Shown piece after piece: positions 1 through 64,000 of a DNA stretch of 64,000 nt; within the stretch, counting starts at the first letter, position 1; each line of letters starts with the position of its first letter. Both the position numbers and the translations under genes were made by a program. The notes below the pieces were generated by a model. It worked only from the letters and a program-made list of their open reading frames with translations, did no database searches and had not been told where the DNA came from. Source of the DNA: Takakia lepidozioides (taxonomy: Eukaryota > Plantae > Bryophyta); the NCBI GenBank assembly GCA_030704615.1, contig CM060734.1:52080001-52144000 (forward strand), given 5' to 3'.

Positions 1-340
1 CAATGAATGCACAGGAAACACGTCGTATGCATCCAATATCAATATTGAAATGCTGACTCAATTCCACAGTTTGGTTGCCTATACACATACAAAGTAGATT
101 ATACAAAGTGTTAACTTCCGCTTCTACTGTATGTCGTGTAAATGATCCATTTTCTTGTCCCTTTGTTGCCTTTATACCCCTGTGATCCGTCCTAACCGCC
201 TGTGAGCTAACTACCTTGACTCTAACCGTTATGGATCCCTTTCTTGGTTCTGATGTCAACTATTGCGCTAATGGCCCTGTTCCCCGCCATGATTGTGGGT
301 TCCCACTCACGGCCTACGTCGTCATGGTCCACGTTCCCAG

Positions 341-1600
341 GGCAATGTGTTTTGTTTCGTGGACGAAATCGGTAGGATGGACGCGGACACCATGCCCGCG
401 GCGGTGATGGCCGGATTCTTTGTCCCGCCTCTGGGGAGGATTCTGGAGGATGTTATGCGTGCGGTAATGAGAGATTGGGGGCGCATATGTCCGACTCCCG
501 TTCCGCCTGTGACGACGTTGTCACGCAAAAGGAAGGGTGCGGTAGCCACTGGGGCATCGGATTCCCGGGGGAAGATGCCACCCAAGTTCAGCCACACCTT
601 CGACATGTGCAGGAGCGGCGAGATGAAAGCTCAACTGCGGTCGGAGTTCGGCGACATGTTCCCGTTTGGGATGGACTCCCCGGCTGCGAGCGTCGATGTG
701 CGCAACTGTGACACGGCGCGTGCCAATGTGGTGTATCGGCCTCTGAATGTGGATCACAAGGACGAGATCAAGTCCCGGCTCATGAGTTGTGTAAACATCG
801 ATTAGAGGATGACACTGTACATTCTACCCCGACGATCAGGCTCGGATGGCTTGCATCCCGATCGGCCCGCGTCATGGGCAGAAATTGCGTCCGGCCGATT
901 CTTCGTGATCGGCGGTCACATACTGCGATGGCGGCCAAGGTCTGTAGGATGTGCATTGGATGTTTTATTTATTTCTTATAGTTTTTTTCTTCTCGATGTG
1001 AGTGAAAGTTGAGGTTGTGGGGTGGGGTGGGGTGGGATTGGGTTCCGCTGACGATAACCATGTGCACAACGTTGCAGGAGTTGGCTTGTGTGGAAGGAAC
1101 GTGGGACGCGTTTCGACTGTGGAACGCAAAGGTGGTGTACAACACGGACGATTTGAGGCTGGTCAAACTGCCTGAATTGCTGAACAGGTCGAATTCCTAC
1201 AACTCATTCGAGCCCACGTTCCCGGAAAAGGTAAAACACTGTCGAGAGTTTTACCACTCGCGGAGGCGGCCGTCTGTTCAAGATTTCGCGAGGTGAACGG
1301 TATGGTAATTGACGAGTGAATCGTCGATTGTTGTTGCTGTAATTTGTCTTATTCGTATACTCTCCCGCTAGCCGAAATTTTGAAAACAATACAGCTGACG
1401 ATTTCCCATCCGGTGCAGGAGTTCATGTCCACGGCGAACTCCATTCTGGGATGCGAGAACGTGAAGGAGGCGCTGCCGCTAGTGAAGGTGAGCGAAGACA
1501 CATGGAGCTTGTGGGAACGGGTGTTCCGGCTATGGGAGTGCGGGGAGCTGGTGGGGCCGGACGGCGTCCCATACAGGAAGTCGTATATTCAGTTTCAACG
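341..1600 (+). pseudogene. Decayed multi-exon gene with a ParB/Srx-like motif, probably transposon-associated
   Basis: GC-rich exon-like blocks with GT..AG boundaries (about 341-939, 1078-1292, 1419-1580). Reads YRPLNVDHKDEIKSRL...TLYILP...PASWAEIASGRFFVIGG/HTAMAAK, with an in-frame stop at 803-805 and a frameshift near 915. The F-x-I-x-G-x-H-T-x-x-A pattern resembles ParB/Srx folds; the family call is pattern recognition only. Confidence 0.4.
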
Positions 1601-1896
1601 ACCCTTCAATGAGTGAATATCAACATACAACTCAGAGAAATACGAAGAGACCTTGGACCAAAGTCATGAAAACTTGCAATTCTACATACCCTAAACCATT
1701 TCTTTGGAATCAAAATTGAGACAATGTTCCTAGAACGTATAGCGTAGGATTTTGAGAGATTTTTTTTTTTTTTCCCCCAAGGCTCATATCCTAGAGTCAT
1801 TGGGGTGTACGTAAACAGCGTGATCGGGAAGGAACCTTCACGCCAGGGGTGTACAAGCAGAGCTCATCCACATTGAATTTGAAGAGGGAATTGATA

Positions 1897-1923
<27 letters not shown>
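1897..1923. repeat. (AG)n microsatellite
   Basis: Perfect AG run visible in the sequence. Confidence 0.95.
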
Positions 1924-1927
<4 letters not shown>

Positions 1928-2605
1928 AAATAATAATAATATAAATAGATAAAAAATACGACAAACAGATGAGTAGGGCAGAGATAGAGGACAAGATCCC
2001 CTCTTGACCATAGACTAATTGAATTGGAACAAATTAACCTTGAAAAAGTTGTGCGAGAAGCCCACAATGCAGTTTGATATCCCAATCGCTACCAGCGCAG
2101 CGCCGTATATGGAAAAAATCCAGCTCTTGGAATGCAAATCACCCCCGGAATTAGGCCTTACAACAATTTGAAAACAATTCATATCCTGGTAGATGAACTC
2201 ATCCCCGCCTTCAATGTAAAAAAACAACCTGAAGTTTGAAATAGTTCAGCAAATGCCTTACACATGTGACCCTCTGGCAATTGCACCAGGCCATCTCCAG
2301 CATAATGGAGATGACGGGGAGGAGACCCTGTACAAACCATCCCGAATATCCAGAAATAGTGACACTGAGCGAATAACTCAACGGCTGAACACATAGGTAT
2401 TCGATTGACGAAACGCCTCTGGACGACAAGGCATTCCACCCTATCGCCGGGTACATCAACGGGAATACATGGATCCGATGAACTACGTCGTGCACCGGGT
2501 CGGGGAAGATAAACCGTTGAAATAAATTTAATATTTTATTATATAAGACAATAAGACAAATATTTATTATAAATGCTTCACCCTACCCATGGAGCAGGGG
2601 AAAAA

Positions 2606-2611
<6 letters not shown>

Positions 2612-2665
<54 letters not shown>
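2612..2665. repeat. (AT)n microsatellite
   Basis: About 27 AT units, just upstream of the GC-rich Fanzor block. Confidence 0.95.
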
Positions 2666-2669
<4 letters not shown>

Positions 2670-3179
2670 ATAATATTTCTAAAAATAAATATATTATTAA
2701 TAACGAAAAAAAGTGAACGACGTGTTCAACCAACGATAAACTCAGGAGCTGGAAACGACCGTGTGCATCCAACGATCCACCGTCCACCGATACACTCGAG
2801 GTGGACGCATCCGACGGTTTGTAAACGATGATGATCACTCCTTCCAAAACAATGTTGTTTATAAATACCCTGACTATCCTCGAAACGACGTCATAAGAAA
2901 CAACGGCGTCGTCGTCCGAGGTGCTCTATGGACAGCGCATAGAATTAGTTCATGGAATTAGTGCACATATTTGCAATTGTCGAGTTGTCACACGTTCATA
3001 CTACGCAACGACAGTGAGGATAGCACATTGACGTCGAATGTCACCGGGCACACCACCATCGCGATCAAAAAACGCAAAAGCATGGCCACATACTGGAACA
3101 TTAACCCTTAAACGCCCGCGAGGCCGAAACTGGGCCTCGAAAGATTTTTCAGGCGCAGGAACGTCAGACGGCGAATCCC

Positions 3180-6100
3180 GTGGACTCCAGCGACTCCGAT
3201 TTTCAGAGACCAGTGCCACGCAACCAACGGTCAGAGCCTCCACGCAAACTTCGGACAGTGACACCGAAGAGAACAAAAGTACAACGGCACAACACACCGG
3301 CATGCCCCAACGAATCCGACGTCTCGGATCAGTTTCAAAATCCGCTGCCACGCGATGCTTCGTTGACATTTGCACTTGGCTTTCCAACACCGCCACACAA
3401 ACAACGATCAGCGCATTCACGCCAACGTCGGACAGAAACACCGAATTCAACGACACTAAAACGACACTGTACACGGAGATGTCCCACCGAATCCGACGAT
3501 GCGGATCGGTTTCCAAATTTGCCACCAAACGATGCTTCATTGACGTCAGCGGATTGCAGCAAATTATCAAGACAGAAGTTATTGGGAAAGAAACGACAAA
3601 AAATTGAAGACAGTCCCAATATGTCCAATCTGACGGAAGTCGGCATTCCACGGGCCAGCAGGAAACGTCCAGCTGAGTCCGAAACTGGTGAGACCGATTT
3701 CTCTAGGAATCGGTGCTCCGCGAACTGGCCATCAACGACGGTCTGCCACCAAAGGCCATCAGAATTGCATACATCTGAGATGGCGGTTCCTCCATCCGGC
3801 GAGCGCAACACCACATCCAACGGCCTAGCAGGTCCTCAGCCGGCCGCGCCATCGACGGCTTCGGGCTAGAGGAAACAATAACGCGCCGTCAAAAGGGAGG
3901 CCTTTGACTACACGTCGGTGAAGGTTAGCTTTGGCAAAAGCTTCTGCCTGAGGGACGCCATGAGAAAAGTCGTGGAGGAGACCATCAAGGAATTGACGCC
4001 GCTGGCTGTGGAAGCATCCCTGTTTACGTCGTACCATATCATCATATGTCTTACATAGGGACGGCCCTCCCCGACGGATTGCAACGCAAGTCGACGTTTT
4101 TCAACCGGGCAGTGTGCGCCGTCCTGAACGACAGGAGGCTCCCCCAAAAAAAGGGCCCCGAAATCATCACATCATACGTTCAGTTCAAGCTGCTCCGACC
4201 GACATGATACACGAAACCGATGCGCAAGCCTCACTGGACTCACCTCACCGGCATGCTAGCCGATGAGATGTACGACAACTTCAGGACCTCCCGCGCCATC
4301 AATTTGATTCCTCGCCTCAGGAAATGGGCAAGAATGATGGTGTCAAAATCCGCTGATTCATTCCACGCTGAAAACGTCAGAGCCGCCGTCTCCTTGGTGA
4401 TTATGGCCACACTTGCCCACGAGCACGGATCCGCAGAGGCGCGTGCAAGGCGCGGTACACCATGCTCCGAGACATGGATGCCGGACAGATTGAGAGTTTG
4501 GTCACCATATGCCACCTCATCAGAACCAACCTTCTTCCTGGAGAACTGTTGCCGCTCGACCTAAAGAAGTAGGACTACCTCGCAACAACATGGAAAATCC
4601 TACCTCAGTGCATACCACGAGGATGTTGCCAACGCCGACAGGCTGCATCCGAGACGACGACCGACGTGTGCGAGGAAGCTTAAAGGGCTCCAGCTCTTCT
4701 CACTCCTACCACAAAAGCGCGTCAGGCCAGTCCAGTTAGCCATCACCAACACCATCCTGCGGTCGATCGCGACAAAGGCAACACCAATAGTGCAGAATCA
4801 TCCCGGTCTAGAAAGCATGAGCGACGACGAACAGTGGAGATAGTAAGTTTGCCCCCGAATCCCGCTTGTTTTCTTTCGCGGGGAAGGGGAGAGGATGAGG
4901 GGTACTAGAGGATGAAGTAGCGGTCAGCACGTGGCTGCCGCACGTGCGGAATGACGGGAGGTCACTTGTGCTCCCCTCGTCGTCGTGTCCATTGATGACA
5001 TATGGCCCTTCGTGTTGATTTTGTTTTACTAATTGTGGATTGTGTTGGGATGAAACAGCTTTTTCAAAATCGACCGGAAGTTTGAACGACCCGGAAGAGG
5101 ACTCAAGTTTCAAAATTTTATAACCACTGACGGGGTTGCGGTCAGTGTGCTATCAGGCTCGGCCCGACGCCAACCTGCAGTTACAGCCAGAGTAAGACAA
5201 CTGCTTCATTCACCATGTTTGCTTTTTATTGCCTTTAGTATCGAGTGTACCGGCTCGTGACGCACATGCGGGTGAACTTGTTGGACGACCATCATCGTCT
5301 TATTATGTGCAACGTCAATGGCCATGTGCGGGAAGGCGATATCTTCACCCTCGTTGAATCCGAAAGCGAGACTCGTCGCTTTAGATGAGTTATTCTGTGA
5401 TGTTTCCATGAATCAAAATCGATTTTAGTTGAAGTTAAAACATGGCAACATGATCTGTTGGGGATGTCTACAGCAGAATGGTTTATGACCGTATATACCC
5501 CCTGCAAATATGTGTGGTCGAGTGCCTCCAAGCGCCACAACCTTGTTTTGGTGAAAAACCCCATTTAAGGCGTTGGATATCCGAGAGATTCTCTTTGTGT
5601 TCGGGAAATGTATTGAAGTAAAAGCTTAATATTGTTTCTGAGGTAGTTTGATTGGAGGTGGACAGGCTTGTTGACGCGTCAGTTGAGGGAAAAACCATCT
5701 TATAGATTGACGTTTTCTTAAACGGACGTTGGTCTTGTTTTTTCGCAGGTGAAAGGACGCAAGAAAAAAGAGATGCCCAAACCGACTCCACACACCCATG
5801 TGCCATTGCCTAACCGCGTCGTGGCCATTGACCCGGGCCGAAAGTACCTCTACACGGGAGTGGTGTACTCGCCCAAAGCAAAACTACGGGTGACCTGCAC
5901 AACATTTGGTGTAGTCAAACAGATGTCACTCATTGGATGAGATTTGAGTGTCTACACGGCAATATGGAGGCAGCAGTCTATACCGGAAATCTCTCCACAA
6001 GTGTCTCCCATCTTTTGCTACACGGCTTTCCTGGCGAAGACTAGCCATCGGCAGCAAGATTGCCTTGGTAAATTGCACGATGACATCCTGGAGTACTTAA

Positions 6101-6475
6101 ATGTGGGTTACAGTGCAGCTGGATCAACCACTAATTTTTCACCAAATTTGTGCTGAAGCAATGCAATTGCTGGAAAACAAAGACCTGTGCATCATTACTT
6201 CAGTGATTTATAATTCTTGGACCCAAGAAATATGGACAGAATCTAGTAAATGATCTTTTCTTGCCCAAATCCAATCACCTTTAGAGAGGGGTTGGAGTGC
6301 CCACCGAGACGTCAACGCGGCGGTCAACATCATGCACCGGTTCTGGGAAATGCGAGACTCCCGGCCTCGCCACCCGGCATTCTGCAGGGCGGAGGCAAAG
6401 CCTCTCCGCGATGATGCACAACGGTGGGTTTTGATACTCACGTTGTATTGGTTACAAGATGAAGAGACAAGATGA
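3180..6475 (+). pseudogene. Fanzor1-like (TnpB/Cas12-related) RNA-guided nuclease pseudogene with at least two spliceosomal introns
   Basis: Motifs in Fanzor order: TSVKVSFGKSF...VEETIKELTPLAVEASLFTSYHII (about 3910-4045); LADEMYDNF...INLIPRLRKWAR (4220-4335); LFSLLPQK...LAITNTILRSI (4694-4770); WRY/FFKI...FQNFITTDGVAVSVL (TDG 5126-5134); RuvC-I VVAIDPGRK (D at 5830-5832); RuvC-III HRDVNAAVNI...RPRHPAFCR (D at 6308-6310). Introns 4843-5058 and 5192-5748 (GTAAG..CAG) join the frames exactly. Stops at 3867, 3879 and 4056 plus frameshifts; RuvC-II and Zn finger not found. Start codon uncertain. Confidence 0.88.
6395..6445 (+). ncRNA. Candidate 3' part of a Fanzor omegaRNA scaffold / element right end
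   Basis: Starts immediately after the RP..FCR C-terminal motif. Ends in hairpin CAAC-G-GUGGGU-uuugau-ACUCAC-GUUG. 46/51 identical to 36813-36763 (minus strand), with divergent sequence after GTTG in both copies. Confidence 0.5.
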
Positions 6476-6778
6476 AAGGGGACTAATTAAGGTTGAACCT
6501 GGCCAGCTGATCTAGTACTCATCGTAAAGATGCATGGACTGTAATTTTGTCCAGGCAAAGCTTGCATGAGCTTCAGGTAAATTTTCATTTTTGCTAGACT
6601 ACTGATGTGCGAGATTATAACAAGCTGGATATGTCAATGTCTACATTCACTTGAGCATGTACAGATTAAAAAGCCTTTGTTTGTGACATACAGTGAAGTT
6701 GGAAGTAAACACTACAAGGGTCTTTCACCGAGAGCTTGAAATGGCCCGGTGCTCAATGCAGCAAAAGGAGCGGATAGA

Positions 6779-6922
6779 CTAATCATCAGTTTGATGATGC
6801 TTGTTCACAGCAGGCGTTGTGAGCTTACTCACTTGGATTTGCATAGCCTGGCCCTTGCTTAGTTGTTGCCGCTTCTTGCCATTAAATGACACACAAACAT
6901 TGCTCTTTGTTTCGGGTGAATC
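6779..6922 (-). pseudogene. NAD kinase C-terminal fragment (decayed)
   Basis: Minus-strand translation DSPETKSNVCVSFNGKKRQQLSKGQAMQIQVSKLTTPAVNKHHQTDD* parallels the plant NADK motif SNAWVSFDGKRRQQLSRGD...PTVNKSDQTGDW, with the Trp replaced by TAG. No other NADK exons recognised nearby. Confidence 0.6.
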
Positions 6923-8415
6923 CTATCTAACACAACACATGCACCAATTAGCATTTGGATGAAAGAAATGAAGTCCATGTTGACTAAATCTTAGAAGAGC
7001 CTGACGGAGACGACTGGGTCCTTTTTGGAATTCTACCACTTCGGTCAGGAATGTCGGGTCAGCCCGAGCGATAACGGAATCTTGTGCATATACCTTGTCA
7101 CGAGGTTGGGTAGTGCTGCTCAGGATATACCAAAATTTCCAATAGAATTCCCAAAAGACATTCGGGCGAAACTAAAATGTGCTCACGCCTAGACGAAATC
7201 GATGTTCGTGATATAATAGATGTACTTGTTTCTCCCATGCAAGATGAAGTGCTTGAACTTGTCGAGGTCATTTTTCCATATGATCTTGTTGGATCTTATC
7301 TAACAATGGAGAAGAGTGAGAACACACAAAGACTAACTTTTAATAGGTAACCACACAAAAGATCATACACAATGTAAACTGCTTTATGCGTAGTTTCTCT
7401 CAACATAATCACACAACAAAGAAGGCTATAAACTGAATAAGTATAATGAAAGATGCATCAAAAGACCGTCCTCCACATGCATATACATCAGAGTCTGAAT
7501 CAAAACTCAGAAAAGCGCTGCATACTCCAAATTAAATAATTAGTCTGCTCATTGTGTCCATGCACGCGTTCCATATTTGGCTCTCCTGGAATGCACAGCT
7601 GAAATGAGCGCAGTTACTTGGCTTCATGGACGGTGTTACCAACCCTGCACAAATAATGAGTTCAAAAGCATCCACAGTCCGCTCTTCACACCAATCTGTT
7701 TAAATTCCTCACAAGATATACTGCTTCAACTACAAAGTACACACAACATTCACGCATAGCAATGCATTCATTCACATTTTAGACAACACCACATTGAGAA
7801 TTTTCTCCAAAAAACCTCCTGCCACATACTTTCAATGTAATAGTAGTTTTTCGACAATTATGTTGAACCATAGAATCAAAAGCAGTGGACGAATTGCAAC
7901 AGGATTGCAACTACGTTCAAGCCTAAAACTACCTGATTCTAATCAGCAATGTATTCATTCAACATTGTTGCCTTTTTAAACTACGTCCAAAGCAGCAGGT
8001 ACTGCACTCTACAACTACCTCCGCAAAGCATTGATAGTCCAAACGTACAACTATTTCAACGCATTGAAATGCAGCAATGGCTCCAACTGAAACCTTGCAA
8101 TCTGTCAATCTTCCAATTCCAGAGCGTGATCATTCAGATTACACACTCGGGATGCCGAATTGACAAATGTAATTAAGCAGCTTTCCACCTTTCGGATATG
8201 GTGAGTAAGGAGACATACACATACACATAGCAACAACGTTGACAACTTGAGGCAGAAGAAATGTAGTCATTGCATTTCCAGTAGTTTAGTCACTACAGCC
8301 GCGATAGCAATGAACCAGTTGTATTGCCAACTGAACCACACCAGAAACATGAACAGAGCATTCTAGTGGATGGTCGTCTTGAGTTCTTCACCTTGGTCTC
8401 ATGGTGAGTCGCACG

Positions 8416-8538
8416 CAACGAGATAGGATGTGTTGGTTCGAACACATCACTGGAACCTTCATATGAAGCTAACGCTAACAACACGCCGCATAGGAAGGTT
8501 CCAGTAATATCTTCGATCCAACACATCCTATCTCGCTG
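8416..8538 (-). ncRNA. Long inverted repeat; miRNA-precursor-like hairpin
   Basis: Arms 8416-8465 and 8489-8538 are complementary at 44/50 positions, with a 23-nt loop. Three of the six mismatches are A-C on plus, i.e. G-U pairs on a minus-strand transcript. Confidence 0.4.
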
Positions 8539-9565
8539 ACTTCGGTAACAACACGCCGCAGATGGTGACTCCAACTGGAGGCATAAGAGGACTACGGACC
8601 AGAAATTACAGCTGCAGCTTAAGTTCTGATGTCCTGTAGCACTTTCACTGGTCACTGGCCACTGGCCTCTTCGTTTCTGCCTTGGTTGGACTTGTAGGCC
8701 TTTGGTTCTGGACTCATTTCTGTCCTCTTACTCCTTGGCTCTGCAGGTCTTCTTGGTTTTCTCTTGTTTCTCTGCCTGGTTTTGGTCTCTGAGGTCATTA
8801 GCTCTGAGCTTCGATTTGTTCTTAATGACCTCGGCGCTGCAGGTGTTCTTTGTTTCCTCCTCCTCCTTCCGCCCCTCCCCCTTCATCTCTCCCTTGCTGG
8901 CTCTATTCGGTTATGGAGTAGTTTCGGTTTATGGAGCCAGGAGTACCTAGTAAGCCTTCACGGCCTAGAGGTGGTTATTTTTTCCACCTGGACTTCCAAA
9001 TTTTGTAATTTCGGACGTTTTGTCCTTTTGATATAAAGTTTTTCGAGGCCACCGTCCCTCCTTCATTTTTACTTTTTTAAATGTCAGCTGAAGGTTAAAT
9101 ATTTTCTTCATTATACTTTCAAGTAGAAATTGTGAAACCTTTTATGGTCGTTCTGGAAAAAGAGACTTATGTTCGACGAAAAACTGGTTTCTGGAGAGTT
9201 GAGAGGCAGGGTTGCAGATTTGATCAACTGGAGTTTTCAAAAAACTGACTTCAGAAGAGGTGTGACATGTTAGCATATTCGACCAATTGCAGAGTGATCA
9301 GTGTATCTGACTTGAATCAGAACTAACATCTTCAATTACATAATGAACTCAGGAGAGATTGCTTCCGCTCACCAACAAGTAGCACTTCCTTGGCAGCAAA
9401 CGCTGATATGAACTGCATGGGATTTACCAGGACCATGGCTTTGTAAGCTTTAAATACATGTATCTACACCGATGCGACGTCACCCATTGGCTCCTTCACT
9501 ATCCCAGTTTAAAAATTCCTGCTAAACAAGAGTACTGCTAGAACTTCACATTGACATTTGCTGCG

Positions 9566-12500
9566 TCAGAAGTAAATTTGCCGGCATTGAGAAGTCGTAC
9601 TCTCAGATGGGCAATAAGGGCACTTGAATCTCCGAGAGTTGCCCTTGGCAAGCTTAAGGATTGATTGCTTGCACAATACATGGCCACAAGGCATCAGCAT
9701 GGGAGGATTCTCTGCAGTGCTCTGGTCACGTGATACGGGACACGCAAATATGGAATGAAACTGGTACGCTTTGTCTACTTCAATTTCAACTGGTAACTGC
9801 TTCATAGTTTGCCATTCCTGCCACCATCAGCCAAAAAATTACTTGCATCAGCTTCGTCACCTAATACCCTCCAGCCAAACCTCACATTCAGCTGCCTTAA
9901 GCTTGTCTTCAAAAGAGCCAAGAATAAGTGTGCAATCACAAAGCTAGTTGTGAAGGTGAGAACAGCAGACTCAGAATACACAAAATGTGCATGGGAGTCA
10001 GAGTCAGAGCGCACAAAATAGCCAGAGAGGAGACAGAAGAAAAGGTTTATGACATACCGAGAGAGAGAGAATGTACTCATAAGATGTTGTTTTCCATAGC
10101 CTTGTGGCCATAGACCGCACCCAGTTTGGGTGGAACAAAAGGGAACTTATAATACCTTCGTGAGGGGCTCACTCAGGTAGTGTGACTTACCTTGATAGAG
10201 ACAATTAGTTCAGGTTTTCCAGATATCCTTTAGAAAGCCCTTCACACACGCATCAACTTGCGGTGTGTGAGCTGCCCAGCAATTAGACCCCAACAGGCCC
10301 AGGGATATAGGCTCAGCCTCCAGTTGGTGAACCGAGAGCATAAAACGTTGTTGCCATGCCCTTGTGGTCATAGACCCCGCGCCCAGCTTGGACAGAAACA
10401 TAGGTAATAGACACTACCTTTGTGAGGGGTTCGCTACAGTAGTGTGACTTACCTTGATATAAACAATTAGTTCGGGCTTCTCCAGATATCCTCTAGGACA
10501 CCCTTTACACAAGCATCAATTTGCTGTGTGTGAGCACCCAAAGTTAGACCACGACAGGGCCAGGGCTTTAGGCTCAGCGTCGAGATGAAAGTAGGTGAAC
10601 AGAGGTGCAGGAACTGAGAACTCAACAAGATTCACTTCCAAGGAAAAACATATTCTCTGACCTGCTTCTTGTTTGCCATCACTGTGGCCAGTTTTGTCAA
10701 TGTTGGGAGAGCTTGCAGTCCAGCTGAAACTGTTACATGTAGTGGGCTTTCATAGGCCTGGCCTAGAAGGTCGCAACACTCCCTTGTGAACTCAAGGGCA
10801 ACTGCGTCCCAGTGCGAGGGTGCAAGCAAATCTGAGTAAGGGGAAGCCTCCAGGTGGCTTGCCCAGAGGAGGCAACCCATCAGCCTTTGTATCTCTGCCA
10901 AGTACTGAACTGCAAACGGACCGAAGTAACTCCTTGCATACTGGAGTGCCGCTACGCTTCCCGCCTTGTTTAGCACATGCACAAACTGTAGCTGGTGCAG
11001 TTGGAACTCTAGCGCTGATCCCTGTTCACTTAACACGTCGCTAATTTAAAGTTTGCTTTAATGCACAGAAGCATCATGTTAAGTGTATCAGGCATTTATA
11101 CCACAGGGTTCTGTGAAAGACCTGAAAAGACAAGGGGCATCGGAGGCAAAAAGGCAAGCTTCTAGGATCATCAATCTAAGATACTAAGATACCCCAAGAT
11201 ACCATAAAATCCAAGAGGGCTTCCTCCCCTGCCAAGTTTGAAGTTCTTTCAATCATCCATGCTTCCCATTTCTTGCAATAAAAACAAGTGGGGAGCAACT
11301 AAGACTCGAAACAATGCCTCTACCCTGATAATGTCAATATGGCTTTGACATCCAACCCATCAAAATCTATTACAGCAAGGGAGCTACATATACCTTAAGC
11401 TCCAATTGATACAACAGCTGCTCAAGGTCAATGGACAAATAAGGTGTTGATGGCCAACAAACCCATGCATGCACAACGAAACTTGAAACTCAGAGGAAAG
11501 ACAAATGAAAGTACACCTTCGTTTGCAATGCAAGTCGGTTTTGCCTTGCCCAATCAAGAGCTGATTGCAAGTTCTTGGAGCGTAATTGCTCCAAAATCTG
11601 GTACATTTCATAAAAAGGAGTCTTAAGTTTTGCCCCATTGGATTCGTCAGTTTCCTTCACGAAGCAGTCACCAAGATCAAATAGGCCTTGCCGGTAGAAA
11701 TGCAGAGCAATAATTTGGTTGAGCAGATGACCATCAAATACAATCTCTCTGTATGCTTTCGCTATATCTGTAGAGAAGGCTTTGTCCAACATTTTTCCAT
11801 ACTTAATTGCTGCTAGGTTCACCTCCTTCTGAGATACACTGACCTGCGATAAAGAGGCTCAAATTAAAAATCCTGTGAGACTGTCACATGAAGCACATTT
11901 TCGCTGTCTCTGCTTTGTCCTGTTCGTATTGCACCATACATGTTCACATTTGCTCTCACCTAGTGGGCACTTCAATCTTCTAGCTAGTAGCAGTATATGA
12001 GTATCAGTGCAAGTGGCAAACAGTCGGACTATGGTTCTCACCTTCTGCGAGGAAAATACTCAATCCACTTTTGCAAGCTCCTCATCACACAGAACTGCAT
12101 ACGGACAATTTCTGCGCTAAATGGAACTGCATACTAGAAATGTTGTTGGACTGCAGTAGGACACTTAAGAGTAATAGCCTATAGGAGTAACGACAGCTCT
12201 TTGCTGCAGTCCTATTTGGATTACCCATTTGTATAAGATATGCATGGCTTACAACGAGGATAAGATAGTTTCTAGAACAGGGGACATCGGCACTAGAGAA
12301 ATGCAAGAACAACCACACATCGCATCGCATAGCATAATACAGAAGCATTGCTCAACCGTACTTCCGAACCATTCTCAGGGAGTGTCACCCTTGGTGCATA
12401 ATTAGGGACTCTTGACCGTAGTCAGCATGGTAAAAGATTGGACACCAACTTCACTACCCACTCGCACTACAGCAATTCGTTCGCAAAATTTCACCTGATT

Positions 12501-12710
12501 CAATGCGCCAATCTCCGTCAATTGTCCCTGCAAGCCCGTCAACGAATTGTTCTGACTCGCCATGGACCACTCTGAATGCTCAAGAATCTGCTTTGCAACT
12601 AACTCAATTTCATGAAGCAGTTTGTCAATGACATCTTGAGTCTTCGAGTAGGAGAGTTTCTGCTTTTTAGATACTCGATCAAATGCATCCCGAATAGAAG
12701 TTAAATCCAT
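9566..12710 (-). CDS. RMD5: RMD5/GID2 (RMND5) homologue, CTLH/GID E3 ligase RING subunit, copy A
   Basis: Exons 12710-12495, 11843-11517, 11021-10662, 9817-9566 give 384 aa plus stop. LisH (LNQIIALHFYRQGLFDLGDCF), CTLH/CRA and degenerate RING (FHSIFACPVSRDQ...MLMPCGHVLC...FKCPYCP). All introns GT-AG, phase 0. Confidence 0.95.
10065..10620 (-). mobile_element. Two tandem 3' fragments of the non-LTR (RTEX/CR1-like) element, in RMD5-A intron 3
   Basis: Reverse complement matches the family 3' end (...ctatggccacaaggctatggaaaacaacatcttatgagtacattctctctc) and the LEAEP...DACVKGFL.DIWKT coding tail, twice. Confidence 0.8.
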
Positions 12711-13007
12711 AGCTCCTTTCTCCCAAACTACTTTCAACCCTATATCCCTATGAGCCTCTTATCCAAGAAACCCACGAACTCGATGCATCACCAGCGCCTC
12801 TTTGCTCATCCAAGAAACCCACAAGCTAGGGCACGGTGCCAATCCCTCCTTGCTTTGGGGTTGTAGTGTCTATTTTCGTCCCTGGGCTATATCAAGCACT
12901 GCCCTTTGTAAATGACTTCCTTTCTCCGTCGCTGGATTAGGTCTGGATTACGTAGCATTACGGCCTCCGCTCGGGGCATTTTCGTAATCTGCGCAGGGGC
13001 CTATATG

Positions 13008-13085
13008 CCTCATGGCTCTCAAATGAAAAGGGGTTATTTTTCCCCCTCCTCAAGAAAGGATAAGCTGTCGCTCCCAGATTTCCTG
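13008..13085 (+). mobile_element. Fragment of the SINE seen at 33175-33405
   Basis: ctcatggc..aaatgaaa.ggggtta....ttccccctcctcaag...tgtcgctcccagatttcct is shared with 33302-33383. Confidence 0.55.
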
Positions 13086-14894
13086 TGCCTGACTTCCTGT
13101 GCCCTTTTTCAAAAGCTTCCTTCTTGTACGCACGTTGAAACGTTGAGAGATATGGAAGGATCATGATGGGTTATAGGCTGCCACTCAACAGAAAATATGG
13201 AGCTTGGCTGACGGTGATCATAGAGCTCTAATCGGATTACACTGGAAACCGAGTGGATTGTGAAGCATCACTTTATATTTGCTCGTGGATGCACCCTGAC
13301 AAGTTCTTTTGTATGCAAGGCACAGGCATTCAAGAGATGGGCTAGAATTTGAGTAGTCACAATGAACCGGTTAGAGGCTCATGACCTGCCTCATAACTAA
13401 TGTCTGCATACAGAGCAACAAAGGTTGCTCTCATGGTGCTTCCCGCTTCGCCTTCAGCACCCACATGCGCACGGATGGGAGCGTGCTTCGGGGAACTTCT
13501 AGTGCGCGCGCAGGGAGGGCCCCTTGCTGTGGACGGGCGGGAGGCCTCACATCATAGAGCAGAGTAACAGGCCAGGCTATGGAGCTGAAATGGGCATCCG
13601 GCTTCTCAATGCCGAGCCCGACGCCCTTGTAAGGGATAGCTATTACACATTCCCAGCGCCCCGGGAAAGAGAAGAAAGGAATAGACATGGATATTTCGTG
13701 GGTTTGTAACTTGTATGTGAGCCAGGTCCTTGACCCATCCCTGCAGGACTACCTACACCCCCATGTGTAGGGGGACCACACAGACCTCTACGGCAGGTGA
13801 GAGCAATCAATTGTCTGTACACTGATCAAGGGCAGTTTGCCTTGCAGTTACTGGACTTCTCTGGACTGCATTGTATCTCCAGTTTTTTGTTTTTTTGTTT
13901 TTAAATAAAAAAAATGGAATCTCCAGTTGCTTAACGAATGACAGTCCTCTCTTTTGTCACGAAAAAACAGCAAAAGCGAAAGCAACAATTCTTTTCTCAC
14001 TGTTTTCTTATAGTAGGTTGGTTGAGAGGAGGTCTTTTAAGGGGTCATGCAGGTTATTTGTGTGATGCTCGTAGCTGGGTACAAGGTATAGAGTTCATAC
14101 TTTGGATATGAAACAATTGTCCTGCGTAGAATGCAGGATCATATCTATGGAAGACCTCTAGCATTTCTTTATGGCAAAATTGGCTTAATGCATAGGAATT
14201 GACTTGTAGAGCGATAGGAGGTTATTACCAGTGTTGGGCGGTTCTTGCCTTTGTGAAGGAACCTTCGGTTCCGATTCCACAAATTTTTGAAGAGACGGTT
14301 CTGGATCCGGATCCGGTTATTTTTTATTAAGGCGGTTCCGGTCCGGTTCAGGTTCTGACTTTTTAACATGGGGGCGGTTCCGGTTACCGGTTAGTTGCTG
14401 GAAAAAAAACACCGGTTCCGGTTAGGTTCCGGTTCTTCTTTAAAAATATTTTTTTTAATTTTTTTATTCTTCTGGAAAATTAGATGAACTGATCTGATTG
14501 GTCATACTGAATATTCAGAATTTTCAACTAAAACCAGGGAATTTATTAGTAAAACAGAAGTAAATAAACTTAAATGTTTTTTGTGATTGTCTTTTATGGT
14601 AAGTTAAATACGCATGGTCTCCATTAAAAACGGAAAACCAGAGATTTTATAAGTTTTCGTACGGTGTAGCAAAGAACAACTAAAATCTATGGTTACCTTT
14701 TATGGTGCAGCAAAAGCACAACTAAAAAAAACTACATAAATTTTTGTTTTTGGGATGATGCTTTGTCGATATAGCATACAACAAACTAAGTACACGGATG
14801 TCACTGAAATTTTCAATAAAAATGACAAATAAACAAACTCCAATCAAAGGAGTATAGTGTAATATGTTGAACAATAATTTGTCTCTAAGACAAA

Positions 14895-17710
14895 TCATTC
14901 TACCTCAAAGAGGTTTGTCTCTGCAATCAAGTCCTCATTCTCATCTAAGAGGACTTCTTCCCTATCCAAAAACTCTTTCATGGAAGTACTAAAGCAACCA
15001 ACTCTAGCATCATTTGGCCAATTCTTGACTACACTCACAATCATATCAAGGTTTTCAATATTTAACCTGCACCGTCTGACACCTGCAATACTAAAAACCC
15101 TCTCGGCTTCAATCTGAGATCCAACTATGCCCAAGATTAGCCATGCCAAAAATCCCACATACGGAAAGAGAGACTCGTGTTCTTTCCACCATTTCAAAGG
15201 AGCCACACACTCACCTTCAATTATCTTCGTCCTTCTGAAATGTGATAGTTGTTCTCTCACTACTGTCAATGTCATGTCTTCATTGTGGTCATGCACACCA
15301 AATAAGGACATCTCGTCCATTGTGGAAGTGGGCTGTGATTGGGCCGGAGTATCCGGATGTAAGACCTTGAAACATTTTACTAAAAGAGGCTCTAACACCA
15401 TGCTATCATATTGGGACACAATATGCAAAGCACGCTCTTTGCCCACATATTGTGATACCAATGACAACCCCTTGTAACGTGGGTCAAGCATAAGCGCGAG
15501 CATATTGTGAGCTTTGCGCGATTGAAACCCTTCAAAAAAAATAAAAAATGGTTCCAAGACATATACCACCTCTCGAATCATCCGCCATTCCAACAATGTC
15601 AACTCTGTTGAGAAATCCCTCATGCAATGATCCACAGTTGCAGCCCTGGGAGCACTACATCCTCGCATGCGAATTGTTGTGCAATGGCTGCATTAAGAGC
15701 ATCGGACAACAGCCAAAATCCCCCAGATTGATTCATAATGCACTCATGAACCACAGGCCCTAGAACTATAGAAATTGATTGGGCAATGGTCCACACTTGT
15801 GGACTTGGTATGCGAGACTGCAGTGCCAATGAGGTTTGCCTAGAGTAACAAGTGATTATGGCTTGCCTAAACTCCAAAGTCTCTTGGAAGATGATCACCT
15901 TGGAAGCAAACCGTGTCTTCACCGGAGTCTTCAATTTGGGGGATGAATGTCGCTGTCCACACATGCCTTTGCCCATTCTTGTCTCCCTTTGTCATTTTTT
16001 TTTGTCCAAGTAATGGTTTTTTGCAACTCTGATTGGGCATTTTTTATAGAAACCGATCTCATATCTGTGCATACTTTTGCATCATTTGTTGCATACTGGC
16101 AACACTTGGACATTGCATGCCCAAAACAGCTACCCAAAATGGAGAATCCAACCCCAAACACGCACATGAGACCACCGAATTCAAAGCATTGGTCAAAGTG
16201 GCCAAGTTATCTCCCTCATCTTTGACGTAAGCAATAATGCGAGTATTGAGGCCATACTTCACAAGAAGATTCTTGACTTGATGTGCCATGGCAGCCCCAG
16301 GTGTGTCAGGTGTCTCAAACATGCCAAGAGTCACATGACATTGCTCCCATTGTTCATTAATAAAGTGCGCTATGATGACAAAAGTGTCAGTTCCCCCTCT
16401 TGACATCCACAAATCAAAACTCACAGAGCAAGTAGCACAATTCTGAAGAGATGGGGACATGTAGCGCTCTTTCGTCTTCTCTGCCAAGATTGGAATGGCC
16501 TCATTCACAAATGTCCGTCGACAAGGGAAAACAATCCGAGGATTTTGCCTCATCACCATCCATCTTAGCCAAGGGGATTCTATCAAAGACAGTGGAACCA
16601 ACTCCTTTGCAATGAACAAGACTAAATCCTCATTGAACTGCTTCTGTTGATCATCATTTTGGTTGTATTTCCCGAACTTCTCGTCGATGCTGTCTCGACG
16701 CTGCCCCCCTGTGCTTGGCCACCTTCTACCTGCGCCAATGAGTGAGGCGCCAGTGGCATAGAGCGGCAGGTCAGGTTACTATGGCCAGCACAAGTTTGTC
16801 GTTCTAAGACGTGGGGACAAACAATAAGCCTTTTGTAAATAATTGAAGAGGATGCATGCGTAGTAGTGATGCACAGGTATACTACTGTGTAGCTGCTCAG
16901 TTCGTATGTAGTCTCTCCCTTTGTGGGAGTCATGCTACCCTAAATAGCTACATACAAGAAGGCTTTACGCCATTAATAATTTGCAGAGGGTGCTGCACAT
17001 ACTGGTGTAGTCTGTAGCTCAGTTTGTATGCCCTCTCTCCGTCTGCGGAGTCCTGTAAATACCATTACACAATTACATACTCATGAATTGAGTTGTTCTT
17101 AAACTCCATGCTGTCTGTGCAGTGCAGTGCGCATAGTAAGGAAATGGTGCAGCAGTGTATGAGCTCAAAAGAAGCTATGTTTCTAGGAGTGGGGCCGGGC
17201 CTCTTTTTTGCTGGCCTACGGGCCTTCTCAGGTCCTTCATTTTCCCTCTCAATCCACCTACGCAAAACAATGTCATGTTCTTGATCCACATGCTTTCGAA
17301 GGGCAGATATACCATTGGTTTTGTTATAGGTCACAATGCCCTTCTTGCTTGCAAGAGTGACACCAACAGGATGACATAGAACACACCTCATAATTGTTGT
17401 GGATTTGTTATGTCCACTGAGCAGAGTCTTTTGTTGCATAGAATGCCAATGTCGAAGCAGTGCGATTGTGGGCTTCCAAAAATCCCGTTGTTTTTCAATT
17501 ACTGGAAGCTGCGCCTCCACATCCAACACCGTGTGTGATGGCGAAACTGTGGAAGATGACATTGCAGCCGAGGCTTGAAGAGCTGATGTAAATGAGGCTG
17601 CATGATGAGCATCCTCCGCAACATGGCTCCACCAAAGCTCTCTCATTATCAACATTGATGTCAGGAACAACTTCCATTTCTAGTTCATCGAAAATATTGG
17701 GCTCCATGAC
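14895..17710 (-). pseudogene. hAT transposase with frameshifts (BED finger, DDE core, hATC dimerisation domain)
   Basis: MRCVLCH...YNKTNGISALRKHVDQEH (BED); SVSFDLWMS; AYVKDEG; CFGHAMSKCCQ; TPVKTRFAS; LDPRYK; PLKWWK...GSQIEAERVFSIAG. Split over several ORFs, with about 480 bp of unrelated sequence near 16680-17160. Confidence 0.9.
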
Positions 17711-18119
17711 ATAAAAAGCTTGTGGAACAACTCCTGTGTAAAAACAATGCAAACAAAGAATCCAAAAATCATTTAATAATTGTGCACAACACATATATTT
17801 ACAAAAGTATGGTATATAGCTGGCCAAAACGAAAGTGTGGGGAGAGACACCGCACTGCTCAATTTATTATTTCATATTGAGCTGATGTTACATACACGGC
17901 CTACATTTAGATCTACGTTATTTTCTTTATCTAGTACATGTACATTTACATTTTCAAATTACAAAAACTTCCTAGCAAGTTGGGGGTGGACGAGTCTTAT
18001 GCTTCAGTGATCAGCTTGGCTACTTCATGCCTCGGGAAATGATCTGCAATGCCCCCACCACATATAAATAAATCAGTCATTGTTGTACCACAACATGAAG
18101 AGTTATAACTAAAAATTAT

Positions 18120-19800
18120 GAAGCTTTAAAGTGGGGTGATTGTCCACAAGAGGTAGGGGCTGGCTGTCAAGCCTTCTTGATATTTGTGCTCCCCTTTCCG
18201 AGTTCAAACTTTCACTATGAGAGGAGGAGCAAATCATCCCTCTGTTGTACCACACATTGGAAAAAATAAAATAAAAAATTAAGCTATTAAAGGGTGGGGG
18301 CTTACCATAGGATGAGGGGGCTGGTTAGCGGGCTCTAAACTCGCACTCCTCCTTCTTGTGTGTGATCTACATAGCAACAGAGTAGGGGGCTGAGCAGCCC
18401 CTTGCTATGCCAATTTTCTGGGAAAAAAAAATATGCAACATTGAATTAGGGGCATGCTTATATGTGTGGTGGAACGGGGGCTGGTTGGCAGGCCTCCCTA
18501 CTTGCCCTCTTTCCCTCCCATGCACGATCTACAATAGTAAAAGAGCAAGGGGCTAATCAGCTCCTCTTATATCACAAACTTAAAATAATTAAGAAAATAA
18601 AGAACAATGAAGGGGAAGTACACGCTGGTAATGGGGGCTGGTTGGCGGGTCAAGAGGCCTCCTATTTTTGCTCCCTTCCCGAGTGCAACATATCACTATG
18701 ATGAAGGGCGAATCAGCCTTTTGTTGTACCACACATTGGAAAGAATAACATTAAAAAACTAAGCTAAAGGGTGGGGGCTTACTACAAGATGAGAGGGGCT
18801 GGTTGACGTGCTTTTTTACTTGCACTGGACCTCCTTCTTGTGTGTGATCTGCATTAGCAACGGCTAATCAGCCCTTGCTATACCAATTTTATGGAAAAAA
18901 TAACTGAAGGGGGATGCTTACATGTGCGGTGCAAGAGGGGCTGGTTGGCCAGCCTTCCTACTTGCCCTCCTTTCCCTCCCATGCACGATCAGCCGTAGCA
19001 CAAGAGCAATGGGCTAATCAGCCCCTCTTTTAACAAAAATTTAAACAATTAAAAAAATAAAGCTCAATGAAAGGGAGTTACAAGCGGGTAATAGGGGCTG
19101 GTTGGCAAGTCCCTCCCTGCTTTGGCCTCCCTCCCTCTCATGCAGAATCTGCCATAACAGAAGCCAAAGGGGCTATCTTATCAACCCCCAATTGTATCAA
19201 GAATTAATTTTTTTTAAAGAAAATGAAAATACTTACCAGTGGGTATTGTGGGCTGGTTGGCGGGGCCCTCCTTGCTTGTGCTCCCTCCAATGTAAAATCT
19301 ACCATAGTGGAGCAAGGGGCTATCAGCCCCTTAGTATATCATCAAAGAAAACAGGAAAAAAAAAAAAAAAAAAAAAAAAATGATGATCAATGATTACCAT
19401 GGACCAATGGGGCTGGATGCAGGTGGGGCCCTCCTTACTCGTCCTCCATGCACCACATGCCATAGCAGAAAAGGAGGAGGCTCATTAGCTTCATGGTGAA
19501 CTAAAGCTAAAAACAGTAAAATAACCAAAAGTGGTGGATGCTTACCAACAAGGGGCGACGGGGCTGGTTGCGCGGGCCCTCCTGCTGGCACTTCCTCCCT
19601 CCAATGCGCCACTTACCACAATACAAGAGCATGGGGCCCATTAGCTCCGCTGAACCAAAAAATTAAAAAAAAACAAGAACATGGTGGATTCTCACCAACA
19701 ACAAGCGACGGCTGGTTGGCGGGGCCCTCCTGCTCACACTCCCTCCCTTTGTGTCCACCACCTGCCACAACAGCAGAAGAGAGATCAGCCCCCTCTTGTG
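18120..19800. repeat. Degenerate tandem array of ~155-160-bp units inside the hAT element
   Basis: GGCTGG(T)T core recurs at about 18159, 18319, 18479, 18637, 18797, 18939, 19096, 19251, 19410, 19562 and 19710, each followed by a GGGCT(A)ATCAGCCCC-like motif and an A-tract. Confidence 0.85.
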
Positions 19801-20360
19801 CAATAAACTGAGAAGAAAAGAAACAAACAACACATTAAATCAATCAACCTAAGAGGGAAAGAGAAGGGAGATGGAATTGAAATGAGAGCGAGAGAGAAAT
19901 CAAACACATAAAGTAGGAGATGGAGACACAGAACACGAACCTTACATGGACTGGAGTAGCGAGCAAGATGTATGCGAGAGAGAGCGAGCTGGATGAGTTG
20001 TAGAGATACTTAGGGCTACAGCCCACGGGTGGAACCGGAACCGGAACCGCTTTAGAGTCCCCAAACCCCGGTTCCCACACATGTGGTCGTAGCTGGAACC
20101 GCCGGTTCCGGTTCCTACACAATCCCCAATTTCCGGTTCCGGTTCTGCACAGGCGGGTCCGGTTCCGGTCCGGTTCCACATAACCGAAACCGGAACCGAC
20201 GGTTACCCGGGGCCCAGGCGGGTAACCGTCCAACACTGGTTATTACACCTCTCGCCTTTATTCACGTATGAGATTTGGATTCACCGTATCGGGTTTTTCT
20301 TGCACCTATTGACTGATGATAGGTATGTTGCCCCTCCTCTTGGCCTAGACAAAGCCGTTG

Positions 20361-20562
20361 GGCATGAGAATAGGGGAGCACTAGCCCTTCCACCAGGAGT
20401 GACTTGAACTCAGGTACTAGGGGCAGTGGGAGAGGAACATTATCCCTCTTCTCCCTAGGCTTGGGCATGAATAGGGGAACATTAGCCCTTCCACGAGTGA
20501 CTTGAACTCAGGTACTAGGGGCAGTGGGAGAGGAAGATTATCCCTCTCCTCCCTAGGCTTGG
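20361..20562. repeat. ~100-bp tandem duplication
   Basis: ggcatga..tagggga.ca.tagcccttcc..gagtgacttgaactcaggtactaggggcagtgggagaggaa..ttatccctc...ccctaggcttgg occurs twice, head to tail. Confidence 0.85.
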
Positions 20563-20767
20563 TGGGTGCCTTGTGAAGGGATTACCACACATCCCGGCTA
20601 TAGGCGGCTCGGAAGCTTATGCGGTAGGAACTGATAGTAAATAAAAGACTTGGAAGGCAGTTACTTGGTAGATGGTAGAATCTCGTCGGACTTAGGAAAC
20701 ACAAACTCGTCTTTTTTTTTCTTTTTTTTTTCCTTCTGTGTATTGTTCTAAAAAAAAAAAAAAAACA

Positions 20768-21198
20768 GAGCAGAAGTGATTGTCGGTACACTTATGATGA
20801 TTGGCACCGACAATCATTTCTGCTCAGATTTTTCTTTTTAAAGAAAATAACCAAAAAAAAAAAAAAAAAAAAAAACCGAACAGAAGTGATGATCGGTGTT
20901 GACAATCACTTTTGCTCTGCTCTAACAAGTTGAGACACGCTTCCTTGTGCCGCAGCTCCACTCTGGACAGCCGCACTACATTGATTCACTGATGCAAACA
21001 CAGAGCAGAACAGAAGTGATTGTCGGTGCCGATCATCACTTCTGCTCTGTTTTTGTTTTGTTTTTTGTTGCGTATTGTTTATTAATAATATTTTAAATTA
21101 AAAAAAAAACCAGAAATGATGGTCAGTGCCGATCATCACTTCTGATCTGTTTTGGCATTTGGGTAGAGGTGATGATCGTCGACGATCATCACTTCTGT
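20768..21198. repeat. Cluster of five palindromic units (CAGAAGTGAT..TCGG..CCGA..ATCACTTCTG)
   Basis: Self-complementary units at about 20768-20825, 20880-20917, 21010-21050, 21110-21150 and 21165-21198, separated mostly by A/T tracts. Confidence 0.8.
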
Positions 21199-21679
21199 TT
21201 GATACTTGATACTTGATTTCCAAACATGCAAGGGCTTAGTATGTAGACCATATTTAAATCAGTCTATTCCATCTGGACGCCTCAATTCCACTCCGGCTAA
21301 TTTTGATGGTTGGGGATCTGCACTGGGAACTGCTACTATACCTTGTTATCGACTGATACAAAAGCTTGTTGAAACTAGCACGTTCATTCTCCCTTTCATG
21401 GGAGGGATAAAGATCTCACTTCGGCAATCGTACACTTATCAAATCGCAGTTTATGACACGAGGGGCGGCGACGGGATGGATGTTAAAGATGTAGTCTGCA
21501 ATGACTGGAAAAGATAAATCATTCCGCGGAAATATGCACTTACCTCACGCCTCTGGCTCACAATCTAGCACTCCCCCCTTCCGCCTATTCTGTCCGCGGT
21601 TATAGGTCCGTGCCTATGGAAATGACGTGGCATGACGTGACATGGCATCAACCATGCTGGCGAGAACTGCTGACGTGGC

Positions 21680-24600
21680 GTGAGCCTGACTGCGCTCACG
21701 TGCTCACACGCTCACGCGGAGGCATCCCCCTTGATGGCATTAGCACGAATCCGTCAAGGTCCTGCGGAGGAGGTAGTGGACTTCGAGACGAGATTTAGGG
21801 AGCTGATGAGGCTTCAGAATCCCTTGACCCCTTTAGACGACGGGGTGCTCAAGGATTGTTTTATGAGTGGTCTGCGGGAGACCACTCATTTCCATGTGTT
21901 GCAGCAACGACCTGCAACTTTGGCAGACGCCATCCAAGCTGGCAAGGAGTTCGACAATATGCACCGACAAGTACAACGGGCCAAAATGCCAGAGATGGTC
22001 TTACCATCATACATCACAATTGAGGCAACGTAGAATTCGGCACCATTAGTGGTAATTCAGCCCGCTCTTCATTACATGCCTTCGTATGTTGGAGAAGCAT
22101 GACCATACGTTCCACCATCGGCCCCAGCATCCGTCGCGGGGTGCAGGTGCAGTATCCACCAACTCACATGGGCAATCCGATTCGCGAGTCGACATCTCAA
22201 AGCCCAGGCGACGTCTCTCATGAAGGCGATGGAGACAATGGACGATCGCATGAGCTCCATCGGCCAGCAGATCACCAGCTACATAGGGTATCGGGATGCA
22301 GCCCCAATTGGTGAATCCGGCCCCAACCCAGCAAAGGTTTGGTGCTCCAACTGCAACAACCCCGGTCACGGTTCACAACAATGCACTTACCCAGTCAACG
22401 ACAAGTAGGTAAACCGAAACCCAACTTATCAGGATAGGCAGAGGCATAATTCCAACCAATCGTGTGGAGGTTGCAAAAAATGTGGACATCCGCGCCACGC
22501 CACGGAGGAATGTTGTCCAGAGTGACATCCTTTGTATTCATTGCGGTAAACGCGGTCATCCACTAGAGAGATGTCATCGCCGACAAGTAGATCGACCCGC
22601 TCCTGCCACTAGGCAACAGGTGGAGAGGAACTTGGAAAGGCAACGGGCCCCATTTCCGGATCAGTATGCTACTGAACTTCCCAACCCTCTACCTTCTCAA
22701 CATAGCATGTATTTTGCCATGCCAACACAGATCGCGCAACGGCCTAGAGTGGATCCAGTAGTCCGTTCATATGCGGGGGACAATGCAGCTACGGGACAAA
22801 ATTCCCGAACAGCCTACTCGAATCCTGCGGCTCAGATAGCCCAGGGTTCTTCTAACATGTGGTCTCCTCCTCAAGATGTAAGAGTGCAAGGGGGACATCA
22901 GGCGTCAACTTCGGCACCTCCTCAGCCACAGTAGACCAACGTGCAACAACACCAAGCAGGACGTCAACATGAGATGCAACATAAGGTGAATTGGATTGCG
23001 AGTGAGCCCGAGTCCACTCCGACCATGAAATCTAGCCCCGAGAAAGGTAGTTATGCCGTCATGATCTGACAGCAGAAAGATACGCTAGGCAAATGACCTA
23101 GATATGCGGCGTCGGAGTCCACTACTTCTGCCTCAGAGCAGGAGGATTTGATGATGAAGTCCGATGCGAGGGAAGTGGCGGAAAAGGTATTTCGAGAAGA
23201 AGATGTTATCCGTCCCAAGGAAAATGAAGTGGTATTCGCAAAGACAGAACCTCCGGTGGTACGTCCTGTCCCTATTCTTCCTCTCACCTCTAGATCCAAG
23301 AGTTCAGCAAATCGTCCGGCAGCACCAGAGAAGTTGCCAAAACAAAAAATCCACTCCACGATGCGGTTCACCGACGAGTTAGAGCCATACAATCTGATGG
23401 AGGACTTGCATCACATCCAGGCAACCATCATGTTTGATCAGCTCATAGCGATGGCTCCCACCACACGCTCTCAAAGCTTTGTTGGTGAGGAAGCGAGTTG
23501 CCAGCTCCGCTCAGGCCCATCACATCAACGCTCGGGTCGACCCAGGCCCCGTCGAGATCGAAGTAGAGATTGTCGACTGCTTTATACGACGTTGTCTGGT
23601 GGATGACGAGAGTTTGGTAAACATCATGCCTCTGTCTACTTTATCAAAGTTGGGATTAAGCATGACAGGTGAATCTCCGCTGACCATACGGTGGAAGATC
23701 CGGCCCGTGGGCCACATTGCAAATGTCAAAATGAAGACTGGAGGGTACACGTATGTTGTGGACTTCCAGATCATCAACTTCCTCATTGACAAGTTCTCTT
23801 ACGCCCTTCTACTAGGAAGGTCATGGTTGGTCCAGTCCCGAGCACGTACGGACTGGGAGGCAAGCACTATCACATATGGGGTAAGACCTTACAGCACTAG
23901 TGTTGTTGCATTTATGACTGAAGCACCTCATGACGAGGATGAACTCACTGCAATCGGCTCCGATGAAGAGTCTGCAGACTTGAGCGAAGAAAATTTGTGA
24001 TCGGATGATGAGTTTCTTCCGAGGCCATAGGTTCATCAAGTACTAGCAACAGTTCCCGCACCTCACAGGGAGGTTAAGCGGATGAAGGTAGGACTAGAGG
24101 ATGCGGTTAAATCCCTAAGTCCGGGATTGTATGAATGCGAGTCTGATACAGGCTGCATCACTTGGTTCTTCGGAGAAAATCACGGCCAGGAAGTGATGGT
24201 GCACTTAGTAGTGACTGAGGCACTTAACGAGTTCGAGTTGCTGACCGAGCCCTTTTCCATATCCGCCGAACAGGTTGGTCTGCAGGAACATCAGGAGGAG
24301 GACGGTGAGATCATGGATATGAAGATCATAGAGGAAGCTGATCTAGAGCGGGATGTCAGGAAGCATAGGACCCTTTCATTCCCTATTTGCAGCAGGGTTC
24401 GGATGGATCTCGGTTCGAACCAGGATCAACCTTTACATCGGAACCAACAACGCAATTGGTCGATATGGCGGTCGGAGAAGAATTGCCCAAGTTTGTGAAG
24501 GTTGGATCCCACTTGACATCTGAGCAAGTATTGGAGTACCAAATACTGTTTAAGGAATTTCAAGACATTTTCGCGTGGTCCTACACCGAGTTGAAAGAGG

Positions 24601-25130
24601 TGCCTTCGTATGTTTCTATGCACTGTATTCCCCTGATTCAGAGAGCTACACCACCACGACAACGGGAGAGAAGGATGAACCCGAATCTAGCATAGCTTAT
24701 CAAGGCAGAGATTCGAGAAGCTGTTAGCTACGGAGAGTTCATTTTTCCAGCAGAATCATCAACCTGGGTCTCACCCATGGTGATTGTCCGCAAGAAGAAT
24801 GGAGGCTTCAGGGTATGCGTGGATTTCCGGCCCCTTAACAAGGTAACACATAAAGATCATTTTCCGTTACCCACATTGATACTATAGTAGAAGAAGTAGT
24901 AGGGAAGGAGCTCTACTCTTTCATGGATGGGTTCTCGGGCTACAATCAAGTGTTGATTGACCCGAAGGATGTGTTAAAGACCACATTCACGTTGCCATGG
25001 GGGACATTCGCTTACACCAGGCTGCCCTTTGGTTTGTGTAACGCGTCCCTGATGTTCCAGAGGGTTATGACGCATGCTATCTCGGACATCGTGAGAAAGA
25101 ATTTGGTTATCTTTTTAGATGACTTCTGTT
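21680..25130 (+). mobile_element. Decayed Ty3/gypsy LTR retrotransposon internal region (gag, zinc knuckles, protease, partial RT)
   Basis: Gag QGPAEEVVDFETRF...FMSGL; knuckles CSNCNNPGHGSQQC and CIHCGKRGHPLERC; protease CLVDDESLVNIMP...LLLGRSWL; RT WVSPMVIVRKKNGGFRVCVDFRPLNK, MDGFSGYNQ...FGLCNA...FLDDF. Many stops; breaks off right after the DD motif. LTRs not identified. Confidence 0.9.
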
Positions 25131-25137
25131 TCTAGCT

Positions 25138-26719
25138 TCTACTCATTGCTACAATGCAGCTACCAACATGAGGGAATCTGATTCCTCCCAAAATTTCATA
25201 GCATATGGTGGCATTTCTCCCCACAGGGTATATGGATGTGAAATCCCCCCCCCCCCCCATTTTCACATACAAAGCAACCCCTATGGAATCCAGGAATTTT
25301 GATCTGGAAATTGGAGACAAACCCAAGAAGATGCCTAGGAATGTGATTCAGATGAAAAATCCAGATGGTCCTCAAAAATCATGGTCAAACCTGCATTTTC
25401 AGAAATTTTTGAGTGGGCTTAAAAAATTCACAACAGTAATTTGTTATAATCTACCCATTCCAACATTGGATCTTCCTGATTGTTTGGGGGTAGATGAATG
25501 TGGTAGTCAGGAATGTATTTGTAAGGTTCAAATTTCTGGATGATTCAGGGTAGCAAGATACAGCTCAAAACAGGAAGGTATGTCCATTTTTGGGGGTGGC
25601 CCACGAAAAGAGGTCTTGTCCTTTAAGGGTCCCTTAAGTGCCAAAACTCATTTTCACCCTCTCCTGGAAAAACATGACCCTGGCCCACAAAAAAAAATTA
25701 TCTGGAGAATCTTTGTGTCCCTATAAAACTGACCGTTGGAATTACTTCCCACCTACCCCGCCTCCTACCACAAAAAGTTTCATCCAAATCCAACCGCCAG
25801 ATCTGAAGATTATGAAGTGTAGAGTGGGGACAAAAACAAATCTCCACTAAGAAATAGGTGCCAAAAGAAGCAGTTTTTTGCTCGTATTTGGGCACTTTTA
25901 ATTTTTTCTTTTTAAGAGTCTCAAGAATGTTGTTCCATACCTGATAACACACATTCTCAGAAATTTTCAGGTTTTTTCTGAAATGTTCTCAAGTGGGCTC
26001 CTTTGTAGTTACAAATTGGAGGTCAAAATATGCCATTTTCTTTGGGCAGGCCAAAATCTCTCTTCCTAAAATTATACCAAAAAATCAGTCGGTCAATCCC
26101 TAATCCCTCCTGTTGGAATGTCATGGGCGTTCATATGAAGTCCTCGAAAAACTTTGGGACCAATCAGCCAATGCCACCGCATCTTTAGGTTCCCTGCCCA
26201 AGACTTCAAATGGCACACCTATGTTATAGCCTGCAGGCGTAGGATATTTGGAGCCGTAGCCTATTCTAGGCTAGGGGGTTTGGGAGCTCCTCTGGCTACC
26301 CGACCCTGCTTTCATGGGGGCGGCTGCACTCCCTCCAGCCCGCCCTGCTATAAGCCCATGGTGTTGGCCGGAGCTGCCATCGCCGTCGATCTCAGGTTAG
26401 GGCGCAGGCCTGGGAATACCCAGACCGCCATACCCCTTAATGGGTCCCTTTATGGGGTATCATTCATTCACCCTAACCTGACCATAGTTGCCATGTCAGC
26501 AACTTGGGCAGGTTAGGGGTGCCAAAATAGCCTCAAAAAGCTGAGTTGGCCCCTTTCCAATTGGTCCAGACCCCTACCCCTTCAGGTATTGACCAATTGG
26601 CCAATGCCATATGAAGGGAGGCCCGATTATCTGTCGATTGAGCCCAAAAAAGGGCCAATCAGCCTTGACCACAGGAAGTTATGGCTGGTTAAGCTAACTC
26701 AACCGGTCGACTGTACTAG
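25138..26719 (+). mobile_element. Possible non-autonomous Helitron-like insertion truncating the gypsy RT
   Basis: Abrupt change to non-coding sequence beginning TCTACTC. Imperfect hairpin GGTTAAG-ctaa-CTCAACC lies 11 nt before CTAG (26716-26719). The flanks are not the canonical A|T. Confidence 0.3.
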
Positions 26720-27303
26720 CTTATTGTCTGAAAATGTTGTGAACTAAATCAGGCCAAGTGCAAGCCCCTATCAGTTAGTAAGCCTGTGGTTGCTGCTCTG
26801 ACACAAAGATGACAAGGAGATGACGGAATGGGTGACGGGCATGGCGCATCAATTCTACACTGCACAGGCCTTGGTTGCATCGATCGCTCTGTTGCAGCAG
26901 ATTGTGGGACCCCGTCTTATTACATGCTGGCCCAACATGGTCTGGGGATTTAACGTTGGAGTACCTACTCGCAAAGGGCAGTGAGCCCTGCAACAATCAA
27001 GCTTCTAGGGCACGGTGCGCCCAAAGAAGGAGAAGCTTTGTCCTCGGTTGTAGTCCTGGCAATATCTAGGCAAGTGGGTCCCGTCATCACGCTTTGTCTG
27101 TTTCTTTCCAGCTCCTCTCTATGTGTATTGTGCACTCTGGGTTGGAAGGTGGTTTCCCGCAACCAGGGGCACAGATACAACGCGCTGGTTGCACTTGGAA
27201 GGGGTGGTCTTTCCGCCCACTCTATGGTTGTTTCTGTACGTATGCCTTCCACCGCCACTGAGCGTCGGTGGTGTATTGTTGGGTTATGGCCAAGTGTTCT
27301 CAG

Positions 27304-28805
27304 GAGAGAGAGGAAGGTGCATACTCTTCAAATTCCGAGCAATGCCCGCCTGGATCGACGGAGGAGAAGAGAAAGATCGTGGATGAGTTAGTCTCAAGGC
27401 TTGCGCATGGGTCGTGGGAGGAGAAGAAATTAGCTGTGATAGACCTAAGGCTCTTAGCAAAGTGGGACATGGAAAATCGACTGATGATTGCTGAAGCTGA
27501 TGGGATTCCCTTACTAGTTCTTCTTCTCTCCTCGGTGGATGAAAAAATCCAGGAAAATGCCGTCACTGCCTTGCTTAATCTTTCCATACATCCTGATAAC
27601 CGGGTCCAAATCATTGAAACCTCTGGGGCGCTGGATGGAATTCTGGAGGTGTTGAGATCAGGAAAGACCGCGGAGGCCAGAGAGAATGCTGCCGCAACCC
27701 TTTTTAGTTTGTTGATAGTTGAAGAGTACAGAGAAATCGTTGGGCAGAAGCCTGGCGCCATAGCCTCGCTTCTCGATCTTATGCGCGAAGCTAACTATCG
27801 AGGGAAGAAGGACGCAATCAAGGTATTTTAAATCGTCCCACGACTATCACTGTAGACCCTCCCCTCCTTGATATCTAAACTCACCTTCGTTTCAGAGGTC
27901 AGCAACCCTCAGAGTAAGTCTTTGAACATCTTGTTGCCACACTCCAATTCAGTGTAACAATCTGGCACAGACTTGATGGAAGCGAAACAGAGCCCCTTGA
28001 AACTCTTGCTTCTAGCCGAGGCTGGAAGGCGCATCCTTTACCTAGGGGACTTCTTTACGAGTAGGGTGGCTGCTTAAGGTATTCCTCTGCTAGGAACAAC
28101 TATTTGGCTTCCATGCATGGACAGAACCACCTAAAGTGTGGTTACCATGTTTTTCCCACTGGGTTATTTTTTTGCAAGCCTAGTTTGGCTTGCCAATCAA
28201 TCAAGTGGGAATGGAGATCACCTTCATTTCCTTCTTTGTTTTGTTTTCATCAAGTCTGTATCTCCCCTGTCAAATTCCTTTTTCTGCATACAGTGTGAGC
28301 ATGGGGCTGATGTTAAATCATGGATACTTTCCAGACAATAGTGCTAATGTTTGATGCCTTAGGTGAATTTCACCAGGTCCTCTTCCACCTGTCGCTGCAT
28401 CCAGCCAACAAAGCCAAGGTAGTAACAGCGGGGGCTGTGCCACTGCTGGCGTCCCTCCTTACTCACAAGCGTGTTGGACTTACAGAGGATGCTCTATCAG
28501 TGCTTGCTACCCTGGCACTCGGTGCCGAGGGGGTGGACGCCATCATGCAAGGATCCACAGTTTCAACATTGGTGGAAATTCTTAAGGGTGGTACTTCAAG
28601 GGCCAAGGAAAATGCTACAGCTGTGCTTTTGTCTCTCTGTCAGACAGGGGGTAATGATGTTTTGGACAAGGTTGTACTATACAGTCACACTATTGTTGCC
28701 TCTCTCTGCACTCTTCTGACTTTAGGCAGCCAGCGCGCCAAACTCAAAGCGAGTTTGCTTATGAAAATCCTGGTGGTCAGTGACCCTGGTATATCAGGAA
28801 CTTGA
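27304..28805 (+). CDS. Armadillo-repeat protein (plant U-box/PUB-type ARM domain); N-terminus uncertain, no U-box seen
   Basis: Exons about 27304-27822 and 28377-28805: LRLLAKWDMENRLMIAEADGIPLLV.LL...QENAVTALLNLS...ARENAAATLFSL...GKKDAIK|VLFHLS...AGAVPLL...RAKENATAVLLSLC. GT-AG intron, phase 0. Confidence 0.85.
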
Positions 28806-30789
28806 ATGATTACATCTTTTTCGATTCACAGGGAAGCTCATTGGACCAAGGCCAGACAAAGCTGTCAAACAAGTTGAAAGCTGCGATATCAGAAGAGGGT
28901 TCAACTATACAGGTGGGCTAAACTATGTTCTCATGGGGTTAACTCAGCTGAAGCTCATTCACAGCCTCAGGGTTTGCCCTAGCAGAGGAACACTGCAACA
29001 TGCCACCTTCTCGAAGCAGAAAGGCCTAAGAGCACCCTGCAACAGAGTGAAATGCCCTGCTGTGCCACATTTTGGACTCAGTATGACCATGTTCTTCCTT
29101 CTGTGTCGGCCCCTTTTAGTAAAGGGGCTGTTCTGTGATTCTCCTGTCTTCACTGCTACAAGGGCATTGTTGGAAGTGCAACTCACCAAGAAGAAAATAT
29201 TTTGTGGGTGTGTTGTGGTGGTCCTCATATGGATGCAGATTCGACAGGAAAGACATCATGTCAAAAGTCCTGAAGCTGTGTAACCTTCTCAGGACAGTAG
29301 AGGGCCAGGGCAGAACGAACAGGTGGCCTCTCCAATTTTGTGAGCATTCTTCTAAGATCAATGTTTGAGAACCACCCAGCTTTATGAGCGGGCCCGGTAG
29401 AGGAGCTGAGGCTAGGCCTCAGGGTGGAATGATGTGAACAAGATGCAAAAGCCTCCGGGCTGAAAGGGGGGCATTACAATAATTGCCCTATAAGGAGAAA
29501 TCTTCAACTTCAAATTTTGCCTCTCAGGGGAAGCATCATTTGGTGTGCTTACCTGAGAGTTGGTTGTCAGACCTATAATCTGATCAGAGATTGAGAATAG
29601 TGGAATGGACAGAGCACCTCCCTGGGCAGAGAATCAAGGACTGATTGGGGGAGTGTACTACCGACAGACAGTGCAGTCCTTCAGGCGTTTTGCTGCAGGT
29701 GAGCAGTGTCTTTGATGGAGGCATCCTTTGACAGGTCTTTCAAAGTTGAGGTGCCTCAAACTCGGGAAATTCAGATAATGCTTGAATGAGTCAATTATTG
29801 TTTCATTCCCTCATCTTTGTGCATTTCAGGTGATAGTGACCAGTAGTGGGAAAATTATTGAAATAATAATACAATTCCTTAAACCTGATGTTCCCAACAA
29901 TGTGGTTCCTATTTCAACAACATTGCTCTGAACGAAAACCCGATTTTTGAGGTCCTCTCCAGATGTAACCAAATTTTTCTTCTCTGTGACAACACTCTCA
30001 AGGCGGGATTCATTATGTTTCTCCCACACAAAAGGCGCGAACAACTGGTAGGTTACTCGTTTACAGCACGCCTCACCCTTTTTCCCTCGTCCGTGCTCGC
30101 CAGCTCTTCATCGGGAGCAAGGTCAGCGCCACTCTCGAGACCACTGATCTTAGCCAACTCGTGCTTGCTTCACAATTTGTTGGCACTCCTAATTCGTCAT
30201 CGTCTCCAACGGTCGAAGCTACATCCAATGCTCCTGCCAACCACCAACCCCCTAATTACGGCTTCACGCCTTCACAACATACATACAAGGACAAAAGTGG
30301 ATAGTAAATATGGAGTCCAGGGATCAAACTTGTTGCCGTCACTGAGCCATATAATAGAAGCGTGTACCCATTCTCAGTAATATAATATCGTGTACCCATC
30401 GTGTACCCATCGTCTCCTTGATCCGAGCAGACATTTAGGGATAGTTAAATATAATCAATAATCTGGGTCAGTGTTGAAGTTATTTCAAATTGAGACAGCA
30501 TGCAGCTCATAATTTGTACACTGTTCATGCTTGGTTGCATGAGACTCTGGAATTGATAATTACTCGAGCAAGACCAGGTCACAGAGTATTCCATATTTAT
30601 CCCTGTCATCTATCTAAGCTTCACATGAAATTCCACACAGACCTTATGTCAAGGCGACCAGCCTGCTTCCGAGCAAGAGATTTACGTAAATTATTGAGTG
30701 ACAGGCATCCACTCTCTCATATGTTGGCGGCAACTATACGATTAGAAGCTCTGAAGTGTCGCACTCACATCAGCTTGGCTGTCCATTGT

Positions 30790-31377
30790 GACGCCGTAGT
30801 TGGGGAGCACCGTGTTTGGCATGGACGTGTTGGGGGAGCACCGTGTTTGGCACGGACGTCGTAGTTGGGGGAGCACAGTGTTAATTAGCAAGGACACCAT
30901 AGTTGGGAGCACCGTGTTAATTGGTAGGGACGTCGTGTTGAGGGAGCACCCTGTTTGGCAGGGACACCGTAGTTGGGGGGGGGGGGGGGGGGGGGGGGCG
31001 TGTTAATTGGCAGGGACACCGTAGTTGGGGGAGCACCGTGTTTGGCAGGGACGTCGTGTTGGGGGAGCACCGTGTTAATTGGAAGGGACGCCGTAGTTGG
31101 GGAGCACCGTGTTGGGCATAGACGTAGTGTCGAGGGAGCATTGTGTTTGGCACGGATACTCGAGTTGGGGGAGCATCGTGTCAATTAGCAGGGACGTCGT
31201 AGTTGGGGAGCACCGTGTTAATTGGCAGGGACGCTGTGGTTGGGGAGCACCGTGTTTGGCATGGACGTCGTGTTGGGGGAGCATCGTGTTTGGCACGGAC
31301 ACCGTAGTTGGGGGAGCATCGAATTAGCAGGGACACCGTAGTTGGGGAGCACCGTGTTAATTGGCAGGGACGCCGTA
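30790..31377. repeat. G-rich minisatellite, about 16 units of 33-37 bp, with a poly-G tract
   Basis: Unit consensus GACG(C/T)CGTAGTTGGGG(G)AGCACCGTGTT(AA)TTGGCA(G/C/T)G; poly-G at about 30976-30998. Confidence 0.92.
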
Positions 31378-32772
31378 AACCAGGTTAGTGTACTACCCTA
31401 CTTACACTCCAAACCAAGTTATTGTACTACCATGTGTGAGTCTTCCATATTTGTTTGTCCCTTTCTATCCTAAATCCTTACCCTTCCCTTTACCCTTCCC
31501 TTAATCCTTACCCTAAGCTTAAGCATGATCCTTAGCACCCTAAACCATTACTCTTACCATATACCAAAAACCTTAGTGTAGTACTCTACTTAAACTCCAA
31601 ACCTTATTGTACTACCATGTTACCAGGCTCTTGTAAAATTTGTATCATTCCTTTTAATGTTTTCTTTAATTTTGTTGGATAACGTATGATAGAATGATTA
31701 CATGGATATCAGATTCCCCTTATATTTTTACATTCTACGGAGGTGAGTCTTCCATATTTGTTTTTCTCTTTCTATCCTAAACCCTTTAAAACCCCAAACC
31801 CTTCTCCGAGTCACCACAAACTTGGACCTTATTACACTTAATATATCTAGTTACATCCCAAACCTTATTTTACTACCCTAGTAGGTCATCTTCCTAATGT
31901 TTCCAGCTATTTTAATAATTTACTGCCCTTCTCACACCCAAAACATCAATCCAATGGCATTGTCTCTGAAATATTGTGCTTGTCAACATGAAGATTCAAT
32001 CAAAATTACTATCAACTTATATCGAGTATGGTAGAGTATGAGTTTAGCCCATGTTCGATTCGACACATTTGTTTATCGTGATTACATAATGTAAATATTA
32101 CATCATTCGACTTCCCAGTGGACGTTCAATGAATTGTTCAGTACTGCAACTTCACAAGCCCTTCAATGTCAAATGGACATCTTATATGTCACATTTTGAA
32201 GCAAGTATGACATCATTTGTAATTTCACAAAGTTCAATCACACATTACTGTCCATGATATTATTAACATTTGAATTAATTTTAATTCAGATATATATTAA
32301 GTTTGGTCTGGATTTAAGCCAAAAGTCCAAAATTAGTTAAAATATTGTTAATAGGGAATGAGATTTCTAGTGACTATTACAGCAGGTAAGATGCCGGCGA
32401 ACCTGCGGCCTCGCGTCAGGAGACTGTCATATTCCAGATTCGGAATAGGTCACTAGAATCATAAAGCTGCTAACGATGCAATTCCGTGAAATAATCAACC
32501 CCTAAGCAATGAAGGAATATTTAGCCCTAATCTTTTATGGTTTGGCTGATGTGGTAAAGATTACAGCGTTTTTGTTTTGTTTTTGTTTTTGTTTTTTTTT
32601 TCTGTTTTTTTGTTTATGCTCATTTGTAAGTAGTTCATATATGGCAGTGTTGGACAACTGACCCCAGGGTTGACCTCAATTTGGGACTAATACCTCAAGG
32701 GCACATCACATCCACATGGCGGTGAATGAGACCATGTTATTTGTCTGAGCAAGCATATGTTTATGTCTGAAC

Positions 32773-33871
32773 TAGTGTTGTGCGGGTATATTGATTTCAA
32801 TATACCCTTAGGGTATAAGTAAATTATTTTTGTCAAATCATTTACCCTTCGGGTATGGATAAATTGAAATCTCAAAAAATTATTTACCCTCCGGGTATGG
32901 GTAAATTAACTTTTCAGATTTCTATATAACCCCCGGGTATGGATATACATGCCAAAATATACCCTGAGGGTATGAATAGTTTCCGGGTATGGATAGTTAT
33001 TTCCATTAATATATAATTTAATGATTTTAAAGAATATATAATGTTCTTCAATATGTACAAAACACAAAAAAAAAAAAAACAATCTATGGTAAAAGAGAAA
33101 ATTGATAAGATATTGCATAATATTTTGGTGTTAATTTCCAATGCAAGATGGAGGAGGTTTGAGATTATAAACATCGGTAGCTTAGCTGGTAAGTGCACAG
33201 TGTGTGTCACTTAAGTGGTTCGGGGTTTGAACCCGCTGCTCTGCCCCGTGTTGTGGGATTGTTGTGTAACGGTATGTCTGGGCGTTGATCGTACCATAGG
33301 TCTCATGGCCCATAAATGAAAGGGGGTTAATCTTTCCCCCTCCTCAAGGACATGAATTGTGGGTTGTCGCTCCCAGATTTCCTTAAATAAATAAATAAAT
33401 AAAAACCCCTCAAAGACCTAAATTGTGGGCTGTCAGGTTTCCTTTTATATATATATATATATATACGAGATCTGAAGAGGTATTGTTTGGATTATATGAC
33501 ATTTAAGGAATGATATATATGTAGCATTTGTTTTAGCTGTGATTGGAGCTTTCTTATAGCTCAAGGCTCCCTAACAACACAACAAAAAGAGAAAAGACCT
33601 AGAACATAAAGGCTATGAAGGCACATAAAGGCCCTTATATACCCTGATTAGATATACCCTTCATTTTAACATATATCCTTCAGGAAAGTAGGGTATATTG
33701 AGGGTCTTGATGCAAGGTAAATATAAGGATAAGGGTATATCATAAAATATACCCTGATATAAGGGTATACATCCGGGTACCTAAACTTGCCACACTAGGG
33801 TATACATATATCAATATACCTTGATATACCCGGCAGTATATCAGGGTAATTCATATACCCGCCCAACACTG
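32773..33871. mobile_element. Non-autonomous hAT element (MITE), 1099 bp
   Basis: 8-bp TSD GTCTGAAC (32765-32772 and 33872-33879). 18-bp TIR (C/T)AGTGTTG(G/T)GCGGGTATA. Subterminal GGGTAT/ATACCC repeats. TIR matches that of the 14229-20238 element. Confidence 0.9.
33175..33405 (+). mobile_element. tRNA-derived SINE-like element nested in the MITE
   Basis: A-box-like TAGCTTAGCTGG (33178), B-box-like GGTTTGAACCC (33224), (AAAT)n tail. The 3' part recurs at 13008-13085. Confidence 0.6.
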
Positions 33872-34974
33872 GTCTGAACCAAGCCCTTGAACACTAAAAA
33901 TTGCATAGTGCACGAGATTGACAAAAAAAAGAGATTCAGAGCAACTACACACGCCAATCTTTCCAAAACCACATTAATTTTTGCTCATCGTAAGCTGTGA
34001 TTCTATCATGAAATTGAACGTGACTACTTAGTTGTTCAAAACTTGAAGGTATTGACAAAAAAAAGTTGTCATCCCTCGTTATATGCACATCCCTCCGACG
34101 CAAGTGTGTATCTACCACTATGAAGGACCTAGATTGTGGCTGGTGACCACCCAAGTTCCGAACAATCTACTGTCCGGTTGAATCTGACATGATGATACAT
34201 CCTTAAGAGAGCCAGTTCCTTTGGTGACTTTGCAGATAGTGTCTACAATATGCATATTGACTGGAAACAACAAACGGAGTTGTCCATATGAAGCTCTTTC
34301 GTCTTCCCCTGCACCTTGCATTTGGAGGGAAACACTATTATACAGTAACCAGTTTGTGGCGTGGATTTATTATTATTATTATTATTCCACCTTCTTGGTA
34401 GCCAATGGGTCAACAGGTAATGGAAGTTTAAAATAATAATAAATAATAAATAATAAATGAAGAGGGACAGAGGCCTCACAGCTTTATAAATAAGGACACA
34501 GAACGTCCGAGAAGTACAAGAGGGAAAAATAACCTCTACCGTGAGTGCCATGAAGGCTGACCTAGAAAGACGATATTTCGTGACCAAATTGAAGAGAAGG
34601 GGGAGAAGAGAGGTCATAGATCAAGGATAATCCAGAGTCCAGGTGCCATAAACCAGGGGGATCAGAGCCTAGAAGCAGTGCTCCCAAACATCGAGGATGC
34701 CTCAAGAGACCTAGTGGTAGGCCCTACCGCGATCAACTCAGAAGCAGGAGAGCAGCTATGAAGTAGGGCAAGGTCCAAGCACCTCCTAGAAGTCACACTA
34801 GCTACTGCATGCAATCATAGAAACAATGGCCCCAAAGAAATAAAAAAATAAAAAAATAAAAATTGTCACTGAAAGAACAAACTTAAAATCCCCCCCTCCC
34901 CCCTGCCCTGAAGACAAAATGCCTCAAAAAGGTATGCAGTGAAGCACCTCTAGTCTTCAAATATGTACTCAGTC

Positions 34975-35230
34975 CAGTACTGTGACTTACCTTCATATAA
35001 ACAATTAGTTCAGTCTTTCCAGATTTCGTCTAGAAATCCATTCATACAATCTACCTTGTGCAAGCTGCCTAGCAATTAGACCACATAGGGCCAAGGCTTT
35101 AGGCTCAGCCTCGAGATTCTGGAAGTTGGTGAACATAAGTACAAGAACTCGATGTCTTGAAGAGGGTTGATGAGGATACCCCATACATTGTATCAGAAAA
35201 ATGAATATTGTCTTCAGGCACATCGGGCAG
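34975..35230 (-). mobile_element. Non-LTR element 3' fragment
   Basis: Minus strand reads CPMC...FLIQC...FTNFQNLEAEPKALAL, matching 54850-55461. Confidence 0.75.
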
Positions 35231-36411
35231 GCCACTTCACCTTCTTTAGTTGCAGGAAATGCTACTAAGGGCAAGAGACTAAGGGAGTGAGGATTCGAGC
35301 TCTCTCAACCCTCAAATCCATTTCCGTGTTGATTGTGTACACATACTACTGTTGTTTTACTCTGAATGGTTTGAAAGATCTACGAGCCTGCACCCTACAT
35401 GGGAAGGAGTTACTTTAATGAGACACTACGACTCTTCCTACTTCTACTGTTGCTTCCTAAGATACGAAAGTGAGGACATCGAATCGACGCGATGCTGATA
35501 GTATGCCCAAAAAAAATCTACATAACTGCCCACATTCACATTACACAACATTGTTACTCGATAACAGGGAACTTTTTGGTTTCATTTCCTGAAACACTGT
35601 GATGTTTCGCCAAGTCGGTAAATTCAACAAGATACTGCCATGACATCGAATCTTCTTCCCCATCCGTCGCTCGTTTCAGATCCGTTGAAGTAAACAGGTG
35701 GGCTTTCGAGTGATAATCAGCCACCTCACTCTGCGACATTGACAATATTTTGAACATCCCCTCCGTGAAGGGCATTATGGCCTCCAATTTCCCTTTCAAT
35801 TCAGGAGACCTCTCGATGCGCTGCATAAACCCTAGCCACCCAGCGTCGGCACTAGATTCTCTACAAACAAAAGAAGCAAAATCGCAGATCATACATTTGA
35901 AAGTCATTGTCTTACGTATGAGTGAGTCATACATAAGTAGACAACAACTCAACAACTTGTTGTAAATTTCGGTGAAGGCCAACCAGATCAAGTCTGTTTT
36001 TGTTTTCAGTACCTGCATGAGCCCGACAGACCGACAAAGAGGTCCATGGTCACATTGTCAAAGCAGGAATTGTACCAGAAGTCACTCTGAATACAGTTCT
36101 GGTGGTCATGTATAGCAACAACATGCACGGGGAGGGTTCCACAAGATAGGCTCCGAAGGTCTGCAGTCCAAAATGGGTTTTGAACTCACTAGAATGAGAA
36201 TGACTGTAGACTGCCTCAGTGTAAGAACTCATTCGTCCCTTCCAAACATTTCATATAGTAAAATAATTTCTACTGAAAAAAATACGAATTAGAAGATCAT
36301 TTTACCTCAGCCTCCTCTGCAAGACGTCAAAAACCATCCATCGCGCATTCTTTGATGATTTCTCGGAGTCTGATTTTGTTCAGCACTCCTATATCTCTGG
36401 TATTCACGGAG

Positions 36412-36566
36412 ATCTCTTTCTGTTGTTGCTGGCTCACTGCTTTCATGGAAGCAATCTCTTCCTGTTGTTGCTGGCTCACTGCTTTCATGGAAGCAATCTC
36501 TTCCTGTGGTTGCTGGCTCACTGCTTTCATGGAAGCAATCTCTTCCTGCTGTTGCTGGTTCACTGA
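36412..36566. repeat. 42-bp tandem repeat, about 3.6 copies
   Basis: Unit atctcttcctgttgttgctggctcactgctttcatggaagca. Confidence 0.95.
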
Positions 36567-36762
36567 TTCCAACTTTGCGAGACGTTTCTCAATCTCTGAC
36601 CACCAGACTTCTCTCGCACTTGGAGCTGGTTGACCATGATCTAGATAAAGCCCGAGCTACATACTAGTGCACTTTTGTTTGCTACAAGAAAAAAATTCTT
36701 GCTAGAAGGGAAATAGATCGACCAGCTGCTCTACAGCACGTAATACTATATCGAGATCCTTG

Positions 36763-36813
36763 CAACGTGAGCATCAAAACCCACAATTGTGCATCATCGC
36801 GGAGAGGGTTTAC
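36763..36813 (-). ncRNA. Stand-alone copy of the Fanzor 3' (omegaRNA-like) segment, framed by a 12-bp direct repeat
   Basis: Reverse complement gtaaaccctctccgcgatgatgcacaattgtgggttttgatgctcacgttg versus 6395-6445 gcaaagcctctccgcgatgatgcacaacggtgggttttgatactcacgttg. AGATCCTTGCAA at 36754-36765 and 36814-36825. Confidence 0.5.
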
Positions 36814-37277
36814 AGATCCTTGCAAACTCCATCTAAATGAGTAACCACGCTCGCCGGAAGAGCTCGCCACCATCAAGGCATTCTCTTCCTCAAAGACAGG
36901 ATCAATCAACCAAGTCGCCATCTCGTCGCACCTTCCGGACATGTGCTTGTTCTCCATTTCTCCTCTTACAATACAAAGAAACCAATACAAAGAAACTGTA
37001 CAATCAAGTCCCAATTACAGGTCTCTGATCTGGCATCCTTTTTCTATGATGTTTTTAGCAGTTAAATTACCTTGATGGAGGTACATCACGGGTTGCAAAC
37101 TTTCTTCAGAAAGATATTTACAGAACGACCCGCATTAAGGTAATTCACTCTCTTTTTAGTGCACGTTATTTGCGGCAGCTTCGACTTTATTTATCCAATG
37201 ATGTTTGTACGACTAGAGAAGAGCTCGGATTAGGGTTCCCTTGGCAGCTCTCTTGCAGGCTTGAAGAATCCAGCGCG

Positions 37278-40200
37278 ATGGCGCAGCGTGACAACAAGTA
37301 CGATCGGCAGCTCAGGTACTCTCTTTCTCATCAAACATTTGCAAGACTATGGTTCAAATTCAGATGTTACCTCATGCAGCAAGTAACGGTTTGTAGGATT
37401 TCAGAATATGGGGAGAGCAGGGACAGTCAGCGTTGGAGCGAGCGAGAATCTGTGTGCTCAATTGTGGGCCCACAGGGTCAGAAGCTCTCAAGAATCTGGT
37501 GCTGGGTGGAATTGGGTCCTTCACGATTGTCGATGCCACGAAAGTGTGCGCGAGTGACTTAGGCAACAACTATCTGGGTAAGCTCCCTGTCCTTTCCTTG
37601 CACAATATCCCCGGTGGTCATTTTTGGGGGTTACTTAATGTCTGTGATCCAGATGATTGAAAGGCGAACAGTTTTGGGTACCTGAGCATCTACTGTTTTG
37701 GTATCCCGGAAGCAGCACCTAAAGGTGAACTACTGAAAGGCTCCCCGGCCAACTGTGTTCACTATCTACCAAATTGTTGAGTAATTAGCATCAAGTCGTT
37801 GGTCCTGGCTAGAGATGAATTGAGTATGTCTTCCCGTGTACAAACTAAAGAGGAGAATCGTCATAGCATGTGCCTATGGTTATTCGTATCCAGAGTAGCC
37901 ACTGGTAGGCAGAGCATGTCAAAGGTCACCTTGCAGTGTTGCAGAAATTGTGTTAGTCTTGGTTCGGGAGTAGCTCTGAGAACTGATGGTAAGTAGAGCA
38001 TGCCAAAGGCCTCCTTGCAATGTTGCAGAGGCAATTGTGCAGAAACTGTATGTCTTGGTTCATGGTCTAATAAACATTTTATGGATTATTTGCATCCAAA
38101 AGCTGAAGTATTTGTACCCTTTTTTGTTGCAGTGGACTGGGAGAGTCTGGGGCAGTCTAAAGCAAAGAGCGTGTGTGCATTGCTCCAAGAGCTGAATGAG
38201 TCAGTCAGTGCTAAGTTTGTAGAAGGATCTCCGGAAGCTCTGCTGGAGTCGAACCCAGCTTTTTTTGCCCAGTTCACTCTTGTGATTGCCACCCAGGTAA
38301 AGAATGCGACGTTACTCTGGAGAACTATCCTTCCTGGGCTATTTGTTATTCCCGGTACTTTAAATGTAGTAAATTATTGGTTGTGTGGGATACAGATGCC
38401 AGAGAGTTCCTTGGTGAAACTGGATGAGACATGTCGGCAGCAGAATGTGATGTTAATTATTGCACGCTCCTATGGCTTGGTGGGACTTGTGCGCATCAGT
38501 GTCAAGGTACATATGCCAGTATTTTTTATTGTTTCTGACTGGAGGCTGCTAGTTTATAAAGGGTTTTTTCAATGGATTATAAAGTATGATATTTTTGGTG
38601 TTGAAAGAGAGGGAGAGATGTGTCGTGGAGTCCTTTATTTACATCTGTCCATAAATAGTGGGTCAAGCAAATGTCATAGGTCTGTGTATTAGTTGATACT
38701 GTGATTGTGAAGAACATAACAGGAAGGTGGGGGAGGACTATACAGGAGCATGATGTTATTGAATCAAAGCCGGATAACAAAGTGGAAGATCTCCGGCTTC
38801 ACAATCCTTGGCCTGAGCTCCAGAGGTCATTTTCTTTGCTTACCAGGGTTTACAGCTAGGGTATTTGGCGGATGTAGGCTTTTTGGCATCAAGCAGCTGA
38901 TTGATTTCAAGTTGGGCTTGAAGGTCTTGGATGCATTTGTTTGGGAACATTTAGGGTGGAGATCTCTGTTAGGTCATCATCTCCCTAGCTTTATCCCTAG
39001 CTTTATCTCAAAACATACATTTATTAGAGAAAGGGAGAGAGATCCAAAGAGGAAAGATATGCCACAGGAAAAGAGCTGGGGCAAGGGCTTGTAAAGAACT
39101 ACAAGACCAATAGAGAATGTACTCATAAGACGTTGATTGCCGCAGCCAAGACCGAAAGAGAGACAGAAAGTAACAGTATATGTATCATGTGTGTGGGAGG
39201 CTCGAAGGGCCTAAGGGACTCTACTAGGGCATGAAAGAAAGAAAAAAATGTGTAAGATCCATGGGGGCACCCCAAAGGTGCCTTATAGAACAACATGGAT
39301 ATGAGAAAGAAACAACAAAGAAACACGGAACAATCAAACTGTTGCACCAGAGGGAGAGATAGATGTACTCATTAGACGTTTTCCTTAGTCTGAGGGAGAG
39401 GGAGAGAGAGAGAAATTGAGTAATTGAGACAAAAAAAGAAGGAAAGAGAGAAATTGATTAGGTGCACAGGTTGCCAATGGACAAAACAGAAGTAAAGAAC
39501 TACTTTGGATGGCGAACAGAACCTACTCAAATGTGGGCCAAGGTGGAGTGCCTCCTAGTTAAGTCCTAACATTCCTTGGCTCAAATTGCATTCATCTCTG
39601 CAACTACTTCCATTGGCTATTCGGTATTGTTTTCTCTCTCTGTCTCTCTTTCCAGCTCCCTTTCTCCTTAGCAACTTTGAACACAGTTGTCCTCATATCT
39701 CTGTACTTTTAGGTATGTTGACGAATTCGACATCGATACAACGGACAATGTGATACATAAACACATCCCATTTGCAGTGCTTTTGATTAAGATAGCTGAA
39801 GACTGGAGAAGAGATCACGATGGCAAGCTGCCGGCAAATGCAAGAGAATTCAAGGTTCGAACATTCATTTACTGTGTTGCTTCTGCATGAGAGCTTTTGT
39901 CGGATTTATTGATTGGCTTTGACAGAAGTGACATATTATTCCCAATACTGCTATACTGATTATATGCCGTTGTGGAATGGCAAACAGGCAGCGATAACGG
40001 CAAGGAAACGACTGGTTGAGGATGAGGAAAATTACATAGAGGCTTTGAAGGCGGCATACATTGTGCTGTTTCCCCCTGAAATCAGTAAGCTCTCGTTTAT
40101 TACCAACCTTCTAGGCTATGAAATTCTCTATCAGTCTGAGGCATGTTCAACATTATGGACAAAGACTGGGATCAGTAAGGCAGTTGTTGATCACTTGGCA

Positions 40201-43200
40201 CGTAGTGGATTGATGAAAATGCACTGAGGGTGTCTTCCCCAACAAATTGACCTGCATGGTAAGATGGAAGCGGCATCCCAGGAATTTCATAGGTCGTGAT
40301 CCTGGAAAACTGTGCGTGGCTAGGTGAAAAAGGAAGTTTGTCAACTGAAGTGGTGGATACGTATTCTTGAAGTCAAATGTGGGATGCAAGTATGATGTAG
40401 TCATGTCGTGTTGGGCAGTCTGTGAGAAAGTCAAGTATGCCTTGCAGGGCCACAATTGCGTGCAGTTCTAGAGGATAAGTCCACAGAGGTTGATGCTTCC
40501 TCATCAGACTTCTGGTTCATGGTAGCAGCTCTCAAGGTTAGTAAGTTTGTCAGTTGCTTTTAGATTGATGTGGTGCTTGATGGAAAAAGATCTGGTTGCC
40601 AGACATTGATTTGTCCTCCTGTCCCATTCCTTTTGTACATCCATCGTATCAAAGAATGCCGTCTATGCCGTTGTGTTGTGAGGTTCATATCAACCAACAA
40701 TAGAAAGGGGGATTTGGTTTTTGACGGATGTTATGGAGGGCTGTCTGCAGCAATTTATGGCGAATGAGGGCCAAGGGGAACCTCCCCTTGATGGATCTAT
40801 TCCAGATATGCATTCTTTCACAGAGTAAGCATCCTACTTGTAAGGAAATGTACTCATTGCCCATTCCTGGAACCATTGGCCATTATGATGTCCTACTGAA
40901 AAGAATGATGTTGATTGCATTACCTCCTTAGGCCTCTAGCTTGCAACAGACTTGATATGTGGCTGTGGCTGCATGGCCAGTCATACCTCAAGATCCATCA
41001 AGGGGAGGTTCCCTTGATGGATTGTCCTTGCAAGGAGGGAAAGAAATAGATGGCTCCCGGTTTCAAAGTTTTTTTGTCCCTATTGTGCAGCTGTTGCAGA
41101 CTTTATGGGTCGTGGCCTGTTTCTGCAAGCAGCTGATCAGAGAATTGAGAGAGAAAGAGGGAAGTATGAAATTCTTGTGAATATATTATTCTCACAGGAA
41201 GCCCTATGATTTTACGGGATATGACTGCCAAAAAGATCTGGACGTCATAATCAAGTGCCTCTCTCGGGCGAGGATACTCCTGGAGGAGCACATTTGCAAA
41301 TTGGGCACCCTTGGCCGAGTCCAAGATGTTTACTTTACTGGCCATGTGGTCGCAGTCGTAATGTGTTAGAATTTCTGGTAGTCCCACAACAGAGCCTTCT
41401 TTGGGATTGAAGATTACTTCTCATTAGCAAATTTCTATGTCAGGCTGCATTTTCTGTTACTTGGTGACTGGCCAGTATGTCTATTCCATTACGCCCATGG
41501 TGCCCCTGTGGATTTTTAATCTCATTCATCCAATCACAAAGCAAGAGAAAAGTAAAGATGTTGTGTCTTCTACTCGCTGCTTGCTGCAAACTGCGTAAAT
41601 CCTGTCCTCACATGATATCTGACACCTGTCAATCTGGATGTTGCCTGGTTTTCAAAGCCTCATGAGGATGTGGAGAGTATGGCGCATAAGGAATAGTGTC
41701 GAGACCCATGAAAGTATCCTGTCTGATTTGTTTGCCTCTGTCCTGGTCTGTGAGGACAGAGGAATCCGGGAGTAAGGAGAAGGTGTGAGAGATGCTATTC
41801 ATAAGACGTCTGCTATAGGGAATGTGTGTGAGACCGAGGGCCCATGGAAGAAATTCGTGAGAGAGGGGGGGTCTAACAACTAGTCATTTTCTCAGCATTG
41901 TGGTTTTCTTACTTTTATGATTGGTTGCAGCTATTATATAAAGCTGCAACATATTTATCAAGCTCGGGCAGAGGCGGATGTGACAGCTGTTGAGAGGCAT
42001 GTGGCCAGCATATTGAAGCAGAGTGGACGGGACCCGTATTCCATCCCCAGAACCACCATCAAACAATTTTGTAAAAATGCACGCAATTTGAGAGTAAGTA
42101 ATGTTAGTTCTGACTTGATAAACCAGAGATTTGCCTCTTCTTTGTCATGGTTTCTGATGATTAATCACGAGTCTCTGCCAGAGAGACACAAGAATGTCTG
42201 GAGCTCAGAGGTCTCGTGAGTTAGTTGGATGGCAGCAAAACATGATTGACTGTCTGAAGTTTTCAGCTCCACAAACATTGCAGTGTGGTTTTGGAACGTG
42301 TTCAAATTGTTTTGTTGCTACCAAATCATGATTGATTGTAAAAGTTTAATTGGCTCCCTGGGCACCATGAGAGTATCAAAGAGAAGGAAAGAACAGTTTT
42401 GAGCTATTAGTTGGATCTCTTCGGGAAAGTTATTGTTTTTGAAGTCTTACTGAGCTCTATTCCAGGGGGTGCATCATCCAATGCTCTATATGGATGGTGT
42501 GAAATTCTGATACTGAAAATATCCGCTTGTGTACTTATGCTGAGGGGCTTGTAAATTTTTTCTGTACTAACTGTGCTTATATGCAGGTTTTGAGATGTCG
42601 CTCATTGAGTGACGAATTCAGTTCTCGGGCAGGGTCTGAATTGCAGAGACTTCTTGCAGTAGAAGAAAGCAGGTACAATTGGCTTCCAGTTATTGTCTTT
42701 TAACTGATATATGTAAATTTCATTCATCAGCATAGATCTCATACTGTTAAAAGCTTGCAATCAGTTTGAGAGCGAGTGTTGCACAAGTTGAGTTTTTTGG
42801 GTAGGACCACAAGGCACACAGCCCAATGAGCACCTCTGTGTCTTTGCCCTCTTTCTCTCTAGGTTCTTTGGCCGAAGCCTTCAGTTATGAGGACTTGGCG
42901 TGCTTGACAGCTTCCTATGACTCCCTGTCTGACCAACAGCTAAGGGTTGATATGCTCTTTTGGTTTCTTTTGTTGTTATACTGTTCCATAGGCCTCTGGG
43001 CCTTCCTTGAAGTGTCTTTCTTCCTCTCTCTCTTTCCCCCTCACAAAGATAGTGTCTGTTCCTTCTTGTTCAGCCCTAACCGGGCGTGGGCCTATGGCCA
43101 CAAGCTACGGCAAACGTCCTAGGAGCACATTCTCTCTGTCTTACACGCGAGTGTGCTAATGAGGAGAGGGCCGAGACCTTAGATCAATCCTCTCTCTAAT

Positions 43201-44360
43201 GAATGTGACCCTTTCTTCTTCCTTTAATGGAGTGGGTTCCAACAAATAGGAGTTGAATGAATCGAACATTCAGTCCTGAACACTCGTGTGGATAATGCAT
43301 GCATGTATATATATGTATATTTATATATATACAAATATAGGGTATCAAAGTTACCCTCTGACACCAACATGGGCTATTTGTCGTGCAGCCATGCAGCTCT
43401 GTATGTGCTGCTTCGGGCTGTGGACCATTTCGCGGCAACCAACAACCGATATCCTGGTGTATTTGATGGGTAAGGTTAAGATGGGGGATCCTGAGAGCTT
43501 GCTTGCTGATAGCCTTTGGGCTATAGATCCCATGATCAGTCCAGGGAGCAGAGAGGGATAGAAGAGAGGAAAAGGACAGGCACAGAGCAAATTGATGACC
43601 ATAGAAGGTTCACAGCAATGCACTCTAGTTGAGTTTGAGCCTTTCAGATTTCCTTCAGAAAGTTCATGTATGGCATCAAGGATGGTCAGAGGTTTCATCC
43701 TCTACAGGAGGGAGGGGAGAGCAAAGCAACTGGACTAGGGTAGTCGCTGTCTTTGTCTGTTTCTCGATGGAAAGGTGGGGCCCTGTGTGGTGCCTGCTCT
43801 TTTTCAGTAATTGAAAGAGGTGGTGCGTGCAGGGAACTGGAGGAAGATGTGTCGAGATTGAAGGCTGTAGCAGTCAGTGTGTTGAATGATATGGTGGGTG
43901 GTGGCGCCACCCTTCCGGAAGACTTGATCAGCGAGATCTGCCGCTTTGGAGCCGGGGAAGTGCACTGTGTGGCATCCATTGTTGGAGGCATTGCTTCCCA
44001 GGAAGCTATAAAGGTGTCTGCCTTGGCTGTTTCACCTCTTTGTGTGGGTGCCCCTCTCTATCTTTCACCAGATCGCCTTTTTAACTACACAGATGATCAT
44101 CGGTGACCTCAGCTGCTGTCCACTGTATCAACACAATCAGAATGTGATAAAGGTTTGCTGTGATATCATTGCTTGTGATTGAGGCCTACTCTAACTGCTT
44201 TTTTTCGCTAACAAGGTGTTTGCCACCTAGGGTTTGTTTGTAGAGAATCTCATGGAAGTGTTCATGTATGTGACAGCTCATGACAGGGCAATTCACACCA
44301 ATTCAAGGGACACTCATATATAACGCAATGAGTGCGACGGCGTTAGTTTTGAATTTCTAG
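37278..44360 (+). CDS. AXR1: NEDD8/RUB-activating enzyme E1 regulatory subunit (AXR1/NAE1/APP-BP1)
   Basis: 14 exons: 37278-37315, 37405-37577, 38133-38296, 38396-38506, 38746-38825, 39713-39854, 39988-40084, 40448-40536, 40751-40824, 41931-42093, 42587-42672, 43389-43469, 43833-44013, 44277-44360. Motifs [88 protein letters not shown]. Confidence 0.95.
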
Positions 44361-44485
44361 TAGCTCAGTCTGGAGCACCAATTGCGCTGTTTGTTCCACT
44401 AGTCTTGGGAGGCACTAGCTTCACAAACCAAAGGAGACTACAAATCAGCATTCTTGATCTAAGGTGCTCTCTCTCTCTCTCTCTC

Positions 44486-44648
44486 GGATATCTGGAAGAC
44501 TTGGAGCAATTGTTTGTTTCGATGTACCGGTGTCAGCCCCTGACAAAGGTAGTTTCTGTCCCTTTGTGTTCTGCTCAAACTGGGCGCGGGGTCAATGGCC
44601 ACAAGGCTACGGCAATTAACGTCTTAATAGTACATTCTCTGTCTCTCG
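44486..44648 (+). mobile_element. Short 3' fragment of the non-LTR element, between (CT)n tracts
   Basis: Follows (CT)n at 44467-44485; ends ...ggccacaaggctacggcaattaacgtcttaatagtacattctctgtctctc. Confidence 0.8.
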
Positions 44649-44649
44649 C

Positions 44650-47255
44650 CACTTCCTGGTTTGGACTGAGATCAAAAGGTGTTTTCCCACCACCAAGAGA
44701 TCTGTGAAACATTCGATTCGGAAGTGGCGCATAGAAAAATTCCACAATGAGGAGGTCAAGGCTGAGTACGTCCAGGCCTTGCAAGAGGCTCTCCCTCATT
44801 TTGTCCAATCACTCCAAGAACTTCAGTCACGCTCTGTTAACGCAAGAAATGAAGTCGAAAGAGCAGTGGACTCTTGGGAGGGTTTCGTTTCCTCCATGGC
44901 TGACAAGATCATTGGGAGGAAACTAATTGTCTGCGGTAGAGCAGGTAATTGGTGGACTAATGAGATTAAACTCAAGATAGCTGAGAGACGAGCCCTCTAT
45001 AAAGAGTGCTGCAATTTGGAAACCAACAGAGAATTGTGGGCGAGGTACTACCAGCTCCGTAAAGATATCAATCAGCTTGTTAGGTCTCAGAAGAAATTAT
45101 ACTGGGACAAGTTATACAGTGAAATAAACTCAAACCACCATGGTGGTAATGACAAGAAATTCTGGTTGGCCCTTCAACGTTTGTACAAGCCGAAAAACGG
45201 TCAGCAAGTACAAGCGCTGAAGACTACTAAAGGTGCAGTGGTGACTTCATCGGTTGACATTGTCAAAACCTTTGAAACTCACTACAGTATCCTTGGCAGA
45301 ACTTCTAGGTCTAACAGTGAGGGGTCTTCTGCTGAATGGAGGGACACAGTTGGAAAAACTGTTCCTATGATTCAAAACAGCCCTGATGAACTGGAGTATA
45401 TTTCAATGGCTTATAATGCTCCCATTAGTTCTTCTGAGATTGTGGAAGCAATTGAACATTTAAATGGATATAAAGCTGGTGGACCTGATGGTATTGTCAA
45501 TGAGCTTATCAAGCACGGTGGCGATCCCATGATAGAGGCCCTAGTTCTCCTCTTTAACCTTATCTGGAAGACTGAAATGATCCCCTTTCGCTGGCGACAG
45601 GGGGTCATTGTCAATCTATACAAGAAGGGTGACAGAGAAGAACCGGGGAACTACTGTGGCATCACGCTCCTCAATGCTGTTGGCAAGACATTCTGCAGAG
45701 TTATAAGTACTCGTCTCGAGGTTGATCTGGAGTCTAGAGGTTGTTTCCACGAAGGCCAAGCTGGCTTTCGGCGAAACAGGGGCTGTGTGGATCATATCTT
45801 CACTCTAAGCCAGATTATCCAGGGAAGGAAAAAAGAAGGGAAACCCACTTATGTCTTTTTCCTGGATGTCAAAAAGGCTTATGACACAGTGTGGAGAGAT
45901 GGCCTATGGTTCCGCCTCTGGTCTTGTGGGATCAAGGGAAAGATGTGGAGAGTTGTCCACAGCTTGTATGCTCACACCAAAAGCTGTGTCACTGTTAACG
46001 GACAGAAGTCCAACTTGTCAAAGACCAAGGTGTAGCTCAAGGATGTACTCTCTCCCCTCTGCTCTTCAATGTTTTCATCAATCAACTCCTTGAGGATGTG
46101 GAAAGTGAGGGATTTGGGTTAAGGGTGGGTGATACCACCATACCAGCCCTTATGTTTGCGGATGACTTCGCAGGCATAGGGGAGACTCCAACCAATCTCC
46201 AGGAGTTGATTGATTGCGCGAAGAGGTACTTTGATCTTTGGGGGCTAGAGGCTAATGTCAGCAAATGTGCAGTGGTAGCATTCAACGACAGAGGAGAGGG
46301 AGGAAGTGATCTTAAGTGGCAGTGGGGTAGCCAAGAGATCCCGGTCCTCCCTTCCTACACTTACCTGGGCGTTGAGTTCTCCTCCAATTGTAATTGGGAT
46401 GCACATATCCGGAAAGTTGTTCAAACTGGCAAGGGCAAAGCTCTGGGGCTCACAAGCTTTCTGCAACAATTGGTATGAAGTTTGGGACATCCATGACAAG
46501 CCTAAAGGCGGAACAAGACCGTCCAACAAACAAAGAAACAGCCCACATTTCTTCAGAACAGCTAATGTGGGTTTGGGGCAAGTTTGGGATACCTCCTTAA
46601 GCTCTCAATGTGATGAATTCAAGGTCAGATGGTGGGGTCAGTTGAATTGCTTGCTGCATACCAGATACCCTAAGATAATCAACGCTATTTCTTGGAAGCA
46701 AGACCGTTCTGTTAAACAGGCTTAAGTCTTGGTATCTGAATGTTAGTCCAGAAGAAATAACACCACTGGATGAAGCTGACCTGGAGGGGGTTGTGTCCAA
46801 AGTCATGTCTGATGCCCAAAGACTGTCTGATGAAAATGAACCTACCTAAACTTGTTTCCGGTCTGTGACATGGGCGAGGACCTTACTGATGATCTGAAGG
46901 GCCTACCTACCCTTGGCACTAGACTAAAATTTAAGCTCAGTTTGAGCAATAAACAGATGCAGAGAGGGAAGAGGAGATTGTAATTCCTGATGTGTGGGCA
47001 GCCTGAAGGCAACATCCATTTTCTGTACGTTATCTGGGATATTCTCACCAGAGTGACCCTCTTCAGGACGATCAAGAACACAGTCCCTGTACCTCTGTTC
47101 ACCTTTCAAAATCTTGAGGCTGAGCCTAAAAGCCCTGGCCCTATTGGGGTCTAACTGCTGGGCAGCTCACACGCAGCAAGGTGATGCTTAAGTGAAGGGC
47201 TTTATAGAGGATATCTGGAAAACCCAAATTAATTGTCTTTATCAAGATAAGTCAT
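44650..47255 (+). mobile_element. 5'-truncated non-LTR retrotransposon (RTEX/CR1-like ORF2: end of APE endonuclease, RT, decayed C-terminus)
   Basis: Begins at HFLVW (end of APE). KAGGPDGIVNE, YKKGDREEPGNYCGITLL, QAGFRRNRGCVDH, FLDVKKAYDTVWR; after a frameshift near 46020, GVAQGCTLSPLLFNVFIN, LMFADD, YTYLGV. Clade label is inferred. Confidence 0.9.
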
Positions 47256-47730
47256 ACCTTTGAACAGCAAACAGGAAAGGGGATTGCAAATGCCCGTTGT
47301 GTGGGCAACCTGAAGACAACATTCATCGTCCTGGGTACTCTCACCAGAGAGATGCCCTCTTCAAATCCATCGAGGGATCTGTTCCTGTACCTCTGTTTAC
47401 CGACTTTGAAAATCTCGAGGCTGAGCCAAAAGCCCAGGCCCTTTTGGGGCCTAGTTATGGGGCACACAGCAGATTGATGCTTGTGTAAAGGGATTTCTTA
47501 GAGGATATCTGGAAACTCCATGGAAATACCCCCTCAAAGAATATCAAACTGTCAATGTAGAACCAAAATGCTTGAGAACCTGTTTACAATCTTGGATCAA
47601 TTGTCTGTTCCAAGGTAAGTCATACTACCAGCGTGAGCCCCTGACAGGTAGTTTCTGCTCCTTGTGTTCTGCCCAAACTGGGCGCGGGGTCAATGGTCAC
47701 AAGGCTACGGCAAACAACGTCTTATGAGTA

Positions 47731-47773
<43 letters not shown>

Positions 47774-47860
47774 AGGGGTCAATGGCCACAAGGCTACGGC
47801 AAACAACGTCTTATGAGTACAATCTCTCAGAGGGGTCAGCATGAGTACATTCTCTCTCTT
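47256..47860 (+). mobile_element. Further tandem 3' fragments of the same non-LTR family, each ending in (CT)n
   Basis: CPLCGQPEDNIH...LEAEPKAQAL; terminal aacgtcttatgagtacattctctct at about 47716-47770, repeated at 47805-47828 and partly at 47842-47859. Confidence 0.85.
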
Positions 47861-49976
47861 GAAAACTGCATGGCTTATTTCAAGGTCCTATGACTAATCT
47901 TTCCATCACAGCTGCATTTTGTTGCTTTTCTTCTTGACCTAGTCACCAACAACCTCCACAGTTTGTGGAGTTAAGTTCATGACTCTTGATAAAGATGTGT
48001 CAGTGTCACTCCTGACGACCGGTCAGTTTGCTCAGTTTGCTCTTAAAGTAACATTAGTGGCAGATAGTGGCATTTTACAGTGAGCCCCTCACAATGGTAG
48101 TGACTGTTCTCTCTTGTTCCATCCAAACGGGGGGTGGGGTCTATGCCACCGCAAACTTCTTCTGAATACACCTCCTTTCTCCCTGCCTTCTCTGCTTCCC
48201 TTTCTGATGTTCGATGGCAAAGATTTCTTCTACGCAAAATTTGCACTGAATTACCGTCCAGTCTAGTGCTCTCGAATCTAGGTGTTTGATTGCAATATCT
48301 TCATGGGTGCATGTTCAAATACAGGTCTACAAGTTGGTGGTGATTGTGAGAGGGTTATTGCACCGCTCTGGCAGAGGCGTTCGTAGGTAGATTGACATTT
48401 AGAAAGAGCAGGCAGTGGTATGCCCTGAACGCTTCAAGATGAGTGGTTTACATTATGAGGTCCTACTTGGGACTCGCTCAATCATGCATAATCTGCTGGG
48501 ATACACGAGCTGGTTTCTTTCTCAAAAATAGCATTTTCGCTTCGCTTTGCATAGTATCAGTGGAAAGGTGTGGGTTTAAGTGTCGAAGATGGATGTGTAC
48601 AATGAACAGAATCAGTTCAGAAAGGTTTCCACAGCTGAGAACTGTTGGTTTTTGGCATTCAGGTGATAAATTTTATGATGTGTCTATTTTTCCAAGGTAG
48701 ATCATTCCAACAGTTTGGTGCGATGTTTGTGTGAAGTTTATGTACTCTGGCACCGATTGACTGTATGTATTTCACTCACTGAATTTTACTCGACCGGTTT
48801 TGCCCCATCTATTTAAGAATCATTGTGCCACATGAATTATGGGATCAACAGTAGTGTGCACCGCCTGTGCAATGGAGATGATCCTTGCTGGACATGTGGG
48901 AGTGCTACGGGAAGAAGCGGGCTGCAAATGATTCATGAATGCAAGAAGCAGCAGAGAGGACTGACCAACTGTGTTGTAAGCCTCCTCTTGTCAGCCTTCT
49001 GTGGCTTCCACCTTTTTAAGTAGATGCATGATGAGTAGGAAAATGACAGTGGAAAAGATTGTAGCAATTCAAGTCTCTACTGCTTCCTTCAGTAGTGCAG
49101 CCTCCATCCCCAAACCAATCCTTTCAGTTGTTTCTTTCCTCCTCCATTTAAGATTCTCTGTTACAGAGACCCTGATTGAACATCCCAAGTAAAGCTGCAA
49201 CCAGGTTTAAGTGAGAAGGGTTTACTATGTGATGTGCATATTGTCATCCTGCATCGAGTGTTTGCTCCTCCAAAATGTTTCCACTTCAAGACAAACAATC
49301 TGGGGGAGAAGTTATTTTAGTTGGGGTGCAAGAATTCCTAGTATTTCAACAGAGTAACCATCAATCATGTGCATGAACTTTTCCAGCTTCGATACATTCT
49401 GTTCATGACACTCAAACTTCCTCACTGGAAGATCTGTTCATAGATCTCATAACCCTCAATTCCATAGTGCACACATGCAAACCCATACCGCAGCTGTGGG
49501 CACAGAAGTTTCTTCAGTTAGGATTCTGCTTTTCTAGTTCGACTCACTGAAGCCCTGAAGAACTCCTTTATTGCGAACCTAAAATAGGTGTGTATATCTT
49601 TTGAGTCTCTTCAATTATGAATACGTCAGGAAGACAGATGCAACTGCAGCACAAAGGGTGTCTGTTTGGCTTTTGGATCCCACAGATGATAGTATCGCCA
49701 TAATGTGCAACTATTCTCTGCATTTAGAACAGTAACCTCAACTCCTTTCAGATATGAAGCCCACATGCAACTTAGAGAGACCATTTGTAGCAAACAACAC
49801 TAATTTCAAAGGCATGGTAATGAACTGCAGCCAAAAGATACCAACCTTGACTTCTTACTAGAAGTACAGAAAACTGATCCCTTTACACTTGCCCCCCCAT
49901 AATATTATATACAAAGTTGGTGACCATTGACTCCTCTCGCATTCTCCAGTTGCAGTACTACAGGCTATCCCCTACA

Positions 49977-52900
49977 TCAGAAGTAAATTTGACGGCATTG
50001 AGAAGTTGTAGTCTCAGATGGGCAATAAGGGCACTTGAATGTACGTGAATTGCCCTTGGCGAGCTTATGGATTGATTGCTTGCACAATACATGGCCACAA
50101 GGCATCAGCATGGGAGGATTCTCGGCAGTGCTCTGGTCGCGTGATACAGGACAAGCAAATATGGAGTGAAACTGGTATGCTTTGTCTACTTCAATTTCAA
50201 CCGGTAACTGCTTCATTGTTTGCCACTCCTGCCAAAGGTCAAAAGAATCACTCTCATCATTGTCGCTGATAACAGCCATCTCAACTCCAATTGGAAACAT
50301 TCCATTTCAACATCCTTTGCAGAGATCTTGCAAGCGGATAGTTATAACCTACTGGCTAACCCATTGGCCTTAATTGAAGGGTTGATTTTCACAAATACCA
50401 TTGGACACATTTGATAGGGGATTGTAGATAAACAAGAGAGAATGCACTCATAAGACGTTCTTTGCCATAGCCTTGTGGCCATAGACCCCGCCCCCAGTTT
50501 ACATGGAGCAAGAGGAAGTTTGTGAGGGGCTCACTCAAGTAGTTTGGGCTTTCCAAATATCCTCTAGAAAGCCCTTCGGACAAGCACCAATCTGCTGTGT
50601 GGGCTGCCCAACAATTAGACCCCGACAGGGTCAGGGATTTAGGCTCAGCCTCAAGATTTTGAAGGTTGGTGAACAGAGTGGCAGGGACTATGATCTTAGA
50701 TGGTCCTGGAGAGGGTCGCTCTCTGATGAGAATTCCCCAGACATTGTTCCAGAAAATGGATATCGTCTTCCAGGACAATCTACCTTATAAACAGAGCGAG
50801 CGAGAAAAGAGAATTAGACAATAGATCTTGCCCCTAGCCTTTGGCCAATGATCTGAAGAATGCAGATAGGGTGAAGGGAGGCAACCCTTGGGCTGGGAGA
50901 AGAGACTCAAATGGAGGGACAACCAGCACTAAGTGGAAATTCAGTTCATTCTCTCCTTGCACAAAGTCCTTTTATAGTCATTCCTTAACATGCATGCGCA
51001 TTGCCTCAAAGGGCAGTGCAGTTCGTTTCTTCCTTATAGATGTTAGACTGACAGATGCTGACCTGCTTTTTGTTTGCCATCATCACTGAGGCCAGCTTTA
51101 TCAAAGTTGGGAGTGCCTGCGATCCAGCTGACACCGTTACATGTAACGGGCTTTCATACGCTTGGCCCAGAAGGTTGCAACACTCCCTTGTGAACTCCAG
51201 AGCAACCACATCCCACTGTGATGGCGCCAGCAAATCTGAGTAAGGGGAAGTCTCAAGGCGGCCAGCCCAGAGGAGGCAACCCATTAGCCTTTGTATCTCT
51301 GCCATGTGCCGAGCTGCAAATGGGCCAAAGGCACCCCTTGCATACTGGAGTGCCTGTGCACGTCCCTCCTTGTGTAGCACATGCACAAACTGTAGCTGGT
51401 GAAGCTGAAACTCAAGCGATGATCCCTGCTCATTTTAGAGGTCACATGTCAAGAGATTTCTTCAATCTACAGATCATTAGGTAAGGGTGTTAGGCATTTA
51501 CATTGTCACCACCTTGCCCATAAGAGCAAGGTCTTGCAAAAGACCTTAAGGGACAAGCTGGAGAGAAACATTTCGTGAAGTTCAAAAGTTGTTGTTGCTA
51601 ACTTCGTAACTAACAAACCTAAAGTGGCAAGACAAGACTTCCGTTGAAAGAGCTATTGTCACTTGCGGTAAGACAATAATTTAAACTAGTTTGTGTACCT
51701 AGAGAAGTATAGTATAATGTTAAGTATAGGACCTCCCATTGCTCATAAACAAGTGGAGACCTAGCGACTACGTGCACAGTGCACATATGCAATTTATACA
51801 TTCTTCAGGTGTTGAACAGACACAAGTCTACTACAGCAAGTGCACACATCTAAGCAAAGTGTTGCTTTATACAACACTCTCCCACTCAAGGTTGAAACAT
51901 GCCCAGGCCCATGTGACACACATGGACAATTAAACATGAAACGTGCAAGAGATAAATTAAAAGCTATACCTTATTTTGCAGCACAAGTCGATTTTTTCTT
52001 GCCCAATCAAGCGCTGATTGCAAATTCTTGGACCGTAATTGCTCCAAAGTTTGGTACATTTCATAAAATGGAGTCTTAAGGGTTGCCGCATCAGATTCGT
52101 GAGTCTCGTCCACAAAGCTATCACCCAGATCAAACAGGCCTTGCCGGTAGAAATGCAGTGCAATAATTTGGTTCAGTAGATGACAATCAAATTCAACTTC
52201 TCTGTATGCCTTTGCTATGTCTGAAGAGAATGCCTTGTCCAACATTTTTCCGTATTTACTCACAGCTAGGTTCACCTCCTTTTGAGACGCCCCAACCTGC
52301 AAAGAAAGAGGCGCAAATTAAACACTACTTGACTGTCATGATGTAGCACAGTTGTCATCCTTGTTAGTTCGCCATACACTCAGTTTTCTATTGCCATCCT
52401 TCCAGGGCATGGTTTCTACCTCATTCACTGATGGCTAATGCATGGGCATAGCTATATTATTTCTCCTAGTGTAACCATTGAGTGATAGAGAGAGGGAGGA
52501 TGTTGCTTGGAATGTGAAGGTTAGGGCTCGTGGCAAATGACAGAATGACAACTAATGGTGCCTAACCTGCTCGCCCATCCCCCACATTACTCCCTGTTGC
52601 TCTGAAATTACCGAGCAATATCAACAATGAAACTGTGGTGAAAGCTCACAGGCCATCATGGGCATTGGCAAAACGCTGGTGGACGATGTGCCATCGCTTG
52701 AGGTGCCAAACTCAAATAGCTTGGCAATTCACACTGTGACTGTAAAGTCACACTTCTGTGAGTCATGCTTCCAGAACCCCTAACCAATATTAGAGACTGT
52801 CGCAATTAAGTGTTGCACGATTAGGACTCTTGCCGATTCCAGCAGCAGTTCACCTCTTTCAGATTGCCTCACCAGGAAATAAAACACTTGGTACACGTTT

Positions 52901-53290
52901 AGGGGCTCCTGATCCTAGTCCACTAGTCAAAACACCGGCAAATCTTGTCTATATCGTCGTATATTTGTAGCATTTAAACCGATATGGGAGTACGGTAAAA
53001 TCTTGGACCCCGATTGAAATAAATGACACCCCCTCTTTCCAAATTTTGTAAGGTTTGTTTCCAAAGAATTTCACCTGATTTGATGGCCCAATCTCCGTCA
53101 ATCTCCCGTGCAAGTCTGTAAGTAAAGCCTTTTGGTTCGCCACTGACCACTCTGAAAGCTCAAGGACCTGCTTTGCCGCTAACTCAATCTCCTGAAGCAT
53201 TTTGTCAATGACATCTTGTGTCTTCGAATAGGATACCTTCTGCTTTTTGGATACACGGTCAAATGCGTCCCGAATAGAGGTTAAATCCAT
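49977..53290 (-). CDS. RMD5: RMD5/GID2 (RMND5) homologue, copy B
   Basis: Exons 53290-53075, 52296-51970, 51425-51063, 50228-49977 give 385 aa plus stop. Same intron positions and domains as copy A. Confidence 0.95.
50435..50790 (-). mobile_element. Non-LTR element 3' fragment in RMD5-B intron 3
   Basis: Reverse complement reads LFTNLQNLEAEPK... and ends ggccacaaggctatggcaaagaacgtcttatgagtgcattctctc. Confidence 0.8.
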
Positions 53291-54811
53291 GCTGACAAGC
53301 TCCTTCCTTCCAAGTTAACTTTTTCCGCTGTATTTCCCCTGCTTTCCCTCCAACCTTCGCTGCTCTTGCCAAAAAATGACACTCTCGAGAAATCCTCCTT
53401 ACTATCTCTCTATCACCATAGTCAAGAGAGATTCTTTCCTTCACAATTTCTTCTCTCCAATCCCTTATCTAGGTAGACTTGTTACTCCTCTTAGCCCTCC
53501 TCTTGGTTTGTCTCTTCACACTCTCTCGCTAATCCTCTCTATCTCTTCATTCCTTCGTCTTCTATCTCTGTCCCACGCATCTCCTAACCCGTCCAGCGCA
53601 CTCTGAGCCTCCCTAATTTATAATTCACTCGTTTTCAGTTCATTGCTCCTTACTCTCGCCCACACCCCTCTCTCCGTTTATCTCCCTTCTCCTTTCAATC
53701 CTTACTCTCAGCAGCTTGACCACTACCTATTCAAGTTCTTTGTCCCTCAAGCTGTTACCCGTCAGCAAGCCCTCGAAACCTCTCTACTTTTGGTGTCGAA
53801 TCGTCTCTCTACATCCAACTCTCTCTCCTCTCGTTCTATCTGGTCTGCAAACTATCTCATCCCAACCTCCATATACTCTATACACACGATTGCTTACGAC
53901 CATCTACTCGAGGTGCTCTGGCAGCTCTGCCTTCCTCACACACTCGTCGACTAGTCCCGTTGGGCACTCCATGACCTTACCCTCAAGCTAAGCAAGCACC
54001 CCAATTTAGACTTGCCTGAAAGTTCCTCTAGGGTTTCCTCAATCTGAGAAGGAAGTATTCCACTGTAAACAATGCCAGGCTGTCTGCCCCCCGACGCACA
54101 TTCTGCATGGAATGTCGCCAACTAATGCCTTCTCGGCCTAGAATATCGTCAGACGATGCAGATTCCGCTTGGGATGTCCAGGAGCGGCGCATCTTGAGTC
54201 ATAGGAATCGGGAATCTTGTCTTTTTGTGTACTTTAGTCTTGTCGCAAGCGTGGAATGGACTGCCTGTTGCCCATTCTTCCCGAGGCACCGGTTGCTCGT
54301 GCGGGACTGCATGTCTAGACAGTTGGAGATGTGAACCCGAGGTCACATTGCTAACTAGTCTGCAAAACAGCTGCGTGCTCGAGGCAGTACATACGTTGCT
54401 CTTAACTGCCTAATAACCGGATTGTGGTGTTCAGTTGAGAGTGGATGCATGGGAACCTTACAGTTGAAGCTGCGTTGCTATAACCTGCAGCCCCACCATC
54501 GCTACACCTGTTTGTCTGTCTGGCCTAGAGCTCTCCACACTGAAAATCTTATGTGATCTGGTGGCGTCTGTGTTTTGGAGTTGTTGTTCTGGTTGTTGGA
54601 GTGTGATGGTTCAGGTGCCGAAGACCTCCGAGAATGCTAAATGAACATGTAACCTGTTTTCTGTGGCCTGTCTCTCTTCTTCCCCTTCGACAGGACGAAC
54701 AGTCTATTGTATGCATCGCTTTCCCAACGCTAACGCAAATTAGTTCATTATATACCGATCTCAACTGGTCCCTTTCCTCTGGGCAATCAATCCCTTATTT
54801 TCCCTCCCCCC

Positions 54812-54849
<38 letters not shown>

Positions 54850-54854
<5 letters not shown>

Positions 54855-55486
54855 AGAGGCTGTAGTGTCCAAAGCCATGTCTGTTGCCATGAGATTGTCT
54901 GATGAAAATGAAGTTAGGCAGAAAACTTCCCTGAACTTGTTTCCAGTCAGTGACGTGGGGGAGGACATCTTGGATGACCTCAAGGGTCTACCCACTCTCG
55001 GCACTAGACTGAAATTTAAACTCAGGGCAGGAAGCCTACCTTTGAACAGCAAACAGAAGCAGAGAGGAAAGGGAGAGTGCAATTGCCCGTTGTGTGGGCA
55101 ATCTGAAGACAGTATTCATTTTCTGATACACTGTCCGGGGTTCGCTCACCAAAGAGACGCTCTCTTCAACTCTATCAAGGGAATTGTGCCTGTACCCCTG
55201 TTTACCAACTTTGAAAGTCTCGAGGCTGAGCCAAAAGCCCAGGCCCTCCTGAGGCCTAGTTTTTGGGCAAATCACACACAGCAGATTGATGCTTGTGTGA
55301 AGGGATTTCTAGAGGATATCTGGAAAACCCGGATTAATTCTTTATATGAAGGTAAGTCTTACTACCAACGTCAGCCCCTGACAGAGGTAGGTTCTGTTCC
55401 TTTTGTTCCCGCTCAAACTGGGCGCGGGGTCAATGGCCACAAGGCAAACAACGTCTTATGAGTACAATCTCTCTCTCTCTCTCTCT
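54850..55486 (+). mobile_element. Non-LTR element 3' portion with intact CCHC zinc finger, flanked by (CT)n on both sides
   Basis: Open frame ...KLRAGSLPLN...CPLCGQSEDSIHFLIHCPGFAHQR...; (CT)n at 54813-54849 and 55468-55486. Confidence 0.9.
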
Positions 55487-55493
55487 ATCTGTA

Positions 55494-55533
55494 GCTTTCC
55501 GCGGACGTTATAAAGCACCATTTCATTTCATTT
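55494..55533 (+). mobile_element. Short repeat ending in (CATTT)n; probable 3' end of a second retroposon family
   Basis: agctttccgcggacgttataaagcaccatttcatttcattt. Near-identical inverted copy at 61941-61982; diverged copies near 62407-62450 (+) and 63746-63780 (-). Confidence 0.65.
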
Positions 55534-58500
55534 CTCTCTCAAACATACACATACAGTTCTTTCCTGTACTCATTGTCAATCTGTGAAATCGAAGTTGCAA
55601 GCGAATCTTCAGCAATCAGAGGAAGGGATTCCGTCAAGGATTGTTGTGGTAAACCGAAATTAAGAGCAAGGTTGCCTTAAAGATGCATATGTTTAGACAA
55701 AATCAAGCTTATGATGAAGTAATTGTGCCCATGCAAGAGTGATGACATATGCTAGCGTTTGTAACGTAGTGCTCAGCCACTGTATAAAACGGCTACATAT
55801 AGTTTTAGCGAATAGGTGCAAGTGCAAACGGACTAATCTTTGGATAGGTAGTGAAATGTAAGCTACAGATGAGACATACGTAGCAAAGTGTCAGGCAATG
55901 CCGTGCATTCTACAGCTGAGTGTTACATTTCAGCTGCACTCGGCCGACGTGAAACCAAGCAGTCTGTGAAACAGCTTGATTTCTTGAAGAATTCTTGCCT
56001 TTAGCAGTATGCGCACCTTACGAAAATTGCTTCACCATGGTCGTTAGGCCGATTGAACGCAAGCCACAGAGCTTGTTGCGGTAATGCTATTGGTGTTTGT
56101 TCTCTGCCAGGGAAACTTCATATCCCTTGATTAGCAGTTGAATACAAATCCATCAACAAAATGCTGTGCATTTGGTCTCGGATTATCTCACAGCTATCAC
56201 CTAAACTTTTCAATAAGTGGTTAACTCGAGGTCTGTCTGCAGATTGTTTTAGGAAGTTCTTGGCCATCTACTGCAAACTTCGTATAGTTTCCAGTTTCTA
56301 CACCTCATATGTGATACGGGCCGTTTACTTCATTTGTCCACGTTACTCTTAGAGGACGGCGCCGCATGTGATGCAAAGGATTCTGACCATCATTTCACAG
56401 AACGGTTCCTTCCTGGTTATAATAATATCGTCTCATCCATCCAGTAGCTGTTTTCGTGACTACAATTTACGGCCTGAATGTAGAGATATGCACTCCCTCC
56501 TTCTTCAATTATCGCAATGACAGGGTAGAAAATCTTACCAGCCTGTATACTGAGCATCTGAGTACAACGATCGCAGATTCGTGGGAGAAACTGGAGCAGC
56601 TGACCTACAAGATGTACTCATGTACAAGGCATGAGACTGCTTGTATCTGTGGTATGGTCTCTGCTGTAGCAATTTCGCACTCGGGAAGGTGAAGATTGAA
56701 GCAGGAGTCTCCCATAGGGAAGAGACAAAGAGACTGATGGGAAGTGAAGATGGACTTAAGACCAAAATTGGCACTAAGAAAGGGATTCACAAAGTCGAAG
56801 AACAACTTGATTCAATGTCACCATTTGATGTCCCTCTAAGATTGAGAGTCAAATGCAGCCCTTCTGTGGAACAGCTCTCGACCTACCTCTGTAGCCCTGG
56901 TCTGGATTTCCCTCCCTTCTTCGACTCTCCATCTGCCTAGGCCCCTTTTACTCCATGTAATGCGGAAATCACCTCGGATCCAGACAAAAAGAGAATTAAT
57001 TAAGATAAAGACTAGTAAACTCTTTCTTCCTGTAAATCCTTGGATTGTATCTGGTTGAGTGACTTTATTCATTCTCTATTCCTAATCAGGATCTGTCACC
57101 CTGAGCTCACTTAATGATGTTCCTGCTTTTACTTTTCCCTCGTTTGATCCCTCCCTCTTATGTTTCATTATTTCTCTGTATTTTTCTTGTCTACTATGCA
57201 TGCTGTATGGTCTCCTCATTGAAAGAAGGCTGATGGAAAAGTATCTGGCTGGACTCCCCAGTGAGGAAGGATGAATGCAAACTATGTGCTATCAATGAAG
57301 AGGAAGAGCCCCTCCTCCGACGAGGGCCACCCTCACCACCAGCTTTTGAGGTCCGACCATACTCCTTTACTTGTCTGTGAGATAATTTCAGCCCTTCTGT
57401 TCCTCTATTGCATGCAATGCTGTGACTCTCATGCTGAAAGATGCCAAGGAAAGATTATTTAATGGTACCCCAGCTTGGGTGGTTAGGCTAAGTGAATTGA
57501 GTAGCTCTATGACTCCAAGATCTCAAGGACCATTGTATCAGAGGAGTATGCCCTTAAAACGATATCCATGCTACAATGATATTTGTCTAATGTGATGGCT
57601 GGCCATAGGAGGCTGGAGGTAACTCACAAGGGGAAGAACAACCAAAGTTGGCTACTCCTCAGAGGAAAAGAGTGCGTTCTCTTTCAGGTACATCAGCTGT
57701 GCACTTTCTTTTGTGTCCTTGATGAGAGGGATAGAGAAGCAAAAGCAGCGTAAATGTGTGGGTCTCAAGGAAAGCAATAATTACTCAAGAGTCCTTGTTA
57801 ATTCCCTGTTCTAAAATGCATGCGTGTGTTTTGCTGGCTATATGACCAGGTTTGGTTGTAAGCAACGACTTTTTCATACCCCGGCCACTAACTGCCACTG
57901 GAGGACCCTCTCCCTCATCTTCAGGAAGGTGAACAAACATGTCCACATAGTCTGCCTTGGCCATCAGCACAAAAGCATCCTGAAATTTTTCAGCACTAAG
58001 CTGATACTCGCAGAGAAATGAAATGGGATATATGATGTGGAATATCCAGCCCTACTTGCTATATCTATTGTCAGCATAGTCTGCACTGTCGTTTTGAACC
58101 TGTATGAACTGGATCAATTGGTAAGGATGAATTGAAGAAAACTGACACTTAGTTGGCATTGATGGCAGAGACACACCACTGCCACAAAGCCCAAGGAAGG
58201 AGATCCTTCCCGACAGTTTACGGAAGCAATATACTGCAAATCTCTCCACAAAGGTTCCCATTATGACTTTGCTACCCCCGCAGTTCCAGCCTATGTGTTG
58301 GCATGTTAATGCTATTGGGAACTTGGAAATTGAATATATTTCCAAATACAATCTGATAGAAGGAAAAATATACATGGAACACATGAGCTAGGTCATGTCC
58401 CCTCACTGCCTGGAGGAGTGATTCTTCAAAGGGTAGATTCTAGCGGATAGTATGATTATTTTAGACATCACCGTAAGCCAAATGTGCGCAATGAAACGAT

Positions 58501-59159
58501 TTGAGGTTTCTTCTCAGGATGAAATGCAAGCTATTATGGAATGCATGTACAGTGGACGCATTAAAATATTGCAGTCACCACACCAGAAAATCACAGTGGA
58601 GATGTGTTGGTACCTGTGAATGCAGCGGCCATCTGATGTAGGGAAGAAGGCAAACTGGGCTGGTGGTTTTATGGAAAGAGCAATAAAGGTGAAGGAACGA
58701 TGTGCTGGTCACAGACTGCTGCAGAAATCCTATCCGGGAGACAGGAAGTTTTGGGGCTTGACAGATGGCGGGTTCAAAGAAAGGGTGACAACGGTGTGAT
58801 CTCTAATGCCTGAATTGCATACAAGCTTTCTAATTAAATTTCTCGCTAGCAATTGTTCCTGTGACCCATAGCATGGACTAATGTGGGGTAATTAGTTTTT
58901 CTCTTCAACCTTCTGATGTCACATGCAAGTTGTCACTGGGGATTCAAGTGCAATCTTACGACGGTCATCCGACTCCACTTCTCGGTCTTACTCCATACAC
59001 GCCGGTATGCATGTAATCTAGTCTGATTGCTGCAATCCCAAAACACAATATACCCTCATGTCTAGGTCAGGGTTTACATGACAAAACCTGCCAGCTAACT
59101 GCATCTCATTGTGAAAGACAGATATGGGATATTTGTGTTTCTGTGGATTGAAAATGCAG

Positions 59160-62100
59160 GATCTGGAGAAAAAGCTTTTAGAGCAAGGCTTGGCGCCAGT
59201 TTATCACGCCGACAAGAGTCCTAGCATGCAAGCATCCAAGATTCTGGGAAGTATGATTGCAGATCGGCGTGTGTTTCTCATCCATCCCGGACCCCAAGGC
59301 TGTGGCCCTGTTGAATGCCACATTCGGCGCCACGTCAAGGCAAACTGGTTGTTCCCGAGGTGACACTCTGCATCTCACTCTTTCTATGCCGTTTGTAGCT
59401 GTGCTGTTGAAGTCTTCTGGGCTGCATGTAAACCAGAGTTACTTCTTCTTCCTCTCGTAATCCTAGGTATTCACAGAAGGATGTCGCTAGAAGAAGGTCA
59501 CAATTTGCAGTACTGTTGGTGTCTCCTGATTTACTCAAGGCATGGAATTTGAAATAAAACACAATGTCAGAGAATGATTGGTATCCCATTTTGGAACGCT
59601 CTGTAACATTTTTGCTTTAGTTTCAGCAAAGTTGAAACTCATTCAAACAAATAGGAATTGCTCTAGTCCGGGTAGCTTCTATCAAAGCAGTGTAAAGCTC
59701 CATGTATGTAATTGCTCTAGTATTTTGTGCAGTCATGCCTCAACTACTTTTGGCACTTGCAAAGACAGATACAGATTGCACTTGTCTGAGGGCGATCAAT
59801 TCCTTCTATCTGCAAGAAAGCGGAAGAAAAGCAAGAGCAGCTATATCATATCTCTGGATGAAGAGGACATTTCAAAGCATACTGCCAACTATTTTGGAAA
59901 GGTTTGTTCCTGACTCCTGTGGCATTAGCATACATTATTAGAGCTGCACTTGGTAGTCTCTACTGGATGTAGCTGCGTGGAAATAACAAGGCCCCTTGAC
60001 ACTCTTAAGAGGACAATGCCATTGAGAAAGACCATTGTTCGTCTATTATATTGGACTTGAAGCACTGAACCTCTCCAGGTTCTGAAAAATGGAGCCAATT
60101 TGAAGAGGTTCATCATTGCTTCAAACTGTTGGGGTGCCACATTTCAAATACAGGACAGCCATATCATGGGGGGACACAATTCAGCTACAGTGAAAGGAAG
60201 AAAGTTCCTTTACAACCAGCCACCACAACCATAAAAGCTAGAATTCAACTTCGAGAGGGCAACGAGGGTGATGTGGGGAGATAAAAAGATATTATGGTCT
60301 CTCAAAGGACCTTGGGCTATGAATAGTGCCTGACATTATAACGGCACTCTTTAAGATTTTGGAAGGATGATGTGCAGTTGCGATCAAATTTCATAGGATC
60401 TGAGTTCTGGTTCTATGACAAAGGAGCACCCCCAACAGCAGCTGGAAACGGGTCAGTTGCACATCTATCCATCTATTAGGACATGATGTGGACTGCACAA
60501 CATGTGAGAATGGTAGAAAGAGACAAAAAATAGAGAAAATGCGTTGAGACTAGTCCTGCTGTGAAGAACATTCTTATGGTGGAAGTTTGATGGTGTGCAG
60601 TCGTATACTGGTGAATGAGAGGGTGGAGCTGGGTGCTGTCAAGTATCACTACAATGTTCTTGGACTGGGAGGACCACGCAAAATGAGCGCCATCATACCT
60701 TGTCTTGAAGCAGATAACAAGCCCCATGTATTTGCGCCAAGATCGGATGGATCCCATGTGATTTGGGACACTTTCAAGAAGGGTCAAGATCGAGAGAAGA
60801 TGATTGTAATGCAAAACAAGCAACCCAATTGGAACAATGAGGTCAAAGTTCTCCCATTGAAGTTGCACAAAGGTAGACTAGAAAAAGAAATTTCCTATCT
60901 TTGGCTGAGAAAGAAAGAAAAAACTTCATAACATGCACAGAGGGCCATGGCTGAGAGACGAAATTATACTGGTCAAATAATTGTGATGAGGTAAACGTGA
61001 CTCAGAGAATTCAACATTTTTTAACGTCTGCAGCCACTGGTACAATGATCAGGGTAGTATGCAGGCTAGTTTTGCTTCCAGCTCTAGCCTAGTTATCCAT
61101 GGCTGCCTCTACCATGTATCTAGGAGATGAATCATGACATTGTCATTTATTGTTAAGGTTGGTGTGAACTCTCACAAGTCCTTTTTTGTGTCTCTGTCGT
61201 ATGCTGAAAACAACATCTTGTTAGTATAATGGTTGGCAGCGAGTCTTGTTTGTTTCTGATGATGATATTTGTCCATGTGGTCTGGCAGCTAGGTGCTTAT
61301 TGCCTCGATTTCGATGGTCGTGTTACAAAACCCTCTGTCAAAAACTTTCAGGTACTAAGCGTGGCACTTCCTCGTTTTTGTTGGTAGGATGCACTTTTGC
61401 TTATTTTAGGAGTGGGAGATAATACTGTCAAATATGATCAGAACACAAATGTCCTGCTTTAATGAAACTCAATCTGCATATCTTACAGCACATCTTTGAC
61501 GTCCACCAACACGAATCAAGTTTGAGGTCAAGAAGTAGCCTAAGCATAATGTGTCAAAGAAAGCAAATTGCTACTCTACCTATACAGATCACTGACAAAA
61601 GGTTATATGTTTGGTACAGTTGGTTGCAGACACCGATAAAAACTACATTATTCTCCAGTTTGGTAAGGCAAGTTATGACCTCTATAGAAGAAGCTGACAG
61701 TAGTTGGTTCTTCCATATTGCACCTTGAGTAGTAGGAAGGTTCTGTGAGTTCTCCACTGTAGGTCTTACTTCCTCCCACCGTGTTATGCTAAAGGGCCAT
61801 TGCAAGGGTGCAGATTGGGAGGAATCTATTCACAATGGATTATCAGCACCCTATGTCTGCTTTGCAGGTATGTGTGCCCACCTACTTCACTGTCTATCTG
61901 TTTTTCATGGGAGAGACACAATTGGAAGTGGTACATAAACGAAATGAAATGAAATGGTGCTTTATAACGTCCGCGGAAAGCTCATAGAGCTTATGGGACA
62001 AAATGGAAGAACATGAGAGAGGAACAAAACCAGAAACCACAATTAATGTTCTAGCGATTGTCTAAGGGTGAAGGCCTCGTGCAGGTAGGTTGCCAAGCAT

Positions 62101-62750
62101 TTTTTATCCTCATAGTGGAAGACATCAGTGAGAGTTTGGGTTCCACTGAATAAACAGTGAAACGAAGAAACGAAGAAAGTAGTAAACTGGACTTGAAAAA
62201 ACCTACTCCCCTCTTAAGTCAATCTTCTCTGCCCCCAGGGAGGTAATGAGACATCTTTCCCTCATGCTTTCTTACGTCCTTTAGGCTTTCTTGTTGTTAT
62301 ACCCACCCATGGGCCCTCACAGCCTTGCGTGGACATTATGAAGTTTCTTTTGGCTGTGGTTTTGTCTCTTCTTTCTTGTTTTTCCGTTTTGTCCCGCAAG
62401 CTCTTTGAGCTTTTCGCCAGATTGTAAAGTTACCATTTCATTTCATTTCTCTTTTCCCTTCATTTCTCTTCAGTTCTCTACTGCCTTTAGACTGTTTTTG
62501 TCCCAAAAGCTCATTGGGCTTTTCATAGCCCCTAAAAAGTTCCTCTATATCTTTCACACCCCTCCCAAAAGCAGAATCGCATAAAAAAGGAAAATCACTC
62601 ATGTTGATTTTAGTTCCAACTATCAGACTTGATGAAGCTTAGAATGCAAGTATTGAAATGGTCTCAAACCAACATTCTCAAGCCACAGCAATACTACAGG
62701 CTTTTGCGATTTGCCTTTCAAGCCTGGATCCCAAGTTGGTATGCGAGTGA
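59160..62750 (+). CDS. Tubby-domain (TULP/TLP) protein; upstream exons likely but not resolved
   Basis: Exons about 59160-59359, 59769-59901, 60379-60451, 60601-60841, 61289-61351, 61620-61667, 61814-61867, 62700-62750. Motifs [109 protein letters not shown]. Confidence 0.9.
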
Positions 62751-63091
62751 AGGCTTCCATCAACATTTTTCATGACTATTTTAGGCCTTGGTGAGCAATT
62801 CAGACATAGAAGATAAGATGAGGAAACATAAATGGACTGTCTTTCCACATAGCACTACGGTAATGCCTTGTGTTTATGACCAAGGTTGTAGATGGTGCCA
62901 CAATATTTAAAAGACAGTCAAGCTGTCAAGAAGACCACTTGCATAATAGCAAATGCATTTTGCATCAGTGTGCAGAAACCAAGCTACTTAGCTCTCAGAG
63001 AAATACTAAACATGGAATGAACTGTATCCCATGCATGATGATTTTGAATTCAGTGGCACTTTACAATGGCACTGCAACCGCCAGATTTTGC

Positions 63092-64000
63092 TTAGTGATG
63101 CTGCGGGCATTGGAAGCATTTATCAAAGAATCCGAATGTGTGAACCTGTCTAAAGAAGTTGGTGATGCTGGCCCACCCACCCAAACCCAACCCCACAACC
63201 AGAATCCATAAAATTATGAGCCCATTGAAGAGGAACATGAGTATCCAACTGGGCATGAAGGGTGGCAGTGCCAGTGCTGATTTCTGCACATCACAAACAA
63301 CACACCAGTCTTCAAGAGGTTTTCCAATTAAGGTTCATCTGAGATCTTGGTCCTTTTCTCTTTAACCCAGAAAAGAGGGAGGGAGGGAGAGAGAGAGGTA
63401 GAGACCTGGCGGGCATCATCCGTACGGTAAGTCCAAACGAATGCAGCGGGGGGGATGATGTAGACACCGATGGTCACCAGGAACGCTCCCATGAGCGAGT
63501 TGATGGGACCGAAGAAGGGAATGGCCAGAGCCACAAACCACAGGATGAGGACCACAGGGATGCGAACTAAGACGCGGAATATGAACTTCCCCGTGTGAAC
63601 CTTGGCAGCCTTCTCACATACAAGGAACACTGGGTGCACAAAAAGGATGAATGCCATACTCTGCACTTACAACCCACTGCAGGGCATCAGTTAATGTACA
63701 GACCATCTTCAACTGAATTAGATTTTGCTCAATCCATGCAGAAATTAAATGGTGCTTTATAACATCCACAGAGAAAGCTCACCAATTAGACGTCAGCAAA
63801 TGCGGAGCACAAGGTGGGGATCTCATGATGGACCAACATAGATGCAATCTATAGTTCACCCATCATGTGATTTGACAATGGAACTTACAAGCAGGATCCT
63901 TCCATGTTAAACTTACCTGGTGCACAACCATAGCCACAACAGCCATGGTCCGCCAACCCGTGGCTGGAAGGACTGCAAAAGCATTTGATCGTGTAAGAAG
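63092..64000 (-). CDS. AUX1/LAX-family auxin influx carrier-like protein, last three exons (5' part outside window)
   Basis: Exons >64000-63917, 63660-63406, 63283-63092: LLTRSNAFAVLP, RIPVVLILWFVALAIPFFGPINSLMGAFLV...YIIP, GLGLGGWASITNFFRQVHTFGFFDKCFQC. Confidence 0.9.

Follow-up and report, generated by a model that had tools for sequence, protein, structure and literature searches.

A 64-kb stretch of Takakia lepidozioides DNA (hereafter, the window) was described in a first-pass annotation as carrying a dead Fanzor1-like gene, which raises the question of whether a plant nuclear genome holds a Fanzor1 family and in what state this copy survives. Fanzor1 proteins are eukaryotic relatives of the bacterial TnpB/Cas12 RNA-guided DNA cutters and constitute programmable genome-editing enzymes of eukaryotic origin. 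They are typically carried by eukaryotic transposons, among them Mariner, hAT, Helitron and MuDR, whose ends can be recognised. The Fanzor1 family seen here is resident, multi-copy and intron-bearing, and its copy at 3780–6394 is a pseudogene relic. Very probably, a Fanzor1 element that resides in multiple copies in a plant-like nuclear genome has left a single decayed copy here, which starts at about 3100, if not further to the left, and ends at 6445. Every motif string previously listed was found on the plus strand at its window position, and the features are as follows.

3100–3779, plus strand: A/C-rich upstream section of the repeated element, covered by family reads
3780–4842, plus strand: exon A (WED/REC), with VKVSF..VEETIKELTPLAVEASL and FSLLP and colinear tblastn matches of relative L072
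3918–4040, plus strand: exon A motif VKVSF..VEETIKELTPLAVEASL..YH
near 4690, plus strand: exon A motif FSLLP
4843–5058, plus strand: predicted intron 1, GTAAGT..CAG, phase 2, split codon TA-C (Tyr)
5059–5191, plus strand: exon B (WED strands), FFKIDRKFERPGRGLKFQNFITTDGVAVSVL, top Fanzor1 HMM match among six-frame pieces
near 5120, plus strand: exon B motif ITTDGVAVSV
5192–5748, plus strand: predicted intron 2, GTAAGA..polypyrimidine tract-CAG, phase 0, across which frame 2 continues in frame 1 with no shift needed
5749–5951, plus strand: exon C, truncated, RuvC-I in RVVAIDPGRKYLYTGV, aligned by hhalign (E 5.6e-4) at the invariant Asp column
5818–5841, plus strand: RuvC-I, VVAIDPGR, Asp codon GAC at 5830–5832
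5952–6302, no strand: 351-bp host-like block in place of the remaining RuvC domain
6302–6331, plus strand: RuvC-III, HRDVNAAVNI, Asp codon GAC at 6308–6310
6303–6394, plus strand: last-exon remnant, RuvC-III (H)RDVNAAVNI and RP..FCR, hhalign E 2.8e-5
6362–6388, plus strand: C-terminal motif RP..FCR
6395–6445, plus strand: 3' terminal segment of the element, at whose end family similarity stops

Homology of the locus to Fanzor1

The motifs follow one another on the plus strand as an N-terminal strand plus helix, the TDG strand, the IDPG of RuvC-I, the RD.NAA.NI of RuvC-III and RP..FCR. Homology was scored exon piece by exon piece, and hhalign with a 44-sequence Fanzor1 alignment returned E-values of 2.5e-6 for exon B, 5.6e-4 for RuvC-I and 2.8e-5 for the C-terminus, on profile columns 341–373, 413–428 and 635–663, respectively, which is gene order. 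Exon B reached probabilities of 88–89% (E 2.5e-6 to 3.1e-6) against the Fanzor1 profiles. When a Fanzor1 HMM was used to search the window in six frames (2742 pieces in all), the pieces at 5054–5257 and 6254–6472 ranked first and second. The RuvC-I aspartate aligns to the invariant D382 of Fanzor1 profile A1, and the atlas features of this exon point to PF26935 (19/30 best clusters, score 0.97). The atlas features of the FSLLP piece were uninformative.

The closest sequence found to the window copy is L072, an unannotated, intron-bearing Fanzor1 on JGI metagenome contig Ga0207674_10052092. Its N-terminal open reading frame, searched by tblastn against the whole window, gave two colinear matches at 3834–4091 and 4100–4420 (sum E 4e-10), and its C-terminus shares 58% identity over 31 residues with the last-exon remnant (..RPEAFCRS versus RHPAFCRA). 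Exon C is 67% identical over 15 residues to a second relative, L067, and the window pieces match both relatives in gene order. On these sequence comparisons, the homology of the locus to Fanzor1 is beyond chance. L072 differs from the window copy in that identity in WED/REC is only ~25–30%, its intron lies near a window-copy intron but at a different position, and it retains an intact RuvC-II and an intact zinc finger; conservation between the two does not extend 3' of the stop.

Both relatives were in turn tied to Fanzor1 enzymes of solved structure by sequence, profile and fold. L072 and L067 matched profile A1 with 99.4–99.5% probability (E about 1e-21), and L055, the seed of A1, matched the solved PpFz1 and SpuFz1 structures with E-values of 9e-49 and 6e-47. 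The predicted fold of L067 retrieved SpuFz, PpFz and GtFz at 2.6e-17 to 9e-13. The relatives carry PF26935 and PF07282, and L072 and L067 keep the RuvC-II glutamate. The solved SpuFz1 (8GKH), PpFz1 (9CF0) and GtFz1 (9CER) display the same motif order, including the WNRD.NAA.NI form of RuvC-III and the C-terminal RP..(L/F).R. Compared with them, the window copy is missing both RuvC-II and zinc finger, has many stops, bears introns in a plant-like genome, and has a very divergent REC region with no match outside L072. This chain, from window pieces to relatives to profile, structures and fold, bears out the first-pass assignment to Fanzor1.

In scans of Pfam, NCBIfam and PHROG, no single window piece came up to a curated cut-off. 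The sub-threshold matches all fell on the C-terminal piece and on the last positions of the models (PF07282, E 0.014; NF040570, E 0.028; phrog_506, E 0.016). These weak matches to the ends of TnpB models are what speaks for a decayed prokaryotic TnpB (IS200/IS605 or IS607) or Fanzor2 instead of Fanzor1, a reading we regard as extremely improbable. The TDG strand, the IDPG form of RuvC-I, the W-N-RD form and RP..F.R are features of the Fanzor1 profile, and the L067 fold favours Fanzor1 over the next class, Cas12f (1e-4 or worse), by more than eight orders of magnitude, a margin that grows for TnpB (2e-3) and Fanzor2 (1e-2). In viral contigs, the RDVNAAVNI pattern occurred solely in ordinary phage TnpBs, in which the 49 loci share this nine-residue motif and nothing more with the window. 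Bacterial ISDra2 TnpB (8H1J) likewise shares the C-terminal RD.NAA.NI of RuvC-III and the RNA-guided nuclease fold class; it is, however, much shorter, has neither the N-terminal extension and introns nor the TDG, IDPG and WNRD forms, and is matched by the L067 fold at just the E-value of 2e-3 given for TnpB.

Other searches with window pieces returned no match: the 118-aa REC piece in a set of 1.84 billion representative proteins, the pieces of RuvC-I and RuvC-III with phmmer in the PDB, the C-terminal piece in a related-locus search, and the 118-aa and 72-aa pieces in a homologous-protein search whose length window excluded full-length relatives. Against the broad Fanzor1 profile, the N-terminal pieces were not significant, and L072 was their only match.

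Exons, introns and damage

The start of the gene was revised. Position 3180, from which the gene had been drawn, opens merely a GTG-initiated frame in the A/C-rich stretch, and conserved coding runs from near 3834, with candidate start ATGs at 3780 or, alternatively, 3621. A 254-codon open frame at 3105–3866 was considered as proof of coding and rejected, given that several frames are open in this T-poor stretch; the openness of several frames on both strands of 3100–3779 is due to base composition. This A/C-rich part, which includes a 177-bp tandem repeat (3215–3367 and 3392–3544, 75% identical), is probably a 5' UTR or promoter, or else a disordered N-terminal extension. Family reads cover it and extend leftwards past 3000, beyond which the 5' end of the element would lie.

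Exon A reads in frame 0 until ~4079 and in frame 2 thereafter. Of the three frame changes, two come from canonical, phase-consistent GT-AG introns predicted from their splice signals. Removal of intron 1 yields ..EQW-R-Y-FFK at the junction, which is the Fanzor1 W-x-x-F-F-K motif (WSRFFK in L055), in which profile A1 has a nearly invariant W305 and an invariant first phenylalanine, F308. Removal of intron 2 brings the TDG-to-DPG spacing to 48 residues, against 52 in L055 (hand count on translations). CAA at 5111–5113 was examined as a mutated splice acceptor and rejected, as it is a synonymous Gln codon within exon B. The two introns and a single -1 shift thus account for the gene being hidden from the list of open reading frames, as had been proposed. 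The ancestral gene would have comprised at least four exons, of which three are visible together with the last-exon remnant, and its protein would have had the Fanzor1 layout of WED, REC, WED, RuvC-I, RuvC-II, zinc-finger TNB and RuvC-III.

Six in-frame stops interrupt the copy (TAG 3867, TAA 3879, TAG 4056, TGA 4205, TAA 4562 and TGA 5938), and the -1 frameshift lies near 4079. Codon GAG at 6392–6394 aligns with the stop codon of L072. Both RuvC-I and RuvC-III retain their Asp codons, which upholds the motif calls of the first-pass annotation; the loss of RuvC-II and of the zinc finger had been overlooked. No match to the RuvC-II glutamate (DEFRTS region) was found in any frame of 5860–6310, the zinc-finger TNB (CxxC..CxxC) is absent before RuvC-III, and no frame of 5952–6302, where the GD motif, RuvC-II glutamate and CxxC..CxxC region have been replaced, resembles Fanzor. 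These elements are missing because 351 bp of host-like DNA stand between RuvC-I and RuvC-III. The block has a CpG o/e of 0.36 and a GC of 0.44, versus 1.01 and 0.51 for the element, and in the reads it assembles into a separate contig of exactly 351 nt, whose depth is about double that of single-copy sequence. Elsewhere it is joined to different flanks, and at a second genomic locus it is followed by GTCCAT and 5880–5951. The RuvC-II glutamate and the zinc finger would have been lost in an internal deletion that this DNA then filled. In other copies, exon C goes on with AAAGTATTCAG followed by a GTGAGT donor, and ..C-Y-R-T-T-W-N precedes RDVNAAVNI, placing W-N-RD just upstream of 6303. From these reads, the zinc-finger TNB domain is probably present in the family.

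The description of a dead copy therefore stands on six stops, one -1 shift, and the missing RuvC-II and zinc finger, and the window copy, judged from its letters, is unable to work as a nuclease. A functional Fanzor1 gene that looks broken solely from its introns is scarcely credible, even though two real-looking introns cover two of the three frame changes, as the six stops fall inside segments that align to homologues, the shift at ~4079 remains, RuvC-II and zinc finger are missing in every frame of 5860–6310, and other copies differ precisely at stops 3867 and 4205. The further proposal that the early stops reflect C-to-T decay of CAG/CAA codons was borne out solely for 3867, at which the window copy has T and other copies C; at 4205, it has T versus G. 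CpG-site transitions are enriched in the window copy (11 against 3), and the element overall is not CpG-depleted (o/e 1.01).

Copies, ends and origin of the element

Public reads of the same organism contain several copies at 90–99% identity, which agrees with the earlier claim that this plant lineage has or had a Fanzor family. In run X1, 159 contigs fell on the stretch at 90–100% identity, with a summed depth of ~100 versus ~25–29 on the unique flank, and the stops at 3867 and 4205 are missing from some of the other copies. Position 6445, beyond which eight read contigs diverge, was taken as the element's 3' terminus, and the 3' terminal segment recurs at 36763–36811 on the minus strand (92% identity) as a solo end fragment 30 kb off in the same window. 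Neither terminal inverted repeats, target-site duplications nor a transposase were found for the element. Segment 6395–6445 is where the end of an omegaRNA scaffold would be expected; it had no Rfam match, and its folding was no more stable than that of shuffled sequence (z -1.06). No evidence of an omegaRNA emerged, with the end represented by two sequence copies. By analogy with characterised Fanzor1 and TnpB systems, intact family members would bind RNA transcribed from the element 3' end and would cut guide-matching DNA next to that end, and such guided cutting would help the carrier transposon to persist.

The plant nuclear setting, also part of the first reading, is corroborated by a CTLH+RING (RMD5-like) gene at 9.6–12.8 kb and a plant U-box ARM gene at 27–29 kb of the window. 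The element nonetheless differs in composition from its surroundings (CpG o/e 1.01 and GC 0.51, versus 0.55 and 0.45 for the window), and the sequences most closely related to it were recovered from metagenomes and giant-virus bins, as would suit contamination with DNA of a fungus, alga or virus, or a chimera made during assembly, rather than a part of the plant genome. We deem this very improbable. Runs from four studies labelled as the same organism contain parts of the block, and several diverged copies occur in that organism's reads. In an independent 2017 run, one contig (X5 record 12) covers 6394–6600 with zero differences and crosses the 3' junction at 6445 into the unique flank, which argues that the block is no chimeric join. 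The spliceosomal type of the introns, the host-like filler within the gene and the solo end fragment 30 kb away speak against foreign DNA as well.

The same composition, unlike that of the host, together with the frequency in giant-virus bins of Fanzor1 with the WNRD.NAA.NI signature, could suggest that the family arrived on an endogenised giant virus (NCLDV) rather than as a passenger of a cellular transposon. Such an arrival is unlikely: no other viral gene was recognised adjoining the copy, the gene has introns, and its closest relative, L072, is itself intron-bearing. No close relative of L067 or L072 turned up when viral contigs were scanned with them, although this counts as weak evidence.

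Known hosts and meaning of the family

Where published surveys count "plants" among the hosts of Fanzor, they do so mainly on the strength of green algae, plus a single streptophyte alga (PMC10432273, PMC10530073). Among the eukaryotic Fanzors picked for activity testing was the Fanzor1 of Klebsormidium nitens (KnFNuc), reported in five copies in that alga, and eukaryotic Fanzors are described as gaining introns at host-like density (PMC10530073). KnFNuc resembles the window family in being a multi-copy Fanzor1 in a streptophyte, a likeness drawn from its published description; its host is an alga, in contrast to the bryophyte here. Fanzor1 is thus already known in a streptophyte alga, and the window copy adds a member. 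The full-text literature searched for land plants, moss and bryophytes yielded no description of a Fanzor in embryophytes.

The window copy is a fossil, of value as a marker of its family and as an example of decay through stops, CpG transitions and a deletion with filler DNA. Because other copies lack at least some of its stops, we tentatively entertain the possibility, which we rate as less probable than its opposite, that a bryophyte lineage harbours a fairly young and maybe still active Fanzor1 family with plant-type introns and a composition that is neither host-like nor CpG-depleted. If true, this would indicate a possibly recent horizontal arrival of the Fanzor1 family and, should a naturally intact copy with its 3' RNA exist, an RNA-guided nuclease native to a land plant. 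The known host range of Fanzor1 would be widened by a family that resides in a moss-like genome in multiple, intron-bearing copies, and such a family would suggest that copies suited to plant nuclei already exist.

Gene structure and lesions of the copy

The region 3000–6700 was translated in the three + frames, in which all motif strings quoted in the first-pass annotation were recovered; the gene is present once in the window. Its ORF had been described as fragmented by introns and frameshifts, which is borne out by two predicted GT..AG introns and a one-base deletion near 4079, positioned by alignment to L072, a metagenome Fanzor1 relative. The junction of exons A and B reads ..EQW-R-Y-FFK, with the same spacing as the conserved motif W-x-x-F-F-K, which is WSRFFK in L055, a Fanzor1 ORF from a giant-virus bin, and of which W305 is nearly invariant and F308 invariant in the Fanzor1 alignment A1.

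Motifs, gene model and in-frame stops
3918–4040, +, VKVSF..VEETIKELTPLAVEASL..YH, frame 0
near 4690, +, FSLLP, frame 2, in a nearly open stretch
near 5120, +, ITTDGVAVSV, frame 2, same nearly open stretch as FSLLP
5818–5841, +, VVAIDPGR, frame 1
6302–6388, +, HRDVNAAVNI..RP..FCR, frame 2
3780 (ATG; or 3621) to 4842, +, exon A of the gene model
4843–5058, +, intron 1, GTAAGT..CAG, splitting a Tyr codon as TA/C
5059–5191, +, exon B of the gene model
5192–5748, +, intron 2, GTAAGA..TTGTTTTTTCGCAG, phase 0
from 5749, +, exon C of the gene model
3867 TAG, 3879 TAA, 4056 TAG, 4205 TGA, 4562 TAA, 5938 TGA, +, in-frame stops

The largest lesion lies 3' of exon C, where likeness to other copies ends at 5951 and resumes at base 6303. 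The intervening 351 bp (5952–6302) hold no Fanzor signal in any frame and are host-like in composition (CpG observed/expected 0.36, GC 0.44). Because this block replaces the sequence between exon C and 6303, the copy has lost the GD motif, RuvC-II Glu and zinc finger, amounting to about 170 residues as judged from L072 and L067, a second metagenome relative. Together with the six stops and the one-base deletion, the missing RuvC-II Glu and zinc finger uphold the earlier description of the copy as dead. The codon aligned to the stop of L072 is GAG in the window copy. In public reads of the same organism, the 351-bp block forms its own contig at ~2x single-copy depth. The organism also carries the block in a permuted arrangement elsewhere, as block-GTCCAT-5880..5951-AAAGTATTCAG followed by GTGAGT, i.e. 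a normal exon end and then a donor.

Assignment to Fanzor1

The gene model was compared exon by exon, as separate pieces. Against A5, a Fanzor1 alignment of 44 sequences, hhalign matched exon B (Prob 89%, E 2.5e-6, columns 341–373), the RuvC-I exon (E 5.6e-4, columns 413–428, on the invariant Asp) and the C-terminal piece (Prob 74%, E 2.8e-5, columns 635–663) in gene order, with similar results for A1. An HMM of 124 Fanzor1 sequences, run over the complete six-frame set of 2742 window pieces, scored exon B highest, followed by the C-terminal piece. Tblastn of the whole window with the N-terminal ORF of L072 gave colinear matches at 3834–4091 and 4100–4420 (sum E 4e-10), and its C-terminal ORF was 58% identical to 6302–6391; L067 matched, in order, FSLLP, TDG, DPGRK.LYT and the C-terminus. 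For the RuvC-I exon, 19 of the 30 best clusters by ESM-atlas features fell in PF26935 families (score 0.97), and the C-terminal piece alone gave below-threshold matches to the final positions in three TnpB models. REC-region pieces were not recognised by a broad Fanzor1 profile, single pieces had no match in PDB phmmer and word-indexed protein searches, and the 118-residue REC piece had none in an exhaustive search of representative proteins.

Since W-N precedes RDVNAAVNI in other genomic copies in public reads, collections were scanned for DNA encoding WNRD.NAA.NI. Giant-virus bins yielded full-length ORFs, of which L055:2135–4015 directly matched the solved Fanzor1 proteins PpFz1 (9e-49), SpuFz1 (6e-47) and GtFz1 (2e-13); among its 982 relatives, all 120 listed carried PF26935, and most of those PF07282 too. 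Metagenomes yielded L067, an intact 730-aa ORF, and L072, a gene with an intron, which matched A1 at probability 99.4–99.5% (E 3e-22 and 1e-21). The AlphaFold model of L067 (pLDDT 66.7) matched the folds of SpuFz, PpFz and GtFz at 2.6e-17 to 9e-13, versus 1e-4 or worse for the next class (Cas12f, TnpB, Fanzor2). The proposed Fanzor1 identity was thus corroborated by agreement of the piecewise hhalign matches, HMM ranking and L072 tblastn, with the relatives tied to solved Fanzor1; the fold comparison is that of L067. The initial observation is confirmed, and the reading of the locus as a dead Fanzor1-family copy is supported.

Seven JAABU* metagenome contigs (L059, L061–L063, L065, L068, L070) share an identical Fanzor1 last-exon peptide (..CRNTECRRILWNRDVNAAVNILHLF..), which is that of an unannotated multi-copy, intron-bearing Fanzor1 family of another eukaryote.

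Other copies, decay and surroundings

Sampled words of 3000–6600 were present at 78–84% in four DNA runs from one sample of the same organism. In the public read run X1, the 159 contigs on the stretch (71 at 99% identity or more, 38 at 95–99%, 50 at 90–95%) and a summed depth of ~100, compared with ~25–29 on unique flank, indicate several diverged copies. At 3867, 3869 and 4205, other copies carry C, A and G respectively; at least some of them therefore lack the stops at 3867 and 4205. Eight contigs part ways after 6445, placing the element's 3' end there. Read continuity was confirmed at this end by a contig from a 2017 run of a separate study, which spans 6394–6600 with zero differences; the 3' junction to host DNA is therefore real. 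Runs X5 and X6, taken as RNA by guess only, contain unspliced sequence and hence have no bearing on expression.

Among the 38 X1 differences listed, 30 were transitions, 14 of these at CpG sites; the window copy had TpG or CpA against CpG in others at 11, with the reverse at 3, a skew that fits methyl-cytosine deamination. The element (3100–6445; GC 0.51) is a compositional island against CpG-depleted flanks, its CpG observed/expected ratio being 1.01 versus 0.55 for the window, 0.43 for the neighbouring gene and 0.43–0.60 for surrounding host DNA. This lack of depletion suggests that the Fanzor family is compositionally foreign or fairly young. The C-to-T decay proposed earlier fits the skewed CpG transitions and the C found elsewhere at 3867, although CpG is not depleted over the full element.

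Neighbouring features
9569–12758, -, CTLH/CRA + RING-Ubox gene of several exons, RMD5/GID2-like; the exons seen look intact
14895–17670, -, hAT transposase remnants (Dimer_Tnp_hAT match in ORF 14895–15668; more ORFs upstream)
27–29 kb, plant U-box ARM gene
44704–46035, +, reverse transcriptase (RVT_1), 443-aa ORF, retroelement

No TIR, TSD or transposase attributable to the Fanzor element was visible, and the 3' region folded no better than shuffled sequence and matched no Rfam family. A solo copy of 6397–6445 (48–49 bp, 92% identical) lies at 36763–36811 on the - strand, and the same 12 bp, TTGCAAGGATCT, stand on both sides of it (36740–36830); this segment may be either a very small insertion that duplicated its target or a footprint left by repair. 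Immediately 5' of the element is a (TA)27 microsatellite (2612–2665), and its 5' part contains a 177-bp tandem duplication (3215–3544, units 75% identical). At 3100–3153, a 32–54-nt stretch with the hairpin GAGGCC-gaaactg-GGCCTC, which had no Rfam match, recurs in unrelated contigs, one of them a 3451-nt X5 contig (depth 85), and also in a plant metagenome run.

Fanzor1 in plants

Saito et al. recorded Fanzor1 in 'plants', namely Chlorophyta and Streptophyta (PMC10432273), and Jiang et al. noted intron gain and chose, for activity tests, a multi-copy Fanzor1 from Klebsormidium nitens, a streptophyte alga (PMC10530073); the window family is likewise multi-copy, as judged from reads. A full-text literature search found no description of Fanzor in embryophytes, and no bryophyte genera were found in the supplement of Saito et al. 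(PMC10432273). Fanzor1 in streptophytes is already known, and the window copy adds a member to that nuclease group; any greater interest of the locus hinges on there being intact copies at other sites in the genome.

Follow-up and report, generated by a model that had tools for sequence, protein, structure and literature searches.

The last 51 nt of a repeated, Fanzor-bearing unit are its most widely shared part. At a rough probability of 0.55, we read this segment (6395-6445) as the 3'-terminal module of a multi-copy Fanzor1, Helitron2-like element that ends at 6445, with the module probably also contributing an omegaRNA stem. The element would belong to a multi-copy, intron-containing Fanzor1 transposon family, and its module would comprise a short conserved stretch and, after it, a terminal hairpin, with the nuclease ORF of less damaged copies stopping at a TGA in the hairpin loop. 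In its behaviour the module would resemble the 3' end (~50 bp) of a rolling-circle element of the Helitron2 type, a mechanism that we infer, and a second copy at 36.8 kb would be a 51-nt, 5'-truncated insertion between 9-bp target duplications that start right after TTTG. The hairpin would probably double as the guide-proximal stem of an omegaRNA, with a scaffold that overlaps the ORF end and a guide that begins at 6446. The coordinates of the features are collected in Table 1, where "the window" is the whole 64-kb stretch of DNA that was analysed.

Table 1. Features of the Fanzor element and of the stand-alone module copy in the window
Feature	Position	Strand	Basis
Candidate 5' ATIR TGTGCATC, reverse complement of 6413-6420	2762..2769	+	sole inverted 8-mer match; suggestive only
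Foreign 423-bp piece in place of the nuclease middle (RuvC-II, zinc finger)	5880..6302	+	contig divergence
Conserved Fanzor tail, RuvC-III motif and the residues after it	6303..6394	+	translation, Pfam, contig joints
RuvC-III motif RDVNAAVNI	6306-6335	+	translation
25-nt stretch of the window copy, skipped in another genomic copy; shifts the nuclease frame	6372..6396	+	contig joint, frame analysis
51-nt terminal module; no other part of the element is as repeated or as well bounded	6395..6445	+	depth, loose ends, stand-alone copy
Candidate 3' ATIR region in the module, ahead of the terminal hairpin	~6400-6420	+	
Terminal bulged hairpin, 10 bp, 6-nt loop	6419..6445	+	sequence, local folding
GT..AG intron removed in part of the X5 probable RNA; donor CAACG/GTGGGT (cut at the slash) inside the hairpin 5' arm	6424..6693	+	joint 6422->6693 (cut +1), depth 8.9
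TGA in the hairpin loop, inferred nuclease stop in less damaged copies, 11 nt before the boundary	6432..6434	+	frame analysis
Unique flank, putative guide position if an omegaRNA is made	6446..6465	+	depth drop, eight unlike continuations
3' copy of the 9-bp target duplication CAAGGATCT	36754..36762	-	
Stand-alone 51-nt module copy, 46/51 bases identical	36763..36813	-	blastn, alignment
TTTG (36823-36826), then 5' copy of the 9-bp target duplication CAAGGATCT (36814-36822)	36814..36826	-	

The Fanzor relic and its right-hand boundary

The DNA of the window is eukaryotic and carries a decayed TnpB/Fanzor-type gene on the + strand, from ~3.9 kb to 6.45 kb. Translation revealed a RuvC-I motif, VAIDPGRKY, near 5815 in addition to the RuvC-III motif. 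Both motifs are kept in the window copy, and the stretch between them (RuvC-II, zinc finger) has been replaced by a piece that we regard as foreign because other copies diverge from the window after 5878 and before 6303. All frames of the nuclease contain stops, and the 25-nt stretch close to the module adds a frameshift. The window copy is a dead relic, so RNA from this locus could act only with the protein of another copy. A Pfam search with the last gene piece returned Cas12f1-like_TNB / PF07282 at a sub-threshold E of 0.014. When language-model look-alikes of the two motif-bearing pieces were collected (Atlas), PF07282/TNB-domain clusters made up 24 of 30; further look-alikes were eukaryotic (Mucoromycota) DUF8286 clusters and TnpB clusters. 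Sequence searches of the PDB with two gene pieces returned nothing, the pieces being too short. An exhaustive protein search with the 73-aa C-terminal piece matched solely a translated CRISPR array, word-index searches with the 73-, 118- and 254-aa pieces were blank, partly owing to the length window of that search, and none of ten window ORFs was found by exact look-up in the protein collection. Candidate GT..AG intron signals are retained in the genomic copy (~4845-5057, and an acceptor near 5749), which argues for copying at the DNA level rather than the RNA level.

A long open frame upstream of the nuclease core contains a 153-nt tandem duplication with 75% identity (3215-3367 and 3392-3544). 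Most of the foreign piece (5952-6302) is matched exactly by a separate 351-nt contig at ~2x the depth of the unique flank contig, and the same part is found in both probable RNA runs. Elsewhere the foreign piece is joined as 6302-GTCCAT-5880, a tandem- or circular-permutation-like arrangement.

Other genomic copies were examined through contigs from the same organism, assembled from two DNA runs and from two that are probably RNA, which were aligned to 2600-7600 at 80% likeness. Depth was summed over contigs and is not a copy number, so the reading rests mainly on where contigs start and end. At 2729, 2737, 2795 and other positions, all contigs of the best DNA runs carried a non-window base; the runs may therefore be from a different individual, or the assembly may have local errors. 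In each DNA run, eight contigs matched the window up to 6445 and then continued for a median of 255 nt unlike the window. These eight continuations agreed with one another at 0.46, which is about the value for eight random sequences. As a rough guide, the summed depth in run X1 ranged from ~60 to ~180 along the gene body, reached ~250 in the bin 6274-6440 (~2x the gene body) and fell to 38 after 6441, with the unique flank contig at 29.

The boundary was also seen within the window. Comparison of 3000-6700 with the rest of the window revealed nothing that recurs besides a 51-nt match on the minus strand; the tail, 5' region, flank and foreign piece were each without a second copy there, and the flank at 6446-6465 had no other match within the 64 kb. 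By blastn, 6397-6445 aligned to 36763-36811 (-) at 92% identity (E 6e-14), and 46 of 51 bases agree when counted from 6395. The preliminary description had reported that similarity stops after GTTG at 6445, and in the blastn comparison this is exact; the similarity of the stand-alone copy also begins sharply, at 6395-6397. We conclude that 6445 is a real repeat boundary because the in-window match and the eight contigs per DNA run all stop there, which bears out the element end originally proposed. What had been called a second copy is indeed the only match in the window, but it is just a 51-nt piece with no Fanzor gene attached. The segment had also been placed directly after the last Fanzor motif, whereas it actually starts 60 nt past RuvC-III. 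The module was available as two actual sequences, with the other copies known through their coordinates and 30-nt consensus ends. A DNA pattern scan with a 17-mer of the module hit 94 metagenome and 11 viral loci, all attributable to chance, with at most 32 of 51 bases alike.

On the left side, about seven copies' worth of depth continued without a break between 6303 and the module. Four contigs per DNA run entered at 6303 from a common upstream, ..NTACYRTTWN, in frame with RDVNAAVN, and four contigs entered at 6395 from a different common upstream. One contig of X1 and of X4 contained the joint 6371->6397, corresponding to a copy that lacks the 25-nt stretch. Three X6 contigs (1.2-2 kb) held 6401-6439 with 5-6 mismatches, flanked on both sides by unlike sequence.

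The neighbourhood of the relic contains several other repeats and gene pieces. A 134-nt exon-like piece at 6781-6914, open on the minus strand and with sharp ends on both sides, resembles (~84%) an internal portion of expressed 1.3-kb contigs from X5 and X6 and is probably a gene fragment or pseudo-exon beside the element. Over 6942-7108, the summed contig depth in the DNA runs was ~45x that of the unique flank contig, which suggests that a short sequence immediately downstream of the Fanzor relic is highly repeated. Further away, a segmental duplication (9561-12710 and 49972-53290, ~40.4 kb apart) shows 80-92% identity in blocks and includes a CTLH/CRA-domain exon at 10635-11036 (-, Pfam E 3e-32). 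A hAT transposase remnant with a hAT C-terminal dimerisation domain (E 8e-8) lies at 14898-17670 (-), and a reverse-transcriptase ORF (RVT_1, E 1e-12) lies at 44704-46032. Short repeats ending in (CT)n surround the RVT_1 ORF and occur in both orientations at 10.0-10.6, 44.5, 47.1-47.8, 50.4-50.7 and 55.2-55.5 kb.

Hairpin, inferred coding overlap and probable transcription of the module

The 10-bp bulged hairpin that had been described at the end of the segment is present in the sequence. It is built of a 4-bp lower stem, a G bulge at 6423 and a 6-bp upper stem with one G-U pair, closed by the 6-nt loop. Local folding of 6415-6450 as RNA gave -11.9 kcal/mol (z -3.0), and 2 of 200 shuffles were equal or better; the local DNA fold of the hairpin had a z of -2.3 relative to shuffles. 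The whole 51-nt or 76-nt stretch folded no better than chance (z -0.8). With 15 upstream bases added, the fold consisted of two adjacent hairpins (z -2.5); the upstream stem of the window copy uses its private 25 nt, and the conserved module itself holds one clear stem. The stand-alone copy has two substitutions in the stem, C6422->T and A6436->G, both of which keep G-U pairing in RNA; neither is compensatory in this comparison of two sequences. When the stand-alone copy was folded as DNA, the hairpin was no longer predicted. We take the stem changes that keep G-U pairs as a hint from one comparison, not as covariation. An Rfam search of 3000-8000 returned nothing relevant.

Most of the segment appears to be coding in other copies, a point overlooked in the first reading. 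The frame analysis was performed on 30-nt loose-end consensus strings joined to window bases, not on full copies. With the 25 nt removed, RDVNAAVNIMHRFWEMRDSRPR reads in frame with QSLSAMMHNGGF and then meets the TGA at 6432-6434. The second upstream variant is open only in the frame that ends at this same TGA. Because two independent upstream variants are open only in that frame, the stop is placed in the hairpin loop, and the nuclease frame of less damaged copies appears to end there with the tail QSLSAMMHNGGF. A stop inside the loop would mean that most of the 51-nt segment is protein-coding outside the window copy.

Transcription of the tail was assessed with run X5. The RNA label of this run is a guess; its coverage of the 5 kb is confined to 3100-3131 and 5880-7209, a pattern that suits RNA better than DNA. 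Assembled contigs of this kind show long probable RNA; small RNAs, RNA ends and strand are beyond their reach. An unspliced X5 contig spanning 6394-6722 (depth 19.1) contains the module together with 277 nt of unique flank, and another part of the probable RNA carries a GT..AG joint on the + strand. From these two observations, the tail is probably transcribed on the + strand with read-through into the flank, and a precursor that contains both module and flank probably exists. The splice deletes the hairpin 3' arm and the proposed guide, and its acceptor lies in the unique flank. We regard this RNA as arising by read-through from a dead transposon copy, with partial splicing.

It is plausible that the segment is an omegaRNA scaffold. 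In published Fanzor and TnpB systems, the guide RNA lies at the right end of the transposon, can overlap the ORF and uses the adjoining flank as its guide (PMC10432273, PMC10530073). The corresponding order is present here: RuvC-III (6306-6335) is followed by the inferred stop (6432-6434) and then by the boundary (6445). Conservation ends at the boundary, and the following nucleotides differ among the eight contigs per DNA run. The element itself lacks an intact partner nuclease. Solved Fz1 omegaRNAs have a conserved 7-bp SL1 and one to three further stems (PMC11423790). The smallest of these, PpFz1, has just SL1 and a 4-bp SL2 (PMC11423790), so a short scaffold in the present element is compatible with known omegaRNAs.

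An omegaRNA role might even be the whole explanation, which we consider possible at somewhat less than even odds. The segment would then be kept as the 3' scaffold of a Fanzor guide RNA with its guide from 6446, and the transposon mechanism would be irrelevant. Consistent with this, the hairpin adjoins the boundary at 6445, probable RNA spans the module and the flank, and the two stem changes of the stand-alone copy leave G-U pairs in RNA, whereas its DNA fold loses the hairpin. Published Fz1 omegaRNAs can also be tiny, with the 7-bp SL1 and one short stem (PMC11423790). However, such an account leaves the stand-alone 51-nt insertion with its target duplication unexplained. The single hairpin is smaller than any solved Fz1 scaffold, Rfam gave no match, the one comparison made showed no compensatory change, and part of the RNA splices out the 3' half of the hairpin along with the proposed guide.

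The stand-alone copy and the mode of spread

The Fanzor1 elements CRe-1/2/3 of Chlamydomonas reinhardtii are non-autonomous Helitron2 elements (Bao & Jurka 2013, PMC3627910). What they have in common with true Helitrons is limited to the 5'-terminal ~200 bp and the 3'-terminal ~50 bp, and the elements are often 5'-truncated, with 3' ends that are intact and overabundant (PMC3627910). Their target duplications are variable (7-19 bp), and the 5' copy follows right after TTTT, TTTG, TTTC, TCTT or TGTT (PMC3627910). Helitron2 ends carry a 3'-terminal hairpin and an ATIR 20-30 bp from the end (PMC3627910).

On the minus strand, the stand-alone copy is arranged in the order TTTG, CAAGGATCT, 51-nt module, CAAGGATCT. 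This is a single example, and a duplication preceded by one of the five reported tetranucleotides is expected in ~2% of cases by chance. At a distance of ~200 nt from this copy, a 42-nt unit is repeated three and a half times in tandem (36412-36571), in an array that is open on the minus strand.

The whole pattern fits a Helitron2-type terminus in which the 3' hairpin would be the transposition signal, a possibility that the first reading had overlooked. A 3'-terminal hairpin is present at 6419-6445. Overabundance of 3' ends and 5' truncation are reflected, respectively, in the excess of summed tail depth over the gene body and in the stand-alone 51-nt copy, and the target duplication after a T-rich tetranucleotide is seen in one case. 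At the opposite end, the candidate 5' ATIR TGTGCATC is located where the depth rises from single-copy to multi-copy, between 2750 and 2795. Its geometry is fitting, but chance alone would give ~0.5 such inverted 8-mer matches over the whole region searched. The predicted 5' hairpin was no better than shuffles, and the sequence before the candidate 5' end (~2762, position uncertain) was not T-rich. No target duplication was found for the main copy, and no Rep/helicase element was found in the window. Near the probable 5' edge of the repeated element, an (AT)n microsatellite (2614-2666) lies just outside and a TATAAATA box (2861-2870) lies ~100 nt inside.

The stand-alone copy could instead be a one-off templated filler from double-strand-break repair, with the excess module copies belonging to diverged Fanzor subfamilies and no Helitron-type mechanism at work; we judge this unlikely. 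The right junction shows a TTG microhomology, or a 12-nt direct repeat if so counted, and the four contigs entering at 6395 have a common ORF-compatible upstream and may represent a Fanzor subfamily. In contrast, the inserted piece starts at the module's own left edge and ends exactly at the family boundary, and its 5' duplication follows TTTG, one of the five CRe tetranucleotides. The three X6 contigs likewise hold the module core between sequences unlike the window. Because the piece is the family module on both sides, a Helitron2-type one-ended insertion fits better than a repair scar.

A role of the segment as a conserved exon-intron junction of the Fanzor gene (donor 6423/6424) is very improbable. 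The GT..AG joint at 6424-6693 in the X5 probable RNA speaks for it, but conservation ends 22 nt into the 'intron', the acceptor is in unique flank, unspliced RNA has ~2x the depth (19.1 vs 8.9) and an in-frame stop follows within the module. Less probable still is LINE-type retroposition of Fanzor transcripts as the source of the 3' overabundance and variable duplication. Truncation at the 5' end and variable duplications are typical of target-primed reverse transcription, and Fanzor1c-LINE associations have been reported (PMC10530073), but no poly(A) or simple-repeat tail is present at 6445 and the candidate intron signals are kept in the genomic copy. The least probable account is a boundary near 6394 with 6395-6445 as flank or guide, the alternative that the preliminary description had offered, or as a repeated target site. 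Several copies do lose similarity to the window at 6395-6397, a break explained by the 25-nt stretch private to the window copy, but the depth is unbroken between 6303 and the module, two variant upstreams are in frame with the module and terminate at its TGA, and the unlike flanks start past 6445, not past 6394.

Comparison with known Fanzor and Helitron2 systems

The analysis locates where a Fanzor1 transposon family truly ends on its right side in a plant-like genome, which is a prerequisite for identifying its guide RNAs, its TAM and any intact copy. It also connects this family with the Fanzors that Helitron2 elements carry in green algae. An active copy, if there is one, would represent a land-plant Fanzor with a very short scaffold, of interest to plant genome editing and to transposon biology, in the latter case for how a nuclease helps a rolling-circle element. 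That Fanzor cuts lead to Helitron2 target duplications has been proposed only tentatively, for Chlamydomonas (PMC10288648). A broader combination, which we rate as quite unlikely, is that in a land-plant-like genome one 51-nt module may unite the C-terminal codons and stop of Fanzor1, the 3' transposition hairpin of a Helitron2 and the guide-proximal stem of a compact omegaRNA, and that the staggered cuts of Fanzor by TTTN-type motifs may make the variable duplications of one-ended Helitron2 insertions.

CRe-1/2/3 (CrFNuc) are among the closest known systems. As in these elements, an intron-containing Fanzor1 gene lies on a multi-copy element with a conserved ~50-bp 3' end and a terminal hairpin, 3' ends outnumber gene bodies (here judged from summed contig depth), and a 5'-truncated copy is found whose short target duplication follows the T-rich tetranucleotide TTTG. 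Intron-containing CrFNuc copies are all on Helitron2 elements (Jiang et al. 2023, PMC10530073). The CrFNuc fRNA is at the element 3' end, and 20 further stand-alone fRNA copies are present in the genome (PMC10530073); these scattered copies of the fRNA region in Chlamydomonas resemble the stand-alone 3'-end copy described here. The host differs, being a plant-like genome. Here, only 11 nt appear to separate the ORF end from the element end; the Chlamydomonas fRNA, in contrast, is in a 3' UTR. Unlike in CRe-1/2/3, the 5' flank of the main copy is not T-rich, and the ATIR is a candidate only.

The right-end position is shared with TnpB omegaRNAs (IS200/IS605, e.g. ISDra2) and with those of the Fz1 proteins SpuFz1, GtFz1 and PpFz1 (PMC10432273, PMC11423790). 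In these systems, too, the scaffold can overlap the stop codon, a stem is next to the guide and the guide is the flank past the boundary. In contrast to them, the present module has one clear hairpin and a broken nuclease, and it is known from DNA and long probable RNA contigs. Fanzor1 in Streptophyta has already been published (PMC10432273 extended data; KnFNuc, PMC10530073). Like KnFNuc of Klebsormidium nitens, the present Fanzor1 is from the streptophyte lineage, is multi-copy and has probable RNA extending past the ORF (PMC10530073); unlike the present gene, KnFNuc is without introns, the two being compared by description. Fanzor1 in streptophytes and the Helitron2 link in Chlamydomonas are thus both known, and the 3' module described here is a further member.
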